A stretch of DNA of 64,000 nucleotides, taken from positions 125,200 through 189,199 of the forward strand of contig JAVZBY010000003.1 of NCBI GenBank assembly GCA_038874655.1, read 5' to 3'. This document shows, piece by piece, positions 1-64,000 of this stretch. Within the stretch, counting starts at the first letter, position 1; every line of letters starts with the position of its first letter. This stretch comes from Candidatus Woesearchaeota archaeon (GTDB lineage Archaea > Nanobdellota > Nanobdellia > Woesearchaeales > GW2011-AR15). The position numbers and the translations under genes were made by a program. A model generated the notes under the pieces. It searched no databases, was not told the DNA's origin, and was given only the letters and a program-made list of their open reading frames with translations.

Positions 1-723
1 AACCAAGTAGAACATTATTTAGATATAAAAAAAAGAATATTTCTAGCAAAAGAAATAATAAACTCTGTTTCATTCAACTTAATAAAGGTTCTAGAACACT
101 ATAAAAAACATAATAAACCAGTTGATGTATTTATAGAAAAAATTAGAAAACTAAGAGAAGAGATAGAGAAAGTTGATACTATAGAGAGTATTATGAATAT
201 TGAAGGAAGGATCTGGCAAACATTCTATTCTTCCTATGAAGTCATAATTGAGAATTTTGAATTTGAAGAAAGAAGTAAAAGACCACCAAAAAATGAAATT
301 AATTGCCTTATAAGTTTTTTAAATTCCTTATTATATACTACTACTTTAAGCCAAATCTATAAAACACAATTAAATCCTACAATTAGTTATTTACATGAGC
401 CATTTGAAAGGAGATTTTCTTTAGCATTAGATTTAAGTGAAATGTTCAAACCTTTAATAGTTCAAAAATCCATTTTAAAATTAATAAATAAAAAAGAGAT
501 AAAAGAAAATCATTTTAGGAAGGATTTGAAAAGATGTATACTAAACGAAAATGGAAAAAAATTAGTTTTAAAAGAATTTGATGAAAGACTAAAAGAAAAG
601 GTAATGCATCCAAAATTAAATAGAATAGTTTCTTATAAAACACTTTTACTATTAGATTGCTATAAATTAATAAAACATCTTATAAATGAAAAAGAATATC
701 AAGGATTTAAAATCTGGTGGTAA
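1..723 (+). CDS. cas1: CRISPR-associated endonuclease Cas1 (type I-B-like), 5'-truncated by the window edge
   Basis: Frame is open from base 1 (NQVEHYLDIKKRIFLAKEII...). Cas1 motifs: MNIEG, RSKRPPKNEINCLISFLNSLLY, SYLHEP, FSLALDLSEMFKP. Directly followed by cas2 and the array. Confidence 0.95.
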   Translation, partial: NQVEHYLDIKKRIFLAKEIINSVSFNLIKVLEHYKKHNKPVDVFIEKIRKLREEIEKVDTIESIMNIEGRIWQTFYSSYEVIIENFEFEERSKRPPKNEINCLISFLNSLLYTTTLSQIYKTQLNPTISYLHEPFERRFSLALDLSEMFKPLIVQKSILKLINKKEIKENHFRKDLKRCILNENGKKLVLKEFDERLKEKVMHPKLNRIVSYKTLLLLDCYKLIKHLINEKEYQGFKIWW

Positions 724-986
724 TATTGTATTATATAATTGTATATGATGTGGCTGAAGAAAGAGTAAATAAAATTAATAAATTTTTAAAACAGTATTTA
801 AATTGGATACAAAACTCTGTTTTTGAAGGCGAATTAACAGAATCAGAATTTATAAAAGTGAAAAAAGAGTTAAATGGCTTGATTTCTAAAGAAGATTCTG
901 TATTAATCTTTAAAATTAATAATCCTTATTCATTTGAAAAAATAAAACTAGGTATTGAAAAAAATCCTATTTCAAACCTAATTTAA
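717..986 (+). CDS. cas2: CRISPR-associated endoribonuclease Cas2
   Basis: YIIVYDVAEERVNKINKFLKQYLNWIQNSVFEGEL is a Cas2 signature; located between cas1 and the array. Confidence 0.95.
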   Translation: MVILYYIIVYDVAEERVNKINKFLKQYLNWIQNSVFEGELTESEFIKVKKELNGLISKEDSVLIFKINNPYSFEKIKLGIEKNPISNLI

Positions 987-1088
987 TCCAACATTTATAA
1001 ATAATTTAAAAAAATGACATTGTACTTTTAGAGGATAAAAAATATAAATATAAATTGCTTTCCTCTAAAAAATAAAAAAATGTCTAGG
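987..1088 (+). promoter_or_regulatory. CRISPR leader (AT-rich)
   Basis: About 100 bp of non-coding AT-rich sequence between cas2 and the first repeat, with TATA-like TATAAATATAAA. The repeat 3' end ATTGAAAC orients the array on the + strand. Confidence 0.65.
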
Positions 1089-2050
1089 GTTTAAATCGAA
1101 CTAAGGTAGTATTGAAACTCTGGTTAATTATCTATGTAATAACAGGGAATGATATTGTTTAAATCGAACTAAGGTAGTATTGAAACGAAAAAAATAGTAA
1201 AGATCCTGCAACATCTATTAAGTTTAAATCGAACTAAGGTAGTATTGAAACTTATTTATGTTTCCTTTTAATTTTTCAAATTTTAAAAAGTTTAAATCGA
1301 ACTAAGGTAGTATTGAAACACAGATAGTCATTTATTAGGATTAAATTATATATCATCGTTTAAATCGAACTAAGGTAGTATTGAAACATTGGAGCATATA
1401 AATATTGGAGTTATAACGGCGATGTTTAAATCGAACTAAGGTAGTATTGAAACAAATAATATAATCCAAATTTACTCATTTTTTCACCTGTTTAAATCGA
1501 ACTAAGGTAGTATTGAAACGAAAAAATCGACGATATTAAGAGTTTTTTAGAAACTGTTTAAATCGAACTAAGGTAGTATTGAAACATTTGTAATCCGTAG
1601 AAATTTTTATTTTGTAAAGTAAAAGTTTAAATCGAACTAAGGTAGTATTGAAACTCTTGTTGCATTTATTTTGTTATAACTTACATTAGTGTTTAAATCG
1701 AACTAAGGTAGTATTGAAACTTAATTAATACTGCTTCTGCAGGTCTGCAACCTGTATGTTTAAATCGAACTAAGGTAGTATTGAAACAATTTATGGAACA
1801 TAACAAATAAATGGTATTTTGTTGTTTAAATCGAACTAAGGTAGTATTGAAACCTTTTCTTTGACTAACTATAAATTTAGTGAAAGAATGTTTAAATCGA
1901 ACTAAGGTAGTATTGAAACTGGATATTTTAAAGGCATATAATTGTATATACATAAGTTTAAATCGAACTAAGGTAGTATTGAAACAAAAGAGTTATTGAT
2001 ATTAACAACTTCAAAAATGGGTTTAAATCGAACTAAGGTAGTATTGAAAC
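1089..2050 (+). CRISPR. CRISPR array: 15 identical 30-bp repeats GTTTAAATCGAACTAAGGTAGTATTGAAAC and 14 spacers of 35-39 bp
   Basis: Repeats start at 1089, 1157, 1222, 1290, 1358, 1424, 1490, 1556, 1625, 1691, 1758, 1824, 1890, 1956 and 2021. The ATTGAAAC 3' end is typical of type I-B/III repeats. Confidence 0.99.
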
Positions 2051-2122
2051 CTTACATTTAAAGAAAAATAATTGAAAATTATATAACAAAAAAAATTAAA
2101 ATATAATAAATAATTCCCTTTC

Positions 2123-2518
2123 TCATCTATAACTCTTCTGTTTCTTTGCTCTTGCTCTTCCATGTCTGTTTGGTTTATGTTGCTCTTTAAATCTAACATC
2201 TGCAACTAATAATTGTCTATCATATTCTAAAAAGATATTTTTTAATTTTGGTTCATATTCAGATAAAGCTCTTGCAATAGCCAATCTTGCTGCATCTGAT
2301 TGACTCATTGGACCGCCGCCTTTAACCTTAACATTAATATCAACTTTTTTCACAACATCTTGAGCTAACATCAATGGTTCTTGAATTCTTAATCTATATC
2401 CAAATGGTTGATAGATGTCAACTGGAATTTTATTTATTTTAATAATACCTTTACCTTCTTTTAATGTTGCTCTTGCAATAGCAGTTTTTCTTTTTCCAGA
2501 TGTGACAATGGTTTTCAT
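2123..2518 (-). CDS. rps9: 30S ribosomal protein S9 (uS9)
   Basis: SGKRKTAIARA...VKGGG...ARAKKQKSYR. Confidence 0.97.
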   Translation of the reverse strand: MKTIVTSGKRKTAIARATLKEGKGIIKINKIPVDIYQPFGYRLRIQEPLMLAQDVVKKVDINVKVKGGGPMSQSDAARLAIARALSEYEPKLKNIFLEYDRQLLVADVRFKEQHKPNRHGRARAKKQKSYR

Positions 2519-2937
2519 ATTTTAGCACCTAATCTTCTTGATAAAGTTAATAAATCAACATATTTTAAAGTAGGTAATTTTTCAATTTTAACTTTATTAT
2601 CTAATTCAATTGGTTTTTCATTTTTATATTCTTCTGGAACACCTACAAAACATAATACTCTTTTATATGCTTCTCTACCTTTTGCCTTTTTATATGGCAA
2701 CATTCCTCTAATTGTTCTTCTAACTAATTTATCTGGCATTCTATGAATAAAAGGCCCTTTTCTAGGAGTTCCTCTTTCTAATCTATTTAAATAATCTGCA
2801 AAAACATCTTGTTTACTCCCAGAGACATATGCCTTTTCACAATTAACTATAACTACTTTATTTCCTTCCAATGCATATTTAGCTGCATATGCAGCCATTC
2901 TTCCTAAAATTGTATTTGTAGCATCTATTAGTATCAT
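2515..2937 (-). CDS. rpl13: 50S ribosomal protein L13 (uL13)
   Basis: IDATNTILGRMAA...RRTIRGMLPYKK; operon position. Confidence 0.97.
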   Translation of the reverse strand: MILIDATNTILGRMAAYAAKYALEGNKVVIVNCEKAYVSGSKQDVFADYLNRLERGTPRKGPFIHRMPDKLVRRTIRGMLPYKKAKGREAYKRVLCFVGVPEEYKNEKPIELDNKVKIEKLPTLKYVDLLTLSRRLGAKI

Positions 2938-3278
2938 ATTAAAAGCCTCACTTTACTTCCTTTTGGATTTTTTTTAATTAAATCTGATAATGACATTACA
3001 GATGAACCATTTTCTTGAATTTTTAATAATGCACTTGATGAAAATCCATAAGCACAAATAGTTAATTTTTTTGTTAAATCTCCCATTCCTAAAACCTTTC
3101 CAGGAACAACAACTATTTCACCTTCTCTTGCATATTTATCTATCTTACTTAAATTTACTTCTGCTCTTTTTGAGCTTTTTTCTAGATAAGTTGCTACTAC
3201 CTTCCAAATTTTAGCATCATTTTCTATAGATGCTTTTTTCAATTCTACTATTAAAGTTTGTAATTGTGGGTTTTTCAT
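2934..3278 (-). CDS. rpl18e: 50S ribosomal protein L18e (eL18)
   Basis: KRAEVNLSKI...IVVVPGKVLG. Start placed at MKNPQ (3278) because the longer ORF overlaps tRNA-Leu. Confidence 0.93.
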   Translation of the reverse strand: MKNPQLQTLIVELKKASIENDAKIWKVVATYLEKSSKRAEVNLSKIDKYAREGEIVVVPGKVLGMGDLTKKLTICAYGFSSSALLKIQENGSSVMSLSDLIKKNPKGSKVRLLI

Positions 3279-3303
3279 TTTGATCAGTTTCAATATACAA
3301 ATA

Positions 3304-3428
3304 TGCGGGGGACGTGATTTGAACACGCGCACCCTCTATGGGACTAGGCCCTCAACCTAGCGCATTTAGTCTTAATTTTTTGTTTTCTAAACAAAAAATT
3401 TTATTTGACCAGGCTCTGCCACCCCCGC
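3304..3428 (-). tRNA. tRNA-Leu(GAG) with a 39-nt D-loop intron (about 3366-3404)
   Basis: GCGGGGG/CCCCCGC acceptor stem, CTAGG-TTGAGGG-CCTAG anticodon arm, long variable arm, TTCAAAT T-loop. An AT-rich hairpin is inserted within GGTCAA|ATGCG. Confidence 0.92.
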
Positions 3429-3451
3429 ATTTGAGAGTGTGAGCCTAATAA

Positions 3452-4222
3452 TTAAATTAATGATGATAATTCATCTAATTTTTCATCAAATATTTTTAAT
3501 GCTTCATTTAATATTTCTCTTGGTTTTAATTGCCCCCAAGATTCAACATAAAACTTAAATTCCTTATCATTATAATTAACCTTTACTATTTCTTCATTAA
3601 CATGTGCAACTGCATCAATCAAATTATTCTCATAAATTAATTGTTCATCAATCTCTCCTTTTTTATTAAAAACTTGTGGAGGATACATATCTTTATATTT
3701 TTCAAAATCTGGGTGTTTATTATTAATTTTCAAATTAGCATTATAATTATACCAAACATGACAACCTGACCATTTTGAATGCTCTTTACCTTTTCCTAAA
3801 ATTGCAATTGCTGTTAACTCTAATTCTTGATCTTTTAATAACTTAACAATAGGGATTTTATCATAAACAGGCTTTACTTTTGGATCTGCACTAACTAAAT
3901 CTGAAGCATATACTGTTTTTGGACCTTTTTCACTTAAAGTTAAAGTTAATGTACATTTTGCCTTTCTTTCTTTTATATCATCTTCAGATTTGGGTAATTC
4001 ATAGGACCTCAAATCTGTTGTTAATGGAATCAATCCTAATCTATGAGCTATTATTTCATCGTACAATGCAGAGCTATTTTTTTTAAATTCTACTTCTTCA
4101 ATTGCCATTACAGGAACTTCATTAATCATTATTCTTCTTAATGCATTAGCATATGCAGGATTACTGTCTTTTAATAAAAAAGACATCTTATTGTCTTTTT
4201 CATTCAATATTTCAATTTTCAT
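3452..4222 (-). CDS. rpoD: DNA-directed RNA polymerase subunit D (Rpo3)
   Basis: AYANALRRIMINEVPVMAIEEV...NSSALYDEIIAHRLGLIPL...GKEHSKW. Confidence 0.97.
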   Translation of the reverse strand: MKIEILNEKDNKMSFLLKDSNPAYANALRRIMINEVPVMAIEEVEFKKNSSALYDEIIAHRLGLIPLTTDLRSYELPKSEDDIKERKAKCTLTLTLSEKGPKTVYASDLVSADPKVKPVYDKIPIVKLLKDQELELTAIAILGKGKEHSKWSGCHVWYNYNANLKINNKHPDFEKYKDMYPPQVFNKKGEIDEQLIYENNLIDAVAHVNEEIVKVNYNDKEFKFYVESWGQLKPREILNEALKIFDEKLDELSSLI

Positions 4223-4642
4223 TTATACCCTCCTACCTCTTTTGCCGCCTTTTTTTCTGCAGCCATCATGAGGTATTGGTGTAACATCTTCAATTATACC
4301 AATTTTCAAGCCCATTCTTGATAATGCTCTAACTGCTGCTTGTGCTCCTGGCCCAGGAGTATTTGGCCCATTATGGCCGCCTGGAGCTTTAATTTTTACA
4401 TGTATTCCTGTAATTCCTTTTTCTAATGCCGCTTCTGCAACTTTCTTAGAAGCTGCCATAGCAGCAGTAGGTGAACTTTCTAATCTATGAGACTTTACTA
4501 TTTGTCCACCTGATGAAATTGCTATTGTTTCACTTCCTGTAATATCTGTAATATGAATTATTGTATCATTATATGAGGAATAAATATGACAAATACCCCA
4601 TCTTATCTGTTCTTTTTTTGGTTTTTCTTTTTGCTCTTCCAT
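4223..4642 (-). CDS. rps11: 30S ribosomal protein S11 (uS11)
   Basis: [22 protein letters not shown]...[13 protein letters not shown]. Confidence 0.97.
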
Positions 4643-4646
4643 TTTT

Positions 4647-5327
4647 TTATTCCTCTATTTTTTTAACTTTTTTTGATTTCTTTTCCTTATTATCTATATC
4701 TTTTTTTGTAGATTTTTTTGATTCTTTAGATGAATTTTGTAATTCTTCTTCAACTTTTTTTTCTCCTTCTTCTTTTAAACCTAATTCATGCATCTCCTTT
4801 CTCAATTCTTGTTGTAAAGGAATTCTTTCTGGGTGTGTATCAAAAAACAAAGGACTATTATCTGCAAACCTAACCAACGCTTCTTCTTCTGCAGTCAAAA
4901 TATATGAAGGAGAGGTTATTTTTTTATTTCCAACCATTATATGTTCATGTGTTATAAATTGTCTTGCTTGTTTTATTGTTCTTGCTAAACCTTTTCTAAA
5001 AACAATTGTTTGTAGTCTTCTTTCACACAGATCTTTTAAACTCAATGCTAAAATATCTTCCATAATTGCTCCTTCTTTGATAAGAGCATATTGTTTCATT
5101 TTTTCTAATAATTTTTTCTTTTGCTCTTCTGATTTGGGATCTCTTTTTGGAATCAATTCTTTAACTTGTAATTTATATTTTTTCAAAAGTGAGTTTAATT
5201 TCCATAATTCTAATTTATTTTTAAACCCATATTCTTTAAGCAATACTCTTTCTTCTTCAATCCTTAGTTTCTGCCAAGGATGATTAGGCTTATCAAATTT
5301 TTTTCTTAATTTTCTTGGATCTCCCAT
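4647..5327 (-). CDS. rps4: 30S ribosomal protein S4 (uS4)
   Basis: [18 protein letters not shown]...[29 protein letters not shown]; charged C-terminal tail. Confidence 0.97.
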
Positions 5328-5371
5328 TTTATAACCCTTTTATGATTTTGAATATAATTATAATCAAAAAA

Positions 5372-5851
5372 CTAAACTTTACCAGATTTTGCATCTGCTT
5401 TTCTTTTAACTCCAACAACTTTACCTTTATTCTTTCTGAAATTACTTTTTGTTCTTTGTCCTCTTACTGTTAAACCTAATGCATGTCTAACTCCTTTGTA
5501 GGATTTAATCTTCTTCATTCTTCTTAAATCTTGTTCAACTGCAAAATCTAGGCTACCTAAGATTAAATGTGTTGTTTTTCCTGTTTCAAACTCTTGTTTT
5601 CTATTTTTCATCCAATCAGGAATTGGATACTTGTCTGGATTTAATATTATATCATTTAATTTTTTAACTTCTTCATCTGATAATAAACCTGCTTTTTTCA
5701 TTGGATTTACTTTTGCCAATCTGCATGCCATCATAGAAAACATAATACCTATTCCTTTAATTTTTAAAAGTGCAATATGAATTGCTTTTTCACCTACTAA
5801 ATCAGTATTTCCAATTCTAACAATATGTTTTATTTGTTCTTGTTCAGCCAT
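5372..5851 (-). CDS. rps13: 30S ribosomal protein S13 (uS13)
   Basis: IKSYKGVRHALGLTVRGQRTKSNFR. Confidence 0.97.
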   Translation of the reverse strand: MAEQEQIKHIVRIGNTDLVGEKAIHIALLKIKGIGIMFSMMACRLAKVNPMKKAGLLSDEEVKKLNDIILNPDKYPIPDWMKNRKQEFETGKTTHLILGSLDFAVEQDLRRMKKIKSYKGVRHALGLTVRGQRTKSNFRKNKGKVVGVKRKADAKSGKV

Positions 5852-6069
5852 TTTATAAACCTTGCTTATAAAGATAATAATTTTTATTATTTTTAACTCA
5901 AATTTAAAAAACCCGAGAAACTAACTATTAACCCTAACGCTTTCACTCGGGTTATTTTCTTGAAAATTATTCTAATTTATAAATATTTGGGTTTTTTTCC
6001 TATCTTCAAAATTTATAAAATAAGATGATACAGAAAAATATAAATACTTAATTCAAAAATAATTAACAT

Positions 6070-6246
6070 ATGAGCAAACACAAAACAATGGTAAAAGGAG
6101 CTTTATTAAACTTAGTAGTTTATACAATAATTGCGTTTATTTTATCTGCTTTAGGTGTCCCAAGTTATATAATAATTGCATTATACAGTATGCTTGTATG
6201 GGGTCTTTTTGTAATAAGTTATCATCATTACAAAAGATCTATTTAA
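6070..6246 (+). CDS. Small membrane protein (58 aa), below the ORF-track cutoff
   Basis: MSKHKTMVKGALLNLVVYTIIAFILSALGVPSYIIIALYSMLVWGLFVISYHHYKRSI*; two hydrophobic segments; TATA-like element upstream. Confidence 0.6.
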   Translation: MSKHKTMVKGALLNLVVYTIIAFILSALGVPSYIIIALYSMLVWGLFVISYHHYKRSI

Positions 6247-6301
6247 ATTAGTTAATTGTTTATTACAGAGAAATTAAAAACAAATAAAAAATATAAAAAA
6301 A

Positions 6302-7439
6302 TTATGCTTCTTCTTTTTCTGTTAAAAAGTAAGATGCAAAAATAGAACTAATTAAAGAATATAAAACAAAAATAAGAATCAAATTAAGGATAATAATATT
6401 GTTAAACAAAAACTTGATTATTAATGAATAAAATTGCTATTACATCTATTCCTTTAGGACAATTCAAAGTCATAAAAATAATATCTTTTATATCTTGATG
6501 AACTCCAAATAAAGCAACAAACAAAGAAAAAAATCTTAATATTAAATAAATCAAAAATAACAAAAAGCTTTGCAATAAAAAAGACTTATCATATGAAGGG
6601 ATTACTAATCCTAAAATTATAAAAACAGAAGCACTAGCAAATAAAGAAACAAATTTAAGTAATTTCTTAACTTCATCTTTTCTCTTAAATGTCATTCTTT
6701 CAAATATTAAAGAATAAAAAACAACTGCAAAAATTCCATTTGCCTGTAAAAAATATGCAACTAAATAAGTAATAACCAATCCTAAAAAAATTAAATACTC
6801 TGTAATCCAATGAGAAATATTCTTTAAAATATCAAAAAAAATTATTGCCATTATAATTCCTATTGCTACACCTAAAAGTATATCAGAAAAAAATGGTAAT
6901 AAAAAAGACATATTATTTAAAGAGAATTGATTAGTAAAGTTTAATATAGAAAATATTAAAAAAACTAAAACAATAACTATTGAACTACCTATCATACTTT
7001 CATATTTCAAAAATTCAAAAACCCTATCTTTTTTAATAATATGATTATAAACACTATAATCTGTTGTGGTCAACATCAAAGAAACCAATATTAAAAAAAG
7101 AAAATTTAATTTAAAAAATAAATAAATAAAAAAACTAAAAAACAAAACATTTATAACTATATTTATCAAAGAAATCTTTAATCCTTTTTCTGAATACAAG
7201 TCTAACTCATGAAACGAAAATTCATTCAAAAAAACAAATAATATAATTATAATAAATAAAATAGCTAAATTAAGAAAAGTTGTATATACCTCAAAATTAT
7301 ATCCATTTACAGATAAATTTCTAAATAATATACCTAAAATTACTAATAATAAACTTGTTGGCCATCTATATTTATTTGAAAAAAGATAAATAAAAAAACC
7401 TATACTAAAAACAAAAAACAATAATAAATTATCTGTCAT
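6302..7439 (-). CDS. Cation:proton antiporter (NhaP/CPA1-like); last TM helix lies in another frame (frameshift near 6405-6435)
   Basis: Multi-TM protein with TTTDYS, LKYESMIG and NCPKGI motifs. ORF stops at 6402, but a shifted frame continues FNNIIILNLILIFVLYSLISSIFASYFLTEKEEA* to 6302. Confidence 0.7.
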
Positions 7440-7506
7440 AAAATTTATTATACATAATTAGTTTATAAATCTTTATGATTTAATAACAAAAAATCCAAAA
7501 AACCTA

Positions 7507-7953
7507 TTAAAAATTAAACGAGATTAAAGTTTGATTTATCAATTCACTATGTGTTTTAATAAAATTCAAATATTTTTCATATTCTAAACCTAACCATATT
7601 TCAATATGATCACCACAACCAAGAAAATAGAATGCATTATTTAAATTTCTATATTTTTCTTGTATACATTGAATAGGAAACTCTATTCTATCTCCTCCCT
7701 TAACAGTAAAACCCCCAGAAAATTTTTCTTTAAAATCTTTTTCATCTTTTTCTTTTGCGTCATATTCCTTTTTATCAAGAACTAAAAAATAAAAGAAATT
7801 TACTCCAAAAATTACCTCATTAATTGGAATTACATAAAAATCTTCTGAAAAATATTCTTTAAAAGCATCTGGGATTTTAATTACATAGATTTGACTTCTT
7901 TTTTTAAATCTTGATTCAGATTTAAAGGTTCCAATTAACAAATCTAAACTCAT
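7507..7953 (-). CDS. Divergent MraZ-like (AbrB/SpoVT-fold) protein
   Basis: N-terminal LLIGTF...IKIPDAFKEYF, central FSGG...DRIEFP and C-terminal YFLGCGDHIEIW...EYEKYL resemble MraZ; 148 aa. Confidence 0.55.
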   Translation of the reverse strand: MSLDLLIGTFKSESRFKKRSQIYVIKIPDAFKEYFSEDFYVIPINEVIFGVNFFYFLVLDKKEYDAKEKDEKDFKEKFSGGFTVKGGDRIEFPIQCIQEKYRNLNNAFYFLGCGDHIEIWLGLEYEKYLNFIKTHSELINQTLISFNF

Positions 7954-8112
7954 ATAACAAAAAATAAAAAAGTTATATAAAAGTTTATCAATTAAAAAGA
8001 TAAAAAAAATATCAAACTAAAATTCATTATATTTTCAAATAAAAAAATTTAAATTACATCATTATATTATTTAAAAAATATAAATAAATCATAAAAAATA
8101 AAATGCTAAAAA

Positions 8113-8466
8113 ATGAATAAACCAAAAAAAGAAGTTAAAAAAGAATATAAAAAAACACCAATAATTATTTATACTACTTGTAAGGATAAAGAAGAAGCAG
8201 AAAAAATTTCAAAACATTTGTTAGAAAAAAAACTAATTGCTTGCACAAACATTTTTCAAATAAATAGTTTCTATTTTTGGGACAATGAATTACAAAATGA
8301 TTCAGAGTATGTAATTTTAATAAAAACATTTAAATCACTTTATAAAAAAATAGAAAAAGAAATTAAAAAAATTCATTCATATAAAGTTCCTGCAATTTAT
8401 TCTTGGGAACTAGATAATATAAATAAGGATTATTTTGAATGGATGAAAAAAGAAATTAAAACATAG
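8113..8466 (+). CDS. cutA: Divalent-cation tolerance protein CutA
   Basis: YTTCKDKEEAEKISKHLLEKKLIAC...SFYFW...IHSYKVPAI...YFEW. Confidence 0.93.
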   Translation: MNKPKKEVKKEYKKTPIIIYTTCKDKEEAEKISKHLLEKKLIACTNIFQINSFYFWDNELQNDSEYVILIKTFKSLYKKIEKEIKKIHSYKVPAIYSWELDNINKDYFEWMKKEIKT

Positions 8467-8560
8467 TTTAATTAATTCTTACCAAATTAATCAAATTATT
8501 TATAACTACTATAAAAAGATTACAAAGTTTCTTAAATACAAAGATCTAACTTTTTATAAA

Positions 8561-8908
8561 ATGGCAAAAAAATTAGAAATTCAATGTCCTGATGAAAATA
8601 TTTTTTGGTTGTGTAATGGCAAAACATTAAAAACAATAAAAGAACTTCTTAATGAGTTAAAAGTAATGGAAGAAAGTGTCTTTAAATATCATGTAAATGA
8701 TGAAAAAGATGACTTTGCAAATTGGTTAAAAGATATATTTAACGAATTTGAACTAGTAGATAAATTAAAAGGTGTTAAAGATAAAAACAAATATATTGAA
8801 ATAATGGAACTTTATTATTACCCTAAAAAAGAAACAAAAAAACAACCCAAAGAAAAAAAGCAAAACAAAAACACCACTTCCAAAAAAAGAACATCAAAAA
8901 AAAAATAA
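8561..8908 (+). CDS. Conserved archaeal hypothetical protein (DUF5752-like)
   Basis: FWLCNG...ELLNEL...VFKYHV...DDFANWL motif; Lys-rich tail. Confidence 0.6.
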   Translation: MAKKLEIQCPDENIFWLCNGKTLKTIKELLNELKVMEESVFKYHVNDEKDDFANWLKDIFNEFELVDKLKGVKDKNKYIEIMELYYYPKKETKKQPKEKKQNKNTTSKKRTSKKK

Positions 8909-8945
8909 AAAATAATAATATATATTTTTTAATTATTATATAAAA

Positions 8946-10157
8946 TTATTTTTCTATTAAATGCCTTTTAACAAAAGTTTCCAATTTATTATATCCTTTT
9001 TCTAATGCTTCTTCTGATGCTGCAAAAACAACTCTAAAATGATTTGTGTTTTCTTTTTGTCCAAATCCAGAACCATGAACAAATAAAACATGTTCTTCTT
9101 TTAATAAATTTAAAACAAATTCTTTATCATCTTTAAAATCAAAATTAGTCAAATCAATTTTAGGAAAAGCATAAAAAGCTGCTCTTGGTTTAACCAAACT
9201 AATGTAAGGAATTTCATTCAACCTTTTGTAAGTTAAATCTCTTCTTTTTCTTAACTTTGTAATCATATCATTTAAATGCTTTTGACTTCCTTCCAAAGCA
9301 GGTTTTACTGCATATTGCATTGGATGACTTATTGACAACCTTGCTCTTGCTAATTGATTAAATGCTTCTTGAAATTTACTTCTTTTCTCAATATAACCAG
9401 AAAAAATTGTCCAGCCTACACGCCAGCCAGGGCATAAATAATTTTTTGACAAAGTATTAAAAGTTAATACAGGGATTTCATCTGTTAAAGAACCAACAGA
9501 ATAAAATTTATCATCATCTAAAAGAATTTTATCATATGTTTCATCTGAAAAAATTGGCAAATCATTCTCTGCTGCTAAATCTACAATCTCTTTAAGTTGT
9601 TTTTTGCTATAAATTGCTCCTGTAGGGTTATTAGGATTAATCAATACAATTGCTTTAGTTTTTTCATTAATTTTTCTTCTCATATCTTCAATATCTGGTA
9701 GCCAATTATTATCTTCATCTAACTCATATTCGTTTTCAATACCATCAAAATAATTAATAACTGCATTATACAAAGGATATCCTGGTTTTGGTGTTAAAAC
9801 ATTATCTCCTGGATTTAATAATGCACCTAATGCCATAGTTATTCCTTCTGAGCCACCAGAAGTTAAGACAACATCATTATAATCTACATTAAGACCATTT
9901 CTTTTTGCCTCATTTGCAATTGCTTCTCTTGCTTCTTTTAATCCTAATGAATCTGCATAACTAGAACTCTTTTTCCAATTTTTTTCTACTGCTTCAATTA
10001 AATGCTTAGGTGTTTCAAAATCATATTTTAATGGATCGCCAATATTCAAATAAATAATTTTTTTACCTTGACCTTCTAATCTTTGCGCTTCAACTGCAAC
10101 ATCTCTTATAGCATATTGAATTTTCTCAGTCCTTTTTGCAGGAATTATTTCTTTCAT
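8946..10157 (-). CDS. PLP-dependent aminotransferase class I/II (alanine aminotransferase-like)
   Basis: YLNIGDP, INPNNPTG, SDETYD, TLSKNYLCPGWRVGW (PLP lysine). Confidence 0.93.
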   Translation of the reverse strand: MKEIIPAKRTEKIQYAIRDVAVEAQRLEGQGKKIIYLNIGDPLKYDFETPKHLIEAVEKNWKKSSSYADSLGLKEAREAIANEAKRNGLNVDYNDVVLTSGGSEGITMALGALLNPGDNVLTPKPGYPLYNAVINYFDGIENEYELDEDNNWLPDIEDMRRKINEKTKAIVLINPNNPTGAIYSKKQLKEIVDLAAENDLPIFSDETYDKILLDDDKFYSVGSLTDEIPVLTFNTLSKNYLCPGWRVGWTIFSGYIEKRSKFQEAFNQLARARLSISHPMQYAVKPALEGSQKHLNDMITKLRKRRDLTYKRLNEIPYISLVKPRAAFYAFPKIDLTNFDFKDDKEFVLNLLKEEHVLFVHGSGFGQKENTNHFRVVFAASEEALEKGYNKLETFVKRHLIEK

Positions 10158-10304
10158 TACAAAAACAAATAAATATTTACTTAATAAAGATAATGTTATT
10201 ATGAAAGAACAATAATAAAAAAATCACAACCTTAAATAAATATTATATCAAAAAGATATACAAAAAAATAAAAATTAAAAAAAATGATAACTTAAAAAAA
10301 ATAA

Positions 10305-10458
10305 TGGGCCCGCCCAGACTCGAATCCCCCAAACAATACCAGTTTCAATAAAGTGAATTCATCGAAGATGAATTCGCTCATCCAGATTAAACCTGATAAG
10401 GTTTACTGGGGACCTTTGCCGTGTGAAGGCAATGTCATAGCCACTAGACCACGAGCCC
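10305..10458 (-). tRNA. tRNA-Val(CAC) with an 81-nt intron at position 53/54 in the T-arm (10325-10405)
   Basis: GGGCTCG/CGGGCCC acceptor stem and TTGCC-TTCACAC-GGCAA anticodon arm. T-arm CCCAG|TTCGAGT-CTGGG is interrupted; BHB-like CCCC-AG|T ... GGGG-GA|T. Confidence 0.9.
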
Positions 10459-10543
10459 ATCAAAAATAAAAAAAAATAACAAACTTAAAAAATTTATTTA
10501 TATTAATAAAAAACTATAAAAATTAAATTTGAAGATAAATTAT

Positions 10544-11122
10544 CTATTTCAAAAAAGGCAAATAAAAATAAATCATAGAAATTAAATAAAAAACAATAAT
10601 AGCAAGAAAAAAATTAATCACATGAAAAGGAGTTTTTTCAAAATCCAAATCTGCTCTTGCAATCTTAAAACCATATTTTAATAGATAGTTTAAACATAAT
10701 AAAGTAAAAGCAACATAAAAAAAATTATTATTAAAAAAACTAATGCCTCTAAATATAGTAGATAAATAAAATATAGGTAAATGTCTTATTGCTTTTGTCA
10801 AATGCCTTAATTCTAAACAACTTAATATTGCTCTATTTATAATCCCTAAACAAAAAATTATTAATCCATAAACAAAACCATAGTAATATGATGCTGTTAA
10901 TCCAAAGACAAAAACAAAATCAACAGGAATATAAGGAAAAAACTGTTTAAAAATAACTTTAAAAAAATCCAACAACTCAAAAATCAATATTATAATTAAA
11001 GGTTTAAAATTGGAAAATATAACTAAAAGTATTATAAATAAAACTATTTTAGATATTAATGAAAAATAAACATTCAAAGAATATTGCTTTTTACATGTTC
11101 TTTTACGAAATGTTTTCATCAT
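10544..11122 (-). CDS. Hypothetical multi-pass membrane protein
   Basis: About 6 hydrophobic segments; weak resemblance to 25287..25850. Confidence 0.65.
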   Translation of the reverse strand: MMKTFRKRTCKKQYSLNVYFSLISKIVLFIILLVIFSNFKPLIIILIFELLDFFKVIFKQFFPYIPVDFVFVFGLTASYYYGFVYGLIIFCLGIINRAILSCLELRHLTKAIRHLPIFYLSTIFRGISFFNNNFFYVAFTLLCLNYLLKYGFKIARADLDFEKTPFHVINFFLAIIVFYLISMIYFYLPFLK

Positions 11123-11255
11123 ATAATATTTAATAGAATCTTTTATAAAAATTTATCTACCTAAAAAGCTTTAAAAAAATATGAAACAAATAAAAACCAA
11201 TAAATACTAAAAATTTCAATAAAAATTTATAAATTAAATAATTATTTTATAAAAT

Positions 11256-11843
11256 ATGAATGATGAAAATACAAAAAAAATTTTTGAAAATTTAAGAAAT
11301 GAAATTGAAAAAATTGATTCTGCCAGAGAAGAAATAATAATAAAATCAAGACCTATTATCAAAGAATCTAAACAAGCTATTTACCTTTTACATAAAAATA
11401 ATACAAAAGAAGCAAAAAAATCTATAGATAATGCAAAAAAAGAATTAGAAAAATTAAAAAAATTAATTCTTGAAACTCCTACTGTTGATGTTGGTTCTTA
11501 TAATAGCGCATTACAAGAATACACAGAAGCAATAACTTATTATTATTTTGTTGTTGAAAATAGATTAATCTCTAATAAAGAGATAGAAGTTGATGCCGAA
11601 AACTATTTACTTGGCTTATGTGATTTAACAGGAGAACTGACAAGAAGAGCTGTCTTTTCAGTTGTAAATGAAGATTTCAGCGAAGTAAAGAAAATCTCAA
11701 CATTTTTAGAAATTATACATAACGAATTTCTAGATTTTGAATTAAGAAATGGTGAAATCAGAAGAAAATCTGATTCAATAAAATGGAATCTTAAAAAAGT
11801 TGAAGAAATATTATATGATTTAAAAATAAGAGGAAAAATATAA
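11256..11843 (+). CDS. Translin/TRAX family protein
   Basis: REEIIIKSR...SKQAIYLLH...ALQEYTEA...YLLGLCDLTGELTRRAV...RRKSD. Confidence 0.9.
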   Translation: MNDENTKKIFENLRNEIEKIDSAREEIIIKSRPIIKESKQAIYLLHKNNTKEAKKSIDNAKKELEKLKKLILETPTVDVGSYNSALQEYTEAITYYYFVVENRLISNKEIEVDAENYLLGLCDLTGELTRRAVFSVVNEDFSEVKKISTFLEIIHNEFLDFELRNGEIRRKSDSIKWNLKKVEEILYDLKIRGKI

Positions 11844-11904
11844 AATATCAAGAAGAAAACAAAAATAAAAAAAATCAAAAATATAAATAATAAAAGGTAT
11901 AAAA

Positions 11905-12399
11905 ATGGAATTAAACAAAGCTATTGAATTATTAAACAACTCTGAAATATATAAAAAATGGAAAAAAGAAAATCCTAAGTATTATTTAAGCCATGCTTTT
12001 ATAATGATTGATCCGCAAGTAAAACTAGAATGGCAAATAGGCTATTGCAATCCAGAAAATAATAAAATAATAACTTTCGCTATTTCTGATGATGAAAAGA
12101 TAACAGAAAACCCTGAGTCAGAAAGTTTATACAATAAAGAAATTTTAAAATTAGATATAAACAAAGTAAAAATAAATTTAGATAATGCATTAGAAAAAGC
12201 AGAACAAAAACAAAAAGAAAAATATAAAGAACATTTTCCATTTAAAAAAATTGTTTTATTGCAAAATTTAGAAATTGGACAAGTTTGGAATATTACTTAT
12301 GTAACAAGAACATTTAAAACATTAAACATAAAAATTGATTCTGAAACCGGAGAAATTATTTCTGATGAACTAATTGATTTATTCAAAATTGAGAGATAA
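11905..12399 (+). CDS. Hypothetical protein with PepSY-like C-terminus
   Basis: INLDNALEKA...VWNIT...IKIDSETGEII. Confidence 0.6.
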   Translation: MELNKAIELLNNSEIYKKWKKENPKYYLSHAFIMIDPQVKLEWQIGYCNPENNKIITFAISDDEKITENPESESLYNKEILKLDINKVKINLDNALEKAEQKQKEKYKEHFPFKKIVLLQNLEIGQVWNITYVTRTFKTLNIKIDSETGEIISDELIDLFKIER

Positions 12400-12529
12400 G
12401 AAAAAAATTTATTATAATTATTAAAAAATCAAAAACAAAATAAAAATAGTATTTATAAAAATTTCTAATCTAAAAAATATATTTTTTATTTTAATAGAAT
12501 TTATAAACAAAAGAATTAATTAATCATTC

Positions 12530-12958
12530 ATGGTTGAAGTTAAAATTGTTAGATTAGACAAATCTTTAACAATGCCTTTCTATGCACATGAAGGTGATGC
12601 AGGAATTGATTTAAGAAGCTCTGTTGATGAGATTATAAAACCAAATGAAACAAAAACAATCCCCACAGGAATAAAAATGGCTATTCCTGAAAACTATGTT
12701 GGCTTAATATGGGATAAGTCTGGTTATGCTTCTAAAAATTCAATTAAAACAATGGCAGGTGTTGTTGACTCTGGCTACAGAGGAGAAATTAAAGTTGTCT
12801 TAATAAATTTAGGAAAAGAAGATTTTATCATAAAAAAAGACATGAAAATAGCCCAAATGTTAATACAGCCAGTTGTTAAAGCTAAATTAATGGAAGTTGA
12901 CTCTCTTGAAGAAACAAAAAGAAACGATGCTGGATTTGGAAGCACTGGAAAATTTTGA
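12530..12958 (+). CDS. dut: dUTP diphosphatase (trimeric dUTPase)
   Basis: GDAGIDL, KSG, GVVDSGYRGEI, KIAQML and RNDAGFGSTG motifs. Confidence 0.97.
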   Translation: MVEVKIVRLDKSLTMPFYAHEGDAGIDLRSSVDEIIKPNETKTIPTGIKMAIPENYVGLIWDKSGYASKNSIKTMAGVVDSGYRGEIKVVLINLGKEDFIIKKDMKIAQMLIQPVVKAKLMEVDSLEETKRNDAGFGSTGKF

Positions 12959-13042
12959 TTAAACAAACAAAAAAACACCAAATTAAAAATAATATAAACA
13001 TAATAAAATTAAAAATAACAAAAAGCAAAAGAGGTCGTAAAA

Positions 13043-13132
13043 ATGACAATACAAAAGAAAAAAATAAGTTATGACGCAATGATAAAAAGCAAACCATTGG
13101 ATTCCTTTATAACAGAAGAAAAAGAAGAGTAA
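13043..13132 (+). CDS. Putative 29-aa microprotein
   Basis: GAGGT ribosome-binding site at 13031-13035, ATG at 13043: MTIQKKKISYDAMIKSKPLDSFITEEKEE*. Confidence 0.35.
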   Translation: MTIQKKKISYDAMIKSKPLDSFITEEKEE

Positions 13133-13183
13133 AAATAAATTAATTTATAACAAAGATTATATAAATTATATAAAGATATAAGC

Positions 13184-13876
13184 TTAATAATTTATTTTTT
13201 CTAAAAAACTTAATGCAGATTTTTTAACATCTTCAAAAACCTGTTCAATTTTTCTATTACCATCTATTTTAACATATGGCACTAAATTTCTTTTAAAAAT
13301 TTCCTCATAACCTTTTAATACTCTATTGTGGAATTCTAAATTCATAGATTCAAATTTATCTCCTTTTTTATCATTTGCTCTCTTCACTGCTATTTCTGGT
13401 GGCACATCTAAATAAATAACTAATCCTGGCATTACTGAAACAGCTACTTTGTTTATTAAAAGCACATTTTCAAAACCCAAATTTCTGCCATAACCTTGAA
13501 AAGCTAAGCTAGATAAAAAACTTCTATCTGAAATTACAATCTTGCCTTGATTAAGATTAGGTAAAACAACATTTCTTAATGTTTGTGCTCTTGATGCGGC
13601 ATACAAATATGCTTCTGTATAAGGATTCATTTCTTCATTAAAACTAGTTCCTTGTGCTATTTTCCTTATTGAATCTGCAACCTCACTGCCACCTGGCTCT
13701 TTTGTTAATAAAACACTATTAGGATATTTCTCATTAAGAAAACTAAAAAGCAATCTTGCTTGTGTTGATTTGCCACACCCAACAATACCTTCAAAAACAA
13801 TATAGGGATAAATTTTATTTTCCACAAAAGGAAAAAAACCTTCTATAGTATTTAAAATTAATGTATCCAAATCCAT
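13184..13876 (-). CDS. tmk: Thymidylate kinase
   Basis: FEGIVGCGKSTQ P-loop, KEPGG, LYAASRAQ, VISDRSFLSSLAFQG. Confidence 0.96.
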   Translation of the reverse strand: MDLDTLILNTIEGFFPFVENKIYPYIVFEGIVGCGKSTQARLLFSFLNEKYPNSVLLTKEPGGSEVADSIRKIAQGTSFNEEMNPYTEAYLYAASRAQTLRNVVLPNLNQGKIVISDRSFLSSLAFQGYGRNLGFENVLLINKVAVSVMPGLVIYLDVPPEIAVKRANDKKGDKFESMNLEFHNRVLKGYEEIFKRNLVPYVKIDGNRKIEQVFEDVKKSALSFLEKINY

Positions 13877-13906
13877 TTTTAAGACACCAAAAAAATGAGA
13901 GGAAAG

Positions 13907-13979
13907 GGCGACCGGGGAGAATCGAACTCCCTCCTAAGGCTCCACAGGCCTCCACGCTAACCATTACGCTACGGTCGCC
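13907..13979 (-). tRNA. tRNA-His(GTG), no intron, genomic G-1
   Basis: G-GCGACCG/CGGTCGC-C acceptor, GAGGC-CTGTGGA-GCCTT anticodon arm, TTCGATT T-loop. Confidence 0.95.
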
Positions 13980-14114
13980 ATAATTAATGCTAACAATAAA
14001 ACATATTTTTTATTTAATGAAGTTTTTGTTTATTTAAATAATTTTAGATACTAAACTTTTTAGAATGAAATTTAAAAAAATCTAAATTAAAAATCAAAAA
14101 GTTTATATAGGATT

Positions 14115-14711
14115 ATGTATACTATTATCTATATGTCTGATTACACATCACCTTTTAGAACAGGAATTGCTTTTTTAGATAGATTAGGTGTTTACGAAGT
14201 TTTATTGCCTTTCCTCTTAATTTTCACATTAGTTTATGCCATTTTAGAAAAATCAAAAGTTTTTGGTGTTGAGCATGTTGGTGAACATACATATTCTAAA
14301 AAAAATTTAAATGCTATGTTTGCATTTGTAACTGCATTCTTAGTTGTCGCAAGCTCAAGATTAGTTGCCACTATTAATGAAGCTGTTGCAAATATGACCA
14401 TTTTAATGCTATTAGGTGTTTGCTTTTTATTATTACTGGGTGTATTTCATACTGGTGATAAAGAATTAGAATTATCCCAAACTTACAAAACAATCTTTAC
14501 TGTTATAAGCTTTATTGGAATTATAATAATATTTTTACATGCTTTAAAAACAAATGATGGAACACCTTGGCTTTATTATGGTTGGAATTTTTTAGTAACT
14601 AATCTAGACACAGGAGCTGTAGGTGCTGTTATATTAACAATAGCAGTTGTAGTTTTAATGGGCTATATTACAAGTGACCAAAAATCTAAAGTAGAAGAGA
14701 AAAAAGATTAA
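14115..14711 (+). CDS. Conserved membrane protein, paralog 1 of a tandem triplet
   Basis: DRLGVYEVLLPFLLIFTLVYAILEKS...NLNAMFAFV; multi-TM. Confidence 0.8.
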   Translation: MYTIIYMSDYTSPFRTGIAFLDRLGVYEVLLPFLLIFTLVYAILEKSKVFGVEHVGEHTYSKKNLNAMFAFVTAFLVVASSRLVATINEAVANMTILMLLGVCFLLLLGVFHTGDKELELSQTYKTIFTVISFIGIIIIFLHALKTNDGTPWLYYGWNFLVTNLDTGAVGAVILTIAVVVLMGYITSDQKSKVEEKKD

Positions 14712-14752
14712 ATATAATAAAAATATAATATAAAAAATAAATAGGTGAAAAA

Positions 14753-15340
14753 ATGCAAACATTTACAGATTGGATACTAATTTTAGATAGAATGGGTGTT
14801 TTAGATATACTTCTTCCATTTTTATTAATTTTCACAATAGCATTTGCAGTTTTACAAAAAAGCATGATTTTAGGCCCAAACTCTAAAAAATTCAATACAA
14901 TTGTTGCTTTTGTTATAGGTATGGCATCTGTAATGCCACATATTGTTGGTAGAGGCCCTGATGTTGTGCCTATTATTAATAGTGCTTTGCCTAATGTTTC
15001 TGTTTTAATGATTGCTTCTATGATGGTTTTATTAATGATAGGTGTATTTGGTAATAATGTTAATGTTGCAGGCACACCCTTAGTAGGAATTGTTGTTTTA
15101 TTCTCTGCAATAAGTGTTGGCTATACCTTTATAGCTGCTGCTGGCGGCTTGCCAATGATTCCTTTTTTAAATGATCCTGAAACATTGCAATTATTAGTTG
15201 CTATTTTAGTATTTGGAATAATAGTATGGTTTATAACAAAAGAAGAAAATGTTCCACAACACAAAAAAACATTTAAGGAACACTTAAATGATTGGTTTGG
15301 CGGAATGTATGGTGGTGGAAGCCAAGGAGGTCATCATTAA
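14753..15340 (+). CDS. Conserved membrane protein, paralog 2 of a tandem triplet
   Basis: DRMGVLDILLPFLLIFTIAFAVLQKS...KFNTIVAFV; GGTGA ribosome-binding site. Confidence 0.85.
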   Translation: MQTFTDWILILDRMGVLDILLPFLLIFTIAFAVLQKSMILGPNSKKFNTIVAFVIGMASVMPHIVGRGPDVVPIINSALPNVSVLMIASMMVLLMIGVFGNNVNVAGTPLVGIVVLFSAISVGYTFIAAAGGLPMIPFLNDPETLQLLVAILVFGIIVWFITKEENVPQHKKTFKEHLNDWFGGMYGGGSQGGHH

Positions 15341-15900
15341 TGGCATCCTTATTAGATATATCATTATTGAATTATTTTTCAAATGTATTTGTTATTCTAT
15401 TTGTTTTTGCAGCAACTTATGCTGTATTAATGTTTAAAAACCCATTTCAAATATCAGAAGAAAAAAAATACATTAATTCTGTAATTGCAATTACATTAGC
15501 ATTAATGATGATATTCTCTCAAGACGCAATTGAAATTATAAAAAACACAATTCCTTGGTATATTATTATGCTTATTTCATTGTTATTTGTAATTATAATT
15601 GCCAGTGCATTTAATACCTCAATTCCAAGTTCATTATCAAGCTCAATGGGCACCTATATTTTAGTAATCGCTATAATAATCTTATTAATTAATGTTGCCA
15701 ACAAAATAGGACAACAAGCAGGGCCTTATTTATCAGGAAACGCTAATCCTGATGTTGTTGTTCCAAATGGAGAAGGAGATGTTGCCTCAAATAGCTTTAC
15801 TCAAAACTTTGGCGCTACTCTATTTCATCCAAAAGTTTTAGCAATGATTTTAGTTTTAATTATTTCTTTATTTGCTGTTCTTTGGATAGGATATAAATAA
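15340..15900 (+). CDS. Conserved membrane protein, paralog 3 of a tandem triplet
   Basis: ATG overlaps the previous stop (TAATG) with GGAGGT upstream; FVILFVFAATYAVL...YINSVIAI. Confidence 0.8.
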   Translation: MASLLDISLLNYFSNVFVILFVFAATYAVLMFKNPFQISEEKKYINSVIAITLALMMIFSQDAIEIIKNTIPWYIIMLISLLFVIIIASAFNTSIPSSLSSSMGTYILVIAIIILLINVANKIGQQAGPYLSGNANPDVVVPNGEGDVASNSFTQNFGATLFHPKVLAMILVLIISLFAVLWIGYK

Positions 15901-15936
15901 AAAAATCAAACAAAAGAAAAATTAAAAAAATTTAAT

Positions 15937-17685
15937 TTAAACTTTATCAAAATAGCTTGGTAATGTGGTTGATCCTAAAAAATTAACAATTACTCCTCCA
16001 TAAGCACAATGATTTAAATTAGTATTAGGAACATAAATACCTTTTATCTTTATTTTATTATGTTCTATTTTATATAAACTTTTTTTATTAATATTACCCT
16101 CTTTAATAGTATAAGGAAGAACAAAACAAGAATCTCCACTACTACAATAGGATACAACAGAAATTAAAAGTGTTTTTTCCTCTGCTATACACAAATTTCC
16201 TGGTTCATAAGGTATGCTTAAAAGATAATCCTCTCCTTCTGCTTTTCCACCTACACATCTAGAATCACAATATCCGTCATTTTTTTCTAGGTTATCATTT
16301 TCAATATATCTACATTCACAAAATCCCTCTCTAATAGGCATACAAACATTACTTGAACCGCAATATTCACCATACTTTTTATTACTACACATTTTTATAG
16401 AATCTATTTCTCCTGATAAAATTTTTATTGTTTCAGGATCATAAGCTAAATTTTTTGAAACATCTTCTATTAAATTTGAATCTAGACATAATCTATTTTC
16501 AAAATTATAATAAGGATTATAATATCTCCCATTCTCTACACATTTATCATGAATACTTTTTAACATTTCATCACACTTTATAAATTCTTTATTAATATCA
16601 TTATTTTCATAATATCCATAAATCACATTATTCCTCTTATCAAAGTATTTTGGTTCATTTTTAGCTAAGAGAGTAGTATAAACTTTATTATTATCTAAAT
16701 AATAACTAATTGCCCAATTATCTTTATCATTATCACATAAACAATTACCTTCACTTTCACATAACTCATTAAAATAATACATTGGTTTAAATAACAAATC
16801 TGATTTTATTATTTTTAAAGTATTACAATCTGTCAACGGAGATTTATAAGAAAAACCATCAATATTTGCAATAAGTCTTCCATTTTTATATTCAGTTTTT
16901 AAACCACGCCATAAATTCTTTTCTGAATCCCAAGTTGCAATTCTATAATTATTTATAGGCAAAGGTAAAGTTGTTTCATCAACATCATAAGAAAAAATAA
17001 CTGGTTTTGAAAAAACAACTCCATCTGGCAATCCTTCATAGACTATATTACTATGTACTACCTTATTTTCAAATCCATTAAAGTTAGTATCATGAATCTT
17101 TATAGAAATTTTATCTACAGGATTTCCATTTTTATCTAGAATTTTTGTTCCTTTTGAAAACAACAAATCAACTTTACCATCTATAGATTTAATTACAATA
17201 TCTCTATCGGTTATACCATTAGGTATTCTAACGAAATTAGTTTTATCTATATTAACTATAAACTCTCTAAACTCTATTTTTTGATTTTCTTTTTTTAACT
17301 CAACAAAATAATTAACATCTAAAGTAATTGTTTCTTCATTTAATTGTACATTTATTTGTAAATCACCTTCTTGAACTTGATAATTTTTCTTTTCTACCTC
17401 TGAAAAAAGTTGTTCTGTGCATAATTTTGTTTTTTGCTTAACTTGATTTTTAAATAATTCTATATTATTTTCATCAATACCTGTTTTTTCTATTTCTGTT
17501 TTTGCTGCATCAGCAATACATAATTTAATCATTTCTTTAATATTACTTTCATAACTAAACTCAAAATAATTGCTCTTTGAAAAACCTAAATTTGTATTTT
17601 TATATAACATTAAAATTAAAAATAGTAAAACAATAATTCCAACAATAAAAAAAATAGTAATCTGTGTTTTTTTGAGTTTAATCAT
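15937..17685 (-). CDS. Large surface protein with a pilin-like N-terminus, a ZU5-like segment and a Cys-rich C-terminus
   Basis: KKTQITIFFIVGIIVLL resembles a class III signal; YEGLPDGVVFSKPVIFSYD...IATWD is ZU5-like. Confidence 0.6.
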   Translation of the reverse strand: MIKLKKTQITIFFIVGIIVLLFLILMLYKNTNLGFSKSNYFEFSYESNIKEMIKLCIADAAKTEIEKTGIDENNIELFKNQVKQKTKLCTEQLFSEVEKKNYQVQEGDLQINVQLNEETITLDVNYFVELKKENQKIEFREFIVNIDKTNFVRIPNGITDRDIVIKSIDGKVDLLFSKGTKILDKNGNPVDKISIKIHDTNFNGFENKVVHSNIVYEGLPDGVVFSKPVIFSYDVDETTLPLPINNYRIATWDSEKNLWRGLKTEYKNGRLIANIDGFSYKSPLTDCNTLKIIKSDLLFKPMYYFNELCESEGNCLCDNDKDNWAISYYLDNNKVYTTLLAKNEPKYFDKRNNVIYGYYENNDINKEFIKCDEMLKSIHDKCVENGRYYNPYYNFENRLCLDSNLIEDVSKNLAYDPETIKILSGEIDSIKMCSNKKYGEYCGSSNVCMPIREGFCECRYIENDNLEKNDGYCDSRCVGGKAEGEDYLLSIPYEPGNLCIAEEKTLLISVVSYCSSGDSCFVLPYTIKEGNINKKSLYKIEHNKIKIKGIYVPNTNLNHCAYGGVIVNFLGSTTLPSYFDKV

Positions 17686-17883
17686 AAAAATTAATTGTCA
17701 TAATTAGTATATAAATTTAATGCTCTAAAATTAATAATTGATATTATTAATATGTTTAAATAAAATATAAAAACTATTTAACTAAAAATAAATCAAAGAA
17801 AAGAAAATAAAAAAATTTAAAAAAGGTATAACTATTATTTTTTTATGATTTTAATCATTTAAAAATTTAAAAAATTTATTAAA

Positions 17884-20800
17884 ATGAAAAAAAAGATGAT
17901 AAAAAAGAGGTTATATTTTTTCTTAATTCTTGTATCATTTTTTTTATTTTTCTTTATTAATACTATACAATTTTCAAACTCACAAAGTTTAAATTATGAG
18001 AAAATCGGCAGATCTTATTTTAATTCTCCAAATTGCTATATCTATGAAGATAACTCTTTAAAAGATGGCGGCTGCTTATGCTATGAAAATAAAATAATGG
18101 GAACTGGTAATGAAGAGGATGGTTTATACTCAACATGTAAATCTAGTAACATGGATATTACTCAAATAGAAACTTCTTCAAATGAATGTTCTAAAAATTG
18201 TGTTTCTGATCAATACTATATAAGACTTTGCGAATTTGATGGCAAAAACTTCAATTGTAAAATCTTAGAAAAATTAACAGATTTTCCTTCAATAAAAGAA
18301 ATAGAACCAATCCTTGATGAAAATGGAAATAAAAAATGCTCTACTGATTTTTATAGAAATCCTGGGGAAAATAATTGCTATAAATACTATTTAGACCCAG
18401 AGAAAGAATTATGCGAATTACAAGAAACTAGTGAATTAGAAAAGTGTAATTGTTTAGATGTTAATACTGTAAATTGTGGTTTTGATGAATTATTAAAATA
18501 TTGTTGCAAAAAAGAAGAATTCAAAAATGACCCTAGATGTAATTGTAATATATTAAGTATTGAAATCAAAGGTAATGAAATTACTTGTCAAGAAAGTTAT
18601 AAAAGGCCTAAAAAAAATTCATTAAACTGTGAAAAATTAACAAAAAAAGATAATTCATGCGTATATTTAGATGTAAATAATAAAGAGTGTTATGATTTTG
18701 AATTAAATAACCCTAATAAAAGAAATGGCGATTTAAATTGCTTATCTGATCAATTATACCAACTTTATAATGAAGAATGTAAAAATTGTGAAAGCAAATT
18801 TATATATGATGTTGAAGAACATAAATGTTATTATAAATCACCTGAAACATTTTGTACAGAAAAAGAAGTTTATATATGCAATTGTATAGATTTACTAAAA
18901 GAAAATGAAAAAACCTGTGATAATCCTTTTTATCAAATCTGCAATTTAGAATGTAAAAATAATGAGCAAAAAAGATGTACAAAAGGTTATTATAGAGATT
19001 CATTTAATTCTGATAAATGTTTTATTCAAAAATTAGAAAACAATATTTGCATAGAAACTCAAGTAGATCCATTAAATTGTTTAGGAATTGATGGTTCTAA
19101 TTCATGTGTTAATGATAAAATAAAACAAATGACTGACGATTGCAATAAAAATTGCTCTGGAATAACTTATTTAAGATCAAAACATAATTCTAATGATTGT
19201 TTTGTTAAATCTCCTGATACAGATTGTGAAAAAAAAGAAACTGATTTAGAAAATTGTTTAGGTATAATGGGATCTAATAATTGTGAAAGTGATCCTATTT
19301 ATAATAGGTATGGTAATTGTGAAAGACAAGATTCTGACAATGATGGCATAGATGATAAATTTGAAAAAAAAGAATGTTTAAACACAAAAAATAACGAGCC
19401 TGTAAATAATGATGGCTGTTCTTGTTCTCAAATTAATTGTGATGATAATAATCCCTGTACTGATGATTATTGCGAAAATGGTAGATGCATATACAAGTAT
19501 AACAATAACCCTTGTGGAGAATTTAGAAAATGTCCCTCCAGTCAATGTGAAAGCAAATATCCTTATGAAAGATGGATTGAATATCCAGAAAGTGGAAAAG
19601 ATTATTGCTCAGAAGGTAAATGCTTAACTTATAGCTGTGAAATAAAAAGCATAAAATACTCTAAATATTGTGATCCTGACGATGATGATGACAATGATCC
19701 AGATATAACTGATCCATATCCTGAAGATCCTTCTAGAAACACAGAATCAGAAAAAGAAAAACAAATAATTTGTGAAAAAAATGCCCCAAACTGTGAATTA
19801 AATCTTGGGATTTGTAAAGATTCTAAAAAACAATGTATAAATAATGAATGGCTAACTTGTGACAAAAACAATTATGGCGAAAATTATGTGCTTGAAGAAG
19901 ATAATAATCTTTGCGACGGATTAGATAATGATTGTGATGGCACAATTGATGAGAATTGTGAATGTATAAACAATGAAATAAAAGAATGTGGCATAAATAT
20001 TGGAATTTGTAAAAAAGGCATACAAAAATGTATTAATGGCAAATGGAGCACTTGTGAAAATGCTATATTTCCAAAAAATGAAACATGTAATAATTTAGAT
20101 GATGATTGTGATGGTTTAACTGATGAAGATATTTACAATTCTGGTGATTACACCTTAAAAGAAGAATGCTTCATAAACCTATGTAAAGGTGTAAAAAAAT
20201 GCAATTCTAATTGTGAATTATTTGAAGATAACGATAAAGATAATTATTGTACTACAATAGATAATTGCCCTGAAATTTCAAACACAGATCAGATAGATAG
20301 TGATGGTGATTTTATTGGTGATGCTTGTGATGTTTGTCCATTTGATCCTTTAAATGACATTGATAATGATGGTATTTGTAGTAATACAGATAATTGTCCA
20401 ACTCTTTATAACCAAAATCAACAAGATTCTGATAATGATAACATTGGTGATGCTTGTGATGTTTGTCCAAATGACCAATTAAATGATATTGATAACGATG
20501 GTATTTGCAGTAATACAGATAATTGTCCTTTAAAATACAATCCTGAACAAATGGATTGTGATAATAACGGTATTGGTGATATTTGTGATTTAAACTCTCT
20601 TTGTGTTATTGATAGTGATAATGACGGAATAAAAGATAATAAAGATAATTGTCCTTATATATCAAATTCAGAACAAACAGATTCTGATAAAGATAATATC
20701 GGTGATGCTTGTGATGTTTGTCCATTTGATTCTTTAAATGATATTGATAAAGATGGTGTTTGTGGGAACATTGATAATTGTCCAAACATATATAACCCCA

Positions 20801-22671
20801 ATCAACAAGATTCTGATAAAGATAATATCGGTGATGCTTGTGATGTTTGTCCATTTGATTCTTTAAATGATATTGATAATGATGGTATTTGTGGGAATAT
20901 TGATAATTGCCCTTATAGATTTAATCCTCAACAAAATGACTGCAATAAAAATGATATTGGTGATGCTTGCGATACTAATTCAGAATGCTCAATTGACTCT
21001 GATAAAGATGGAATTTTAGATGTTTACGATAATTGTCCCAATATATATAATCCCGAACAAAAAGATGATGATAAAGATGGAATTGGAAATGAATGCGATT
21101 TATTTAAAAATGATTTCTTTAATGATAAAGATAAAGACGGAATCTCTACTGAGATTGATAATTGTCCTTTTAATTATAATCCTGATCAAAAAGATTCAGA
21201 TAATGATAAAAAAGGAGATGCTTGCGATATTTGTCCTTATGACCCATTAAACGATATTGATAGTGATGGTATATGTCATAATATACTAAATAATATATCT
21301 CTTGACAATTGTCCTTTTAAATATAATCCTGAACAATTAGATTGTGATAAAAATGGAATTGGTGATGCTTGTGATTTAAACTCTAAATGTATAGGTGATA
21401 TAGATTTAGATAATATATTAGACACAAAAGATAATTGTCCTTTTAATTATAATCCTGATCAATTAGACCAAGATGGTGATGGTATAGGTGATATTTGTGA
21501 TATTTGTAAAAAAGATGCCTTTAATGATTTAGATAAAGATGGTGTTTGTGGAAATATCGATAATTGTCCAAATATATATAACCCAAATCAACAAGATTCT
21601 GATAATGATAACATTGGTGATGCTTGTGATATTTGCCCTTACGATCCATTCAATGATATTGACAAAGATTTAATATGTGGTAATTTAGATAATTGCTTAG
21701 AAACAAATAATCCTAAACAATTAGATTGCGATAAAAATGGAATTGGTGATGCTTGTGATTTAAACTCAAATTGCGTTAAAGATTATGATAATGACAACAT
21801 ACTAGATTATTATGATAATTGTCCTGAAAGTTATAATCCAAATCAATTAGACTCTGATAAAGATAATATTGGTGATGCTTGTGATGTTTGTCCATTTGAT
21901 CCTTTAAATGACATTGATAATGATGGTATTTGTAGTAATACAGATAATTGTCCAACTCTTTATAACCCAAATCAACAAGATTCTGATAATGATAATATTG
22001 GTGATATCTGTGATCTTTGCCCAAATGATGAAAATAATGATATTGATGAAGATACAATTTGTGGCAACTTAGATAATTGCCCTTTTATAAAAAATCCTGG
22101 TCAAGAGCTTTGTGATTCTATAAACACTCAACAAATTATATTTGACAACAAATTAAAAATAAGATTAGATAACCTTTCAAGTTTAACAAAAAAAGGTGTA
22201 TTCCTAAACATATCAAAAAATGAAGAGGAAAAATTAAAAAAATTAAAAGAAAACATAGAAATTGAAACAAAAGAATATTATATAGATAATAAAAAATTTA
22301 CCAAATATAAAATAACAATTGACTCAAAAAATTTAAATAATTTATATTACTATCAAAATATTCCAAAATGCTTAGCTGAGAAAGCAGAAAATCTATATTT
22401 TAATGGAAAGAATTATCGTATCATTGAAAATGATCCTCTAATTGCATGGCAATATTCTAACACTCTAGATAAAGTTGAAATTACCTATGACATTGAAGGA
22501 AGTATCTCTAAAGAATGTTTAGCACAATTAAAAGATTATATTTATTCTTCAACAATTAAAAATGAAAACAAAAAAAATATTTTATACATAATAATACCTT
22601 TAATTTTAATTCCTTTAATAATTTTCATAGTTATTCTATTAGAAAAAATGCAAAAAACAGATAATAACTAA
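17884..22671 (+). CDS. Giant Cys-rich cell-surface protein with many thrombospondin type-3 repeats and a C-terminal TM anchor
   Basis: Signal peptide; DNCP...NPxQxDSDxDxIGDACD repeats; CDGLDNDCDG metal-binding motifs; C-terminal ILYIIIPLILIPLIIFIVILL. Confidence 0.9.
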   Translation: MKKKMIKKRLYFFLILVSFFLFFFINTIQFSNSQSLNYEKIGRSYFNSPNCYIYEDNSLKDGGCLCYENKIMGTGNEEDGLYSTCKSSNMDITQIETSSNECSKNCVSDQYYIRLCEFDGKNFNCKILEKLTDFPSIKEIEPILDENGNKKCSTDFYRNPGENNCYKYYLDPEKELCELQETSELEKCNCLDVNTVNCGFDELLKYCCKKEEFKNDPRCNCNILSIEIKGNEITCQESYKRPKKNSLNCEKLTKKDNSCVYLDVNNKECYDFELNNPNKRNGDLNCLSDQLYQLYNEECKNCESKFIYDVEEHKCYYKSPETFCTEKEVYICNCIDLLKENEKTCDNPFYQICNLECKNNEQKRCTKGYYRDSFNSDKCFIQKLENNICIETQVDPLNCLGIDGSNSCVNDKIKQMTDDCNKNCSGITYLRSKHNSNDCFVKSPDTDCEKKETDLENCLGIMGSNNCESDPIYNRYGNCERQDSDNDGIDDKFEKKECLNTKNNEPVNNDGCSCSQINCDDNNPCTDDYCENGRCIYKYNNNPCGEFRKCPSSQCESKYPYERWIEYPESGKDYCSEGKCLTYSCEIKSIKYSKYCDPDDDDDNDPDITDPYPEDPSRNTESEKEKQIICEKNAPNCELNLGICKDSKKQCINNEWLTCDKNNYGENYVLEEDNNLCDGLDNDCDGTIDENCECINNEIKECGINIGICKKGIQKCINGKWSTCENAIFPKNETCNNLDDDCDGLTDEDIYNSGDYTLKEECFINLCKGVKKCNSNCELFEDNDKDNYCTTIDNCPEISNTDQIDSDGDFIGDACDVCPFDPLNDIDNDGICSNTDNCPTLYNQNQQDSDNDNIGDACDVCPNDQLNDIDNDGICSNTDNCPLKYNPEQMDCDNNGIGDICDLNSLCVIDSDNDGIKDNKDNCPYISNSEQTDSDKDNIGDACDVCPFDSLNDIDKDGVCGNIDNCPNIYNPNQQDSDKDNIGDACDVCPFDSLNDIDNDGICGNIDNCPYRFNPQQNDCNKNDIGDACDTNSECSIDSDKDGILDVYDNCPNIYNPEQKDDDKDGIGNECDLFKNDFFNDKDKDGISTEIDNCPFNYNPDQKDSDNDKKGDACDICPYDPLNDIDSDGICHNILNNISLDNCPFKYNPEQLDCDKNGIGDACDLNSKCIGDIDLDNILDTKDNCPFNYNPDQLDQDGDGIGDICDICKKDAFNDLDKDGVCGNIDNCPNIYNPNQQDSDNDNIGDACDICPYDPFNDIDKDLICGNLDNCLETNNPKQLDCDKNGIGDACDLNSNCVKDYDNDNILDYYDNCPESYNPNQLDSDKDNIGDACDVCPFDPLNDIDNDGICSNTDNCPTLYNPNQQDSDNDNIGDICDLCPNDENNDIDEDTICGNLDNCPFIKNPGQELCDSINTQQIIFDNKLKIRLDNLSSLTKKGVFLNISKNEEEKLKKLKENIEIETKEYYIDNKKFTKYKITIDSKNLNNLYYYQNIPKCLAEKAENLYFNGKNYRIIENDPLIAWQYSNTLDKVEITYDIEGSISKECLAQLKDYIYSSTIKNENKKNILYIIIPLILIPLIIFIVILLEKMQKTDNN
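20257..22110 (+). repeat. Intragenic thrombospondin type-3 tandem repeat tract (about 129-bp/43-aa units)
   Basis: Exact DNA copies at 20314-20413 = 21868-21967 and 20680-20750 = 20809-20879. Confidence 0.85.
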
Positions 22672-22709
22672 AAACATTAATTAAAATAATTTCTCTGAAT
22701 GATTAATTA

Positions 22710-25196
22710 TTAATCAATAGAAACTCTAAGATTTTCACTTATAATTATATCTCCTTTTCCAAAATCAATATTCTTTGCATAACAAACTGCTTGAATATCC
22801 TCCAAAACTAACTCTAATTTTTTTCTTAAATCCTCTTTACAATCAATTATCAAAGAAATTTCATCTTTTAATGACATTCTTTTTGAGGATTTATATTTTC
22901 TTACTTCGCTTAATATTAAAACAACAAGGTCTCCAATAAGCTCTGACTCTTGATTAATAAAGTTTTCATTAAATTCTGGCCATTTTGTTAAATGAATGCT
23001 TAATTTTTCTTTACTATTATTTTGTCTATTACTAAAATATTGATGATATATCTCTTCTGTTATAAAAGGCATTATAGGCGCAATTAATTTTAATATTGTT
23101 AACAAAGATTCATAAAGAGTAAATTTAGCCGATTCTAGTTCATATTCTTCATACTTATTTGAATTATACAATCTATCCTTCACTAATTCTAAATAATTAT
23201 CACAAAAAACATTCCAAAAGAAAATTTCAATCTCTTGTTTTGCTTTTGAATATTCATAATTTTCAAAACTTTCTGTACAATTTTTTATAACCTTTTGTAA
23301 TTTTGAGAGAAGCCATTTATCAATCTCGTTTAAATTATCATAAACTATCTTTATTTTTTTAATATCAAAATCCTTTAAATGCATTATAACAAATTTACTT
23401 GCATTCCACAACTTTGTAATCATTTTCTTTCCTGTTATTAAATCTTTTTCTTGGAAAGGCAAATCATCTCCTAATTTTGAACCAGCAGCCCAAAATCTTA
23501 AAGCATCTGCACTATATTTTTCAATCATTTCTTGAGGTGCTATAACATTACCCTTGCTTTTAGACATTTTTTTTCCATGTGGATCTAACGCCCAACCAGA
23601 AATCATTACATTTTTCCATGGATTTTTATTATAGTGCAATTGACTTTTAACTAAGGTATTAAACAACCAAAATGTTATAATATCATGTGCTTGTGGTCTT
23701 AAATCCATTGGAAATAATTTTTCATAATTTTTAGTTCCTTTAACTAATTCAATTGCTAAAATTGGTGTCAATGATGAAGTTGCCCATGTATCCAATACAT
23801 CTTTTTCTGGAACAAACTCATTAGAATTACATTTTGGACATTCTTTTATTGGACAATCTGTCTCAATTGGATCTACAGGCAACATAGATTCATCTGCAAC
23901 AACTTCATAATCACACTTTTTACAATACCACACTGGAAAAGGAACTCCAAAAAATCTTTGCCTAGAAATACACCAATCCCATTGTAAACCATCAATCCAA
24001 TTAATTAATCTTGACTTCATAAAATCAGGATACCATTTTAATTTCAAGCCATCTTTTTTAAACTCATCTTTTAAATCCAAATATTTAATAAACCATTGTT
24101 TTGTATTTAAAATTTCAATTGGCGTGCCACATCTCTCATGAACATTAACATTATGCTTTATTTGCTTTTGATTTACTAGTAATGCCTTTTCTTTTAAATC
24201 TTTAATAATTTCTTTTCTTGCTTCTGTTATGTTTAAACCTTGATACTTTCCTGACAATTCAGTCATTTTTCCGTCTTTGGTTATAGAAATTCTTAAAGGT
24301 AAATTATATGCTTTAAACCATTCAATATCTGTTTGATCTCCAAATGTACAACACATAACACAACCAGTTCCTTTTTCCATATTAACTCTTTCATCACTAA
24401 GAATTTGAACAACATGTTCAAATATTGGAACTTTTGCCTTTTTTCCAACATATTTCTTATATCTCTTATCATCTGGATGCACAAAAACAGCAACACAACT
24501 ACTTAATAATTCAGGTCTTGTAGTTGCTATAATTAAATCTTCAACTTCATTAAAGTTTTCATCAACAATCTTAAAAATAATATCATTAAAAGTGCTATCT
24601 AATTCTTTATCTTCTAATTCCACTTGTGCAATTGCTGTCTGACACTCTGGACACCATATTGTAGGACTTTCTTTTCTATACTCTCTACCTTTTTTATATA
24701 ATTCAACAAACGACTTTTGACTTATTTTTCTACAATGACCATTTATAGTTGAATAAAACAAACTAAAATCACAACTCATGCCTATATTTTTCCAATCTTG
24801 CACAAAATCAGGTCTTATTTCATTTAAGGTTTCTAAACACAAATTTATAAAATCACTTCTTTTCATTTTGACTGCTTTAACATTCTTGATTTTCTCAATT
24901 AATCTCTCTGTAGCTAAACCATTATCATCAGTTCCAAATGGATAAAACACATTTTTTCCTTTCATTCTTTGATATCTTGCAATAAAATCTTGCTGTGAAT
25001 AAGAAAAAGCATGTCCTAAATGCATTTTTCCAGAAACAGTAGGTGGTGGCGTATCAATAACAAATAACTCTCTTGTATCATCATTAGCATCAAATCCATA
25101 GATTTTATTTTCTTCCCAGTATTTTTGCCATTTTTTTTCAGCTTCTTTTGGCTCATATGAATTTTTACTTTCTTGACTTTGTTCCATAATAATCAT
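22710..25196 (-). CDS. valS: Valine--tRNA ligase (archaeal type)
   Basis: IDTPPPTVSGKMHLGH, DWCISRQRFFG, KMSKSKGN. Confidence 0.97.
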   Translation of the reverse strand: MIIMEQSQESKNSYEPKEAEKKWQKYWEENKIYGFDANDDTRELFVIDTPPPTVSGKMHLGHAFSYSQQDFIARYQRMKGKNVFYPFGTDDNGLATERLIEKIKNVKAVKMKRSDFINLCLETLNEIRPDFVQDWKNIGMSCDFSLFYSTINGHCRKISQKSFVELYKKGREYRKESPTIWCPECQTAIAQVELEDKELDSTFNDIIFKIVDENFNEVEDLIIATTRPELLSSCVAVFVHPDDKRYKKYVGKKAKVPIFEHVVQILSDERVNMEKGTGCVMCCTFGDQTDIEWFKAYNLPLRISITKDGKMTELSGKYQGLNITEARKEIIKDLKEKALLVNQKQIKHNVNVHERCGTPIEILNTKQWFIKYLDLKDEFKKDGLKLKWYPDFMKSRLINWIDGLQWDWCISRQRFFGVPFPVWYCKKCDYEVVADESMLPVDPIETDCPIKECPKCNSNEFVPEKDVLDTWATSSLTPILAIELVKGTKNYEKLFPMDLRPQAHDIITFWLFNTLVKSQLHYNKNPWKNVMISGWALDPHGKKMSKSKGNVIAPQEMIEKYSADALRFWAAGSKLGDDLPFQEKDLITGKKMITKLWNASKFVIMHLKDFDIKKIKIVYDNLNEIDKWLLSKLQKVIKNCTESFENYEYSKAKQEIEIFFWNVFCDNYLELVKDRLYNSNKYEEYELESAKFTLYESLLTILKLIAPIMPFITEEIYHQYFSNRQNNSKEKLSIHLTKWPEFNENFINQESELIGDLVVLILSEVRKYKSSKRMSLKDEISLIIDCKEDLRKKLELVLEDIQAVCYAKNIDFGKGDIIISENLRVSID

Positions 25197-25286
25197 CCTT
25201 TATAAATAAAATTATTTATTATGATTATAAAATTATTTAAAAAAATAAAATAAAATTTATTAAAAAACTTTCTTTTTTTTATAAAA

Positions 25287-25850
25287 ATGAAATCTAATTT
25301 AGAAAAAATTTTTAAAAGAGTAAAAGAAAAAAAAACCTTTTTTCTTATATTAATCATAATATTACTAATTTTTTTTATCTACTTAAATTTAATCAAACAA
25401 ATACTCTTTTCTGCAATAATAATAGCAATAGCCTCAATAACAAAAATATACCATAAATTTATAAAAACAACATTAAGCATTGACTTAATCTTTTTTTCTA
25501 CACTATTAATATGTTTCGCCTACAAAAATTTTATTTTAAGCATAACTTTTTCTTTAATTGGATTAATAATTGCAGATTATTTAGCCCAAAAATTAAACCA
25601 AAACACATTAATAAGTGCCTTTACACTTATTTTAACAATATTATTTTTTAATCTTTTAAATAGTTTAAAAATTGATATTATAATTATTGCTATATTTTTA
25701 ATGCTATTATATGAGATTTTAGCCTCGTTTTTATACAATCTAATTGGAAGTTCAAAGGATAAAATAGTATTATTTTTTATCTCACACTTTTTAACAAATT
25801 TATTTCTTATTTTAAATTATTTAAAACAAATCTTAGAATTAATCTCTTAA
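25287..25850 (+). CDS. Hypothetical multi-pass membrane protein
   Basis: About 6 hydrophobic segments. Confidence 0.65.
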   Translation: MKSNLEKIFKRVKEKKTFFLILIIILLIFFIYLNLIKQILFSAIIIAIASITKIYHKFIKTTLSIDLIFFSTLLICFAYKNFILSITFSLIGLIIADYLAQKLNQNTLISAFTLILTILFFNLLNSLKIDIIIIAIFLMLLYEILASFLYNLIGSSKDKIVLFFISHFLTNLFLILNYLKQILELIS

Positions 25851-25899
25851 TAATATAAAATAAAGACCTAAAAAATAAGAAATTAAAATTTTTAAAAAT

Positions 25900-26982
25900 C
25901 TAAGGATTTACTTTAACCTCTACATTTACTCCTTTTTCTGTTTGAACAACTACCTTAGGTTTATCCTGATTATCATTTTTATTATTAGTCTCTTCTTTTA
26001 CTTCTTTTTTCTCATTTTGTTGCTTCTTCTTTTTTTTAATACTTTTTTGCTCTTTTTTATTTGAATTTATTTCTTTTTTCTTATTTTTACTATTTTTTTG
26101 TTTTGTTTCTTTTTTTACACTTTTTTGTGTTTTATTATCCTTTACTTTTGTTTCTTTTAATTTTTGTGTACCCTCTTTTTTTAATTGTTTTTCCAACTTA
26201 ACTAGTTCTTTTTCTACATCACTAAAGCTAGATTTTTTATTGCTTTTTTTAGCATTTGTTTTTTTAACTTTTGATTTTTTTGCTTCTTTTTTATTTGATT
26301 TTACTTTTTTCTTCTTTTGAGATTTTCCTGATTTTTTAACTTTTTTATCTGAAGATTCTGTTTTATGGTGTATAATTATTGGTTTTTCAACAACTTTAAC
26401 AACACTCTCTTTTACCTCACTCTCTTTTACATTAGTTTGTTCTTTAAGTTGATTCGCCTCTTTACTTTCTTCATCTTTTTTTGGTTCAGGTATCTTCAAT
26501 TCATCTGTAGAATCTAATAATTTTTTATCTTCTTTATAATAGTCCTTATATTTCATAATATCTTTTAAAACCATATCAACTAGATTATTATCTTTCCATC
26601 CTTTTGATTCTAAATTTTGCTTTATTTGTTCAGAACTATATCCTTTATTCATTGCCCATATAACATAGTTCATTATTTTATATAAATCAGGAGCCAACCT
26701 CTTTAAATATAATGTTTCTGTGTCATCTTCTAATTCTTGTATTTCTTGTTCAAATTTACTTAAATCTGTTGATTCTTCTGTTTCAAATCTTCTAATCTCA
26801 TCTAAATCCTTTTTTTCTTCTTCTGCTAATTTTTCTAATTGCATTAATTCTTCTTGCTCTTCAGTAGTCATTCTTTGTAATTTTTGCAGCTGAACTAAAA
26901 TTATAACAAGCAAGATTAAAAATAATATCACTAACATAAAGAAAATTTCAGGTAAAGGCATATTTACTCCAAATACTAACAT
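25900..26982 (-). CDS. Membrane-anchored coiled-coil protein with a Lys-rich tail
   Basis: N-terminal TM, acidic coiled coil, YV..AMNKGYSSEQIKQNLESKGW helical motif, then K-rich low-complexity sequence; GAGGTGA ribosome-binding site. Confidence 0.75.
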   Translation of the reverse strand: MLVFGVNMPLPEIFFMLVILFLILLVIILVQLQKLQRMTTEEQEELMQLEKLAEEEKKDLDEIRRFETEESTDLSKFEQEIQELEDDTETLYLKRLAPDLYKIMNYVIWAMNKGYSSEQIKQNLESKGWKDNNLVDMVLKDIMKYKDYYKEDKKLLDSTDELKIPEPKKDEESKEANQLKEQTNVKESEVKESVVKVVEKPIIIHHKTESSDKKVKKSGKSQKKKKVKSNKKEAKKSKVKKTNAKKSNKKSSFSDVEKELVKLEKQLKKEGTQKLKETKVKDNKTQKSVKKETKQKNSKNKKKEINSNKKEQKSIKKKKKQQNEKKEVKEETNNKNDNQDKPKVVVQTEKGVNVEVKVNP

Positions 26983-27067
26983 TAACTATCACCTCTTTTA
27001 TAATAAATAAAGTTATCTTTATAAATTTTTATAAAATTTAAAAAAATTAAAATAAAAAAATAAACAA

Positions 27068-30000
27068 CTAAGATTCTAAATCAACACTAGATTCTGCTAC
27101 TTTATTAATGATCCTGAAACTACCTCCTTTGTATAGATAAGCATTTATCTTATAATTAATTCCTTCTCTTACACAATAGGGGTTTGATAGTAAAGGCTCA
27201 ATTACTATACCTTGAATATAAACACTTCTCATATAATCCACAATAACGCTTTTTCCGAATATAGTAGATGGATCATGTATATCTAACTCTATATCTGAAT
27301 AACCTTCATAATCTCTGTTATTTACTATATAATATAAATCATAACATACCATGTTTCCTTTATTGAATCTAGAATCTGGCATTGCTCTTATCTCAAATTC
27401 TGGAATCACAACTTCTAACTCAATATCTTTTTGAGCTAAAAGATCATTATTGTTTTTTATATATAATTTTAATATTGCTTTACTTGAAGTATAATCCTTT
27501 ACTAAAACAACAAAATTAATCTCTTTTTCTTCTCCAGCAGTAATTTTTTTGATAATTAGATTATTATTTTTTACATCTATTTTATTTGGCGCTTCTAAAG
27601 AAATAACTAAATCTTCTAACTCTCTATTTAGATTGTTTTTTAATTTTACTTTTACTAAAACAGAATCTAATACATTAACAACATTTTTAGTATTAATAGT
27701 TATTGTAAATAACTCTTCATTAAGTAGACAGTTTTCATCTACTTGTCCATTACAGTTATCGTCTATATTATTACATAATTCCATTCTTCCTGGATTTATA
27801 TTATAATCATTATCATTACAATCATTACTACCTGAACATGTGCTTAAAATTTTATAATAACCATCATTATCTAAATCTACACAAACAGGTTGTTGATTTT
27901 GTGTTGTTGGTTTATAACATAATTTTGTATTTGAATTGCATAATAATCCACTCTTACAAGAATCTCTTTTTTCATAACAATCTTCGCATGCACAACCCTC
28001 GCCTATTTCACATTCTCCGTTTGGTTGCCCTATACATCCTTTTTTGCCGCCATGATTTTCACATGTTGCATCACAAGTATTATCATTACATAAAACAGTT
28101 CCTTCATCACAATAATAAGTTCTATCTTCTACACACAAAGAAGTGAAATAATTACACTTTGCTCCTAAAACACAACCGTCTCTTAAATCATGACAATCTT
28201 TACAACCACATCCTTCTCCTAATTGACAGAAACCATCTTCAACAATGCAACCTTTAACACCTCCATGATTAGCACATGTTTCATTACAGGTATTATCATT
28301 ACATAAAGTTGTTCCAACAGGACAACCACATAAACCAAAAGAACAAATAGCTCCTTGAACACAACTATCTTGTTTGTTTCTACAATCTTCGCAAGCACAT
28401 CCTTCTCCTATTTCACATTTTCCGTTTCTATTTATACAACCTGCAAAACCACTATCTGTTTCTAGACAATTTCTACTACATGTTCCGTCTTTACATAATG
28501 CTGTTCCAGGCAAACATTGTTTAAATGCATCATTGCAATTACTACCATTCCAAACACAACCAAATTGTGTTAATGATGCCCTACAAGGATCAAAAACACA
28601 TGAAATCTCATTAGTATAGTTTGAACATTTCATATTACTTTTACAATTTTCACAATAATCCCCTAAATTACTTGTTGGGAATAAAGCATCAAAAATAGTG
28701 CTTGTATTTATCCAATAACCCCCACAATCAAATAAACATTTCTCTGCACTACAACCTTCTAAAAAAGGAGGTATTATTGTTTGTTTCCCACAATTTTCTG
28801 GCTTATCACATCCACTTGTACATAAAGGATTAGAATAACTAAATGGATTTGTTATTGGATTAATTTTACGCTGTGTTAAATATACTTTTCTCAAATTAAC
28901 TAAACCTTCAAAATTAACATTGAAATTCATTACTGAATCAGTTTTTATAACTAAACAATCTAAATCATTTTTAACTTTTGATAAGTACAATACTTCTTTA
29001 TTATTATCTCTTAATTGATAACTATCTTGGTTTAAATCAAAATTATTTAATTCTTTAACAAGCATAGATTTTTCTGAATTTATCCTTATAGTAATATTGT
29101 GTTGAATACTATCGTCTGAATAAGTACAAACAAAATAATTACAATTTGAATCCCATATATATACTCCATAACCCTGCAAAAACTCTGGTTCATCAATTAA
29201 ACCATCGCAATCATTATCAACACCATCATTTAATGTACTTTCAAAATTTTCTGTTTTTACACAAGGTAAAGAACATTTTTCATTAAGATAATCACATACT
29301 AATCCCTGTGCACAACTATCTTTTTTATTAGAGCAATCTACACATGCACAACCTTCTCCTTCTTCACATATGCCATTTCTTATATTACAACCCTTTGATG
29401 CTGTATCAGTTTCTTTACAATTTTCACTACATGTCCCCTCTTGGCATAGTGTTGTTCCTAAAGGACATTGACATAAGAAATTAGTATCACAAACAGCACC
29501 TAAAACACATCCATCTTGTTTTCCTAAACAATCTGAACATGCACACCCTTCTCCTTCTACACAATTTCCATCTGGATCACCAATACAACCCATAAAATCT
29601 GTATCTGTTTCTTTACAATCTGAACTACATGTTCCATCTTGACATAAACCTGTTCCTACTGGACAACCTTTTAATTCACAACTACATGTGTTTAAATTAC
29701 ATGTTTTACCTTCACCACAATCTTGATCATTACCACATTGTGCCCCACATTTATTCTTTACACACTTGGGTAAATCATATAAACAGTTACAATCTGCACA
29801 TCCTATTCTTTGTGAAACTTTTTTACTATTTTGTGAACACAAAAATTCATTGCAATTATTGCCAAAAACAGGTCGATTATTTATAACATCACATTCTTCT
29901 ACTGATTCTAGTTTTTCATTACCACATATATTAACATTTTCACCTACACAACTATTACAACTCATAACATCTGCATCTGTTATAGCACCATCACTATTAA

Positions 30001-31642
30001 TATCATAAATATTTAAAGACTCTGTATCTGTTTTTCCGATATTATTAAATATTGCTGTTAAATCTGCATCATCTACTACATTTGAACTTTCTCCTTCTGT
30101 ATTAACATTACATTTTAAACATATATTTTGACAAGTTTCATCTATATATCTTATCCAAACACCATACCTTGGTCTTCCTAAAATATTTGTTATCTCAACT
30201 TCTTTACAAACCTTTTTTACACCTTGTGAGCAATATGCAAAATTTTCTTCTCTACATTTACCTTGCTCATCTACACAAAGATGTGTATTATTAATACAAC
30301 ATGAAGAAGGATTATTACTCAATTGACCTATTTCTGAATATTGCATATATGCTGGATTTACAGAATTATAAGTATTAATTGAAACATAATAGTCAATTGG
30401 TATTTCCTTATTATCATCTCCACAACACAATCCTTGAATATCTTCTAACCCCTCAACTTCTTCATTGGGTTTAAAAGTATCTTTACCATAATAACATTGA
30501 TTTTCATTTTCACAATCAAACCATTTTGATTTAATAAAGTGATAAACATATTGTGGTGTCTCAGGTGTATTTGACATAGATACAAACTCTTTAATAATTA
30601 CTTTATCTGTACAATTCCCTTCATTTACATCCAAATCAAGCCACCCTCCTTGAATACCATTTCTTGAATAACAATATTCTATTTCATTATCACCATCTGC
30701 ATCAATTAAAGTGCCAACTGGATGTCCTTTTTTATTAATGTCAACACAATCTGTATTCCTGTAACTACAATTTATAATATTTGTATTTGAATTACATTCA
30801 TCCCAATTATATACTAAATTATTCTCATAAAAATAATAATAAGTATAATCATAAGGATTTTCATCTCTTCCAGTTTCAAAAACATAATAATCAAAATCAG
30901 GATTAATATTATCATTAACTTTTGGACAATAGAAGAAATTTTCATATCTTATTGGAACAATCACTTCTTCTGTAACATCATATGTATTTGTGTCTAATGC
31001 GGTTTTTATTTCATTTCTATTACCTTTAACTATAACCCTTAAAGGAGTATTAGAAACAATACTTTGTGTAATTGCTTCATTAGGAACTTGAATCTCTTCC
31101 CTAAATGCATATGCATTTCCAACATTATTATAAACTAAATCCTCATTATCCCAACTTTTATCAACTGTTATAGTATCTCCACAATATGTACAAGCTACTT
31201 CTAAAATAAATTTTTTTGAATTAGGACTATTATTCAAACAAATCTCTGAAACAGAAGCAGTTAAAGATGCTGGCGGATAATTACAAACATTATTATTACA
31301 TATGCCATAATAGCCACACTTTGTTCCTAATCCAGAACATGTGCCACAATTATTAGTTGGTGTTATTTGTACACCACATTGCACTTGAGATGCAGGTGGA
31401 CATTGAGGTGTACATGATGAACCCTCATTATATTGTCCACAACAACACGCTAAAACACCATTATCATCTCTACATCCATCAAAGCCAGGTTTACAGTTTG
31501 GATAAGTATATTGAATATCTCCCTGACAACAATATTGACTACATAATTTAGCATTAGAGGGAAATAAAAATATTATAAAAAAAATTAAATATATTATATA
31601 ATAAAAATTGTTAAACTTATAATTCTCTTTCATATACCCCAC
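27068..31642 (-). CDS. Giant secreted Cys-rich protein with a dockerin-like domain, CxxGTxLCxDGTC repeats, DNDCDG motifs and a C-terminal Ig/CARDB-like region
   Basis: Signal peptide; paired loops NVNTEGESSNVVDDADL / DINSDGAITDADV at about 29941-30112; five or more CPxGTxLC repeats; no C-terminal TM segment. Confidence 0.85.
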   Translation of the reverse strand: MGYMKENYKFNNFYYIIYLIFFIIFLFPSNAKLCSQYCCQGDIQYTYPNCKPGFDGCRDDNGVLACCCGQYNEGSSCTPQCPPASQVQCGVQITPTNNCGTCSGLGTKCGYYGICNNNVCNYPPASLTASVSEICLNNSPNSKKFILEVACTYCGDTITVDKSWDNEDLVYNNVGNAYAFREEIQVPNEAITQSIVSNTPLRVIVKGNRNEIKTALDTNTYDVTEEVIVPIRYENFFYCPKVNDNINPDFDYYVFETGRDENPYDYTYYYFYENNLVYNWDECNSNTNIINCSYRNTDCVDINKKGHPVGTLIDADGDNEIEYCYSRNGIQGGWLDLDVNEGNCTDKVIIKEFVSMSNTPETPQYVYHFIKSKWFDCENENQCYYGKDTFKPNEEVEGLEDIQGLCCGDDNKEIPIDYYVSINTYNSVNPAYMQYSEIGQLSNNPSSCCINNTHLCVDEQGKCREENFAYCSQGVKKVCKEVEITNILGRPRYGVWIRYIDETCQNICLKCNVNTEGESSNVVDDADLTAIFNNIGKTDTESLNIYDINSDGAITDADVMSCNSCVGENVNICGNEKLESVEECDVINNRPVFGNNCNEFLCSQNSKKVSQRIGCADCNCLYDLPKCVKNKCGAQCGNDQDCGEGKTCNLNTCSCELKGCPVGTGLCQDGTCSSDCKETDTDFMGCIGDPDGNCVEGEGCACSDCLGKQDGCVLGAVCDTNFLCQCPLGTTLCQEGTCSENCKETDTASKGCNIRNGICEEGEGCACVDCSNKKDSCAQGLVCDYLNEKCSLPCVKTENFESTLNDGVDNDCDGLIDEPEFLQGYGVYIWDSNCNYFVCTYSDDSIQHNITIRINSEKSMLVKELNNFDLNQDSYQLRDNNKEVLYLSKVKNDLDCLVIKTDSVMNFNVNFEGLVNLRKVYLTQRKINPITNPFSYSNPLCTSGCDKPENCGKQTIIPPFLEGCSAEKCLFDCGGYWINTSTIFDALFPTSNLGDYCENCKSNMKCSNYTNEISCVFDPCRASLTQFGCVWNGSNCNDAFKQCLPGTALCKDGTCSRNCLETDSGFAGCINRNGKCEIGEGCACEDCRNKQDSCVQGAICSFGLCGCPVGTTLCNDNTCNETCANHGGVKGCIVEDGFCQLGEGCGCKDCHDLRDGCVLGAKCNYFTSLCVEDRTYYCDEGTVLCNDNTCDATCENHGGKKGCIGQPNGECEIGEGCACEDCYEKRDSCKSGLLCNSNTKLCYKPTTQNQQPVCVDLDNDGYYKILSTCSGSNDCNDNDYNINPGRMELCNNIDDNCNGQVDENCLLNEELFTITINTKNVVNVLDSVLVKVKLKNNLNRELEDLVISLEAPNKIDVKNNNLIIKKITAGEEKEINFVVLVKDYTSSKAILKLYIKNNNDLLAQKDIELEVVIPEFEIRAMPDSRFNKGNMVCYDLYYIVNNRDYEGYSDIELDIHDPSTIFGKSVIVDYMRSVYIQGIVIEPLLSNPYCVREGINYKINAYLYKGGSFRIINKVAESSVDLES

Positions 31643-31763
31643 CTTCTAAAAGTATTATTTTATTTTTAAAACATTATTAATTAATTTTTAATAAAAGTAA
31701 TCTCATTTTTTACATATATAAACTTTTCGCTCCTAGATAAATTATATCCTAAAAATATCATTT

Positions 31764-32837
31764 CTAATTCACATTCTTTATTAATATCAAAGCACCTTTT
31801 TTTGTATCTGGTAAATCTTCAATGGAATATGCGTTAAAATTACAATCTAATAACCTTAAATTACTATCACCAAATAATTCATCAAAATTAATATTAGTTT
31901 CTGTATCATCATTAACATTTTTTGCTTTAAATGTCAATTTAGCTATACTTCCTGAACCAGAAGCACATTCATTACCTATAACTCCTAAACTAAATCTTCC
32001 CTCACTTGGACTTATCAATGGATAAGAAATACTGTTTATTTCTTTATGAGAATTATCTAAATTAACAACAAAAACAGAATCAAATAAACTATTTTCATTA
32101 TAAGATGACGATGTAATTATACCAGTCCTTTCAAGAGATATAAAATTAGGGTCATACTTTATAGTAATTTGTATAGATCTTAAATTATTAACACAATAAA
32201 GATTCAAATACAAATCAAACTCATTGTTCTCATTAACAATTACATCATATTTGCTGTAAATATTGCTTTGTTTTGATTCCAAACTAGCTTGATTTTTAGA
32301 AATTCTTATTCCATCTTTATCACTTTTAGTTATACAATGTCTATTAGTAGTTTCATTAATCTTTTCTGCAAAATTCCCTTTCACAAAAGTAGGCAAAATA
32401 CTATTATAGGTTTTTTTCACTTTTTTATTTCCGCCTAAATAATATTTATCAAAAATAATTAAGGTTATTTCATCATTGCTTAAATTAAGTGTATATTCAT
32501 ATCCCATTAATCGTGTTGGTAATTCAAATTCCCTATAATAATTATTATGCATTGATGAAGCAATAATAATTTCATTTTTTATATCATTAATCAAATTAAT
32601 AATCTCTTGATTTTCTTTTTCTTGGCTAATCTCAGAAATTCTATTTGTAATTAAATATATAAAACCAGTTATAACTAAAAAAACAATACCAAAAATTAAT
32701 ATAAATTCAAAGGATATCTGAGCTATTTTAGCTATTTTAAAGTATTTAAGCAAACCTTCTTTTGTTATAGTTTTATTAATTTTTTTCATTTTAAAAACAT
32801 CAATTTTCACAGAGACTTTAATCAAGTTTCTTGACAA
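31764..32837 (-). CDS. Type IV pilin-like protein with a C-terminal cohesin-like domain
   Basis: KIAQ-ISFEFILIFGIVFLVI class III signal; C-terminal EFDLYLNL...LRSIQITIKYDPNFI...SGSGSIAKLTFKAK...INF. True start may be 32789. Confidence 0.7.
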   Translation of the reverse strand: MSRNLIKVSVKIDVFKMKKINKTITKEGLLKYFKIAKIAQISFEFILIFGIVFLVITGFIYLITNRISEISQEKENQEIINLINDIKNEIIIASSMHNNYYREFELPTRLMGYEYTLNLSNDEITLIIFDKYYLGGNKKVKKTYNSILPTFVKGNFAEKINETTNRHCITKSDKDGIRISKNQASLESKQSNIYSKYDVIVNENNEFDLYLNLYCVNNLRSIQITIKYDPNFISLERTGIITSSSYNENSLFDSVFVVNLDNSHKEINSISYPLISPSEGRFSLGVIGNECASGSGSIAKLTFKAKNVNDDTETNINFDELFGDSNLRLLDCNFNAYSIEDLPDTKKGALILIKNVN

Positions 32838-33610
32838 CCATTTTTACAAATACCTTTTCCTTTAAAATTATCACTTTTACTTAATTTATTTAAAACAGAT
32901 GCTTCGTCATCATTATTAGTATCAATCAACCAACTATTTGTAATTTTACCTCTATTTCCTGCTGAATCATAACTATAAATTCCATAAACACTTATCTTTA
33001 TTATTTTATTAGTTTTCCCTTTCCATGAAGCAAAATTAGTTTTATCTGCTATTTCATAATTAAAAGTTCCATTTAATTCTAATGTCCATGGATCAATTTG
33101 CTTAATAAAATTTCCAAAAAAAGAAACATTTAATTTTTTCAATTCAATATTTAAGTAAGAAAAATTTTTTTCTAAATCACTTTTTAAATTAGTAAACAAA
33201 TATCTTTTGTCAATGTAATTCAATTGTGTTAAATTATAATCTCTATTATTAACAGTCAAATTACCATCATAAAAAACATCTGGAAATGCTGATAAGAAAG
33301 ATTTAATATAATTTTGATTAAACCCATTATCATAATAAAAATGTGATAAACCAATTATGACTTCTTTAGAACTAATATATAACATGTTTTCTAAATAATA
33401 ATTTTCAAAATCATTCACAAATGAATTTAAAACTTTTAACCTTGCTCTTGTAGCATCAAGATCTGAAACTTTTTCATATCTTTTTGAGTTTAAATCAATA
33501 GTTGCTAAAAATAAAAAAACAAATAAAATAGAAGTAATTGTAAAAAAAACAGACTTTTTATTATTTTTTAATCTAAATTTTTTTAATTTAATTAAGATTC
33601 TATTTTTCAT
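32822..33610 (-). CDS. Pilin-like (class III signal) protein
   Basis: KKS-VFFTITSILFVFLFL; part of an overlapping gene cluster. Confidence 0.65.
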   Translation of the reverse strand: MKNRILIKLKKFRLKNNKKSVFFTITSILFVFLFLATIDLNSKRYEKVSDLDATRARLKVLNSFVNDFENYYLENMLYISSKEVIIGLSHFYYDNGFNQNYIKSFLSAFPDVFYDGNLTVNNRDYNLTQLNYIDKRYLFTNLKSDLEKNFSYLNIELKKLNVSFFGNFIKQIDPWTLELNGTFNYEIADKTNFASWKGKTNKIIKISVYGIYSYDSAGNRGKITNSWLIDTNNDDEASVLNKLSKSDNFKGKGICKNGCQET

Positions 33611-34181
33611 TCCAAAAAAGCACCTCTACTAAATAAGGGCCAAATTTAATAAAACTACCATCATTTGGATTTTCATAATACCCAAAAACAATAGTTTGTC
33701 TATTAATTATTTGCTCAGCTTTTTGAAATTTATCACCTTTTGAAAAAATCTCTTCATTGTTTATTCTTATTTTAAGTCCATATCTATCATCAACTAAATT
33801 ATATGTGTCTATAAAATCTTTAATTAATAATTTTATTTGAGCTCTATTATTTTTATTATATAACTCACCAATAATGGTAATTAAAGTTTGATTAATATTT
33901 ACATTATTATGTATTGCTGTTAAATTATTAAAATTGCAATTTCCTGCATTACACAAATCTTCACCCTTAACATTAGTTATTAAATCATAAAAATTGTCTG
34001 CTATATTATCCATAGTTATAGCATTACTTTCCGCCCTATAACTTGAAAATAATAATAAATACCCCATAATCAATATAATTATCCCAAAAATTCCATCAAT
34101 TATGAAAAATTGTGCTTTTTTATATCTCATTTTGCATAACTTTTTACAAATATAATTATTTGCCATCTTTACTCTGCACAT
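33600..34181 (-). CDS. Pilin-like (class III signal) protein
   Basis: KKAQ-FFIIDGIFGIIILIM; true start is probably 34166 or 34130. Confidence 0.7.
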   Translation of the reverse strand: MCRVKMANNYICKKLCKMRYKKAQFFIIDGIFGIIILIMGYLLLFSSYRAESNAITMDNIADNFYDLITNVKGEDLCNAGNCNFNNLTAIHNNVNINQTLITIIGELYNKNNRAQIKLLIKDFIDTYNLVDDRYGLKIRINNEEIFSKGDKFQKAEQIINRQTIVFGYYENPNDGSFIKFGPYLVEVLFWNEK

Positions 34182-34723
34182 ATATAAACATTAAAAGTAT
34201 AAATATCCTTTTGATTATTATAATCATAAAGAACATTTCTCTTAATAAGTATTGATTCTTTCAACGAACATTTTGGATTAGCAACTATATTATTTAAATC
34301 AGAATCTCCACATAAAATCCTTTCTCCAATAGTTAAAAAATAAACATAATTATTATTATAATTAGGAAAAACTGCCCTGCTTTTTATTATCCTATTGTTT
34401 TTATCTTGTAGATATAAACAATAAGAAATCCTCTTAACAGAATTCGTTGTTAAATCTTTAAAAAAAAAGTCATATAAAACATTATTATCCTCATTAAAAA
34501 AAGCATCTAGCTTATTATTATCAATTTTAATTCCATCTAAAAAATCTTTTTCCTCATCATAAATTTCATTTAACTTATTAAACATTAACTCATATTGAAT
34601 ATCCAATTTTTTTTCAGATGTCAAAAAAAAAGCATTATTCAATCCATAAAAAAATAAGGATACTGCAAATATATATAAAATAAAAGTCATAACAAAATCC
34701 ATACTAATAATTTGAGATTTCAT
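34169..34723 (-). CDS. Pilin-like (class III signal) protein
   Basis: MKSQ-IISMDFVMTFILYIFAV. Confidence 0.7.
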   Translation of the reverse strand: MKSQIISMDFVMTFILYIFAVSLFFYGLNNAFFLTSEKKLDIQYELMFNKLNEIYDEEKDFLDGIKIDNNKLDAFFNEDNNVLYDFFFKDLTTNSVKRISYCLYLQDKNNRIIKSRAVFPNYNNNYVYFLTIGERILCGDSDLNNIVANPKCSLKESILIKRNVLYDYNNQKDIYTFNVYICAE

Positions 34724-34735
34724 TTTTTACAAATT

Positions 34736-35290
34736 TTAACTATATTCTTGTTTTGAGATATTAACACAAATCTTTTGTATTACATTATTATTTTGATATT
34801 TATAAATACAATTTGGGATTACATCCAAGTAAATACCTTTTAAACCTTCTCCATATATACTTTTTTTTAAACATTTACAATCATTATCAATACAAAGTTC
34901 ATCTGGATTTATATCGCAATTATCACCATACAATGGAACACTAGACTCATACATAACTTTATTTTCCCCTCCTGTTGTAATATATTTAAAAATCAAATAT
35001 GTTTCATTTCCACCTTTAACATTTAATATATACATATTAGTAATACCCGAAGGCATCTCAAAAGTTAAGGTTGTTCTAGATGAAACACCATAATAATAAA
35101 TTTTTCTTGCATTATTTATAATTAAATTAGAAATTTGATTTAGTTTATTATTAATTGCAAAATCATTGCTTTGGAAAACATAATTTCTAAAAACATAAAT
35201 TCCAGAAAGCAAAATAGCTAATGCAATAGCAATCATTAAAACATATTCCATTGCAAACTGAGATTTACCCCTTTTTTTAAAAATCTTCAT
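34736..35290 (-). CDS. Type IV pilin-like (class III signal) protein
   Basis: KRGKSQ-FAMEYVLMIAIALAIL, with Glu at +5. Confidence 0.75.
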   Translation of the reverse strand: MKIFKKRGKSQFAMEYVLMIAIALAILLSGIYVFRNYVFQSNDFAINNKLNQISNLIINNARKIYYYGVSSRTTLTFEMPSGITNMYILNVKGGNETYLIFKYITTGGENKVMYESSVPLYGDNCDINPDELCIDNDCKCLKKSIYGEGLKGIYLDVIPNCIYKYQNNNVIQKICVNISKQEYS

Positions 35291-35397
35291 AAAAAATAAT
35301 TAGGAATCTTTCTTTAAATAATTTTTGATAAATTTTATACAGAATTCATGATAAATTTCATATAGTATATAGCAAAAAATAAAAAAAAGAAAAAATA

Positions 35398-35487
35398 CGC
35401 AGCTGAGAGGATTTGAACCCCCGACCTACTGCTTAGGAGGCAGTCGCTCTTTTTGGCTTACTTGTATCCAAGCTGAGCTACAGCTGC
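35398..35487 (-). tRNA. tRNA-Arg(CCT) with a 15-nt D-loop intron (35451-35465)
   Basis: GCAGCTG/CAGCTGC acceptor stem, ACTGC-CTCCTAA-GCAGT anticodon arm; BHB-like TTGG-AT|A ... CCAA-AA|A. Confidence 0.92.
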
Positions 35488-35612
35488 ATACTAATTATAA
35501 ATAAATATAAAAAAATATAAAACAAAAAAAAAGAAAAAAAACTATTTTAAAAATATTGTTAATCTATATGATAAAAACATAAAATTAAAAAGAATAAAAA
35601 AATTTTTTTGAT

Positions 35613-36035
35613 TTATTTACCCCAAGCTAAAATACCCCATATAACAAAATTTACAATGGGTATCATCATTAATATTGCCCACCAACCTGGTTTTTGTCTT
35701 GCTTCGCAAATTTTCCATTGTGCCATTATTGAAACTACCATTAAAGTTAGTGATGCAAAAAAGTTTATAAAAGGTATAATTAGAGCTATTATCAATAACA
35801 TTAACATTGGGTTCATTTTAGCCATTTTTAGCATCAAATAAAAATTAGCTATTGGAATCCATGCTAACCATGCATTTTGTACATTCAATCTTTGTGCTGT
35901 TTTCATCAATGCTAAAGACATATAGACATATACTGCTACTGAAAACAAAACTAAAAAAACCATCATCCCCATTAATAATCCTAATAACCCTGCTGCACTA
36001 TCTCCAAAAACCACATCATTGTATTGCAATAACAT
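35613..36035 (-). CDS. Membrane protein (DUF5684-like)
   Basis: ALMKTAQR...AWLAWIPIANFY...GWWAILMMIPIVNFV. Confidence 0.75.
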   Translation of the reverse strand: MLLQYNDVVFGDSAAGLLGLLMGMMVFLVLFSVAVYVYMSLALMKTAQRLNVQNAWLAWIPIANFYLMLKMAKMNPMLMLLIIALIIPFINFFASLTLMVVSIMAQWKICEARQKPGWWAILMMIPIVNFVIWGILAWGK

Positions 36036-36144
36036 TTTATCACCTCATAATATAAATAAAATTTAGAATTTAAATATTTTTTTATTCAATCTTTTGTAAT
36101 ATTTATGTAAAAATTTTAAAAAGATTTAAAATTTCAATCATAAA

Positions 36145-37143
36145 ATGAAACTAAAATTAATTCCTCTATTTATATTTGGATTTATAATTATTTCATTAAT
36201 TTACAGTCATTTTGGTTTAAAAGATGCACTAGACGCATTTAAAAAATTTACAATATTACCTTTAATTGCTTTTATAATAATTGCTATTATAATTGACTAT
36301 TTGTTAACTTACAGATGGAAACTCATATTAGAAGCAAACAACATAAAAATAAATTTTCTAAAAATATGGCAATATAGGCTAAGTGGTTTTGCAATTGGTT
36401 ATTTAAGTCCTCAACCAAATATTGGTGGAGATCCTATAAGAGCAATATTATTAAAAAAAGATAAAGTAAAATTCAAAAAAGCTTTATCAACAGTAATAAT
36501 TGATAGAAGTATTCAAACATTAACAGATTTAATTTTTGCATTTATAATGATTCTAATTATTTTTTTTTCAATAAAAATCTCATTAAAAACAAAAATCCTT
36601 TTATTTTTAATTGTTAGTTTCCCATTATTAATAATTATATATTATTTCACTGCAATGAAAAAAAACAAACCCTTTTTTAGCAAGTTATTTAAAAGATTTA
36701 AAAAAATACAACAAAACTTAATTGAAATAGAAAAAATAATTTCTAATTTTCACAGAAAAAAAAACCACATATTTATAAAAACATTATTAATAAATTTTTT
36801 AGTCCTACTCTTGATTATAATTCAATATGTATTCATATTAATGCTTCTAAATATTAATATTAATATAATCACTATTTTTTTATTAATAATAAGTATAACT
36901 ATTGCATCTGCTGTTCCCTTACCTATGAACATGGGTGCTCTTGAAATTTCACAAATTACAGCTCTTAGCTTTTTAAAAATAGATCAAGCAATTGGATTAT
37001 CAATAAGTATTTTAATAAGATTTTTAGATTTAACAAAAACAATTATAGGGCTAAACAGTTTATTTTACTTTGGATTTAATTTTGAAAAGATATTAAAAAT
37101 TTTAAAGATTAAAAATGACAAAAAAAATAATAAAGAAAAATAA
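36145..37143 (+). CDS. Lysylphosphatidylglycerol synthase TM / flippase-like protein (UPF0104)
   Basis: YRWKLIL, PNIGGDPIRA, IIDR, PMNMGALE, ILIR motifs. Confidence 0.88.
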   Translation: MKLKLIPLFIFGFIIISLIYSHFGLKDALDAFKKFTILPLIAFIIIAIIIDYLLTYRWKLILEANNIKINFLKIWQYRLSGFAIGYLSPQPNIGGDPIRAILLKKDKVKFKKALSTVIIDRSIQTLTDLIFAFIMILIIFFSIKISLKTKILLFLIVSFPLLIIIYYFTAMKKNKPFFSKLFKRFKKIQQNLIEIEKIISNFHRKKNHIFIKTLLINFLVLLLIIIQYVFILMLLNININIITIFLLIISITIASAVPLPMNMGALEISQITALSFLKIDQAIGLSISILIRFLDLTKTIIGLNSLFYFGFNFEKILKILKIKNDKKNNKEK

Positions 37144-37867
37144 AAAAAATATTAAACAATCAAATAAGGCTACTGAAAAAATAAAAAATCTTTTATTAGA
37201 ATATGAATCAAAAAAAGATAAAATAAGAAAAAGATTAGATGATTTCATAAAGTTTTATAATGAGGATTATTCTTGGTTTTATGAAAATAATGAGTTAATA
37301 TTAAAAAAAATTAATAAAAATAATGATGAAAGAATTTTTGAAGAACTTTGTTTCTGTATTTTAACTGCTAATGGTTCTGCACTAACAGGGATAAAAGCAA
37401 TTCAGTATTCTAGAGATATTTTAATAAATGGAACAAAAGAAGAAATACAAAAAAAGTTAAAAGAATCTGGGGTTAGATTTCATAATAGAGCAGAGTATAT
37501 TTTTCATAATAGAGAAAAACTAAAAAAAGATTATAATTTTGAAATTAAAAAATTAATTGATGAAAAAAAACACAATAAACAAGAATTACGAGAATTTTTT
37601 GTTTCATACATCAAAGGTTTTAGTTATAAAGAAGCAAGTCATTTTTTAAGAAATATTGGCGTTTTTGATTATGCAATCCTTGATAAACATATTTTAAGAA
37701 CAATGTTAGAATATAAAATAATAAGAGAAATTCCTAAAACAATTACAAAAAAGAAATATTTGGAATTAGAGCAAAAATTTATTGATTTCAGCAAATTTTT
37801 GAATATTGATATGAATGAATTAGATTTATTACTTTGGCAAACCAAAACAGGAAAAATTCTTAAATAA
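37115..37867 (+). CDS. ogg: 8-oxoguanine DNA glycosylase/AP lyase (archaeal Ogg)
   Basis: FEELCFCILTAN, RFHNRAEYI, IKGFSYKEASHFLRNIG...AILDKHIL...TGKILK. Confidence 0.93.
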   Translation: MTKKIIKKNKKNIKQSNKATEKIKNLLLEYESKKDKIRKRLDDFIKFYNEDYSWFYENNELILKKINKNNDERIFEELCFCILTANGSALTGIKAIQYSRDILINGTKEEIQKKLKESGVRFHNRAEYIFHNREKLKKDYNFEIKKLIDEKKHNKQELREFFVSYIKGFSYKEASHFLRNIGVFDYAILDKHILRTMLEYKIIREIPKTITKKKYLELEQKFIDFSKFLNIDMNELDLLLWQTKTGKILK

Positions 37868-37956
37868 AAATAAATTATAAAAAAGTATAATTAAAATTTT
37901 AAAAAATTGAAATTAAAAAAAAAATACTAGAAAATACAAAAGATCATCTGAGAAAA

Positions 37957-38220
37957 ATGCCAATAAAAATAATAGCAGATTTAATAAAATTCAAAATAAA
38001 GTTTATTGCATATTTAGCAAGACATAGTAAAAAATCATTTAAGTTTTTATTTTGGATAGATGACTTTATAAGAATTTTTGCAATGACAATTTTATTTATG
38101 CTTATTGCAAGAATTCTTAATTTAAATGCTTTATTTTCAACAATACTTTTCTTTATTGGTGTTATAGTTGATATAGAAGATTTTATTAATAACAAAGGTA
38201 TAGGTAAATTAGACATTTAA
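37957..38220 (+). CDS. Small hypothetical membrane protein
   Basis: 87-aa ORF with two hydrophobic segments. Confidence 0.5.
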   Translation: MPIKIIADLIKFKIKFIAYLARHSKKSFKFLFWIDDFIRIFAMTILFMLIARILNLNALFSTILFFIGVIVDIEDFINNKGIGKLDI

Positions 38221-38278
38221 AAATAGAAAATCTAAAATTATTGAATCATTAAAAACATATAAGAATAAGCTAGTATAT

Positions 38279-38400
38279 ACGGCAGTGGTCTAACGGCATG
38301 ATAGGACCCTCCCATAAAAAAAGTATAAAACATATAATAATAAATTATGTTAATAAATTGAAGAGAGGTCTTGATCCGGGTTCAATTCCCGGCTGCCGTA
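38279..38400 (+). tRNA. tRNA-Gly(CCC) with a 51-nt canonical 37/38 intron (38315-38365)
   Basis: ACGGCAG/CTGCCGT acceptor stem, GGACC-CTCCCA|A-GGTCT anticodon arm, CCGGG-TTCAATT-CCCGG T-arm. Confidence 0.88.
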
Positions 38401-38449
38401 TGAAAAGATTTATTAAAACTAAATCTAATATTTAAATAAAGGTGAAAAA

Positions 38450-39166
38450 ATGAAAAAAAAATTATTAATTATTCTTAGTATAATTATAATAATACCTATA
38501 TTATTATTAGCCTATTTTGGTTTTGTTCCTGTTTTATCAGAATTATTTAATAAACCAGTTGATTTAGGAATCAGATATACAGAGCAGGATTTAATTTCAG
38601 CACAACAAAAATCTGGAGTAATAAAAAAAGATCTTCCTAAAAATACATTAACAGAAAAAAGCATTTATTATGAAGGTAATAACAATGTTAATACTTTTTT
38701 TACAAGCAAAGAATTAACAGCATGGGCAAACAGCCCTCATTGGAAATATTATCCATTAAAAGATGTTCAAATTAGAATAAATAATGACAACACTGCCGAA
38801 GTTTCTGGTAGAATTAAAACATCTGTTCTTGAAAATTATAAAAAATCTGTTAATCTAAAAGATGAAGAAGTTGATAAAGGTTTAAACTATATTAAATACT
38901 TGCAAAACCCAACATTTTATGCAAAAGGAAAAGTGGAAATAAAAAATAATATTGTTGAATTAGATTACGAAACTATAAAAATAAATAATTTTGAGGTTCC
39001 AAAGGAATATGATAATAAAATAGAAAGCACTTCCACAAGGACATTGTACAACATAAAAAATTCTGTAAAAGGGTTAGATGTTCTAAATGTAAAAGAAATG
39101 AAAATTGAAAATGGTCAATTAAAATTTGATGGAACATTGCCAAAAGAAGAATATGGATTAAAATAG
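38450..39166 (+). CDS. Membrane-anchored or secreted hypothetical protein
   Basis: GGTGA ribosome-binding site; N-terminal TM followed by a soluble domain (PVDLGIRYT). Confidence 0.75.
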   Translation: MKKKLLIILSIIIIIPILLLAYFGFVPVLSELFNKPVDLGIRYTEQDLISAQQKSGVIKKDLPKNTLTEKSIYYEGNNNVNTFFTSKELTAWANSPHWKYYPLKDVQIRINNDNTAEVSGRIKTSVLENYKKSVNLKDEEVDKGLNYIKYLQNPTFYAKGKVEIKNNIVELDYETIKINNFEVPKEYDNKIESTSTRTLYNIKNSVKGLDVLNVKEMKIENGQLKFDGTLPKEEYGLK

Positions 39167-39212
39167 AAATTAATAAAATTTTTATTCTTTATTTATAACT
39201 TTATTTATAAAG

Positions 39213-39908
39213 ATGAAAAGAAAAATATCTATAGTTATTCCTACCTTTAATGAAGAAAAATATTTACCAAAACTATTAAAATCAATTAAATCTCAGTCCT
39301 TCAATGATTATGAAATCATTGTTGCAGATAATAACTCAAAAGACAAAACTATTCAAATAGCAAAAAAACATAATTGTAAAATAACAAAAGGAGGCATTCC
39401 ATCTGTTGCAAGAAACAATGGTGCTAAAATAGCTAAATATGACTTATTATTTTTAGATAGTGATGTCATTTTACCTAAAGATTTTTTAAAAAATTTTTTA
39501 AAAAAGATAATTAATAATGATTTAGATTATGCCAGTTGTAGAATAGAACCTTTAACAAATAAAAACAAGATTAAATTTTCATTCATGTTAAAAAATATAG
39601 GAAATAAATTAATTCCCAATCATACTTCAGGACAATGTTTATTTGTAAAAAAAGATTGCTTTAATTCTATAAATGGATTTGATGAAAAACTTTATTTGGC
39701 AGAAGAACATGATTTTGTTGAAAGACTAAATAAAAGAAAATTTAAAGGTAAATTTTTTTTTGATACATTTGTTTATTGTGTTCCAAGAAGACAAGAAAAA
39801 GAAGGAACTTATAGAACATTGATTAAAGATATTTATTCTGAATTATATAGAATTTTTATAGGTAAAATAAAAAAACCCATTTATAAAAAAGAATATGGGC
39901 ATTATTAA
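39213..39908 (+). CDS. Glycosyltransferase family 2
   Basis: ISIVIPTFNEE, VADNNSKD, ARNNGA, LFLDSD. Confidence 0.93.
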   Translation: MKRKISIVIPTFNEEKYLPKLLKSIKSQSFNDYEIIVADNNSKDKTIQIAKKHNCKITKGGIPSVARNNGAKIAKYDLLFLDSDVILPKDFLKNFLKKIINNDLDYASCRIEPLTNKNKIKFSFMLKNIGNKLIPNHTSGQCLFVKKDCFNSINGFDEKLYLAEEHDFVERLNKRKFKGKFFFDTFVYCVPRRQEKEGTYRTLIKDIYSELYRIFIGKIKKPIYKKEYGHY

Positions 39909-39928
39909 AAAATAAAAAAATTTAAAAC

Positions 39929-41167
39929 TTAAATTTCGTGAAATTTTTCTTTTGTAATCTTAAAAAATAAAACAAAAGCAACCCAAGAAACAAAAATTAA
40001 AAAACTTGAAATTATAATTGGAAAGTCAATTCTTATAGAAACAATAAAACCAGAAATTAAAGCAGGTAAAGACATTGCAAAACTTTGAACTGATTGAGAA
40101 ATTCCCAAAATTTCTCCTTGTGATTCTTTATCTGCTAAGTTTGAAATAATTGCTGTTGCATTTGGTTGTGTTAAACCATTTGAAATAGCAACAAAAGGAA
40201 TTAAGTAATACAAATAAATCGCTTTATCTGGAAAGCTCATTGCAACTAAGCTTAATGATAATAAGATTAAACTAAATCTTAAAATTTGTTCTGGTAAAAA
40301 TTTTTTTGATAATTGTCTCGTTAAAATTCCTTGTGTCAATGCAACACATAAACCCATATAAGCAAATAAATCCCCAATCTGACTTTGTGAAAAATTAAAT
40401 TTTTCTATTAAGTAAACCTGTAAAAACTGTGTATAAAAATTAAAACCAATTGTAAATAAAAAGATAATCATAAACATTAATCTCAAATTTTTCATTGCAA
40501 ATGCTTTTTTTAAATTTTTAAAACCTGTAAATACATTAATTTCCTTATGTAATTTATATTTTAAGGTTTCATTAAACCTAAAAATAACTAAAATTATATT
40601 AATTGCTGATAAAAAAGCAGCAAAAAATATAGGTGTTGTATTATTGAATAAATAAAAAAAAGTAGCGTCTGAAAGTTTTCCTCCTATAAAAGGTCCTAAT
40701 ATAAATCCTAATCCAAAAGCCATTCCTATTAAACCAAAATTTTTAGGCTTTTCTTGTTCATTACTTAAATCAGAGATTGCAGATAATGCAATAGATATAT
40801 TTCCCCCAGTAAAACCATCAATAATTCTTCCTATAAACAATAATAAAACATTTTTTGTTATTAAAGCAAAACCAAAAAATAAATATCCTAAAAAAGTGCC
40901 AAATAAAGAAATTAATAATATCTTTTTTCTTCCATATCTATCTGATAATGCACCTAATATTGGAGAACCAAAAAATTGTGCAATGGGAAAACTTGATATT
41001 AATAAACCTAAAAGGATTGTTCTTTGTCTTAAAGAAAAATAGCTAGGTAAAATACCATTTGTATCTAAAAACAAATGCCCTAATATTGGAATAACTAAAC
41101 CAACACCTAATAAATCTAAAAAAACAGTAAAAAAAATAGTAAAAAGTTGTTTGTTTTGATTTTGCAT
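39929..41167 (-). CDS. MFS transporter (TetA/DHA1-like)
   Basis: GALSDRYGRK motif A, GRIIDGFTGG, GFILGPFIGG motif C. Confidence 0.93.
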   Translation of the reverse strand: MQNQNKQLFTIFFTVFLDLLGVGLVIPILGHLFLDTNGILPSYFSLRQRTILLGLLISSFPIAQFFGSPILGALSDRYGRKKILLISLFGTFLGYLFFGFALITKNVLLLFIGRIIDGFTGGNISIALSAISDLSNEQEKPKNFGLIGMAFGLGFILGPFIGGKLSDATFFYLFNNTTPIFFAAFLSAINIILVIFRFNETLKYKLHKEINVFTGFKNLKKAFAMKNLRLMFMIIFLFTIGFNFYTQFLQVYLIEKFNFSQSQIGDLFAYMGLCVALTQGILTRQLSKKFLPEQILRFSLILLSLSLVAMSFPDKAIYLYYLIPFVAISNGLTQPNATAIISNLADKESQGEILGISQSVQSFAMSLPALISGFIVSIRIDFPIIISSFLIFVSWVAFVLFFKITKEKFHEI

Positions 41168-41205
41168 TTTAAATTATATATGAAAAAAATTAATAAAAAA
41201 TAGTT

Positions 41206-41487
41206 CTAATCTTCTTTTTCATCGTTTATATCTGATTCATGTAATTCTTCTAATTCTTCTTCAATCTCTTCTTCAACTTTTTCTTGTCTTTCTTCTTGCA
41301 TCTCTAAATCTTTTACAACATCTGCTAATTTTAACCTTAATTCTTGCTCTGAAATCACTCCTTTCTGTATCAATAGATCTATTAAAGTATTCAAAACTAT
41401 ATTATTATTTTGTACAATATCCTCTATTGTAATATCATGTCCATGATTATGCCCACATTCACATGAACCATCTTCACAACATCCCAT
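41206..41487 (-). CDS. Small acidic protein with a Cys/His-rich N-terminus (putative metal-binding)
   Basis: MGCCEDGSCECGHNHGHD; GGAGG ribosome-binding site; directly downstream of copA. Confidence 0.7.
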   Translation of the reverse strand: MGCCEDGSCECGHNHGHDITIEDIVQNNNIVLNTLIDLLIQKGVISEQELRLKLADVVKDLEMQEERQEKVEEEIEEELEELHESDINDEKED

Positions 41488-41575
41488 TTTGATTTCCTCC
41501 TTAAAGTTTTATTTTCTTATATTTATTCAAAACAAAAAGTTAGAGTTTTTAATTATTATTAAATCTATGGTTTTA

Positions 41576-43840
41576 TTAATCAATATTATCCTTACTCATT
41601 AACAATGTATTACTAACAACACTAACACTTGAAAAAGCCATTGCTGTTCCTGCAATAATAGGGCTTAATAACAAAGGATAAAATAATCCTGTAGCAATTG
41701 GTATTCCTAAAACATTATAAAAAAATGCCCAAAATAAATTTTGCTTTATTTTTCTGATTGTTAATTTACTTAGATTTATTGCTTTAACAAAAGACATTAA
41801 ATCATTATTCATTAAGATTATATCACCTGTTTCCATTGCTATATCTGTTCCTGATCTCATTACAACTCCAATATCTGCCTGAGCTAATGCTGGTGCATCA
41901 TTTATTCCATCTCCTACCATAGCAACATATCCCTTTTTTTCAGATTGTAATTTTTTAACATAATTTAATTTTTCATCAGGTAAAACATTAGCAAAATAAT
42001 TTATTTTTAACTCATTAGCAATTGATTTTGCTGTTTTTTCATTATCGCCTGTTATCATATAAATCTCCATCTCTTGTTCCTTTAATTTATTGATAACCTC
42101 AATAGCATTTTCTCTTAATTTGTCTTTAATTCCAATGACACCTAATAAACTAAAGTATTCTTTTTTGTTTTTTAGAGTTTTCTCAGCAACTAAAACTATT
42201 GTTTTTCCTTCATTTTGAAGTTTATCTAAAATTTCAAAATATTCTTTCTTTAAAACTATTTTATTTTTTTCTAAGAATTCTTTTATGAAATTTAAACTTC
42301 CAACAAAATATTCCTTATTTAATATTACTCCTTTAATCCCTTTACCAGAAAAAGATTTAAAATTTTTAACATTATAATATTCTTTTGAAATTTTTTCATA
42401 CTCATTAAGAATTGCCTCTCCTAAAGGATGCTCTGAATTTTTTTCAATTGATGCAACAATCTTTAAAAAACCTTCTTTTGTTAATTTATATTTATCATTA
42501 GAAAATATAATAACATCTGAAACAACTGGTTTTCCAACTGTTAATGTTCCTGTCTTATCAAAAACAACATACTTTACTTTATGCAATTTTTCTAATGCCT
42601 CAGCGCTTTTTATTAAAATACCTTTTTGAGCTCCTAAGCCAGTTCCAACCATTATTGCTGTTGGAGTAGCTAATCCTAATGCACATGGACATGCAATTAC
42701 TAAAACAGAAACAGAATTAATTATAGCCAATTCTAAATTTTTAAAAACAAAAAACCAAATACTAAAAGTTATTAAAGAGATTAATAAAACAATAGGCACA
42801 AAATAACTTGAAATTAAGTCCGCATATCTTTGTATAGGTGCTTTTTTATTTTGTGCATCTTCTATTAATTTAATAATATTGGCTAATGTTGTATTTTCTC
42901 CAACAGAGGTAGCTTTAAATTTAAAACTTCCATTTTTATTAATAGTCCCTGCAAAAACCTTATCATTTATTTTCTTTTCAATTGGCAAATGCTCCCCAGT
43001 AAGCATACTTTCATCAACAAAAGAATTTCCTTCTATAATAAATCCATCAACTGGTATTTTTTCTCCTGGTTTCACAAATAAAACATCATTTTCTTTAACT
43101 TCATCAACACTAATTTTAATTTCTTGTCCATTTTTTATTAGAGTTGCAATTTTCGGACTTAGATCAATTAATTTTTTAATTGCTTCATTTGTTTTTGACT
43201 TTGCTTTTGCTTCTAAATATTTGCCTAATAGAACCAAAGTAATAATTATAGTTGATGCTTCAAAATACAAACCATCTCCACCAATTATCATAGAATAAAT
43301 ACTGAAAAAATAAGCTGCACTTGTTCCTAATGCTATCAATGTATCCATATTAGCAGTTTTATTTCTAAGAGAAGCAAAAGCTCCTTTATAGAATCTCCTC
43401 CCAGAAATAAATTGCACTGGTGTTGCTAAATAAAATAAAATTAATTCTTGATAAGGAATCATTATTTTTAAAAACATAAATACCATACCTATAATAAAAG
43501 AAGGAATTGCAAAAATACTTGAAAATATTAATAAAAACTTTAATTCCTTTAATTCTTTTTTCTGACTTATTTTTTCATCAAAATTAAAAACAACTCTATA
43601 ACCCAATGAATTAATTATATTAATTATTTTTTCATCATTAACCGAATTTCTATCATATTCAACAAATGCTTTTCCATTTGCATAATTAACATTAACTTCA
43701 TTAATGCCATTTATCTTTGTCAATGATCTTGTAATTAATAATGAACAACTAGCACAATGCATTCCTGTAATTGAAAATGTTTTTTTTACTAGATTTATAT
43801 TATTAATGTTATTATTAAGATTATTACTATTATTTTTCAT
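41576..43840 (-). CDS. copA: Copper-translocating P1B-type ATPase
   Basis: GMHCASC HMA domain, [25 protein letters not shown] and MAFSS motifs. Confidence 0.96.
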
Positions 43841-43844
43841 TTTA

Positions 43845-44582
43845 TCATCTCAAATCTGATTCAATTAAAGGAATAAAATGAGTCATATCAATAATAGAGT
43901 TAGTTTTATTTATAATACCAACAACATGCACATTTATTCCAAAAAAATCATCAATCTTATCACCTGATTTTTGAAATAATTTTTCTGAAATCATCATACT
44001 TGCTTCATCAAATCCAATAACAACAGGATAATATGTTTTTCCGTTAATTATCTTCACATTATAATCTTTTATGTTGCCCTCCATTAACTCTAAATTGGGT
44101 TTATCTCCTAAACTATAACTATAAAATAATTTAGGCATTCCTTTATTTGTAAATTTAATAAAAAGTTTATTTTCAATTCCATTTATTTTATAAAAATTTT
44201 CCTCAGATAAAAAATGCATATCATCAATCATTGTATTTGTTTTTTTCAATACGCCACCTATTTGGACATTTATGCCAAAAAAATTGTTTATATTATCATC
44301 AATTTTTGAAAATAGTTTTTCATTTTTCATCATTTCTGCCTCATTAAAACCTAAAACAATTTTATTATTTTCAATAGAAATTTTTCCATCATTTAGTTTT
44401 AGTTTTTTTAATTCCTGCTCATTCACATAAGAAAAAACTTTCATTTCATTTTTCTCACTAAAATCTACTTTCATTTTTAAATTTTTAAAAAAATTTTCAT
44501 CTATCATAACTGGTGAATATCTAAAATAAAAAAATGTGCCAATGAAAAGCATTATAGTTGTAATTATTATTGCAAATTTCAT
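43845..44582 (-). CDS. Membrane-anchored protein with an internally duplicated domain
   Basis: N-terminal TM; two copies of (I/V)xxGFxEAxMMxxEKLF...FFGINV...KTNxxIDxxHF. ATG overlaps the upstream stop. Confidence 0.75.
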
Positions 44583-45175
44583 TAAAATCTGCCCCCGCAA
44601 CCACATCCTATTCTTGTAGTTTGATTATTATCTTGATTTGTTTTTTCTTCATTATTATCTTCTTTGGTGTTTTCATAAGATTGTGTTTTCAATTCATTAT
44701 TCTTTGACTCATCTATCTTTGAATCATCTGAAACAACATCAAAATAGCCAACATACATATTCATAGAGCATTGTATTCTTATTCTTCCTTCTTTTGTTGG
44801 AGTAAATTCTATAATATTATCTCCTTGCCTCACATTTTTAAAGACATTAAACTGAGGAATTACTATTGATCTTGCACAACCATAAACAGAATTTAAATCA
44901 ACCAGCATCTTAACAGGAACATCTTTTTTTAAAACACTCGGCTGTAATTCATAATTTCCTTTAGCATTTATAATTAAATTAACATTTTGAAAACCAAAAT
45001 CTTGATTATTAATATTATTTAAATTTGCATTATTATTTACATTAATATTTTGATTAATACTTTGTTCTTTTGTGTTTTCTTTCAAAATATTAAAATCATT
45101 CATCAATATATTTCTTGAAGAGATAATTGTTAATAATAAAATAACAATTCCAAAGACAATAACGACTGTTTTCAT
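44582..45175 (-). CDS. Cupredoxin-domain protein
   Basis: GCARSIVIP...IIEFTPTKEG...CSMNMYVG; N-terminal TM; C-terminal GCGCGG. Confidence 0.85.
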   Translation of the reverse strand: MKTVVIVFGIVILLLTIISSRNILMNDFNILKENTKEQSINQNINVNNNANLNNINNQDFGFQNVNLIINAKGNYELQPSVLKKDVPVKMLVDLNSVYGCARSIVIPQFNVFKNVRQGDNIIEFTPTKEGRIRIQCSMNMYVGYFDVVSDDSKIDESKNNELKTQSYENTKEDNNEEKTNQDNNQTTRIGCGCGGRF

Positions 45176-45224
45176 TTTTTCACCTTTTTCATTTAAAATT
45201 TTTTAATATTGTTAATTTTTAAAA

Positions 45225-46121
45225 TCAAATAGCTAAAACTGACTTAGGACCAAAATAAATTATTAAAAGCAATAAAATCAAAAACAATGCTGAATATGAA
45301 GCTAATGTTAAAAAATCAATATTATTAATCTCATATTTTTTATTTTCTGCTAATTCTTCATAAATCATATATGATAAAAATAAAAAGATTAATCCATTTA
45401 AGAAAAAATAAATCGGACTAAAGATATTCAAATTATCATTTAATAACATTACTGAAATCATTGCTCCCATTGTTCCTGCCATTATGCCAGACATTGAACC
45501 CTGTAAAGCACCCATAATACCACAACATTGTCCAGTAATAAAACCAACAAAAAAACCTATTAACATTCCTACTAATGCTCCAATAAAAAAGCCATTTGTT
45601 ATTCCAAAGATATAACCAATCATCATTCCTGACTGCATCCCAAAGGTCATTCCAATCATCATTCCTGTCATGCATGTAATTTTAGTTTTATAACTTAAAA
45701 AGTGCCATAAAACACTTGAAATTATTGCTAAACTAAAATTCAAGTAAATAAAATATTGTAAATATTTTACAAAAGATAATTTAAAAGCAAAAACAAAAAC
45801 AGCATTAACAAAAATTAAAACAAAAAATAAAGAAATAAAATATTTTATTAATTTGTATTCTAAAAAATATTTATGCTTATTTTCAATAAAATCCCTAAAT
45901 CTTTCTGAAAATGTTTTTCTTTCAAAGCTTAATGAAGCCCTATAACCTAATTCTTTTATTTTTTTGATATATTTTTCAGGTTTTTCAGATTCATCTATCT
46001 CAATATGATCATTATTAATTTTTACATTTTTATCATTACTAAATGCCTTTTCTAAAACTTTTACACAACTCTCGCATTCAATATCTGGAATATAAATTTT
46101 TGTTTTTTTCATATAAATCAA
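45225..46121 (-). CDS. HMA-domain membrane protein with Met/Gly-rich transmembrane region
   Basis: IECESC N-terminal HMA; CMTGMMIGMTFGMQSGMM...CCGIMG...GIMAGTMGAM. Confidence 0.8.
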   Translation of the reverse strand: MIYMKKTKIYIPDIECESCVKVLEKAFSNDKNVKINNDHIEIDESEKPEKYIKKIKELGYRASLSFERKTFSERFRDFIENKHKYFLEYKLIKYFISLFFVLIFVNAVFVFAFKLSFVKYLQYFIYLNFSLAIISSVLWHFLSYKTKITCMTGMMIGMTFGMQSGMMIGYIFGITNGFFIGALVGMLIGFFVGFITGQCCGIMGALQGSMSGIMAGTMGAMISVMLLNDNLNIFSPIYFFLNGLIFLFLSYMIYEELAENKKYEINNIDFLTLASYSALFLILLLLIIYFGPKSVLAI

Positions 46122-46312
46122 CCTAAAACTTTATAGCCTTCATCCTCAATTATTTTTTTAATATCCTCAAAAGAGATTTTTTTATCATCAAACTCAACAT
46201 CTGCTTTTCCAATAACTACATTTGCTTTAACTCCTTTTTCTTCCAAAGCAATCTTTATCAAACTAACACAACTTTTACAATGCATACCATTAATAATCAT
46301 AGTTTTTTTCAT
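46118..46312 (-). CDS. copZ: Copper chaperone (CopZ-like HMA protein)
   Basis: GMHCKSC...IEDEGY; 64 aa. Confidence 0.88.
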   Translation of the reverse strand: MKKTMIINGMHCKSCVSLIKIALEEKGVKANVVIGKADVEFDDKKISFEDIKKIIEDEGYKVLG

Positions 46313-46361
46313 AAAAAAGAGAAGAATGAAACACCTTAAAAAGTATTATTTGAAATTAACA

Positions 46362-46375
46362 TGAAACTAGTTTCA
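46362..46375. promoter_or_regulatory. Perfect 14-bp palindrome TGAAACTAGTTTCA upstream of copZ (candidate operator)
   Basis: Additional half-sites TGAAAT (46351) and TGAAAC (46327) flank a TATA-like TTTTTAAG on the - strand. Confidence 0.55.
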
Positions 46376-46423
46376 ATTTAAAAAAATAAATAAAATAAAA
46401 AATATAAAAAGAAATATGATTAA

Positions 46424-46936
46424 TCAATTCCTCAATATCACAACATTAGTCATTCCTCTTCTCTTTCTTTCAATTAAACCCTTTCCTTCTAATTTATCTA
46501 AAATCCTGGTTATTTTTACTTTGCTATAATTAGTTTTCTCAACCAATTCTGATTGAAATATTGTTCCTTGTGATTCTACTATTTTATCATATACTAATTT
46601 TTCATCAGGCAATAAATCCAAAATTCTTTTTTTTATTATTTCTTTTTCTGTTTTTTCAGATTCTTCATTTTTTTCAATAATAAAATTTCTTTTAAACTTG
46701 CTCTCAAACAAAAAATAAATTCCTAAAGCAATCAAAGAAACAGATAAAACACTTCCAAAAATATACACTAAAAAATTTCTGTTTTCATGCAAGCAAGTTC
46801 CATCATCTAAAAAACAAGTTCCTTCATTTTTAACATATAGATTAATATAATAATCTTCTCTTGCTTTAAACATAAAAAGCATAACAGCAAGTAAAATCCC
46901 AATAAAAATAACAACAAAAGCAAAATTTTTATTCAT
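46424..46936 (-). CDS. Membrane-anchored winged-HTH transcriptional regulator
   Basis: Two TM helices flank a CFLDDGTCLH loop; C-terminal IFQSELVEKTNYSKVKITRILDKLEGKGLIERKRRGMTN. Start placed at MNKNF. Confidence 0.85.
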   Translation of the reverse strand: MNKNFAFVVIFIGILLAVMLFMFKAREDYYINLYVKNEGTCFLDDGTCLHENRNFLVYIFGSVLSVSLIALGIYFLFESKFKRNFIIEKNEESEKTEKEIIKKRILDLLPDEKLVYDKIVESQGTIFQSELVEKTNYSKVKITRILDKLEGKGLIERKRRGMTNVVILRN

Positions 46937-47017
46937 AATAATTTGTAAAATATTTAAATTTAAAAAAGTTATTTTTAATTTCTCTAAAATCATATTTTAT
47001 TAAAATGCTACATAAAA

Positions 47018-47701
47018 TTAGTCAAAATAAAAATTAAATCTTTTTTCATCACACATTAAGCCTATAATAACATTAGGACTATCCCATTTTATTTGATTAT
47101 AAGATTCAATATCCTGATTAGAAAAAATACAATGTAAAATAGGATGTGTATGTAATTCAATTAGAGTTTTATCATCACAAATTTCAGATACTACTTTATA
47201 AACATCACTTCCATAAATTTTTGGTATATAAATTCCTTTAACATTATAAACTTGATAACCTAAATTTTGCTCATTGGAGATATTACCATATAAACACATC
47301 TTAATTTCTGATTTTTGATTTTGTCTAAATATAGAAAGTAATGCATTGTAATTTTCTTTCCCAATGATAATTTTCTTATTATTCAAGATTATTTCATAAT
47401 TATCATTAATTTCAGTACTTATAATTTTTCCAAATAATATATTTAATATATGAAATCCCAACAAATTACTAATAAGCAAAAAAATAATAAAAAATGTGAT
47501 TAAAATAATATAGGTTTTTTTAAGAATTTTTTTTAATTCTGATTCTTCTTGTTGTGATTCTAAAATTTCATCTTCTAACTCAATTAAATTATATTCCAAA
47601 TTTTCTTCAGATTTATTCAAATTCTTTAAATTATCTTCATTATTTTGTTTTTTGCTCATAAATAAACACTCAATAATATAATTAAACCTAATACAAAACA
47701 A
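47018..47701 (-). CDS. Membrane-anchored protein with a JAMM/MPN+ motif
   Basis: Single TM, then SEIKMCLYG...LHTHPILHCIFSNQD (E...HxH-x7-S-x2-D). Confidence 0.65.
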   Translation of the reverse strand: MFCIRFNYIIECLFMSKKQNNEDNLKNLNKSEENLEYNLIELEDEILESQQEESELKKILKKTYIILITFFIIFLLISNLLGFHILNILFGKIISTEINDNYEIILNNKKIIIGKENYNALLSIFRQNQKSEIKMCLYGNISNEQNLGYQVYNVKGIYIPKIYGSDVYKVVSEICDDKTLIELHTHPILHCIFSNQDIESYNQIKWDSPNVIIGLMCDEKRFNFYFD

Positions 47702-48420
47702 TATATTGAGAAATAACTAAATTTGTTGGTTTTAATAATTCGTAGTAAAAATTTCAATGATAAATATCCAGAAATCATTGAAAACAAAACTCCAATAAAT
47801 GCAAAACTTAAATTTTCAATTTGCCCAATATTTCTAATTTCTAAAATTGTTGCACCAAAAATTGGTGGGATAGCCATTAAAAAAGAAAATTTTGCTGCTT
47901 CCTCTTGCTTTATTCCTTGAATTAATCCTGTTGAAATTGTAATTCCTGATCTAGAAACACCAGGTAAAATTGCAATTGCTTGACTTACACCCATTAAAAA
48001 TGTGTTTAAAAAATTTAAATTCTTATCTTTTATTTTTGGATATTTTGATAAAAATAAAACTATTGAAGTAAATATCCATGCAAAACCTACAAAAGCTAAA
48101 TTTGAAAATGCTCTCTCTATATAATCATTTAAAAAAAAACCAACTAATGTAATAGGAATTGATGCAAAAATTAACATTAAAGCTAAATTTATATATTTCT
48201 TTTCTCTTTTTAAAACACCTAAAATTAATTCTAAAATTTCCTTTCTAAAAACAAATAAAATTACTAATAAAGAACCAAAATGCAACAACACATCAAAAAT
48301 TATTGGTTGCTTTATTTTAAAAATAGTTTGAAACAAAACTAAATGTCCTGAACTACTTATAGGAAGCCACTCAGTAATGCCTTGTATAATACCTAAAATT
48401 ATTGCTTCAATTAGATTCAT
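47656..48420 (-). CDS. uppP: Undecaprenyl-diphosphate phosphatase (BacA/UppP family)
   Basis: GIIQGITEWLPISSSGHL, QAIAILPGVSRSGIT, AAKFSFL. Confidence 0.95.
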   Translation of the reverse strand: MNLIEAIILGIIQGITEWLPISSSGHLVLFQTIFKIKQPIIFDVLLHFGSLLVILFVFRKEILELILGVLKREKKYINLALMLIFASIPITLVGFFLNDYIERAFSNLAFVGFAWIFTSIVLFLSKYPKIKDKNLNFLNTFLMGVSQAIAILPGVSRSGITISTGLIQGIKQEEAAKFSFLMAIPPIFGATILEIRNIGQIENLSFAFIGVLFSMISGYLSLKFLLRIIKTNKFSYFSIYCFVLGLIILLSVYL

Positions 48421-48530
48421 AATATAAAGAAAATTTTTATTACTTAAATATTATTGCTTAAATTATAAGTAAATAAAAAAACAATATAGTGATAAAGAAA
48501 ATATAAAATTTTATTATATAGTAATTAATT

Positions 48531-50188
48531 TTATTTATTCAAACAATCATTTTTTAATTTAGTATTGCTAATTTCTTCACAAATATCTTTGTTATATATT
48601 GCATAATTAATTATACATTGATCTCTTTCATTAGAAGTTAAATAAATACAAAACAAAGGATCCTTAATTTTTTCTATAATTGTTAGTTTACATTCACTAT
48701 CTTTACAATCAACAATAAGTTGTTTTACAATTCTTGCTTCAATAAGTTTTAATGCCAATATTTTATCTATATCTTTTTCTTGATGGTTTAAATTATATTC
48801 TTGTTTTATTATTTCATTTTTGATTTTTTGACGAGTTTCAAATAATTCAAGGACTATTTTTTCTGCCATTTTATATATATCCAAATGTGTGAAAAGTTTA
48901 TTGGTTGCTTTATAAAATAGAGAATAATCATTATCAAGAAAAGGTGAATTTCGAAGAATATTTATTAATTCATTTTTATCATCTTGATTGATTTCTGATA
49001 TTTTTGAATAAAGATAATTTACATTATTATTTAGAAATTCTATATGCTCATTCATACTTTTTGAACCATCATAAAAGAGAGTATTATTTATTATATTTTT
49101 CTTAATCCATTTATATTCATTAGAAACAATTTTTTTTGATTCTAATATATCACTTAACATTAATCTAAATTTTTCAAAAAAGATAATATGATTTTTCATA
49201 TCTTCATATACTTTACCATTAAAATAATAAGATAAACTCTCTATCCAGTTTTTTGGAAAAACTACATTTTTATTAATTAATTCACTATGAATTGATTGCC
49301 ATTTATTATTAATTTCCATTGCAACCTGTGTTTTTTGAAGTTCTGGCTCTTCATTTTCAAAGAGATTATCAGAAAGGGTTTGTGTTATTTTATAAATATT
49401 TTTTTGAAAATTATTAATATTTATATAAGTATTATTAACAAAAATTATACCAAAAATTGAAGCAATTACAAAACATAATATCAAAAAGAAAAGATATAAT
49501 ATCATCATAGATTTTATAACTGTTTTCTTAACATTTTCTTCTTTTGCTGAGAGAATATTAAATAGAGAAAATGGAAAAAATTTAAACCTAAAATATGCAA
49601 CATAATTAAATTCCCCAAAAACCTTTTTAAGTAATTTCATAGATATTAAAAAATATGATAAAATAAAAAAGATAAATAAAGAAGACATTATTAAAATAAA
49701 ACTAAATAAAGAGATTGTTCCAATGAAATCAAAAATAACAAAAGCATAAAGAAGATAAATCAAAAAAGAAAATGTAAATGAAAAATTTAAACTTATTAAC
49801 AATGTTAAAAAGATATATTCAAAAGGATATTTCTTTTGTGAGTTAAAAAAATAAGATAATGAAAAAAGAAATGATAAAAAAAGTATAAATGATAAATATA
49901 AGAAACTATTAGTGATACTATAAATAAAAAAAAAAATATAGTTAATCCATTAATAAAATTTGCAATATTTATTTTATTACTTTTATATAAGAAATTAATT
50001 ATCAAAAAAATACTTGCATAAATAAAAAGAAATATTAATACTTCAAAGATTTTATTAAAGGAATATGAGATAAATAAAATCGACAAAATAAAAATAAAAA
50101 AAACAGAAAATGATAATTTTTTTATATAATTATTAATTGAAATGTTTATCCCTTTCTGAGATAAAGAATCGAAAGATATTTTTTCCAT
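48531..50188 (-). CDS. Large membrane protein split into two ORFs (49805..50188 and 48531..49802) by a probable frameshift at a T11 tract
   Basis: The downstream frame stays open back through the A11 run at 49926-49936; one extra T would fuse the two ORFs. Confidence 0.55.
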
Positions 50189-50253
50189 TATATAAATTAA
50201 AAAAATACATCTATATAAGATTTATTATTTTAATAATTGAAGAAATATTTAAA

Positions 50254-51621
50254 TTAATATAAATTATTTTTACTATAAAACCTTCTTATCAAATAAGACA
50301 AAATAGTTGGCACTAAAAAAGAAGTTAATAAAGCCATTGCTGAAATAATAGAATATTCTTTCACACTTAAAATATTATTTGCCAATCCTAAAGAAGCTAT
50401 TATTAAAGCAACTTCTCCTCTTGGAACCATTCCTATTCCAACAATTAAAGAATCTTTAAAATTCAATTTTAGTAAATATGAAAAACCTCCACATGCAATA
50501 ACTTTACTAATTATCGCAATAAGAGTAATTATTAAAATTGGAATAAAATAGAAATATATAGATTTAACATCAACTAATATGCCTAATGAAATAAAAAATA
50601 TAGGCATAAATAAAAACTCTAAGCCATATGTTTTTTCTTCTAGTTCTGCATAATGCCTACTCCTATTTATGATAAGCCCTGCTAAAAAAGCTCCAACAAT
50701 AGCAGATAATTTTATAATTTCAGCAACATAAGCAAAAAAAAGCATTAAAGCTATTGAAAGTAAAAATCTTTTATCTCCTAAATCTTTTTTATCCAAATAT
50801 TCAACTATATATCTTCCTGCTATAATAGCTCCAACTACAAAAACAACTGCTGTAAAAAAGGTTTTAGAAACTGTTTTAAATATCTCTCCTTCTGCATTAG
50901 CTAAATTAACAACAATTGACAACAACAACAAACTTAGTATGTCGTCTAAAACAGCAGCGCCAATAATAACTTCTGAAAACTTTTTATCCAAAACTTTCAT
51001 TTGTTTCAAGATTGCAACAGAAACACCTACGCTTGTAGCAGATAATGCTGCTCCTATAAACATAGAATAAACAAAATTCTTGCTTAAAAAAAGTGCATAA
51101 AAATATCCCATAAAAAAAGGTAATAAAACACCTGATAATGCAACAAACAAATTCTCCTTTGAAAAAATTTTTTCAACTTTACTATGCAATCCTACTTTAA
51201 AAAGTAAAATTATTGCCCCTAATTGTGCAAAAATCTCTATAATATTTTCGTTCAAAAAAAGCTTTGGTGCATTACCTGGTAGATTAAAAAAATCCCAAGA
51301 AAAATTTAAAAAACTTGGACTTATTAAAATGCCTAAAATCATTAAAATAATGACATTTTGTGCTTTTAAATAAAATACAGCAACCTCTGCTAAAACCGCT
51401 AAAAGTAATAAAAAAACAATCTCAAAATAGAGATGCTCACTTGGCTCAACTTGACCTAAAATACTCCTTCTAATAATTGAAAAGATTAAAATACAAAATA
51501 AAATAAAAATTCCCATTGCAGATATATTATAAAAAGGTTTTTTTATTTCTTCTATATCTAAATCTTTTAATTTTATATCATCAACCTTATTTATAATTTT
51601 TTTTATTCTTCTAATAGGCAT
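50254..51621 (-). CDS. Cation:proton antiporter, CPA2 family (NapA/KefB-like)
   Basis: LLFKVGL, ALSATSVGV, GAAVLDDI, GAFLAGL, GMVPRGEVALII. Confidence 0.92.
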   Translation of the reverse strand: MPIRRIKKIINKVDDIKLKDLDIEEIKKPFYNISAMGIFILFCILIFSIIRRSILGQVEPSEHLYFEIVFLLLLAVLAEVAVFYLKAQNVIILMILGILISPSFLNFSWDFFNLPGNAPKLFLNENIIEIFAQLGAIILLFKVGLHSKVEKIFSKENLFVALSGVLLPFFMGYFYALFLSKNFVYSMFIGAALSATSVGVSVAILKQMKVLDKKFSEVIIGAAVLDDILSLLLLSIVVNLANAEGEIFKTVSKTFFTAVVFVVGAIIAGRYIVEYLDKKDLGDKRFLLSIALMLFFAYVAEIIKLSAIVGAFLAGLIINRSRHYAELEEKTYGLEFLFMPIFFISLGILVDVKSIYFYFIPILIITLIAIISKVIACGGFSYLLKLNFKDSLIVGIGMVPRGEVALIIASLGLANNILSVKEYSIISAMALLTSFLVPTILSYLIRRFYSKNNLY

Positions 51622-51680
51622 GTTAAAAAAAAAATAATTCCATGTTTAAATAATTTTAGAAAATATAATATTAAAACAAA

Positions 51681-53099
51681 TCAATTTTCAGATGCCCTCT
51701 TCTGATCTGCTCTAGAATAAAAACCATTAATAACATTAACCAATTGAACTAATCCATTATTACTAACATTCCACAATAAAGCATGTGTATTAGTGCAAGC
51801 ATTTGGTCCTTGTGCATATGGTAAAACTAAATAAGTTGAAGTTCCTACAACATAAGTGTCTCTTAATATTTCAGCTTGATGAGTATGTCCTGAAATACTT
51901 TTGCCAGCATCTGCTTCAATTGTCTTTGCATTTCCTCTTCTTCCATTAGGACCAAAATGACCATGCGCTGCTAACTGATATCCTAAGATTTTATAATCTT
52001 CATCTGCTCTTAAAAATTTTACATTCTTAGGCAATTTCCCATGTGATTTAATACCCATTTCAACAGGGTTTTTACCATCAGCAAATTCTTTTGCCAATTC
52101 TAATGCCTTTTTCAAATTTAAAGGATCATTGATAAACCTACCTTCATCTAAATATCTCTCTAACATCATAGGATCATGATTAGAATAAACAACTAAAATT
52201 TCTCTACCATTATTATTTGTTTCTAATGCATCTAATAAATAACATAATTCATCATAACATGCTTTTAATTCCTCATCTAAACTTAAAAAACCTTTATCAG
52301 AACCTTCTCTAATTTTTTGACTTATTAAATGCCCTTCTTTATGATGATTAACTGAATGTCCATCAAAAAAATCATGTAAAACAATTCTTTTTGGTTTAAA
52401 ATCTTTTATCATCCTTAAATTTGCCTCTTTCACAACAGGATCTGTGTAGCCAACATGCCAATCTCCGAAAACAATTGCTTCTAATGTTGCTTCTCTAGGT
52501 TCTTCATTTGGTAAAAATAAAGTGCCTAAATCTACAAATTTACCATTAGATAATGCCCTCACATTTCTATGATGATAGATTTCATCATCAATAACTTCAA
52601 CAATCCACGCTCCATAGATATGATCTCTTAAAGCTAAATTTCCTAATCTTCTTCTTTCTGCACTAAAATCTTCAGAAGTAGCATAATTAGGTAATGTAAT
52701 TGCTCCTGTAGTAATCAATGCTTTTGGAATTTTAATATTGCTATGGGGAATATATTTTAATCTTTGTTTGGGGCTCGCAAAAATAGTGCTAATTGCTCTT
52801 TGTGTAAATCTCGATAAGCCAGTAATAGGATCAATTTGCCAGGGTCTTATATAAAACTGATCAATCATTACATTATTATTTAACCTCATCTCATCATAAA
52901 CAAAAGGAAACCTTTTTAATTGTGAATCCATATATTTAAAGTTCCAATCTTCTTTAGCACTACTTCCTATCATTGGTAAAATAAGTAATTCTCCATTTAC
53001 AAAAGATGCGAATTTTTCTAGTGAATTTAAAAAAGGAATGTTTGGCTCAGAAAAAGATTGTGCAGAGGTTATTATATATGTTTTTGGTTGATATTGCAC
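51681..53099 (-). CDS. Calcineurin-like metallophosphoesterase resembling phage T5 A1 nuclease
   Basis: GDWH, HDFFDG, SNHD, HGH and GHTH metal ligands; N-terminal YIITSAQ and ITTGAITLPNY motifs recalled from T5 A1-like proteins; GTG start. Confidence 0.7.
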   Translation of the reverse strand: MQYQPKTYIITSAQSFSEPNIPFLNSLEKFASFVNGELLILPMIGSSAKEDWNFKYMDSQLKRFPFVYDEMRLNNNVMIDQFYIRPWQIDPITGLSRFTQRAISTIFASPKQRLKYIPHSNIKIPKALITTGAITLPNYATSEDFSAERRRLGNLALRDHIYGAWIVEVIDDEIYHHRNVRALSNGKFVDLGTLFLPNEEPREATLEAIVFGDWHVGYTDPVVKEANLRMIKDFKPKRIVLHDFFDGHSVNHHKEGHLISQKIREGSDKGFLSLDEELKACYDELCYLLDALETNNNGREILVVYSNHDPMMLERYLDEGRFINDPLNLKKALELAKEFADGKNPVEMGIKSHGKLPKNVKFLRADEDYKILGYQLAAHGHFGPNGRRGNAKTIEADAGKSISGHTHQAEILRDTYVVGTSTYLVLPYAQGPNACTNTHALLWNVSNNGLVQLVNVINGFYSRADQKRASEN

Positions 53100-53232
53100 A
53101 AAACAGTTAAAAAAATAATAATTTAAAAAGAATTCTTTTTTTATTTATAATTTTTCAAAAATATATTTTAAAAAACAAAAATTATTTAAAATAAAAAAAT
53201 TATTTTATATTTACTCAAACTTTTTGATAAAA

Positions 53233-53454
53233 ATGAAAAGAAGATTTCAATATGCTCCTTTATCTGGTGCTTTTATGGCTACTTCAATCCTTGGATTAAT
53301 GATTTCTATTTTTTTCGTTTACAAACATTATCCTGATTGGGGAATTACTTTTTCGATAGTTTTTGGAATTATGTTTATTTCCTCAATTATATCAATGACA
53401 GTGGCTGACCCTGAAGAATTTATTGATTTAGAATCAAAAAATAAAAAACAATAA
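53233..53454 (+). CDS. Small two-TM membrane protein
   Basis: APLSGAFMATSILG...WGITFSIVFGIMFISSIISMT. Confidence 0.7.
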   Translation: MKRRFQYAPLSGAFMATSILGLMISIFFVYKHYPDWGITFSIVFGIMFISSIISMTVADPEEFIDLESKNKKQ

Positions 53455-53468
53455 AAAAATAAAAAAAT

Positions 53469-53768
53469 TTATTTATTAATTCTATCAAACTTTTCTTTTG
53501 CTTTACTCTCTTTATAATAAACTTCATGACTTGCTCTTTTATCAAATAATGCAATTGCAATTTTAATCATATCTGTTTGAAATTGTTTTAAATTTTCTTT
53601 TTGCATTATTTCAATGGCATCTTGTATTGATTCATGCATTTTTTTTATATTCTCTAATCTGGCCAATTGCTCTTGTTCTTTTTCTTCTTTTTCTGTTAAA
53701 TAAACTTCTTCCCATTTATTATAAACTGCTTTTTGAACTTGTTTTGGAAAATCTTTATTAAATGCCAT
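53469..53768 (-). CDS. Hypothetical protein
   Basis: GAGGTG ribosome-binding site; MAFNKDFPK...WEEV...IAIALFDKRASH. Confidence 0.75.
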   Translation of the reverse strand: MAFNKDFPKQVQKAVYNKWEEVYLTEKEEKEQEQLARLENIKKMHESIQDAIEIMQKENLKQFQTDMIKIAIALFDKRASHEVYYKESKAKEKFDRINK

Positions 53769-53900
53769 GATAACACCTCTTTTATTAATATCATATTAGT
53801 AATATAATAAGTATATAAACCTTTCTAAAAAAGGTCTAATTTTTTAAAGAAACTAATACTAAACAGTTAAATTTAAAACCTCATAAAAAATAGAAAGATT

Positions 53901-54617
53901 ATGATTTCATTTATTATTCCTACTTTGGATGAAGAAAAAAATATTGAAAGAGTTGTTTCTCAGTTTAATGTTTTAAAAGGCAAATTTAGTTATGAAGTTA
54001 TTGTTGCTGATGGGGGAAGCAAAGATAAAACAAGACAAATTGCTAAAAAACTAGGTTGCAAAGTTTTCAAAAATAATAGAAAAAATCAAAACATAGCAAA
54101 AAATAGAAACTTAGGTGCAAAACATGCAAAAGGCACTATTCTTGTTTTTTGTGATGCTGATACTCAAATAAAAAACCCTGTCTTTTTTTGTAAAATTGTT
54201 TTAAATAAACTTAAAAATAAAAACATTGTTGCAGGTGTTCCTAAAATCAGAGTATTTCCAAAAGAAGAAAAAAAAGAAGACAAAATTTTTCTTAAATTAT
54301 TGAATTATTTTGTTGAAAAAAGTTTTAAATCAAAATATCCTATGGCATCAGGACAATGTCAAATTATAAAAAAAACAGCATTTGAAAAGGTAAATGGCTA
54401 TAATGAAAATTTATCTTATGGTGAAGATGCAGACATTTTTTTAAGATTAGGAAGAATAGGCAAACTTTATTTTTTCTCAAATTTGATTGTTTATGAGAGT
54501 CCAAGAAGATATAGAAAATGGGGATATCCTAAATTAATTACAAATGCTATCTCTAATTATTTATATAAAATACTTTTTAAAAAAGAAAAAATAAAAGAAT
54601 GGAAAAGAGTTGATTAA
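53901..54617 (+). CDS. Glycosyltransferase family 2
   Basis: ISFIIPTLDEE, VADGGSKD, RNLGA, FCDAD, GED. Confidence 0.93.
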   Translation: MISFIIPTLDEEKNIERVVSQFNVLKGKFSYEVIVADGGSKDKTRQIAKKLGCKVFKNNRKNQNIAKNRNLGAKHAKGTILVFCDADTQIKNPVFFCKIVLNKLKNKNIVAGVPKIRVFPKEEKKEDKIFLKLLNYFVEKSFKSKYPMASGQCQIIKKTAFEKVNGYNENLSYGEDADIFLRLGRIGKLYFFSNLIVYESPRRYRKWGYPKLITNAISNYLYKILFKKEKIKEWKRVD

Positions 54618-54641
54618 TTTTTTTATCATTTATAATATAAT

Positions 54642-56357
54642 TCATTTTACTGTAACTGATTTTGCTAAATTTCTTGGCTTATCAATAGGTAAATCTTTTT
54701 TTAATGCAATATAATAAGTTAATAATTGACCTATAATTGCTGCTAAAATTCCAAATTTACCATCATTATCAGTATTCACTTTAAGATCACCCTCTAATTC
54801 ATTTGTAATTTTTATTACAAAAGCGCCTCTTGCTTCAACCTCTTTTGTATTTGATAACATAGCATAATCCTTATTGCTTATTAATGAAATTACTGGTGTA
54901 CCTTTTTCTATTAATGCAATTGTTCCATGTTTTAGTTCTCCGCCCATCATGCCTTCTGCATGTATATAAGAAATTTCTTTAATTTTAAGTGCTATTTCTC
55001 TAGCAACAGGATAACTTAAACCTCTGCCTAAAATATAAATATCTCTTTTATCGTAAATTAAATTCGCTATTTTTTTAATTTCCTTTCTTAATAAAAGTGT
55101 TTCTTCAATTTTTTCAGGTAAATTTTCTAAATTTATTTTAAACCCAAATTCTTGAGCAATTCTCAACAATAAAGTAACTTGATTAACAAATGACTTTGTC
55201 GCAGCAACACAAATTTCTTGTCCAGCTGCAATATTTAATGAAATTTCTGACATCCTTTGTATAGTTGAGTAAGGAACATTAACAATAGAGGCAATTTTTG
55301 CGTCATTCTTTTTTGCGTACTTTAATGCTTCAATAACATCCATTGTTTCTCCTGATTGTGATATTGCTATTACTAAAGTGTCTTTATCAACTCCTACAAA
55401 ATGCTCAAATTCTGATGCAATAATAGTCTGTGCATTAATATTGCATTTATGCAAATAATAAACCCCTAACAAAGAAGCATGATAGCTTGTTCCTGCAGCA
55501 ACAAAAGTTATTTTTTTTGCTTTTTTCATTAAACTAACAAATTTATCAAAATTTTCTTTTTGCTCTGCTTTCAAACTTAACAACAATCTTCTAACAACTT
55601 TTGGTTCTTCCATTATTTCTTTTATCATATAATGCTGATAATTTTCTGTTTTGCTTTCTTCTTGTTCCCATGAAAATTCAAAAATTTTTTTTTCAATTTT
55701 TTCTCCATTTGTATTATAAAAAGTATAATCTTTTTCATTTATGATCGCAAATTCATTATTATCAAAAAAAATTGCTTTATTTGTTATATCAGAAAAAGCA
55801 TAAATATCTGATGCTAAATAAAACTCACTTTTTCCAATTCCCAAAACCAAAGGTGAATCCCTTCTTAGTGCATATAAATTATTATCTCCCTCAATAACAA
55901 CTAATATTGCAAATTCTCCTTTTATCTCATTTATAAAATCAATGCAAGCTTCTTTCATTGATTTTATTTTTAATTTTTCTTCAAAATAATGTGCCGCAAT
56001 CTCTGTATCCGTCTGACTTATAAATTTATGACCTTTTTTTTCTAAATCTTTTTTTAGTTCTTCATAATTTTCAATAATACCATTATGCACTAAAGCAATT
56101 TTTTTATCACAAGATAAATGTGGATGCGCATTAAAATCAGTAACACCACCATGTGTTGCCCATCTCGTGTGTGTTATAATTTTTTTTGTTTTGTCTTCTA
56201 TGTTAGGAACAACAATATTTCCTACTTTTTTAATTAATTTTTTATCATAATAATAACCAAAAGAATCATAACCTCTATATTCTAATCTTTTTAATCTTTT
56301 TAATGCATCATTAACTAAAAAATCATTTTTTGAAATTATTCCCACAATTCCACACAT
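54642..56357 (-). CDS. glmS: Glutamine--fructose-6-phosphate aminotransferase
   Basis: MCGIVG, LEYRGYDS, HTRWATHG, SQSGET, PRNLAKSVT. Confidence 0.97.
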   Translation of the reverse strand: MCGIVGIISKNDFLVNDALKRLKRLEYRGYDSFGYYYDKKLIKKVGNIVVPNIEDKTKKIITHTRWATHGGVTDFNAHPHLSCDKKIALVHNGIIENYEELKKDLEKKGHKFISQTDTEIAAHYFEEKLKIKSMKEACIDFINEIKGEFAILVVIEGDNNLYALRRDSPLVLGIGKSEFYLASDIYAFSDITNKAIFFDNNEFAIINEKDYTFYNTNGEKIEKKIFEFSWEQEESKTENYQHYMIKEIMEEPKVVRRLLLSLKAEQKENFDKFVSLMKKAKKITFVAAGTSYHASLLGVYYLHKCNINAQTIIASEFEHFVGVDKDTLVIAISQSGETMDVIEALKYAKKNDAKIASIVNVPYSTIQRMSEISLNIAAGQEICVAATKSFVNQVTLLLRIAQEFGFKINLENLPEKIEETLLLRKEIKKIANLIYDKRDIYILGRGLSYPVAREIALKIKEISYIHAEGMMGGELKHGTIALIEKGTPVISLISNKDYAMLSNTKEVEARGAFVIKITNELEGDLKVNTDNDGKFGILAAIIGQLLTYYIALKKDLPIDKPRNLAKSVTVK

Positions 56358-56413
56358 ATTTTCACCTTGTATTTTTTTAATAATACTTTTTTAATATTTT
56401 CTAAAACTTTTTT

Positions 56414-57652
56414 TTATTCAATATCTTTTTTCACTATTTCTCCTGGCAATGTTGTTTTATTAGGCCAAATTTTTCTTCCTGGATAGATAGATGTATGTAT
56501 CCCTGTATGAACATTATCTCCTATAATAGCACCTAATTTTCTTCTACCACTATCAACTAAATTACCCTTCACAAAAGAAAATACATTTGAATCATCATGC
56601 CTTAGATTTGCTGTTATTGTTCCTGCACCAAAATTTACATTATTTCCTATAATAGAATCCCCTACATAAGATAAATGCCCGATTGAAGTTTTATCTCCAA
56701 TAATAGAATTTTTTACTTCAACTGCATTTCCTATTTTACAATTATTTCCAATACTAGAAAAACCTCTTATATAACAATTAGGGCCAATCACACAATTATC
56801 CCCAATAATAATATTTCCTTCTAAATAACTTCCTGATTTAACAATTGTATTCTGTCCAATAATTATATTCCCTTTTAATGTAGCACCTTTTTCAATAATA
56901 CCTTTATTAATAGATTTTTTAAAATTACTTAAAATTATTTCATTAGCATTTAACAAACTCCAAGGATAGGTTATTGGAATCCAAAAATCTGCTATATTAT
57001 AATTAACTACTTCTTTTTCAGATAATTTTTTTATAAAATCTGTAATTTCATATTCATTTCTCTCTGAAAGAGCTATATCAAAATCAAATATTTTTTTATC
57101 TAAAACATATACTCCTGTATTAGCAAAACCTTTTCTTTTTTCTTGTGGTTTTTCTTTTATTGTTATTATCTTTTTATTTTTTTCATCAACAATAAGTTCA
57201 CCAAAATTACTTATATCAAAAACTTGTTTGGCTAAAACAGAATATCTATCTTTCAAGCAATTTTCAATATCTCCTTTTGAATAGATATCATCTCCATTAA
57301 TTACTATAAACCTGTCTTTTAGATAATTTTTTACTTCTAATAATGCTCCTCCTGTTCCGTTTTGCTCTTTTTGTTCAACAAACTTTATATTTAGTTTAGG
57401 ATATTTCTCTTCAACATATTTTACTATTTGTTCTTTAAGATAACCAACAACAATTAATATCTCATTTGTAAGATCCTTAATTGCTTCAATGTTATATTCC
57501 AAAAGTGTTTTATTAGCCACTCTTAATAAGGGTTTTGGTTTTGTAATAGTTAATGGCCATGCTCTTGTAGATTTACCTGCACATAAGATTATTGCTTGAT
57601 CTATTTTATATTTGTTTACTTTATTGTTATTTATGGAATTTTTTTTTGCCAT
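56414..57652 (-). CDS. glmU: Bifunctional sugar-1-phosphate nucleotidylyltransferase/acetyltransferase (archaeal GlmU)
   Basis: AIILCAGKSTR...PKPLL, hexapeptide repeats, HLSYVGDS, GAGTITANLRHD. Confidence 0.92.
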   Translation of the reverse strand: MAKKNSINNNKVNKYKIDQAIILCAGKSTRAWPLTITKPKPLLRVANKTLLEYNIEAIKDLTNEILIVVGYLKEQIVKYVEEKYPKLNIKFVEQKEQNGTGGALLEVKNYLKDRFIVINGDDIYSKGDIENCLKDRYSVLAKQVFDISNFGELIVDEKNKKIITIKEKPQEKRKGFANTGVYVLDKKIFDFDIALSERNEYEITDFIKKLSEKEVVNYNIADFWIPITYPWSLLNANEIILSNFKKSINKGIIEKGATLKGNIIIGQNTIVKSGSYLEGNIIIGDNCVIGPNCYIRGFSSIGNNCKIGNAVEVKNSIIGDKTSIGHLSYVGDSIIGNNVNFGAGTITANLRHDDSNVFSFVKGNLVDSGRRKLGAIIGDNVHTGIHTSIYPGRKIWPNKTTLPGEIVKKDIE

Positions 57653-57653
57653 T

Positions 57654-59033
57654 TTATACTCCTATCTCTTTTTTTATTGCGTTTGCTATTTTATTAGCTA
57701 TTTTTTTCATTATTCCAGAATCTTTAGCTTCAACCATTACTCTTATCAATTGCTCTGTCCCACTATATCTTACTAAAATTCTTCCTTGGTTTTCTAAAAT
57801 CTTTTCTGAATCCATAATTATTGAGTAAGCATTTAATTTTTCTAATGGCTTTTTTTCTTTAACTTTTACATTAATAGTAATTTGAGGATATTTTTTTAAA
57901 ACACTTGCTAATTTTGATAACTTTATTTTTTTTTCTTTCATAATTCTTAGAATTTGCAGAGCAGCAATAATTCCATCTCCTGTCGTGTTATAATCTGAAA
58001 AAATAATATGCCCTGAATATTCCCCACCTAGGTTATAGTTATTTTTTCTCATTTCATCAATAACATATCTATCTCCATTAAGAACTTTGACAACATTAGC
58101 ATTATGTTTTTTCATCAATTCATCAAAAGCCAGATTCGTGTATTGTGTTGCAACAATTGTATTTTTTGCCAATTTATTTTTTTCTAATAAATATAAGCCA
58201 GCAATAGCTAAAATATAATCCCCATCTAAAATATTACCTTCTTCATCTATTAAAATTACTCTATCTGCATCACCATCCAATGTAATCCCTATGTCTGCAT
58301 TATAACCCAAAACTGCTGATTTTGCAAGTTCTGGATAAAGTGCACCACAGTCCTTATTTATATTATTTCCATCCGGTTGATTAGATAAAACAATTACATC
58401 TGCTTTTAATTCTCTCAATATTAAAGGTGCCACTTTATAAGCTGCACCATTAGCACAATCTAAAACTATTTTCAAACCATTTAAAGAATTATTTTTTATA
58501 GTTCCTTTTGCAAATTCAATATATCTTCCCTGTGCATCATCAATTCTATAAGCTCTACCTATTTCTTTTGATGTAATATGTTCAGTTTTTATATGATTAT
58601 TAGTTAAATCCTTTAAAACAAGATCTTCTATTTGAGATTCTACTTCATCAGGCAATTTATAGCCCTCTGAATCAAAGAATTTTATACCGTTATCATCAGA
58701 AGGATTATGTGAAGCAGAAATCATTATTCCGGCATCAGCAGCAAAAGACCTTGTTAAATGCGCAATTGCTGGAGTAGGCATAGGCCCAACTAACAAAACA
58801 TCTGCACCCATGGAAGTTAATCCTGAGGTTAATGCATATTCTAACATATAACCACTTAATCTAGTATCTTTTCCAATTAAAAAAACCGGTTTTTTTTCTT
58901 TAACTTTTTTATTAACATCCTTATTTCTCAATACAAGAGCAGCAGCTTTTCCTAATTTTAAAGCAACTTCTGCTGTAATTGGATATGTGTTTGCTTTGCC
59001 TCTAACCCCATCAGTACCAAATAATCTAGCCAT
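57654..59033 (-). CDS. glmM: Phosphoglucosamine mutase
   Basis: LFGTDGVRG, GIMISASHNP, DGDADR, RYSGTE. Confidence 0.96.
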   Translation of the reverse strand: MARLFGTDGVRGKANTYPITAEVALKLGKAAALVLRNKDVNKKVKEKKPVFLIGKDTRLSGYMLEYALTSGLTSMGADVLLVGPMPTPAIAHLTRSFAADAGIMISASHNPSDDNGIKFFDSEGYKLPDEVESQIEDLVLKDLTNNHIKTEHITSKEIGRAYRIDDAQGRYIEFAKGTIKNNSLNGLKIVLDCANGAAYKVAPLILRELKADVIVLSNQPDGNNINKDCGALYPELAKSAVLGYNADIGITLDGDADRVILIDEEGNILDGDYILAIAGLYLLEKNKLAKNTIVATQYTNLAFDELMKKHNANVVKVLNGDRYVIDEMRKNNYNLGGEYSGHIIFSDYNTTGDGIIAALQILRIMKEKKIKLSKLASVLKKYPQITINVKVKEKKPLEKLNAYSIIMDSEKILENQGRILVRYSGTEQLIRVMVEAKDSGIMKKIANKIANAIKKEIGV

Positions 59034-59224
59034 AATTTATTGGCATTAAATTTTATTTAAAAAGTTAATTAAAAGAAAATTTATAACCAAATACAAAACT
59101 TTATAAATAAAAAACAAAAAAAGAATATTTTTTTATAAAAAATATATAAAAATATTATAATTTTTTTTATAATAATATAAATTTTATAGTAATATTTATT
59201 AATTCGTTTGTTTTTTTGTTTATT

Positions 59225-60148
59225 ATGAAAACATATGTTTTAAAAGAAAAAGACAACAAATTTTATTATAGCCCTGCTATTTTTGTTGATAATCCTAATT
59301 CTATTAAATTAATAAACCATCCTATAAGATTAAAAATATTAAAGCTTTTATCTAAAAAGCCTATGTATCCAGCAGAATTAGCAAAAGAATTAAAGATGCA
59401 TGAACAAAAAATTTACTATCATATAAATCAAATGATTGAATCAGATTTATTAGATGTCGTAGAAAAAGAAGAAATAAGAGGCACAACTGCAAAAAAACTA
59501 AAACCAAAAATACTAAACTTTGCTTTTACAATGTCAACTGATTGGTTTAACATAAAGAATTTGTACGAAGAAAAAGACAAAGAAATTATAACTTTTTTAA
59601 AACCTTTTATTCTTGAAGGCAGATTAAATTCTTATATTGTTGTTGGCAGCCCTGACCCACATGGTGAGCATAAAGCAAGAGCAAGAGATGGCCATTATGC
59701 TATTGATTTAGCTTTATTTTTGGGAAGCTTTTGTAATGTTGATGAATTTTCAACAAAATTAGATGTTGATATTGATTTGAAACAAAATAAAAATTTAATT
59801 TTAGTTGGAGGCCCAGTTACAAATTTAGTTGTCAGTAAAATTAATGAATATCTACCAGCAAAGTTTTCAGAACAAAAACCCTGGGGGATAATCTCAAAAC
59901 TAAAAACGTATACTGATGAGAGTATAGGTTTAATCTCAAAAATTCCTAATCCTCTTAATCCAAATTACTATATATTAGTTTTAGCAGGAATTAGATTCAT
60001 AGGAACAAAAGCAGCTGTAATGGCATTCACAAAATACACAAAACAAGTAATTTACAGATATACTGGGCAAAAAGAATTTTATTGCATTGTTCAAGGTTTT
60101 GATTTAGATGGAGATGGAAAAATTGATAGTATTGAAGTTTTAGAATAA
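59225..60148 (+). CDS. ArsR-type HTH regulator fused to a C-terminal alpha/beta domain
   Basis: HPIRLKILKLL...YPAELAKEL...KIYYHI; C-terminal VVGSPDPHG...NLILVGGPVTN; divergent from glmM. Confidence 0.8.
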   Translation: MKTYVLKEKDNKFYYSPAIFVDNPNSIKLINHPIRLKILKLLSKKPMYPAELAKELKMHEQKIYYHINQMIESDLLDVVEKEEIRGTTAKKLKPKILNFAFTMSTDWFNIKNLYEEKDKEIITFLKPFILEGRLNSYIVVGSPDPHGEHKARARDGHYAIDLALFLGSFCNVDEFSTKLDVDIDLKQNKNLILVGGPVTNLVVSKINEYLPAKFSEQKPWGIISKLKTYTDESIGLISKIPNPLNPNYYILVLAGIRFIGTKAAVMAFTKYTKQVIYRYTGQKEFYCIVQGFDLDGDGKIDSIEVLE

Positions 60149-60163
60149 TCCTATATTATAAAA

Positions 60164-60790
60164 ATGAAAAAGATAAAAAATAATGTTGAAAACTTAAAAA
60201 TTGATAATAAAAAAATAATTTTAGCCTCAAAATCACCTAGAAGAAGAAAACTTCTAGAAGATATTTTTGGAGAGGACATAATAATTCATCCTAGTAATAT
60301 AGATGAAAATTCTATTAAAGAAAAAGATCCAATAAAACTAGCAAAAAAATTAGCATTTTTAAAAGCAAAAGAAGTATCAAATTTCTATGATAAAGGGATA
60401 ATCATTGCTGCAGATTCTTTTGTTGTGTATAAAAATAAAATATTAGGCAAACCTAAAGATAAAAAAGATGCATTCAACATGTTAAAACTTCAATCTGGTA
60501 AAAAAACGAAGGTTATTACAGGACTATGTGTTATTGATTTAAATAAACAAAAAGAGTATTTAACTTATGATATTACTGAAATAAAAATGACAAAAATGAA
60601 TGATGAAGAAATCTTAAATTATATAAAAACTGGTGATCCATTAGATAAAGCAGGTTCTTTTGGAATGCAAAGTAAAGGTTCAATATTTGTTGAAAAAATA
60701 AATGGTTGTTATTCAAATGTAGTTGGCTTACCAATGCCTAAATTATTGAAAATATTAAGAAAAATAGGCTTAAAAATTTTTAATTATTAA
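60164..60790 (+). CDS. maf: Maf family nucleoside triphosphate pyrophosphatase
   Basis: ILASKSPRR, AADS, ILGKP, DKAGSFG, NVVGLP. Confidence 0.95.
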   Translation: MKKIKNNVENLKIDNKKIILASKSPRRRKLLEDIFGEDIIIHPSNIDENSIKEKDPIKLAKKLAFLKAKEVSNFYDKGIIIAADSFVVYKNKILGKPKDKKDAFNMLKLQSGKKTKVITGLCVIDLNKQKEYLTYDITEIKMTKMNDEEILNYIKTGDPLDKAGSFGMQSKGSIFVEKINGCYSNVVGLPMPKLLKILRKIGLKIFNY

Positions 60791-60804
60791 TTTTTTTCTT
60801 GCCT

Positions 60805-61314
60805 TTATTGGTTTTCTGCTTTCTTTTTTTTTGATTTTTTATTTGTTGTATCTATAACTCTTACATTATGCCCTAATTCCAAAGCTTCCATTCTACAAAC
60901 ATCAAAAATCTCAGCATCTAAGTTTTCTCTAATTTTATGTTTTGAATACCCTCTTTTCTCTAGCCTCTTTTTTAATTTCTTCAATTCGCATTTGGTTATG
61001 ATACATAAATCTACATATTTTTTAGGTAAGTAGTGAGATAAGTGAGAATCAATAACAATTCCCTTTGTTTTTTTATCTTTTTTTTTCTCTTTAATTATTT
61101 CTATAAGTGCTTTATTTAAATTATCAGTATCAATTATTTTAGTATTTCTTTTTTTATCATATCCGGATATTATTTTATATTTATTGTTATAAATCTCTAT
61201 AATTTTATTTACATCAATATATTCATAATTTTTTTCTTTCGCCAAATTTTTTGCTATTGTTGTTTTTCCTGTTCCTGGAGTTCCTGATACAATAATAACT
61301 TTCATACTTTTCAT
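60805..61314 (-). CDS. Putative adenylate kinase (AK6/Fap7 family)
   Basis: SGTPGTGKTT, IDSHLSH, RLEKRGYSKHKIRENLDAEI. Confidence 0.92.
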   Translation of the reverse strand: MKSMKVIIVSGTPGTGKTTIAKNLAKEKNYEYIDVNKIIEIYNNKYKIISGYDKKRNTKIIDTDNLNKALIEIIKEKKKDKKTKGIVIDSHLSHYLPKKYVDLCIITKCELKKLKKRLEKRGYSKHKIRENLDAEIFDVCRMEALELGHNVRVIDTTNKKSKKKKAENQ

Positions 61315-61406
61315 TATATTACTGAAATATAAAAAACTATTTAAATCAATAAACTATTTTATATGTGATATATCTTTTAATTTATGGTTGTAAGGAGGTC
61401 ATTAAA

Positions 61407-61673
61407 ATGTTAAAAATGAAAAGAATCTCAGAATGCTATGAAATGAAAGTTTTTACAGATGAAGGAGATTATTTTGGAGATGTTGAAGAAATAATATTAA
61501 CAACTAACAAAATAACTGGTTGGCGTGTAAAAGCAACTAAAAATTCTTTTTTAAACACTGTTTTAGGAAGTGCAAAAGGAGTAATTGTTCCTCATCAATT
61601 AGTTAAAGCTATTGGAGATATAATGATAATTAACAAATCTGCTGTTCCTTCTTATGACCCAGATGAGGAATAA
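61407..61673 (+). CDS. PRC-barrel domain protein (CdpB-like)
   Basis: KVFTDEGDYFGDVEEI...VPHQLVKAIGDIMII; GGAGGT ribosome-binding site before ATG 61407. Confidence 0.85.
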   Translation: MLKMKRISECYEMKVFTDEGDYFGDVEEIILTTNKITGWRVKATKNSFLNTVLGSAKGVIVPHQLVKAIGDIMIINKSAVPSYDPDEE

Positions 61674-61742
61674 ATAAAAAAATAACAAATAGGACTAAAT
61701 TTAAAAAAAATAACTTTTTTCTTTTCTATAATTTTATTTAAT

Positions 61743-61878
61743 GCGCAGGTAGTGAAGTGGTCAAACACGATAGACTCAAGAAATTTGAGTGTTGAGCTTT
61801 ATGCTATGAAAAACACTTGCCCATTATGAGGAATCTATTCCCTTAGTGGGTTCGCAGGTTCGAATCCTGCCCTGCGCA
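61743..61878 (+). tRNA. tRNA-Leu(CAA) with a 52-nt canonical 37/38 intron (61781-61832)
   Basis: GCGCAGG/CCTGCGC acceptor stem, ATAGA-CTCAAG|A-TCTAT anticodon arm; BHB CTCA-AG|A ... TGAG-GA|A; long variable arm. Confidence 0.93.
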
Positions 61879-61988
61879 GTTTTTATTTTGATTTAAAAAA
61901 TTTATTCTATCTAATTAAAAAGAACATTTATATAATAAGAAAGATTTGTTATAGTTATAATTGTTATAAAATAGTGTGAGGTGAGCAT

Positions 61989-62639
61989 ATGAAAAAAAAA
62001 CTTGTTTTATTAAGTCTTATTTTGGTTTTGACTTTTATGAGTGTTTCTGCAAAGAACAAATTTTTTTTAAAAGAAATGTTTAAAGACAATGATTATACAA
62101 ATAACCCTGTTTGGGAATTAGGCTTAGGTGGGAATGTATATTTAGTTAATGGCGTTCTACATCATGATGGTATAAATCTTGATGATTCAGATAGATATTG
62201 GTCATTACTTAGCACAAATACCATTTTTTCAACAAAAGATTATTTAGAATTGTCATTTAAGGGTTTGTTAAAATCAGAAGGAAACCCACAAGAAGGTAGG
62301 GGTATAATTTTAGCTCTTTACTCTTCTGACAAAAAAAAGAGATATGACATTAGAATACAAGATGGATTTACTAGTGGTTTTCCAATAAACCAACATTCTA
62401 TTTCCTTAGGATATGGTGATGAAGATTCATTAGGGGATTATATAGTAACTTCATTTGTGCCTGAAAGAGACAGATTTTATAACATAAAAGCGGTAAGAAA
62501 AAATAATCTATGGTCATTATATGTAGATGGTGTTTTAATTGGAACACATGAAGATACTTTAAAAATAAAAGAATTTAGCATGGTTCAAATGCCTTTAGTT
62601 GGAAGTGTTGCTATTGACAACATAAAAGTAAGAAATTAG
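61989..62639 (+). CDS. Secreted beta-sandwich protein (ConA/LamG-like)
   Basis: Signal peptide; YNIKAVRKNNLWSLYVDGVLIG...IDNIKV; GAGGTGA ribosome-binding site. Confidence 0.65.
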   Translation: MKKKLVLLSLILVLTFMSVSAKNKFFLKEMFKDNDYTNNPVWELGLGGNVYLVNGVLHHDGINLDDSDRYWSLLSTNTIFSTKDYLELSFKGLLKSEGNPQEGRGIILALYSSDKKKRYDIRIQDGFTSGFPINQHSISLGYGDEDSLGDYIVTSFVPERDRFYNIKAVRKNNLWSLYVDGVLIGTHEDTLKIKEFSMVQMPLVGSVAIDNIKVRN

Positions 62640-62703
62640 TTTCTCTTTTTTTATTATTTTATTAAACAATATCTTTATATCTTTTTGATATTTTTCAAGC
62701 AAC

Positions 62704-63249
62704 ATGAAGCTACTATATTTATTATCTATTATGACTCTTTTTTCACATTTAGCTTTAATAACACTTTTATTTATATATATTTTAAAAAAAGAGTTTTTTA
62801 AAAATTTTTTAAAAATTTTTTATAAATATAGCCTATTTTTTGCTTTTCTAGTTTCTCTTGTTTCTACTATTGGAAGTTTAAGCTTTTCAGAAATCTTAAA
62901 ATTAGAACCTTGTAGATTATGCTGGTTTCAAAGAATATTTATGTATCCTTTAGTTATATTATTAGGATTGCCATTGTTCATTAAAAAATTTAGAAAAGAT
63001 TTTTTTGTTTTAAAAAAATACATTATTTTATTAGCCTTAATTGGAAGTTTATTTTCAATATATCATCATACATTACAAATATTCGGTTCTTTTTTTAATC
63101 AAAACTATATCTGCGATGTTAATGGGATATCATGTTCAACAGCCTATTTTCAATTTGGTTATATAACTATTCCTTTAATGGCTTTGACTTCATTTATTAT
63201 GATTATTTTTATTATATCTGTAAATAAAAGAAATTTTAAAAAAATATAA
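62704..63249 (+). CDS. dsbB: Disulfide bond formation protein B (DsbB/BdbC-like)
   Basis: GSLSFSE...PCRLCWFQRIFMYP; second Cys pair CDVNGISC; ITIPLMAL. Confidence 0.92.
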   Translation: MKLLYLLSIMTLFSHLALITLLFIYILKKEFFKNFLKIFYKYSLFFAFLVSLVSTIGSLSFSEILKLEPCRLCWFQRIFMYPLVILLGLPLFIKKFRKDFFVLKKYIILLALIGSLFSIYHHTLQIFGSFFNQNYICDVNGISCSTAYFQFGYITIPLMALTSFIMIIFIISVNKRNFKKI

Positions 63250-63261
63250 TCTAAAAAAATC

Positions 63262-63819
63262 TTAATTAAAACCAATTTCTTTTAATTTTTCAATGTTCTC
63301 GCTTTTCTTTACTTTTATTTCATAATAATATGTTGTTGGGCAAACATTACAAGCTTGACAAACTATTCTATCTGTTTCTATTTTCTCAAAACTCACTAGT
63401 TCTATATTGAATGCATTACTCAGATAAACAGTTATAACTTCCTTTTCTGTCGGTGCTTTTACCCATCTAATATCGCTTGTTTTTATCCATTTCTCCCAAG
63501 GTGTTTCTTCACATTGCTTTGGTTGATATATTAATGCTATTATTTCATTATTATTTTCAATACTATTATTTGGACATTCATTTCTAAAAAAAGCCCATTC
63601 ATCACATTCAATGCCATTAGGCAAAACACAAATTCCTTTTTGACCTTGTTCTGTTTCTATTATTTTTACTTGACCTTTATTTTCAACGCAATATTTTGAT
63701 GCTGGATTTGTTATTCCAAAATTTTCATTTTCTTTATCAATTTCTTTGTTCTGACAAGCGCTAATCAAAACCATGACTAAAAAAAATCCTACTAAAAAAA
63801 TTCTTTTCATTTTTCTCAC
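63262..63819 (-). CDS. DUF333-domain lipoprotein
   Basis: LISAC lipobox; TNPASKYCVENKG...GICVLPNGIECDEWAFFRNEC; extra Cys-rich domain (CQACNVCP). Confidence 0.85.
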   Translation of the reverse strand: MRKMKRIFLVGFFLVMVLISACQNKEIDKENENFGITNPASKYCVENKGQVKIIETEQGQKGICVLPNGIECDEWAFFRNECPNNSIENNNEIIALIYQPKQCEETPWEKWIKTSDIRWVKAPTEKEVITVYLSNAFNIELVSFEKIETDRIVCQACNVCPTTYYYEIKVKKSENIEKLKEIGFN

Positions 63820-64000
63820 CTAAAATAAGAAAGATCTTTTTATATTTAAATAAAGTTATAGGTTCAATTTAAATTGAAGTTAATTTAAATCTTATCAATA
63901 TTTAAAACTAAACTTATAAAAAGTATAAAATTTATAAACAAATAATTTTTTTAATATATAAATTACAAATGACTTTCCCAATTACAAAAAAACATGAATT

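Follow-up and report, generated by a model that had tools for sequence, protein, structure and literature searches.

A cohesin-bearing pilin-like protein encoded beside a dockerin-bearing secreted giant: a candidate pilus adaptor in an archaeon

Genes and domains of the locus

The window, i.e., the whole stretch of 64,000 nucleotides analysed here, belongs to a genome of 1.26 Mb (17 contigs, 97% complete). On its minus strand, five packed open reading frames run from 35290 to 31764 and are followed, after a gap of 121 bp, by a reading frame of 1524 amino acids and then by one of 360 amino acids. The preliminary description of this DNA had reported five co-oriented, tightly packed genes with class III-like N-termini. 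This is borne out, as the reading frames overlap or abut and each begins with a leader and a hydrophobic stretch; the motifs that it quoted were also recovered where it had placed them.

Gene 1 (34736..35290) and gene 2 (34169..34723) each encode a pilin-like protein of 184 amino acids, gene 3 (33600..34181) one of 193 amino acids, whose paralogue in the same genome measures 1264 amino acids, and gene 4 (32822..33610) one of 262 amino acids. Gene 5 (31764..32837, with a likely start at the ATG at 32789 that gives 341 amino acids) encodes a predicted fusion of a pilin domain (32289..32720) with a C-terminal cohesin domain (31767..32288). Class III signal peptides consist of a basic leader, a small residue at position −1, and a hydrophobic stretch. 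Each cassette protein has a class III-type basic leader ending in Ser or Ala and one hydrophobic stretch, and no further transmembrane segment was found in any of the five. The leader motif is kept in 9 of 9 related loci compared. With the Pfam model Class_IIIsignal (PF04021), genes 1 and 5 stay below the cut-off (15.9 versus 23.7; E 0.013 for gene 1), and genes 2 to 4 gave no match; hence, the class III or "pilin" label rests on motif, conservation, and context. NCBIfam gave nothing above cut-off for the cassette proteins or the giant. Among 24 family members of the gene 5 pilin domain, 10 match PF04021 at E ≤ 0.05 and 19 contain DUF7266; a profile search with this domain found no match in the PDB.

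The N-terminal part of gene 5 can be aligned over its entire length with class III homologues of about 130 amino acids that occur on their own and stop where the cohesin starts. Hence, the cohesin was added to a complete pilin-like domain. Gene 5 fits the modular-pilin layout, in which a full pilin-like domain is followed by a non-pilus functional module. A homologue with 54% identity is labelled Candidatus Woesearchaeota.

The 1524-amino acid protein (27068..31642, minus strand, likely start at the ATG at 31633) is a predicted secreted, Cys-rich giant. Its only hydrophobic segment is at the N-terminus, as in 11 related giants checked. The claim that it lacks a C-terminal membrane anchor therefore holds, unlike for the TSP3-repeat protein of 1595 amino acids encoded on the plus strand (17884-22671), which has a C-terminal hydrophobic segment as a membrane anchor. 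Two related loci (L041 and L093) likewise have a TSP3-like Cys-rich gene, beyond a tRNA-synthetase gene. The giant contains a Cys-flanked, dockerin-like duplicated Ca-loop/helix (29921..30133) and a putative metal-binding motif of the MopE type (27734..27823; PF11617, E 7e-11), which is one of two matched stretches. Its C-terminal region of about 215 amino acids (27071..27715) belongs to no Pfam family at cut-off and shows good conservation in all 9 orthologues that were aligned. The profile of this region matched nowhere else in the genome, which rules out a shared-tail route for this protein. Pfam detected no ligand-binding family in the window's giant; the term adhesin is therefore inferred from its relatives.

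The Lys-rich protein of 360 amino acids (25900..26982, minus strand), predicted to be anchored at its N-terminus, follows the giant in relatives as well. One genome (G715) has two genes for Lys-rich proteins of this type, one after the pilin-cohesin gene and one after a relocated giant. Just upstream of the cassette lies a tRNA-Arg(CCT)-like gene (35397-35488, minus strand), which was missed by ARAGORN at default settings and matches the Rfam tRNA model from the D-arm on only (28 bits, cut-off 29). About 16–18 extra bases in its D-arm form a hairpin of their own and are likely a non-canonical intron. With introns allowed, ARAGORN found intron-containing genes for tRNA-Gly (38278-38401) and tRNA-Leu (61742-61879).

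Assignment of the cohesin and the dockerin

The proposal of a cohesin at the end of gene 5 is now on firmer ground. PF00963 matches residues 206-333 with E 3.2e-9 and 37.6 bits, the cut-off being 24.1. When a cohesin-domain profile of 17 rows was compared with the PDB, the first matches were ScaB (3l8q, E 2.4e-8) and SdbA (2bm3, E 2e-4), so that type II anchoring cohesins are nearest; the domain contains two conserved cysteines. Single-sequence PDB searches found no cohesin with the gene 5 domain and weak dockerin/EF-hand matches only with the window's dockerin; therefore, profiles were needed. A profile of the whole gene 5 protein also recruits multi-cohesin scaffoldin-like proteins from a representative library. 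Among its predicted-structure neighbours (predicted versus predicted, pLDDT 0.69), 8 of 10 rows are cohesin-containing clusters; two short cohesin neighbours have TM values of 0.72 and 0.79 by target, and only one row reaches the naming threshold. As judged by the Pfam score, the PDB profile ranking, and the neighbours of the predicted model, which agree, the C-terminal domain of gene 5 is a cohesin with a beta-sandwich fold. A generic Ig fold is ruled out on the same grounds.

For the proposed dockerin, the family assignment stood, and the copy in the window itself fell short. The excised 71 amino acids match Dockerin_1 (PF00404) with E 4e-4 and 21 bits, under the cut-off of 22.9, and the whole 1524-amino acid giant as query gave no Dockerin_1 match. 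All 15 aligned family segments match PF00404 (6 of them above cut-off), and Dockerin_1 is the best Pfam match for 13 of the 15. When the family profile was compared with the PDB, dockerin-bearing chains ranked at the top (best E 1.4e-8), and the first EF-hand protein followed at E 1.6e-4. Most orthologues have two canonical Ca-loop/helix repeats with Asp or Asn at loop positions 1, 3, 5, 9, and 12. In the window's copy, this holds for loop 2, whereas loop 1 is degenerate, with Asn at position 1 and a four-residue insertion as in L042; the helices are tethered by Cys. An Atlas feature search with residues 60-600 of the giant pointed to Dockerin_1 clusters at 0.75-0.77, which is a lead only. Going by these profiles, the loops of the giant are a dockerin-type repeat, degenerate in this genome, rather than lone EF-hands. 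Isolated EF-hands are ruled out, as the family profile ranks PDB dockerins above EF-hand proteins.

Pfam profile searches of the 1.26-Mb genome returned one cohesin match and one dockerin match, 1.9 kb apart, and a genome-wide search with custom HMMs gave no further cohesin or dockerin beyond gene 5 and the giant. With 1204 open reading frames of at least 100 amino acids, adjacency of a single cohesin and a single dockerin by chance is expected in about 2 of 1200 cases by rough arithmetic. As the only cohesin and the only dockerin of the genome adjoin, their pairing appears to be more than chance. Complex predictions of cohesin, dockerin, and Ca gave values of 0.60, 0.48, and 0.01 in separate runs and 0.40 in a control with a replaced cohesin, and thus speak neither for nor against binding.

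Relatives of the fusion and its partner proteins

Of the family's 20 genomes, 17 encode the pilin-cohesin fusion, which went undetected in G728, G731, and G733 (84, 89, and 94% complete). When the cohesin profile was run against 401 genomes of the order, strong matches came from 8 genomes of the same family and from 2 of family f19; 2 more matches were weak, both in long proteins. We examined 24 distinct loci (L006 equals L043 and was counted once), which come from two families and metagenome contigs and are not independent. A dockerin protein is encoded at most two genes downstream of the pilin-cohesin gene in 14 of the 24 (window, L003, L004, L008, L039-L043, L088, L091, L094, L095, L176) and four genes downstream in L097. 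Contig ends cut off three loci (L005, L089, L096), and in six (L007, L090, L092, L093, L098, L099), no dockerin gene is visible on the downstream side. For five of these six, the genomes were searched: a giant homologue with a dockerin is found elsewhere in G715, G727, G729, and G725, and other dockerin proteins are present in G724. L097 also encodes a secreted Cys-rich protein of 1311 amino acids with several Hint domains (L097:7504-11439), two genes after the pilin-cohesin.

The downstream partners fall into three types. One of them, the f19 type, comprises L043 and L176, to which L008 was added by eye; these partners have only the dockerin in common with the window's giant. The L095 partner additionally shares some 100 residues after the dockerin. 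The giant's conserved C-terminal region is missing from the L043 and L095 partners. As the three types share little else, the dockerin is the constant element. The loci are kin and hence represent about three events, not fourteen. The co-occurrence that the preliminary description had suggested looking for is seen among relatives and extends to partner proteins that are unrelated.

At the level of the order (401 genomes), dockerin matches occur in 114 genomes, four of which are flagged as unpublished and bear on nothing else stated here (G647, G610, G700, G583), cohesin matches in 41, and both in 33. Dockerins are thus present in 33 of 41 cohesin-positive genomes versus 81 of 360 others, with kin among these that are not independent. 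Given 114 dockerin versus 41 cohesin genomes, many dockerins have no detected partner (81 of the 114 genomes gave no cohesin match), although Pfam misses diverged cohesins, such as those of f19 and those in G172 and G522. Both f19 genomes have 8 dockerin matches each beside the pilin-cohesin.

Adjoining dockerin and cohesin genes were found in other families in 10 of 28 loci. L108, L109, L110, L111, and L113 encode a secreted protein ending in a dockerin, and the next gene starts with a cohesin; in L100, L112, L115, L116, and L117, cohesin and dockerin genes are also neighbours. This looks like a general way to join two large surface proteins. A different protein (L118:10803-12686) combines a class III-like leader with an internal cohesin (Pfam, 41.5 bits), 5 kb from a multi-dockerin gene, and is possibly an independent pilin-cohesin fusion.

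Pilins of this kind without a cohesin are widespread in the class: the gene 5 profile matches 79 of the 401 genomes, and in 6 of these, the match spans the whole fusion. For comparison, cohesin-less loci were selected, 8 for long reading frames and 7 for long contigs. Of the 8 long cohesin-less pilins, the 7 that were scanned carry further domains: Big_5, a MopE motif, LamG with DUF2341 (in two), LamG with DUF4215, DUF1554, and Big_13, the DUF1554 and Big_13 matches being below cut-off. LamG is also present in four dockerin giants (L003, L040, L042, L095) and MopE motifs in others. As LamG and MopE recur in both, similar cargo is part of the pilin itself in some lineages, whereas with a cohesin at the end of the pilin, it resides on a dockerin protein of its own. 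In L091 (6085-8265), the pilin-cohesin is extended by DUF4215 repeats and LamG, and a dockerin giant is still encoded downstream; judged by its domains, this pilin is a predicted socket and direct cargo carrier in one. No dockerin match was found at the 15 cohesin-less cassette loci, which is a weak control: each locus amounts to about 1–2% of its genome, family loci had served to build the HMM, and long reading frames had been the reason for choosing 8 of the loci.

Known systems and possible roles

TcpB and TcpF of Vibrio cholerae reportedly are a minor-pilin adaptor and its secreted protein, of the same class as CofB and CofJ. In CFA/III of ETEC, the minor pilin CofB holds the secreted CofJ, which bridges to the host, according to the accessible part of the report (PMC6048534). 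The locus in the window is similar in that a candidate minor pilin, extended by a module at its C-terminus, shares one operon with a secreted non-pilin protein, for which capture and display are expected. CofB, however, belongs to a bacterial type IVb pilus and grips an N-terminal peptide through an H-type lectin domain, whereas here a cohesin and an internal dockerin would form the link in an archaeon, and the partner is a Cys-rich protein of 1.5–2 kaa. In Streptococcus sanguinis, a complete pilin likewise bears an added C-terminal module, vWA in PilB and a lectin in PilC (10.1101/2021.01.27.428410, accessible sections). The cohesin-less relatives carry LamG/Ig cargo in exactly this manner, whereas the module on gene 5 would be a socket and not an adhesin.

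A pilin combined with IPR002105, which we take to be the dockerin repeat, would have the reverse polarity. The accessible part of the supplement PMC8179133 lists 3 proteins with this combination, without discussion, and for the terms searched, the architecture table of the PilB paper in it has no cohesin entry. The cohesin profile and the duplicated Ca-loop/helix resemble SdbA/ScaB and the dockerins of cellulosomes (PMC12484212, in part; 2bm3, 3l8q, 4fl4), where one cohesin likewise ties a large secreted protein to the cell. Unlike in SdbA/ScaB, the single cohesin is located on a pilin domain and not on a wall-anchoring module, the system is disulfide-rich, and the window's dockerin has the loop insertion. 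A cellulosome is ruled out, as there is one cohesin and one dockerin, and neither a multi-cohesin scaffoldin nor a catalytic domain was detected. Also comparable are non-cellulosomal archaeal pairs, in Archaeoglobus fulgidus (PMC12484212) and in ANME/SRB (PMC10553843), which are surface modules proposed for adhesion; a location on a pilin is not reported for them in the accessible parts of these papers.

The archaeal type IV filament system 1 (Epd-type) similarly combines five or more class III minor pilins with large DUF2341 adhesins, and most Nanobdellati genomes are said to carry its pilins, scattered from the ATPase (PMC4858521 and PMC13705601, both in part). DUF2341 is present in the cargo of two homologous cohesin-less pilins. 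The main text and supplements searched of these two surveys contain no cohesin or dockerin. A preprint on giant genes in Omnitrophota reports dockerin-rich giants after secretion/pilin loci and, in its accessible part, describes no pilin-cohesin. Our literature search, with subscription papers mostly outside its scope, found no description of a pilin-borne cohesin. Hence, the combination of a pilin-cohesin with a dockerin giant is apparently unpublished.

That the gene 5 cohesin and the dockerin of the giant bind each other is, taking the readings below together, highly likely. We further consider it probable, with more reserve, that gene 5 is a pilin adaptor, which would dock the dockerin-bearing giant onto a type IV pilus. 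A prepilin peptidase, of which the genome encodes one (A24) as well as three ATPase-TadC loci for assembly, would process the five cassette proteins, which would then form a minor-pilin complex, probably at the tip. The giant would be exported, released by signal peptidase, and bound by the gene 5 cohesin through its Ca-loaded dockerin, so that a disulfide-rich adhesin for a host cell or surface may be displayed. The cohesin-dockerin link would replace the direct fusion of pilin and cargo in other families. Against this proposal stand the window's dockerin under the cut-off, the many orphan dockerins, relocated giants that leave the pilins, assembly genes distant from the cassette, a pilin domain without a PDB match, and a giant without a recognised ligand-binding domain. 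It is conceivable, if rather doubtful, that the pilus tip is a one-socket scaffoldin, into which any dockerin-tagged protein could be plugged, with host-binding adhesins swapped as free-standing genes without re-fusing the pilin. Given three partner types and the 8 dockerin matches per f19 genome, several cargoes could compete for one socket.

The cohesin and dockerin might also bind each other without a pilus, if the five proteins form a short membrane complex in which the pilin domain is a mere anchor, like in SdbA. We regard this as unlikely, although the surroundings of the cassette in the window are free of genes for an ATPase, TadC, or a major pilin, and the three ATPase-TadC loci and the one A24 prepilin peptidase of the genome are all unlinked to it. 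The type II cell-anchoring relatives of the cohesin would also suit a membrane complex, as would the class III-like proteins of the genome, which number in the dozens and vary widely in size, and the leader of the window's gene 5, which has Ile at position −2 versus Lys or Arg in nine orthologues. Homologous cassettes in other families (L045, L055, L057), however, adjoin ATPase/TadC-like genes and a likely major pilin (judged from ORF sequence), and DPANN pilin genes are scattered as a rule (PMC13705601, accessible part). The same genome has a paralogous five-gene cassette (L160, G000:C1:260877-267367) with a plain 132-amino acid version of pilin 5 and the 1264-amino acid version of pilin 3, located 6.5 kb from an ATPase-TadC locus.

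Still less probable is that the two modules are not cognate, the dockerin being a Ca-stabilised structural module or binding the cohesin of another cell, and the cohesin a beta-sandwich adhesion or spacer domain. The 81 dockerin-positive genomes without a cohesin match would agree with this (bearing in mind the diverged cohesins that Pfam misses), as would the degenerate loop 1 and Cys-tethered helices of the window's dockerin and the expression of cohesin/dockerin proteins by both syntrophic archaea and bacteria, proposed for partner sensing (PMC10553843, in part). In all three partner architectures, the gene right after the pilin-cohesin nevertheless retains a dockerin, dockerins are enriched in cohesin-positive genomes (kin among them not being independent), and neighbouring dockerin and cohesin genes recur in other families. 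We consider it very unlikely that the giant is held mainly by its C-terminal region and the 360-amino acid membrane protein, with the dockerin-cohesin contact as a secondary tie to the pilus base. Conservation of the last 215 or so residues speaks for such anchoring, as does the short, nearly invariant N-terminus of the 360-amino acid protein, whose gene moves along with the giant (in 3 loci, a relocated giant keeps this downstream gene and not the pilins). Only about 11 residues of that protein precede its membrane segment, however; the L043 and L095 partners do without the C-terminal region, and in G732, the giant is split and its dockerin half has no such region.

Little is known of the way in which DPANN archaea locate their hosts and stay attached to them, and partners have been assigned to few of their surface proteins. 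The locus singles out a pair of small domains that are accessible to in vitro binding assays without the need to culture the organism. If they bind, a cellulosome connector would be used on a type IV filament, a use that we have not found described, and some of the non-cellulosomal dockerins of the order would be given a role. Designer complexes would then also gain a divergent cohesin-dockerin pair that contains disulfides.
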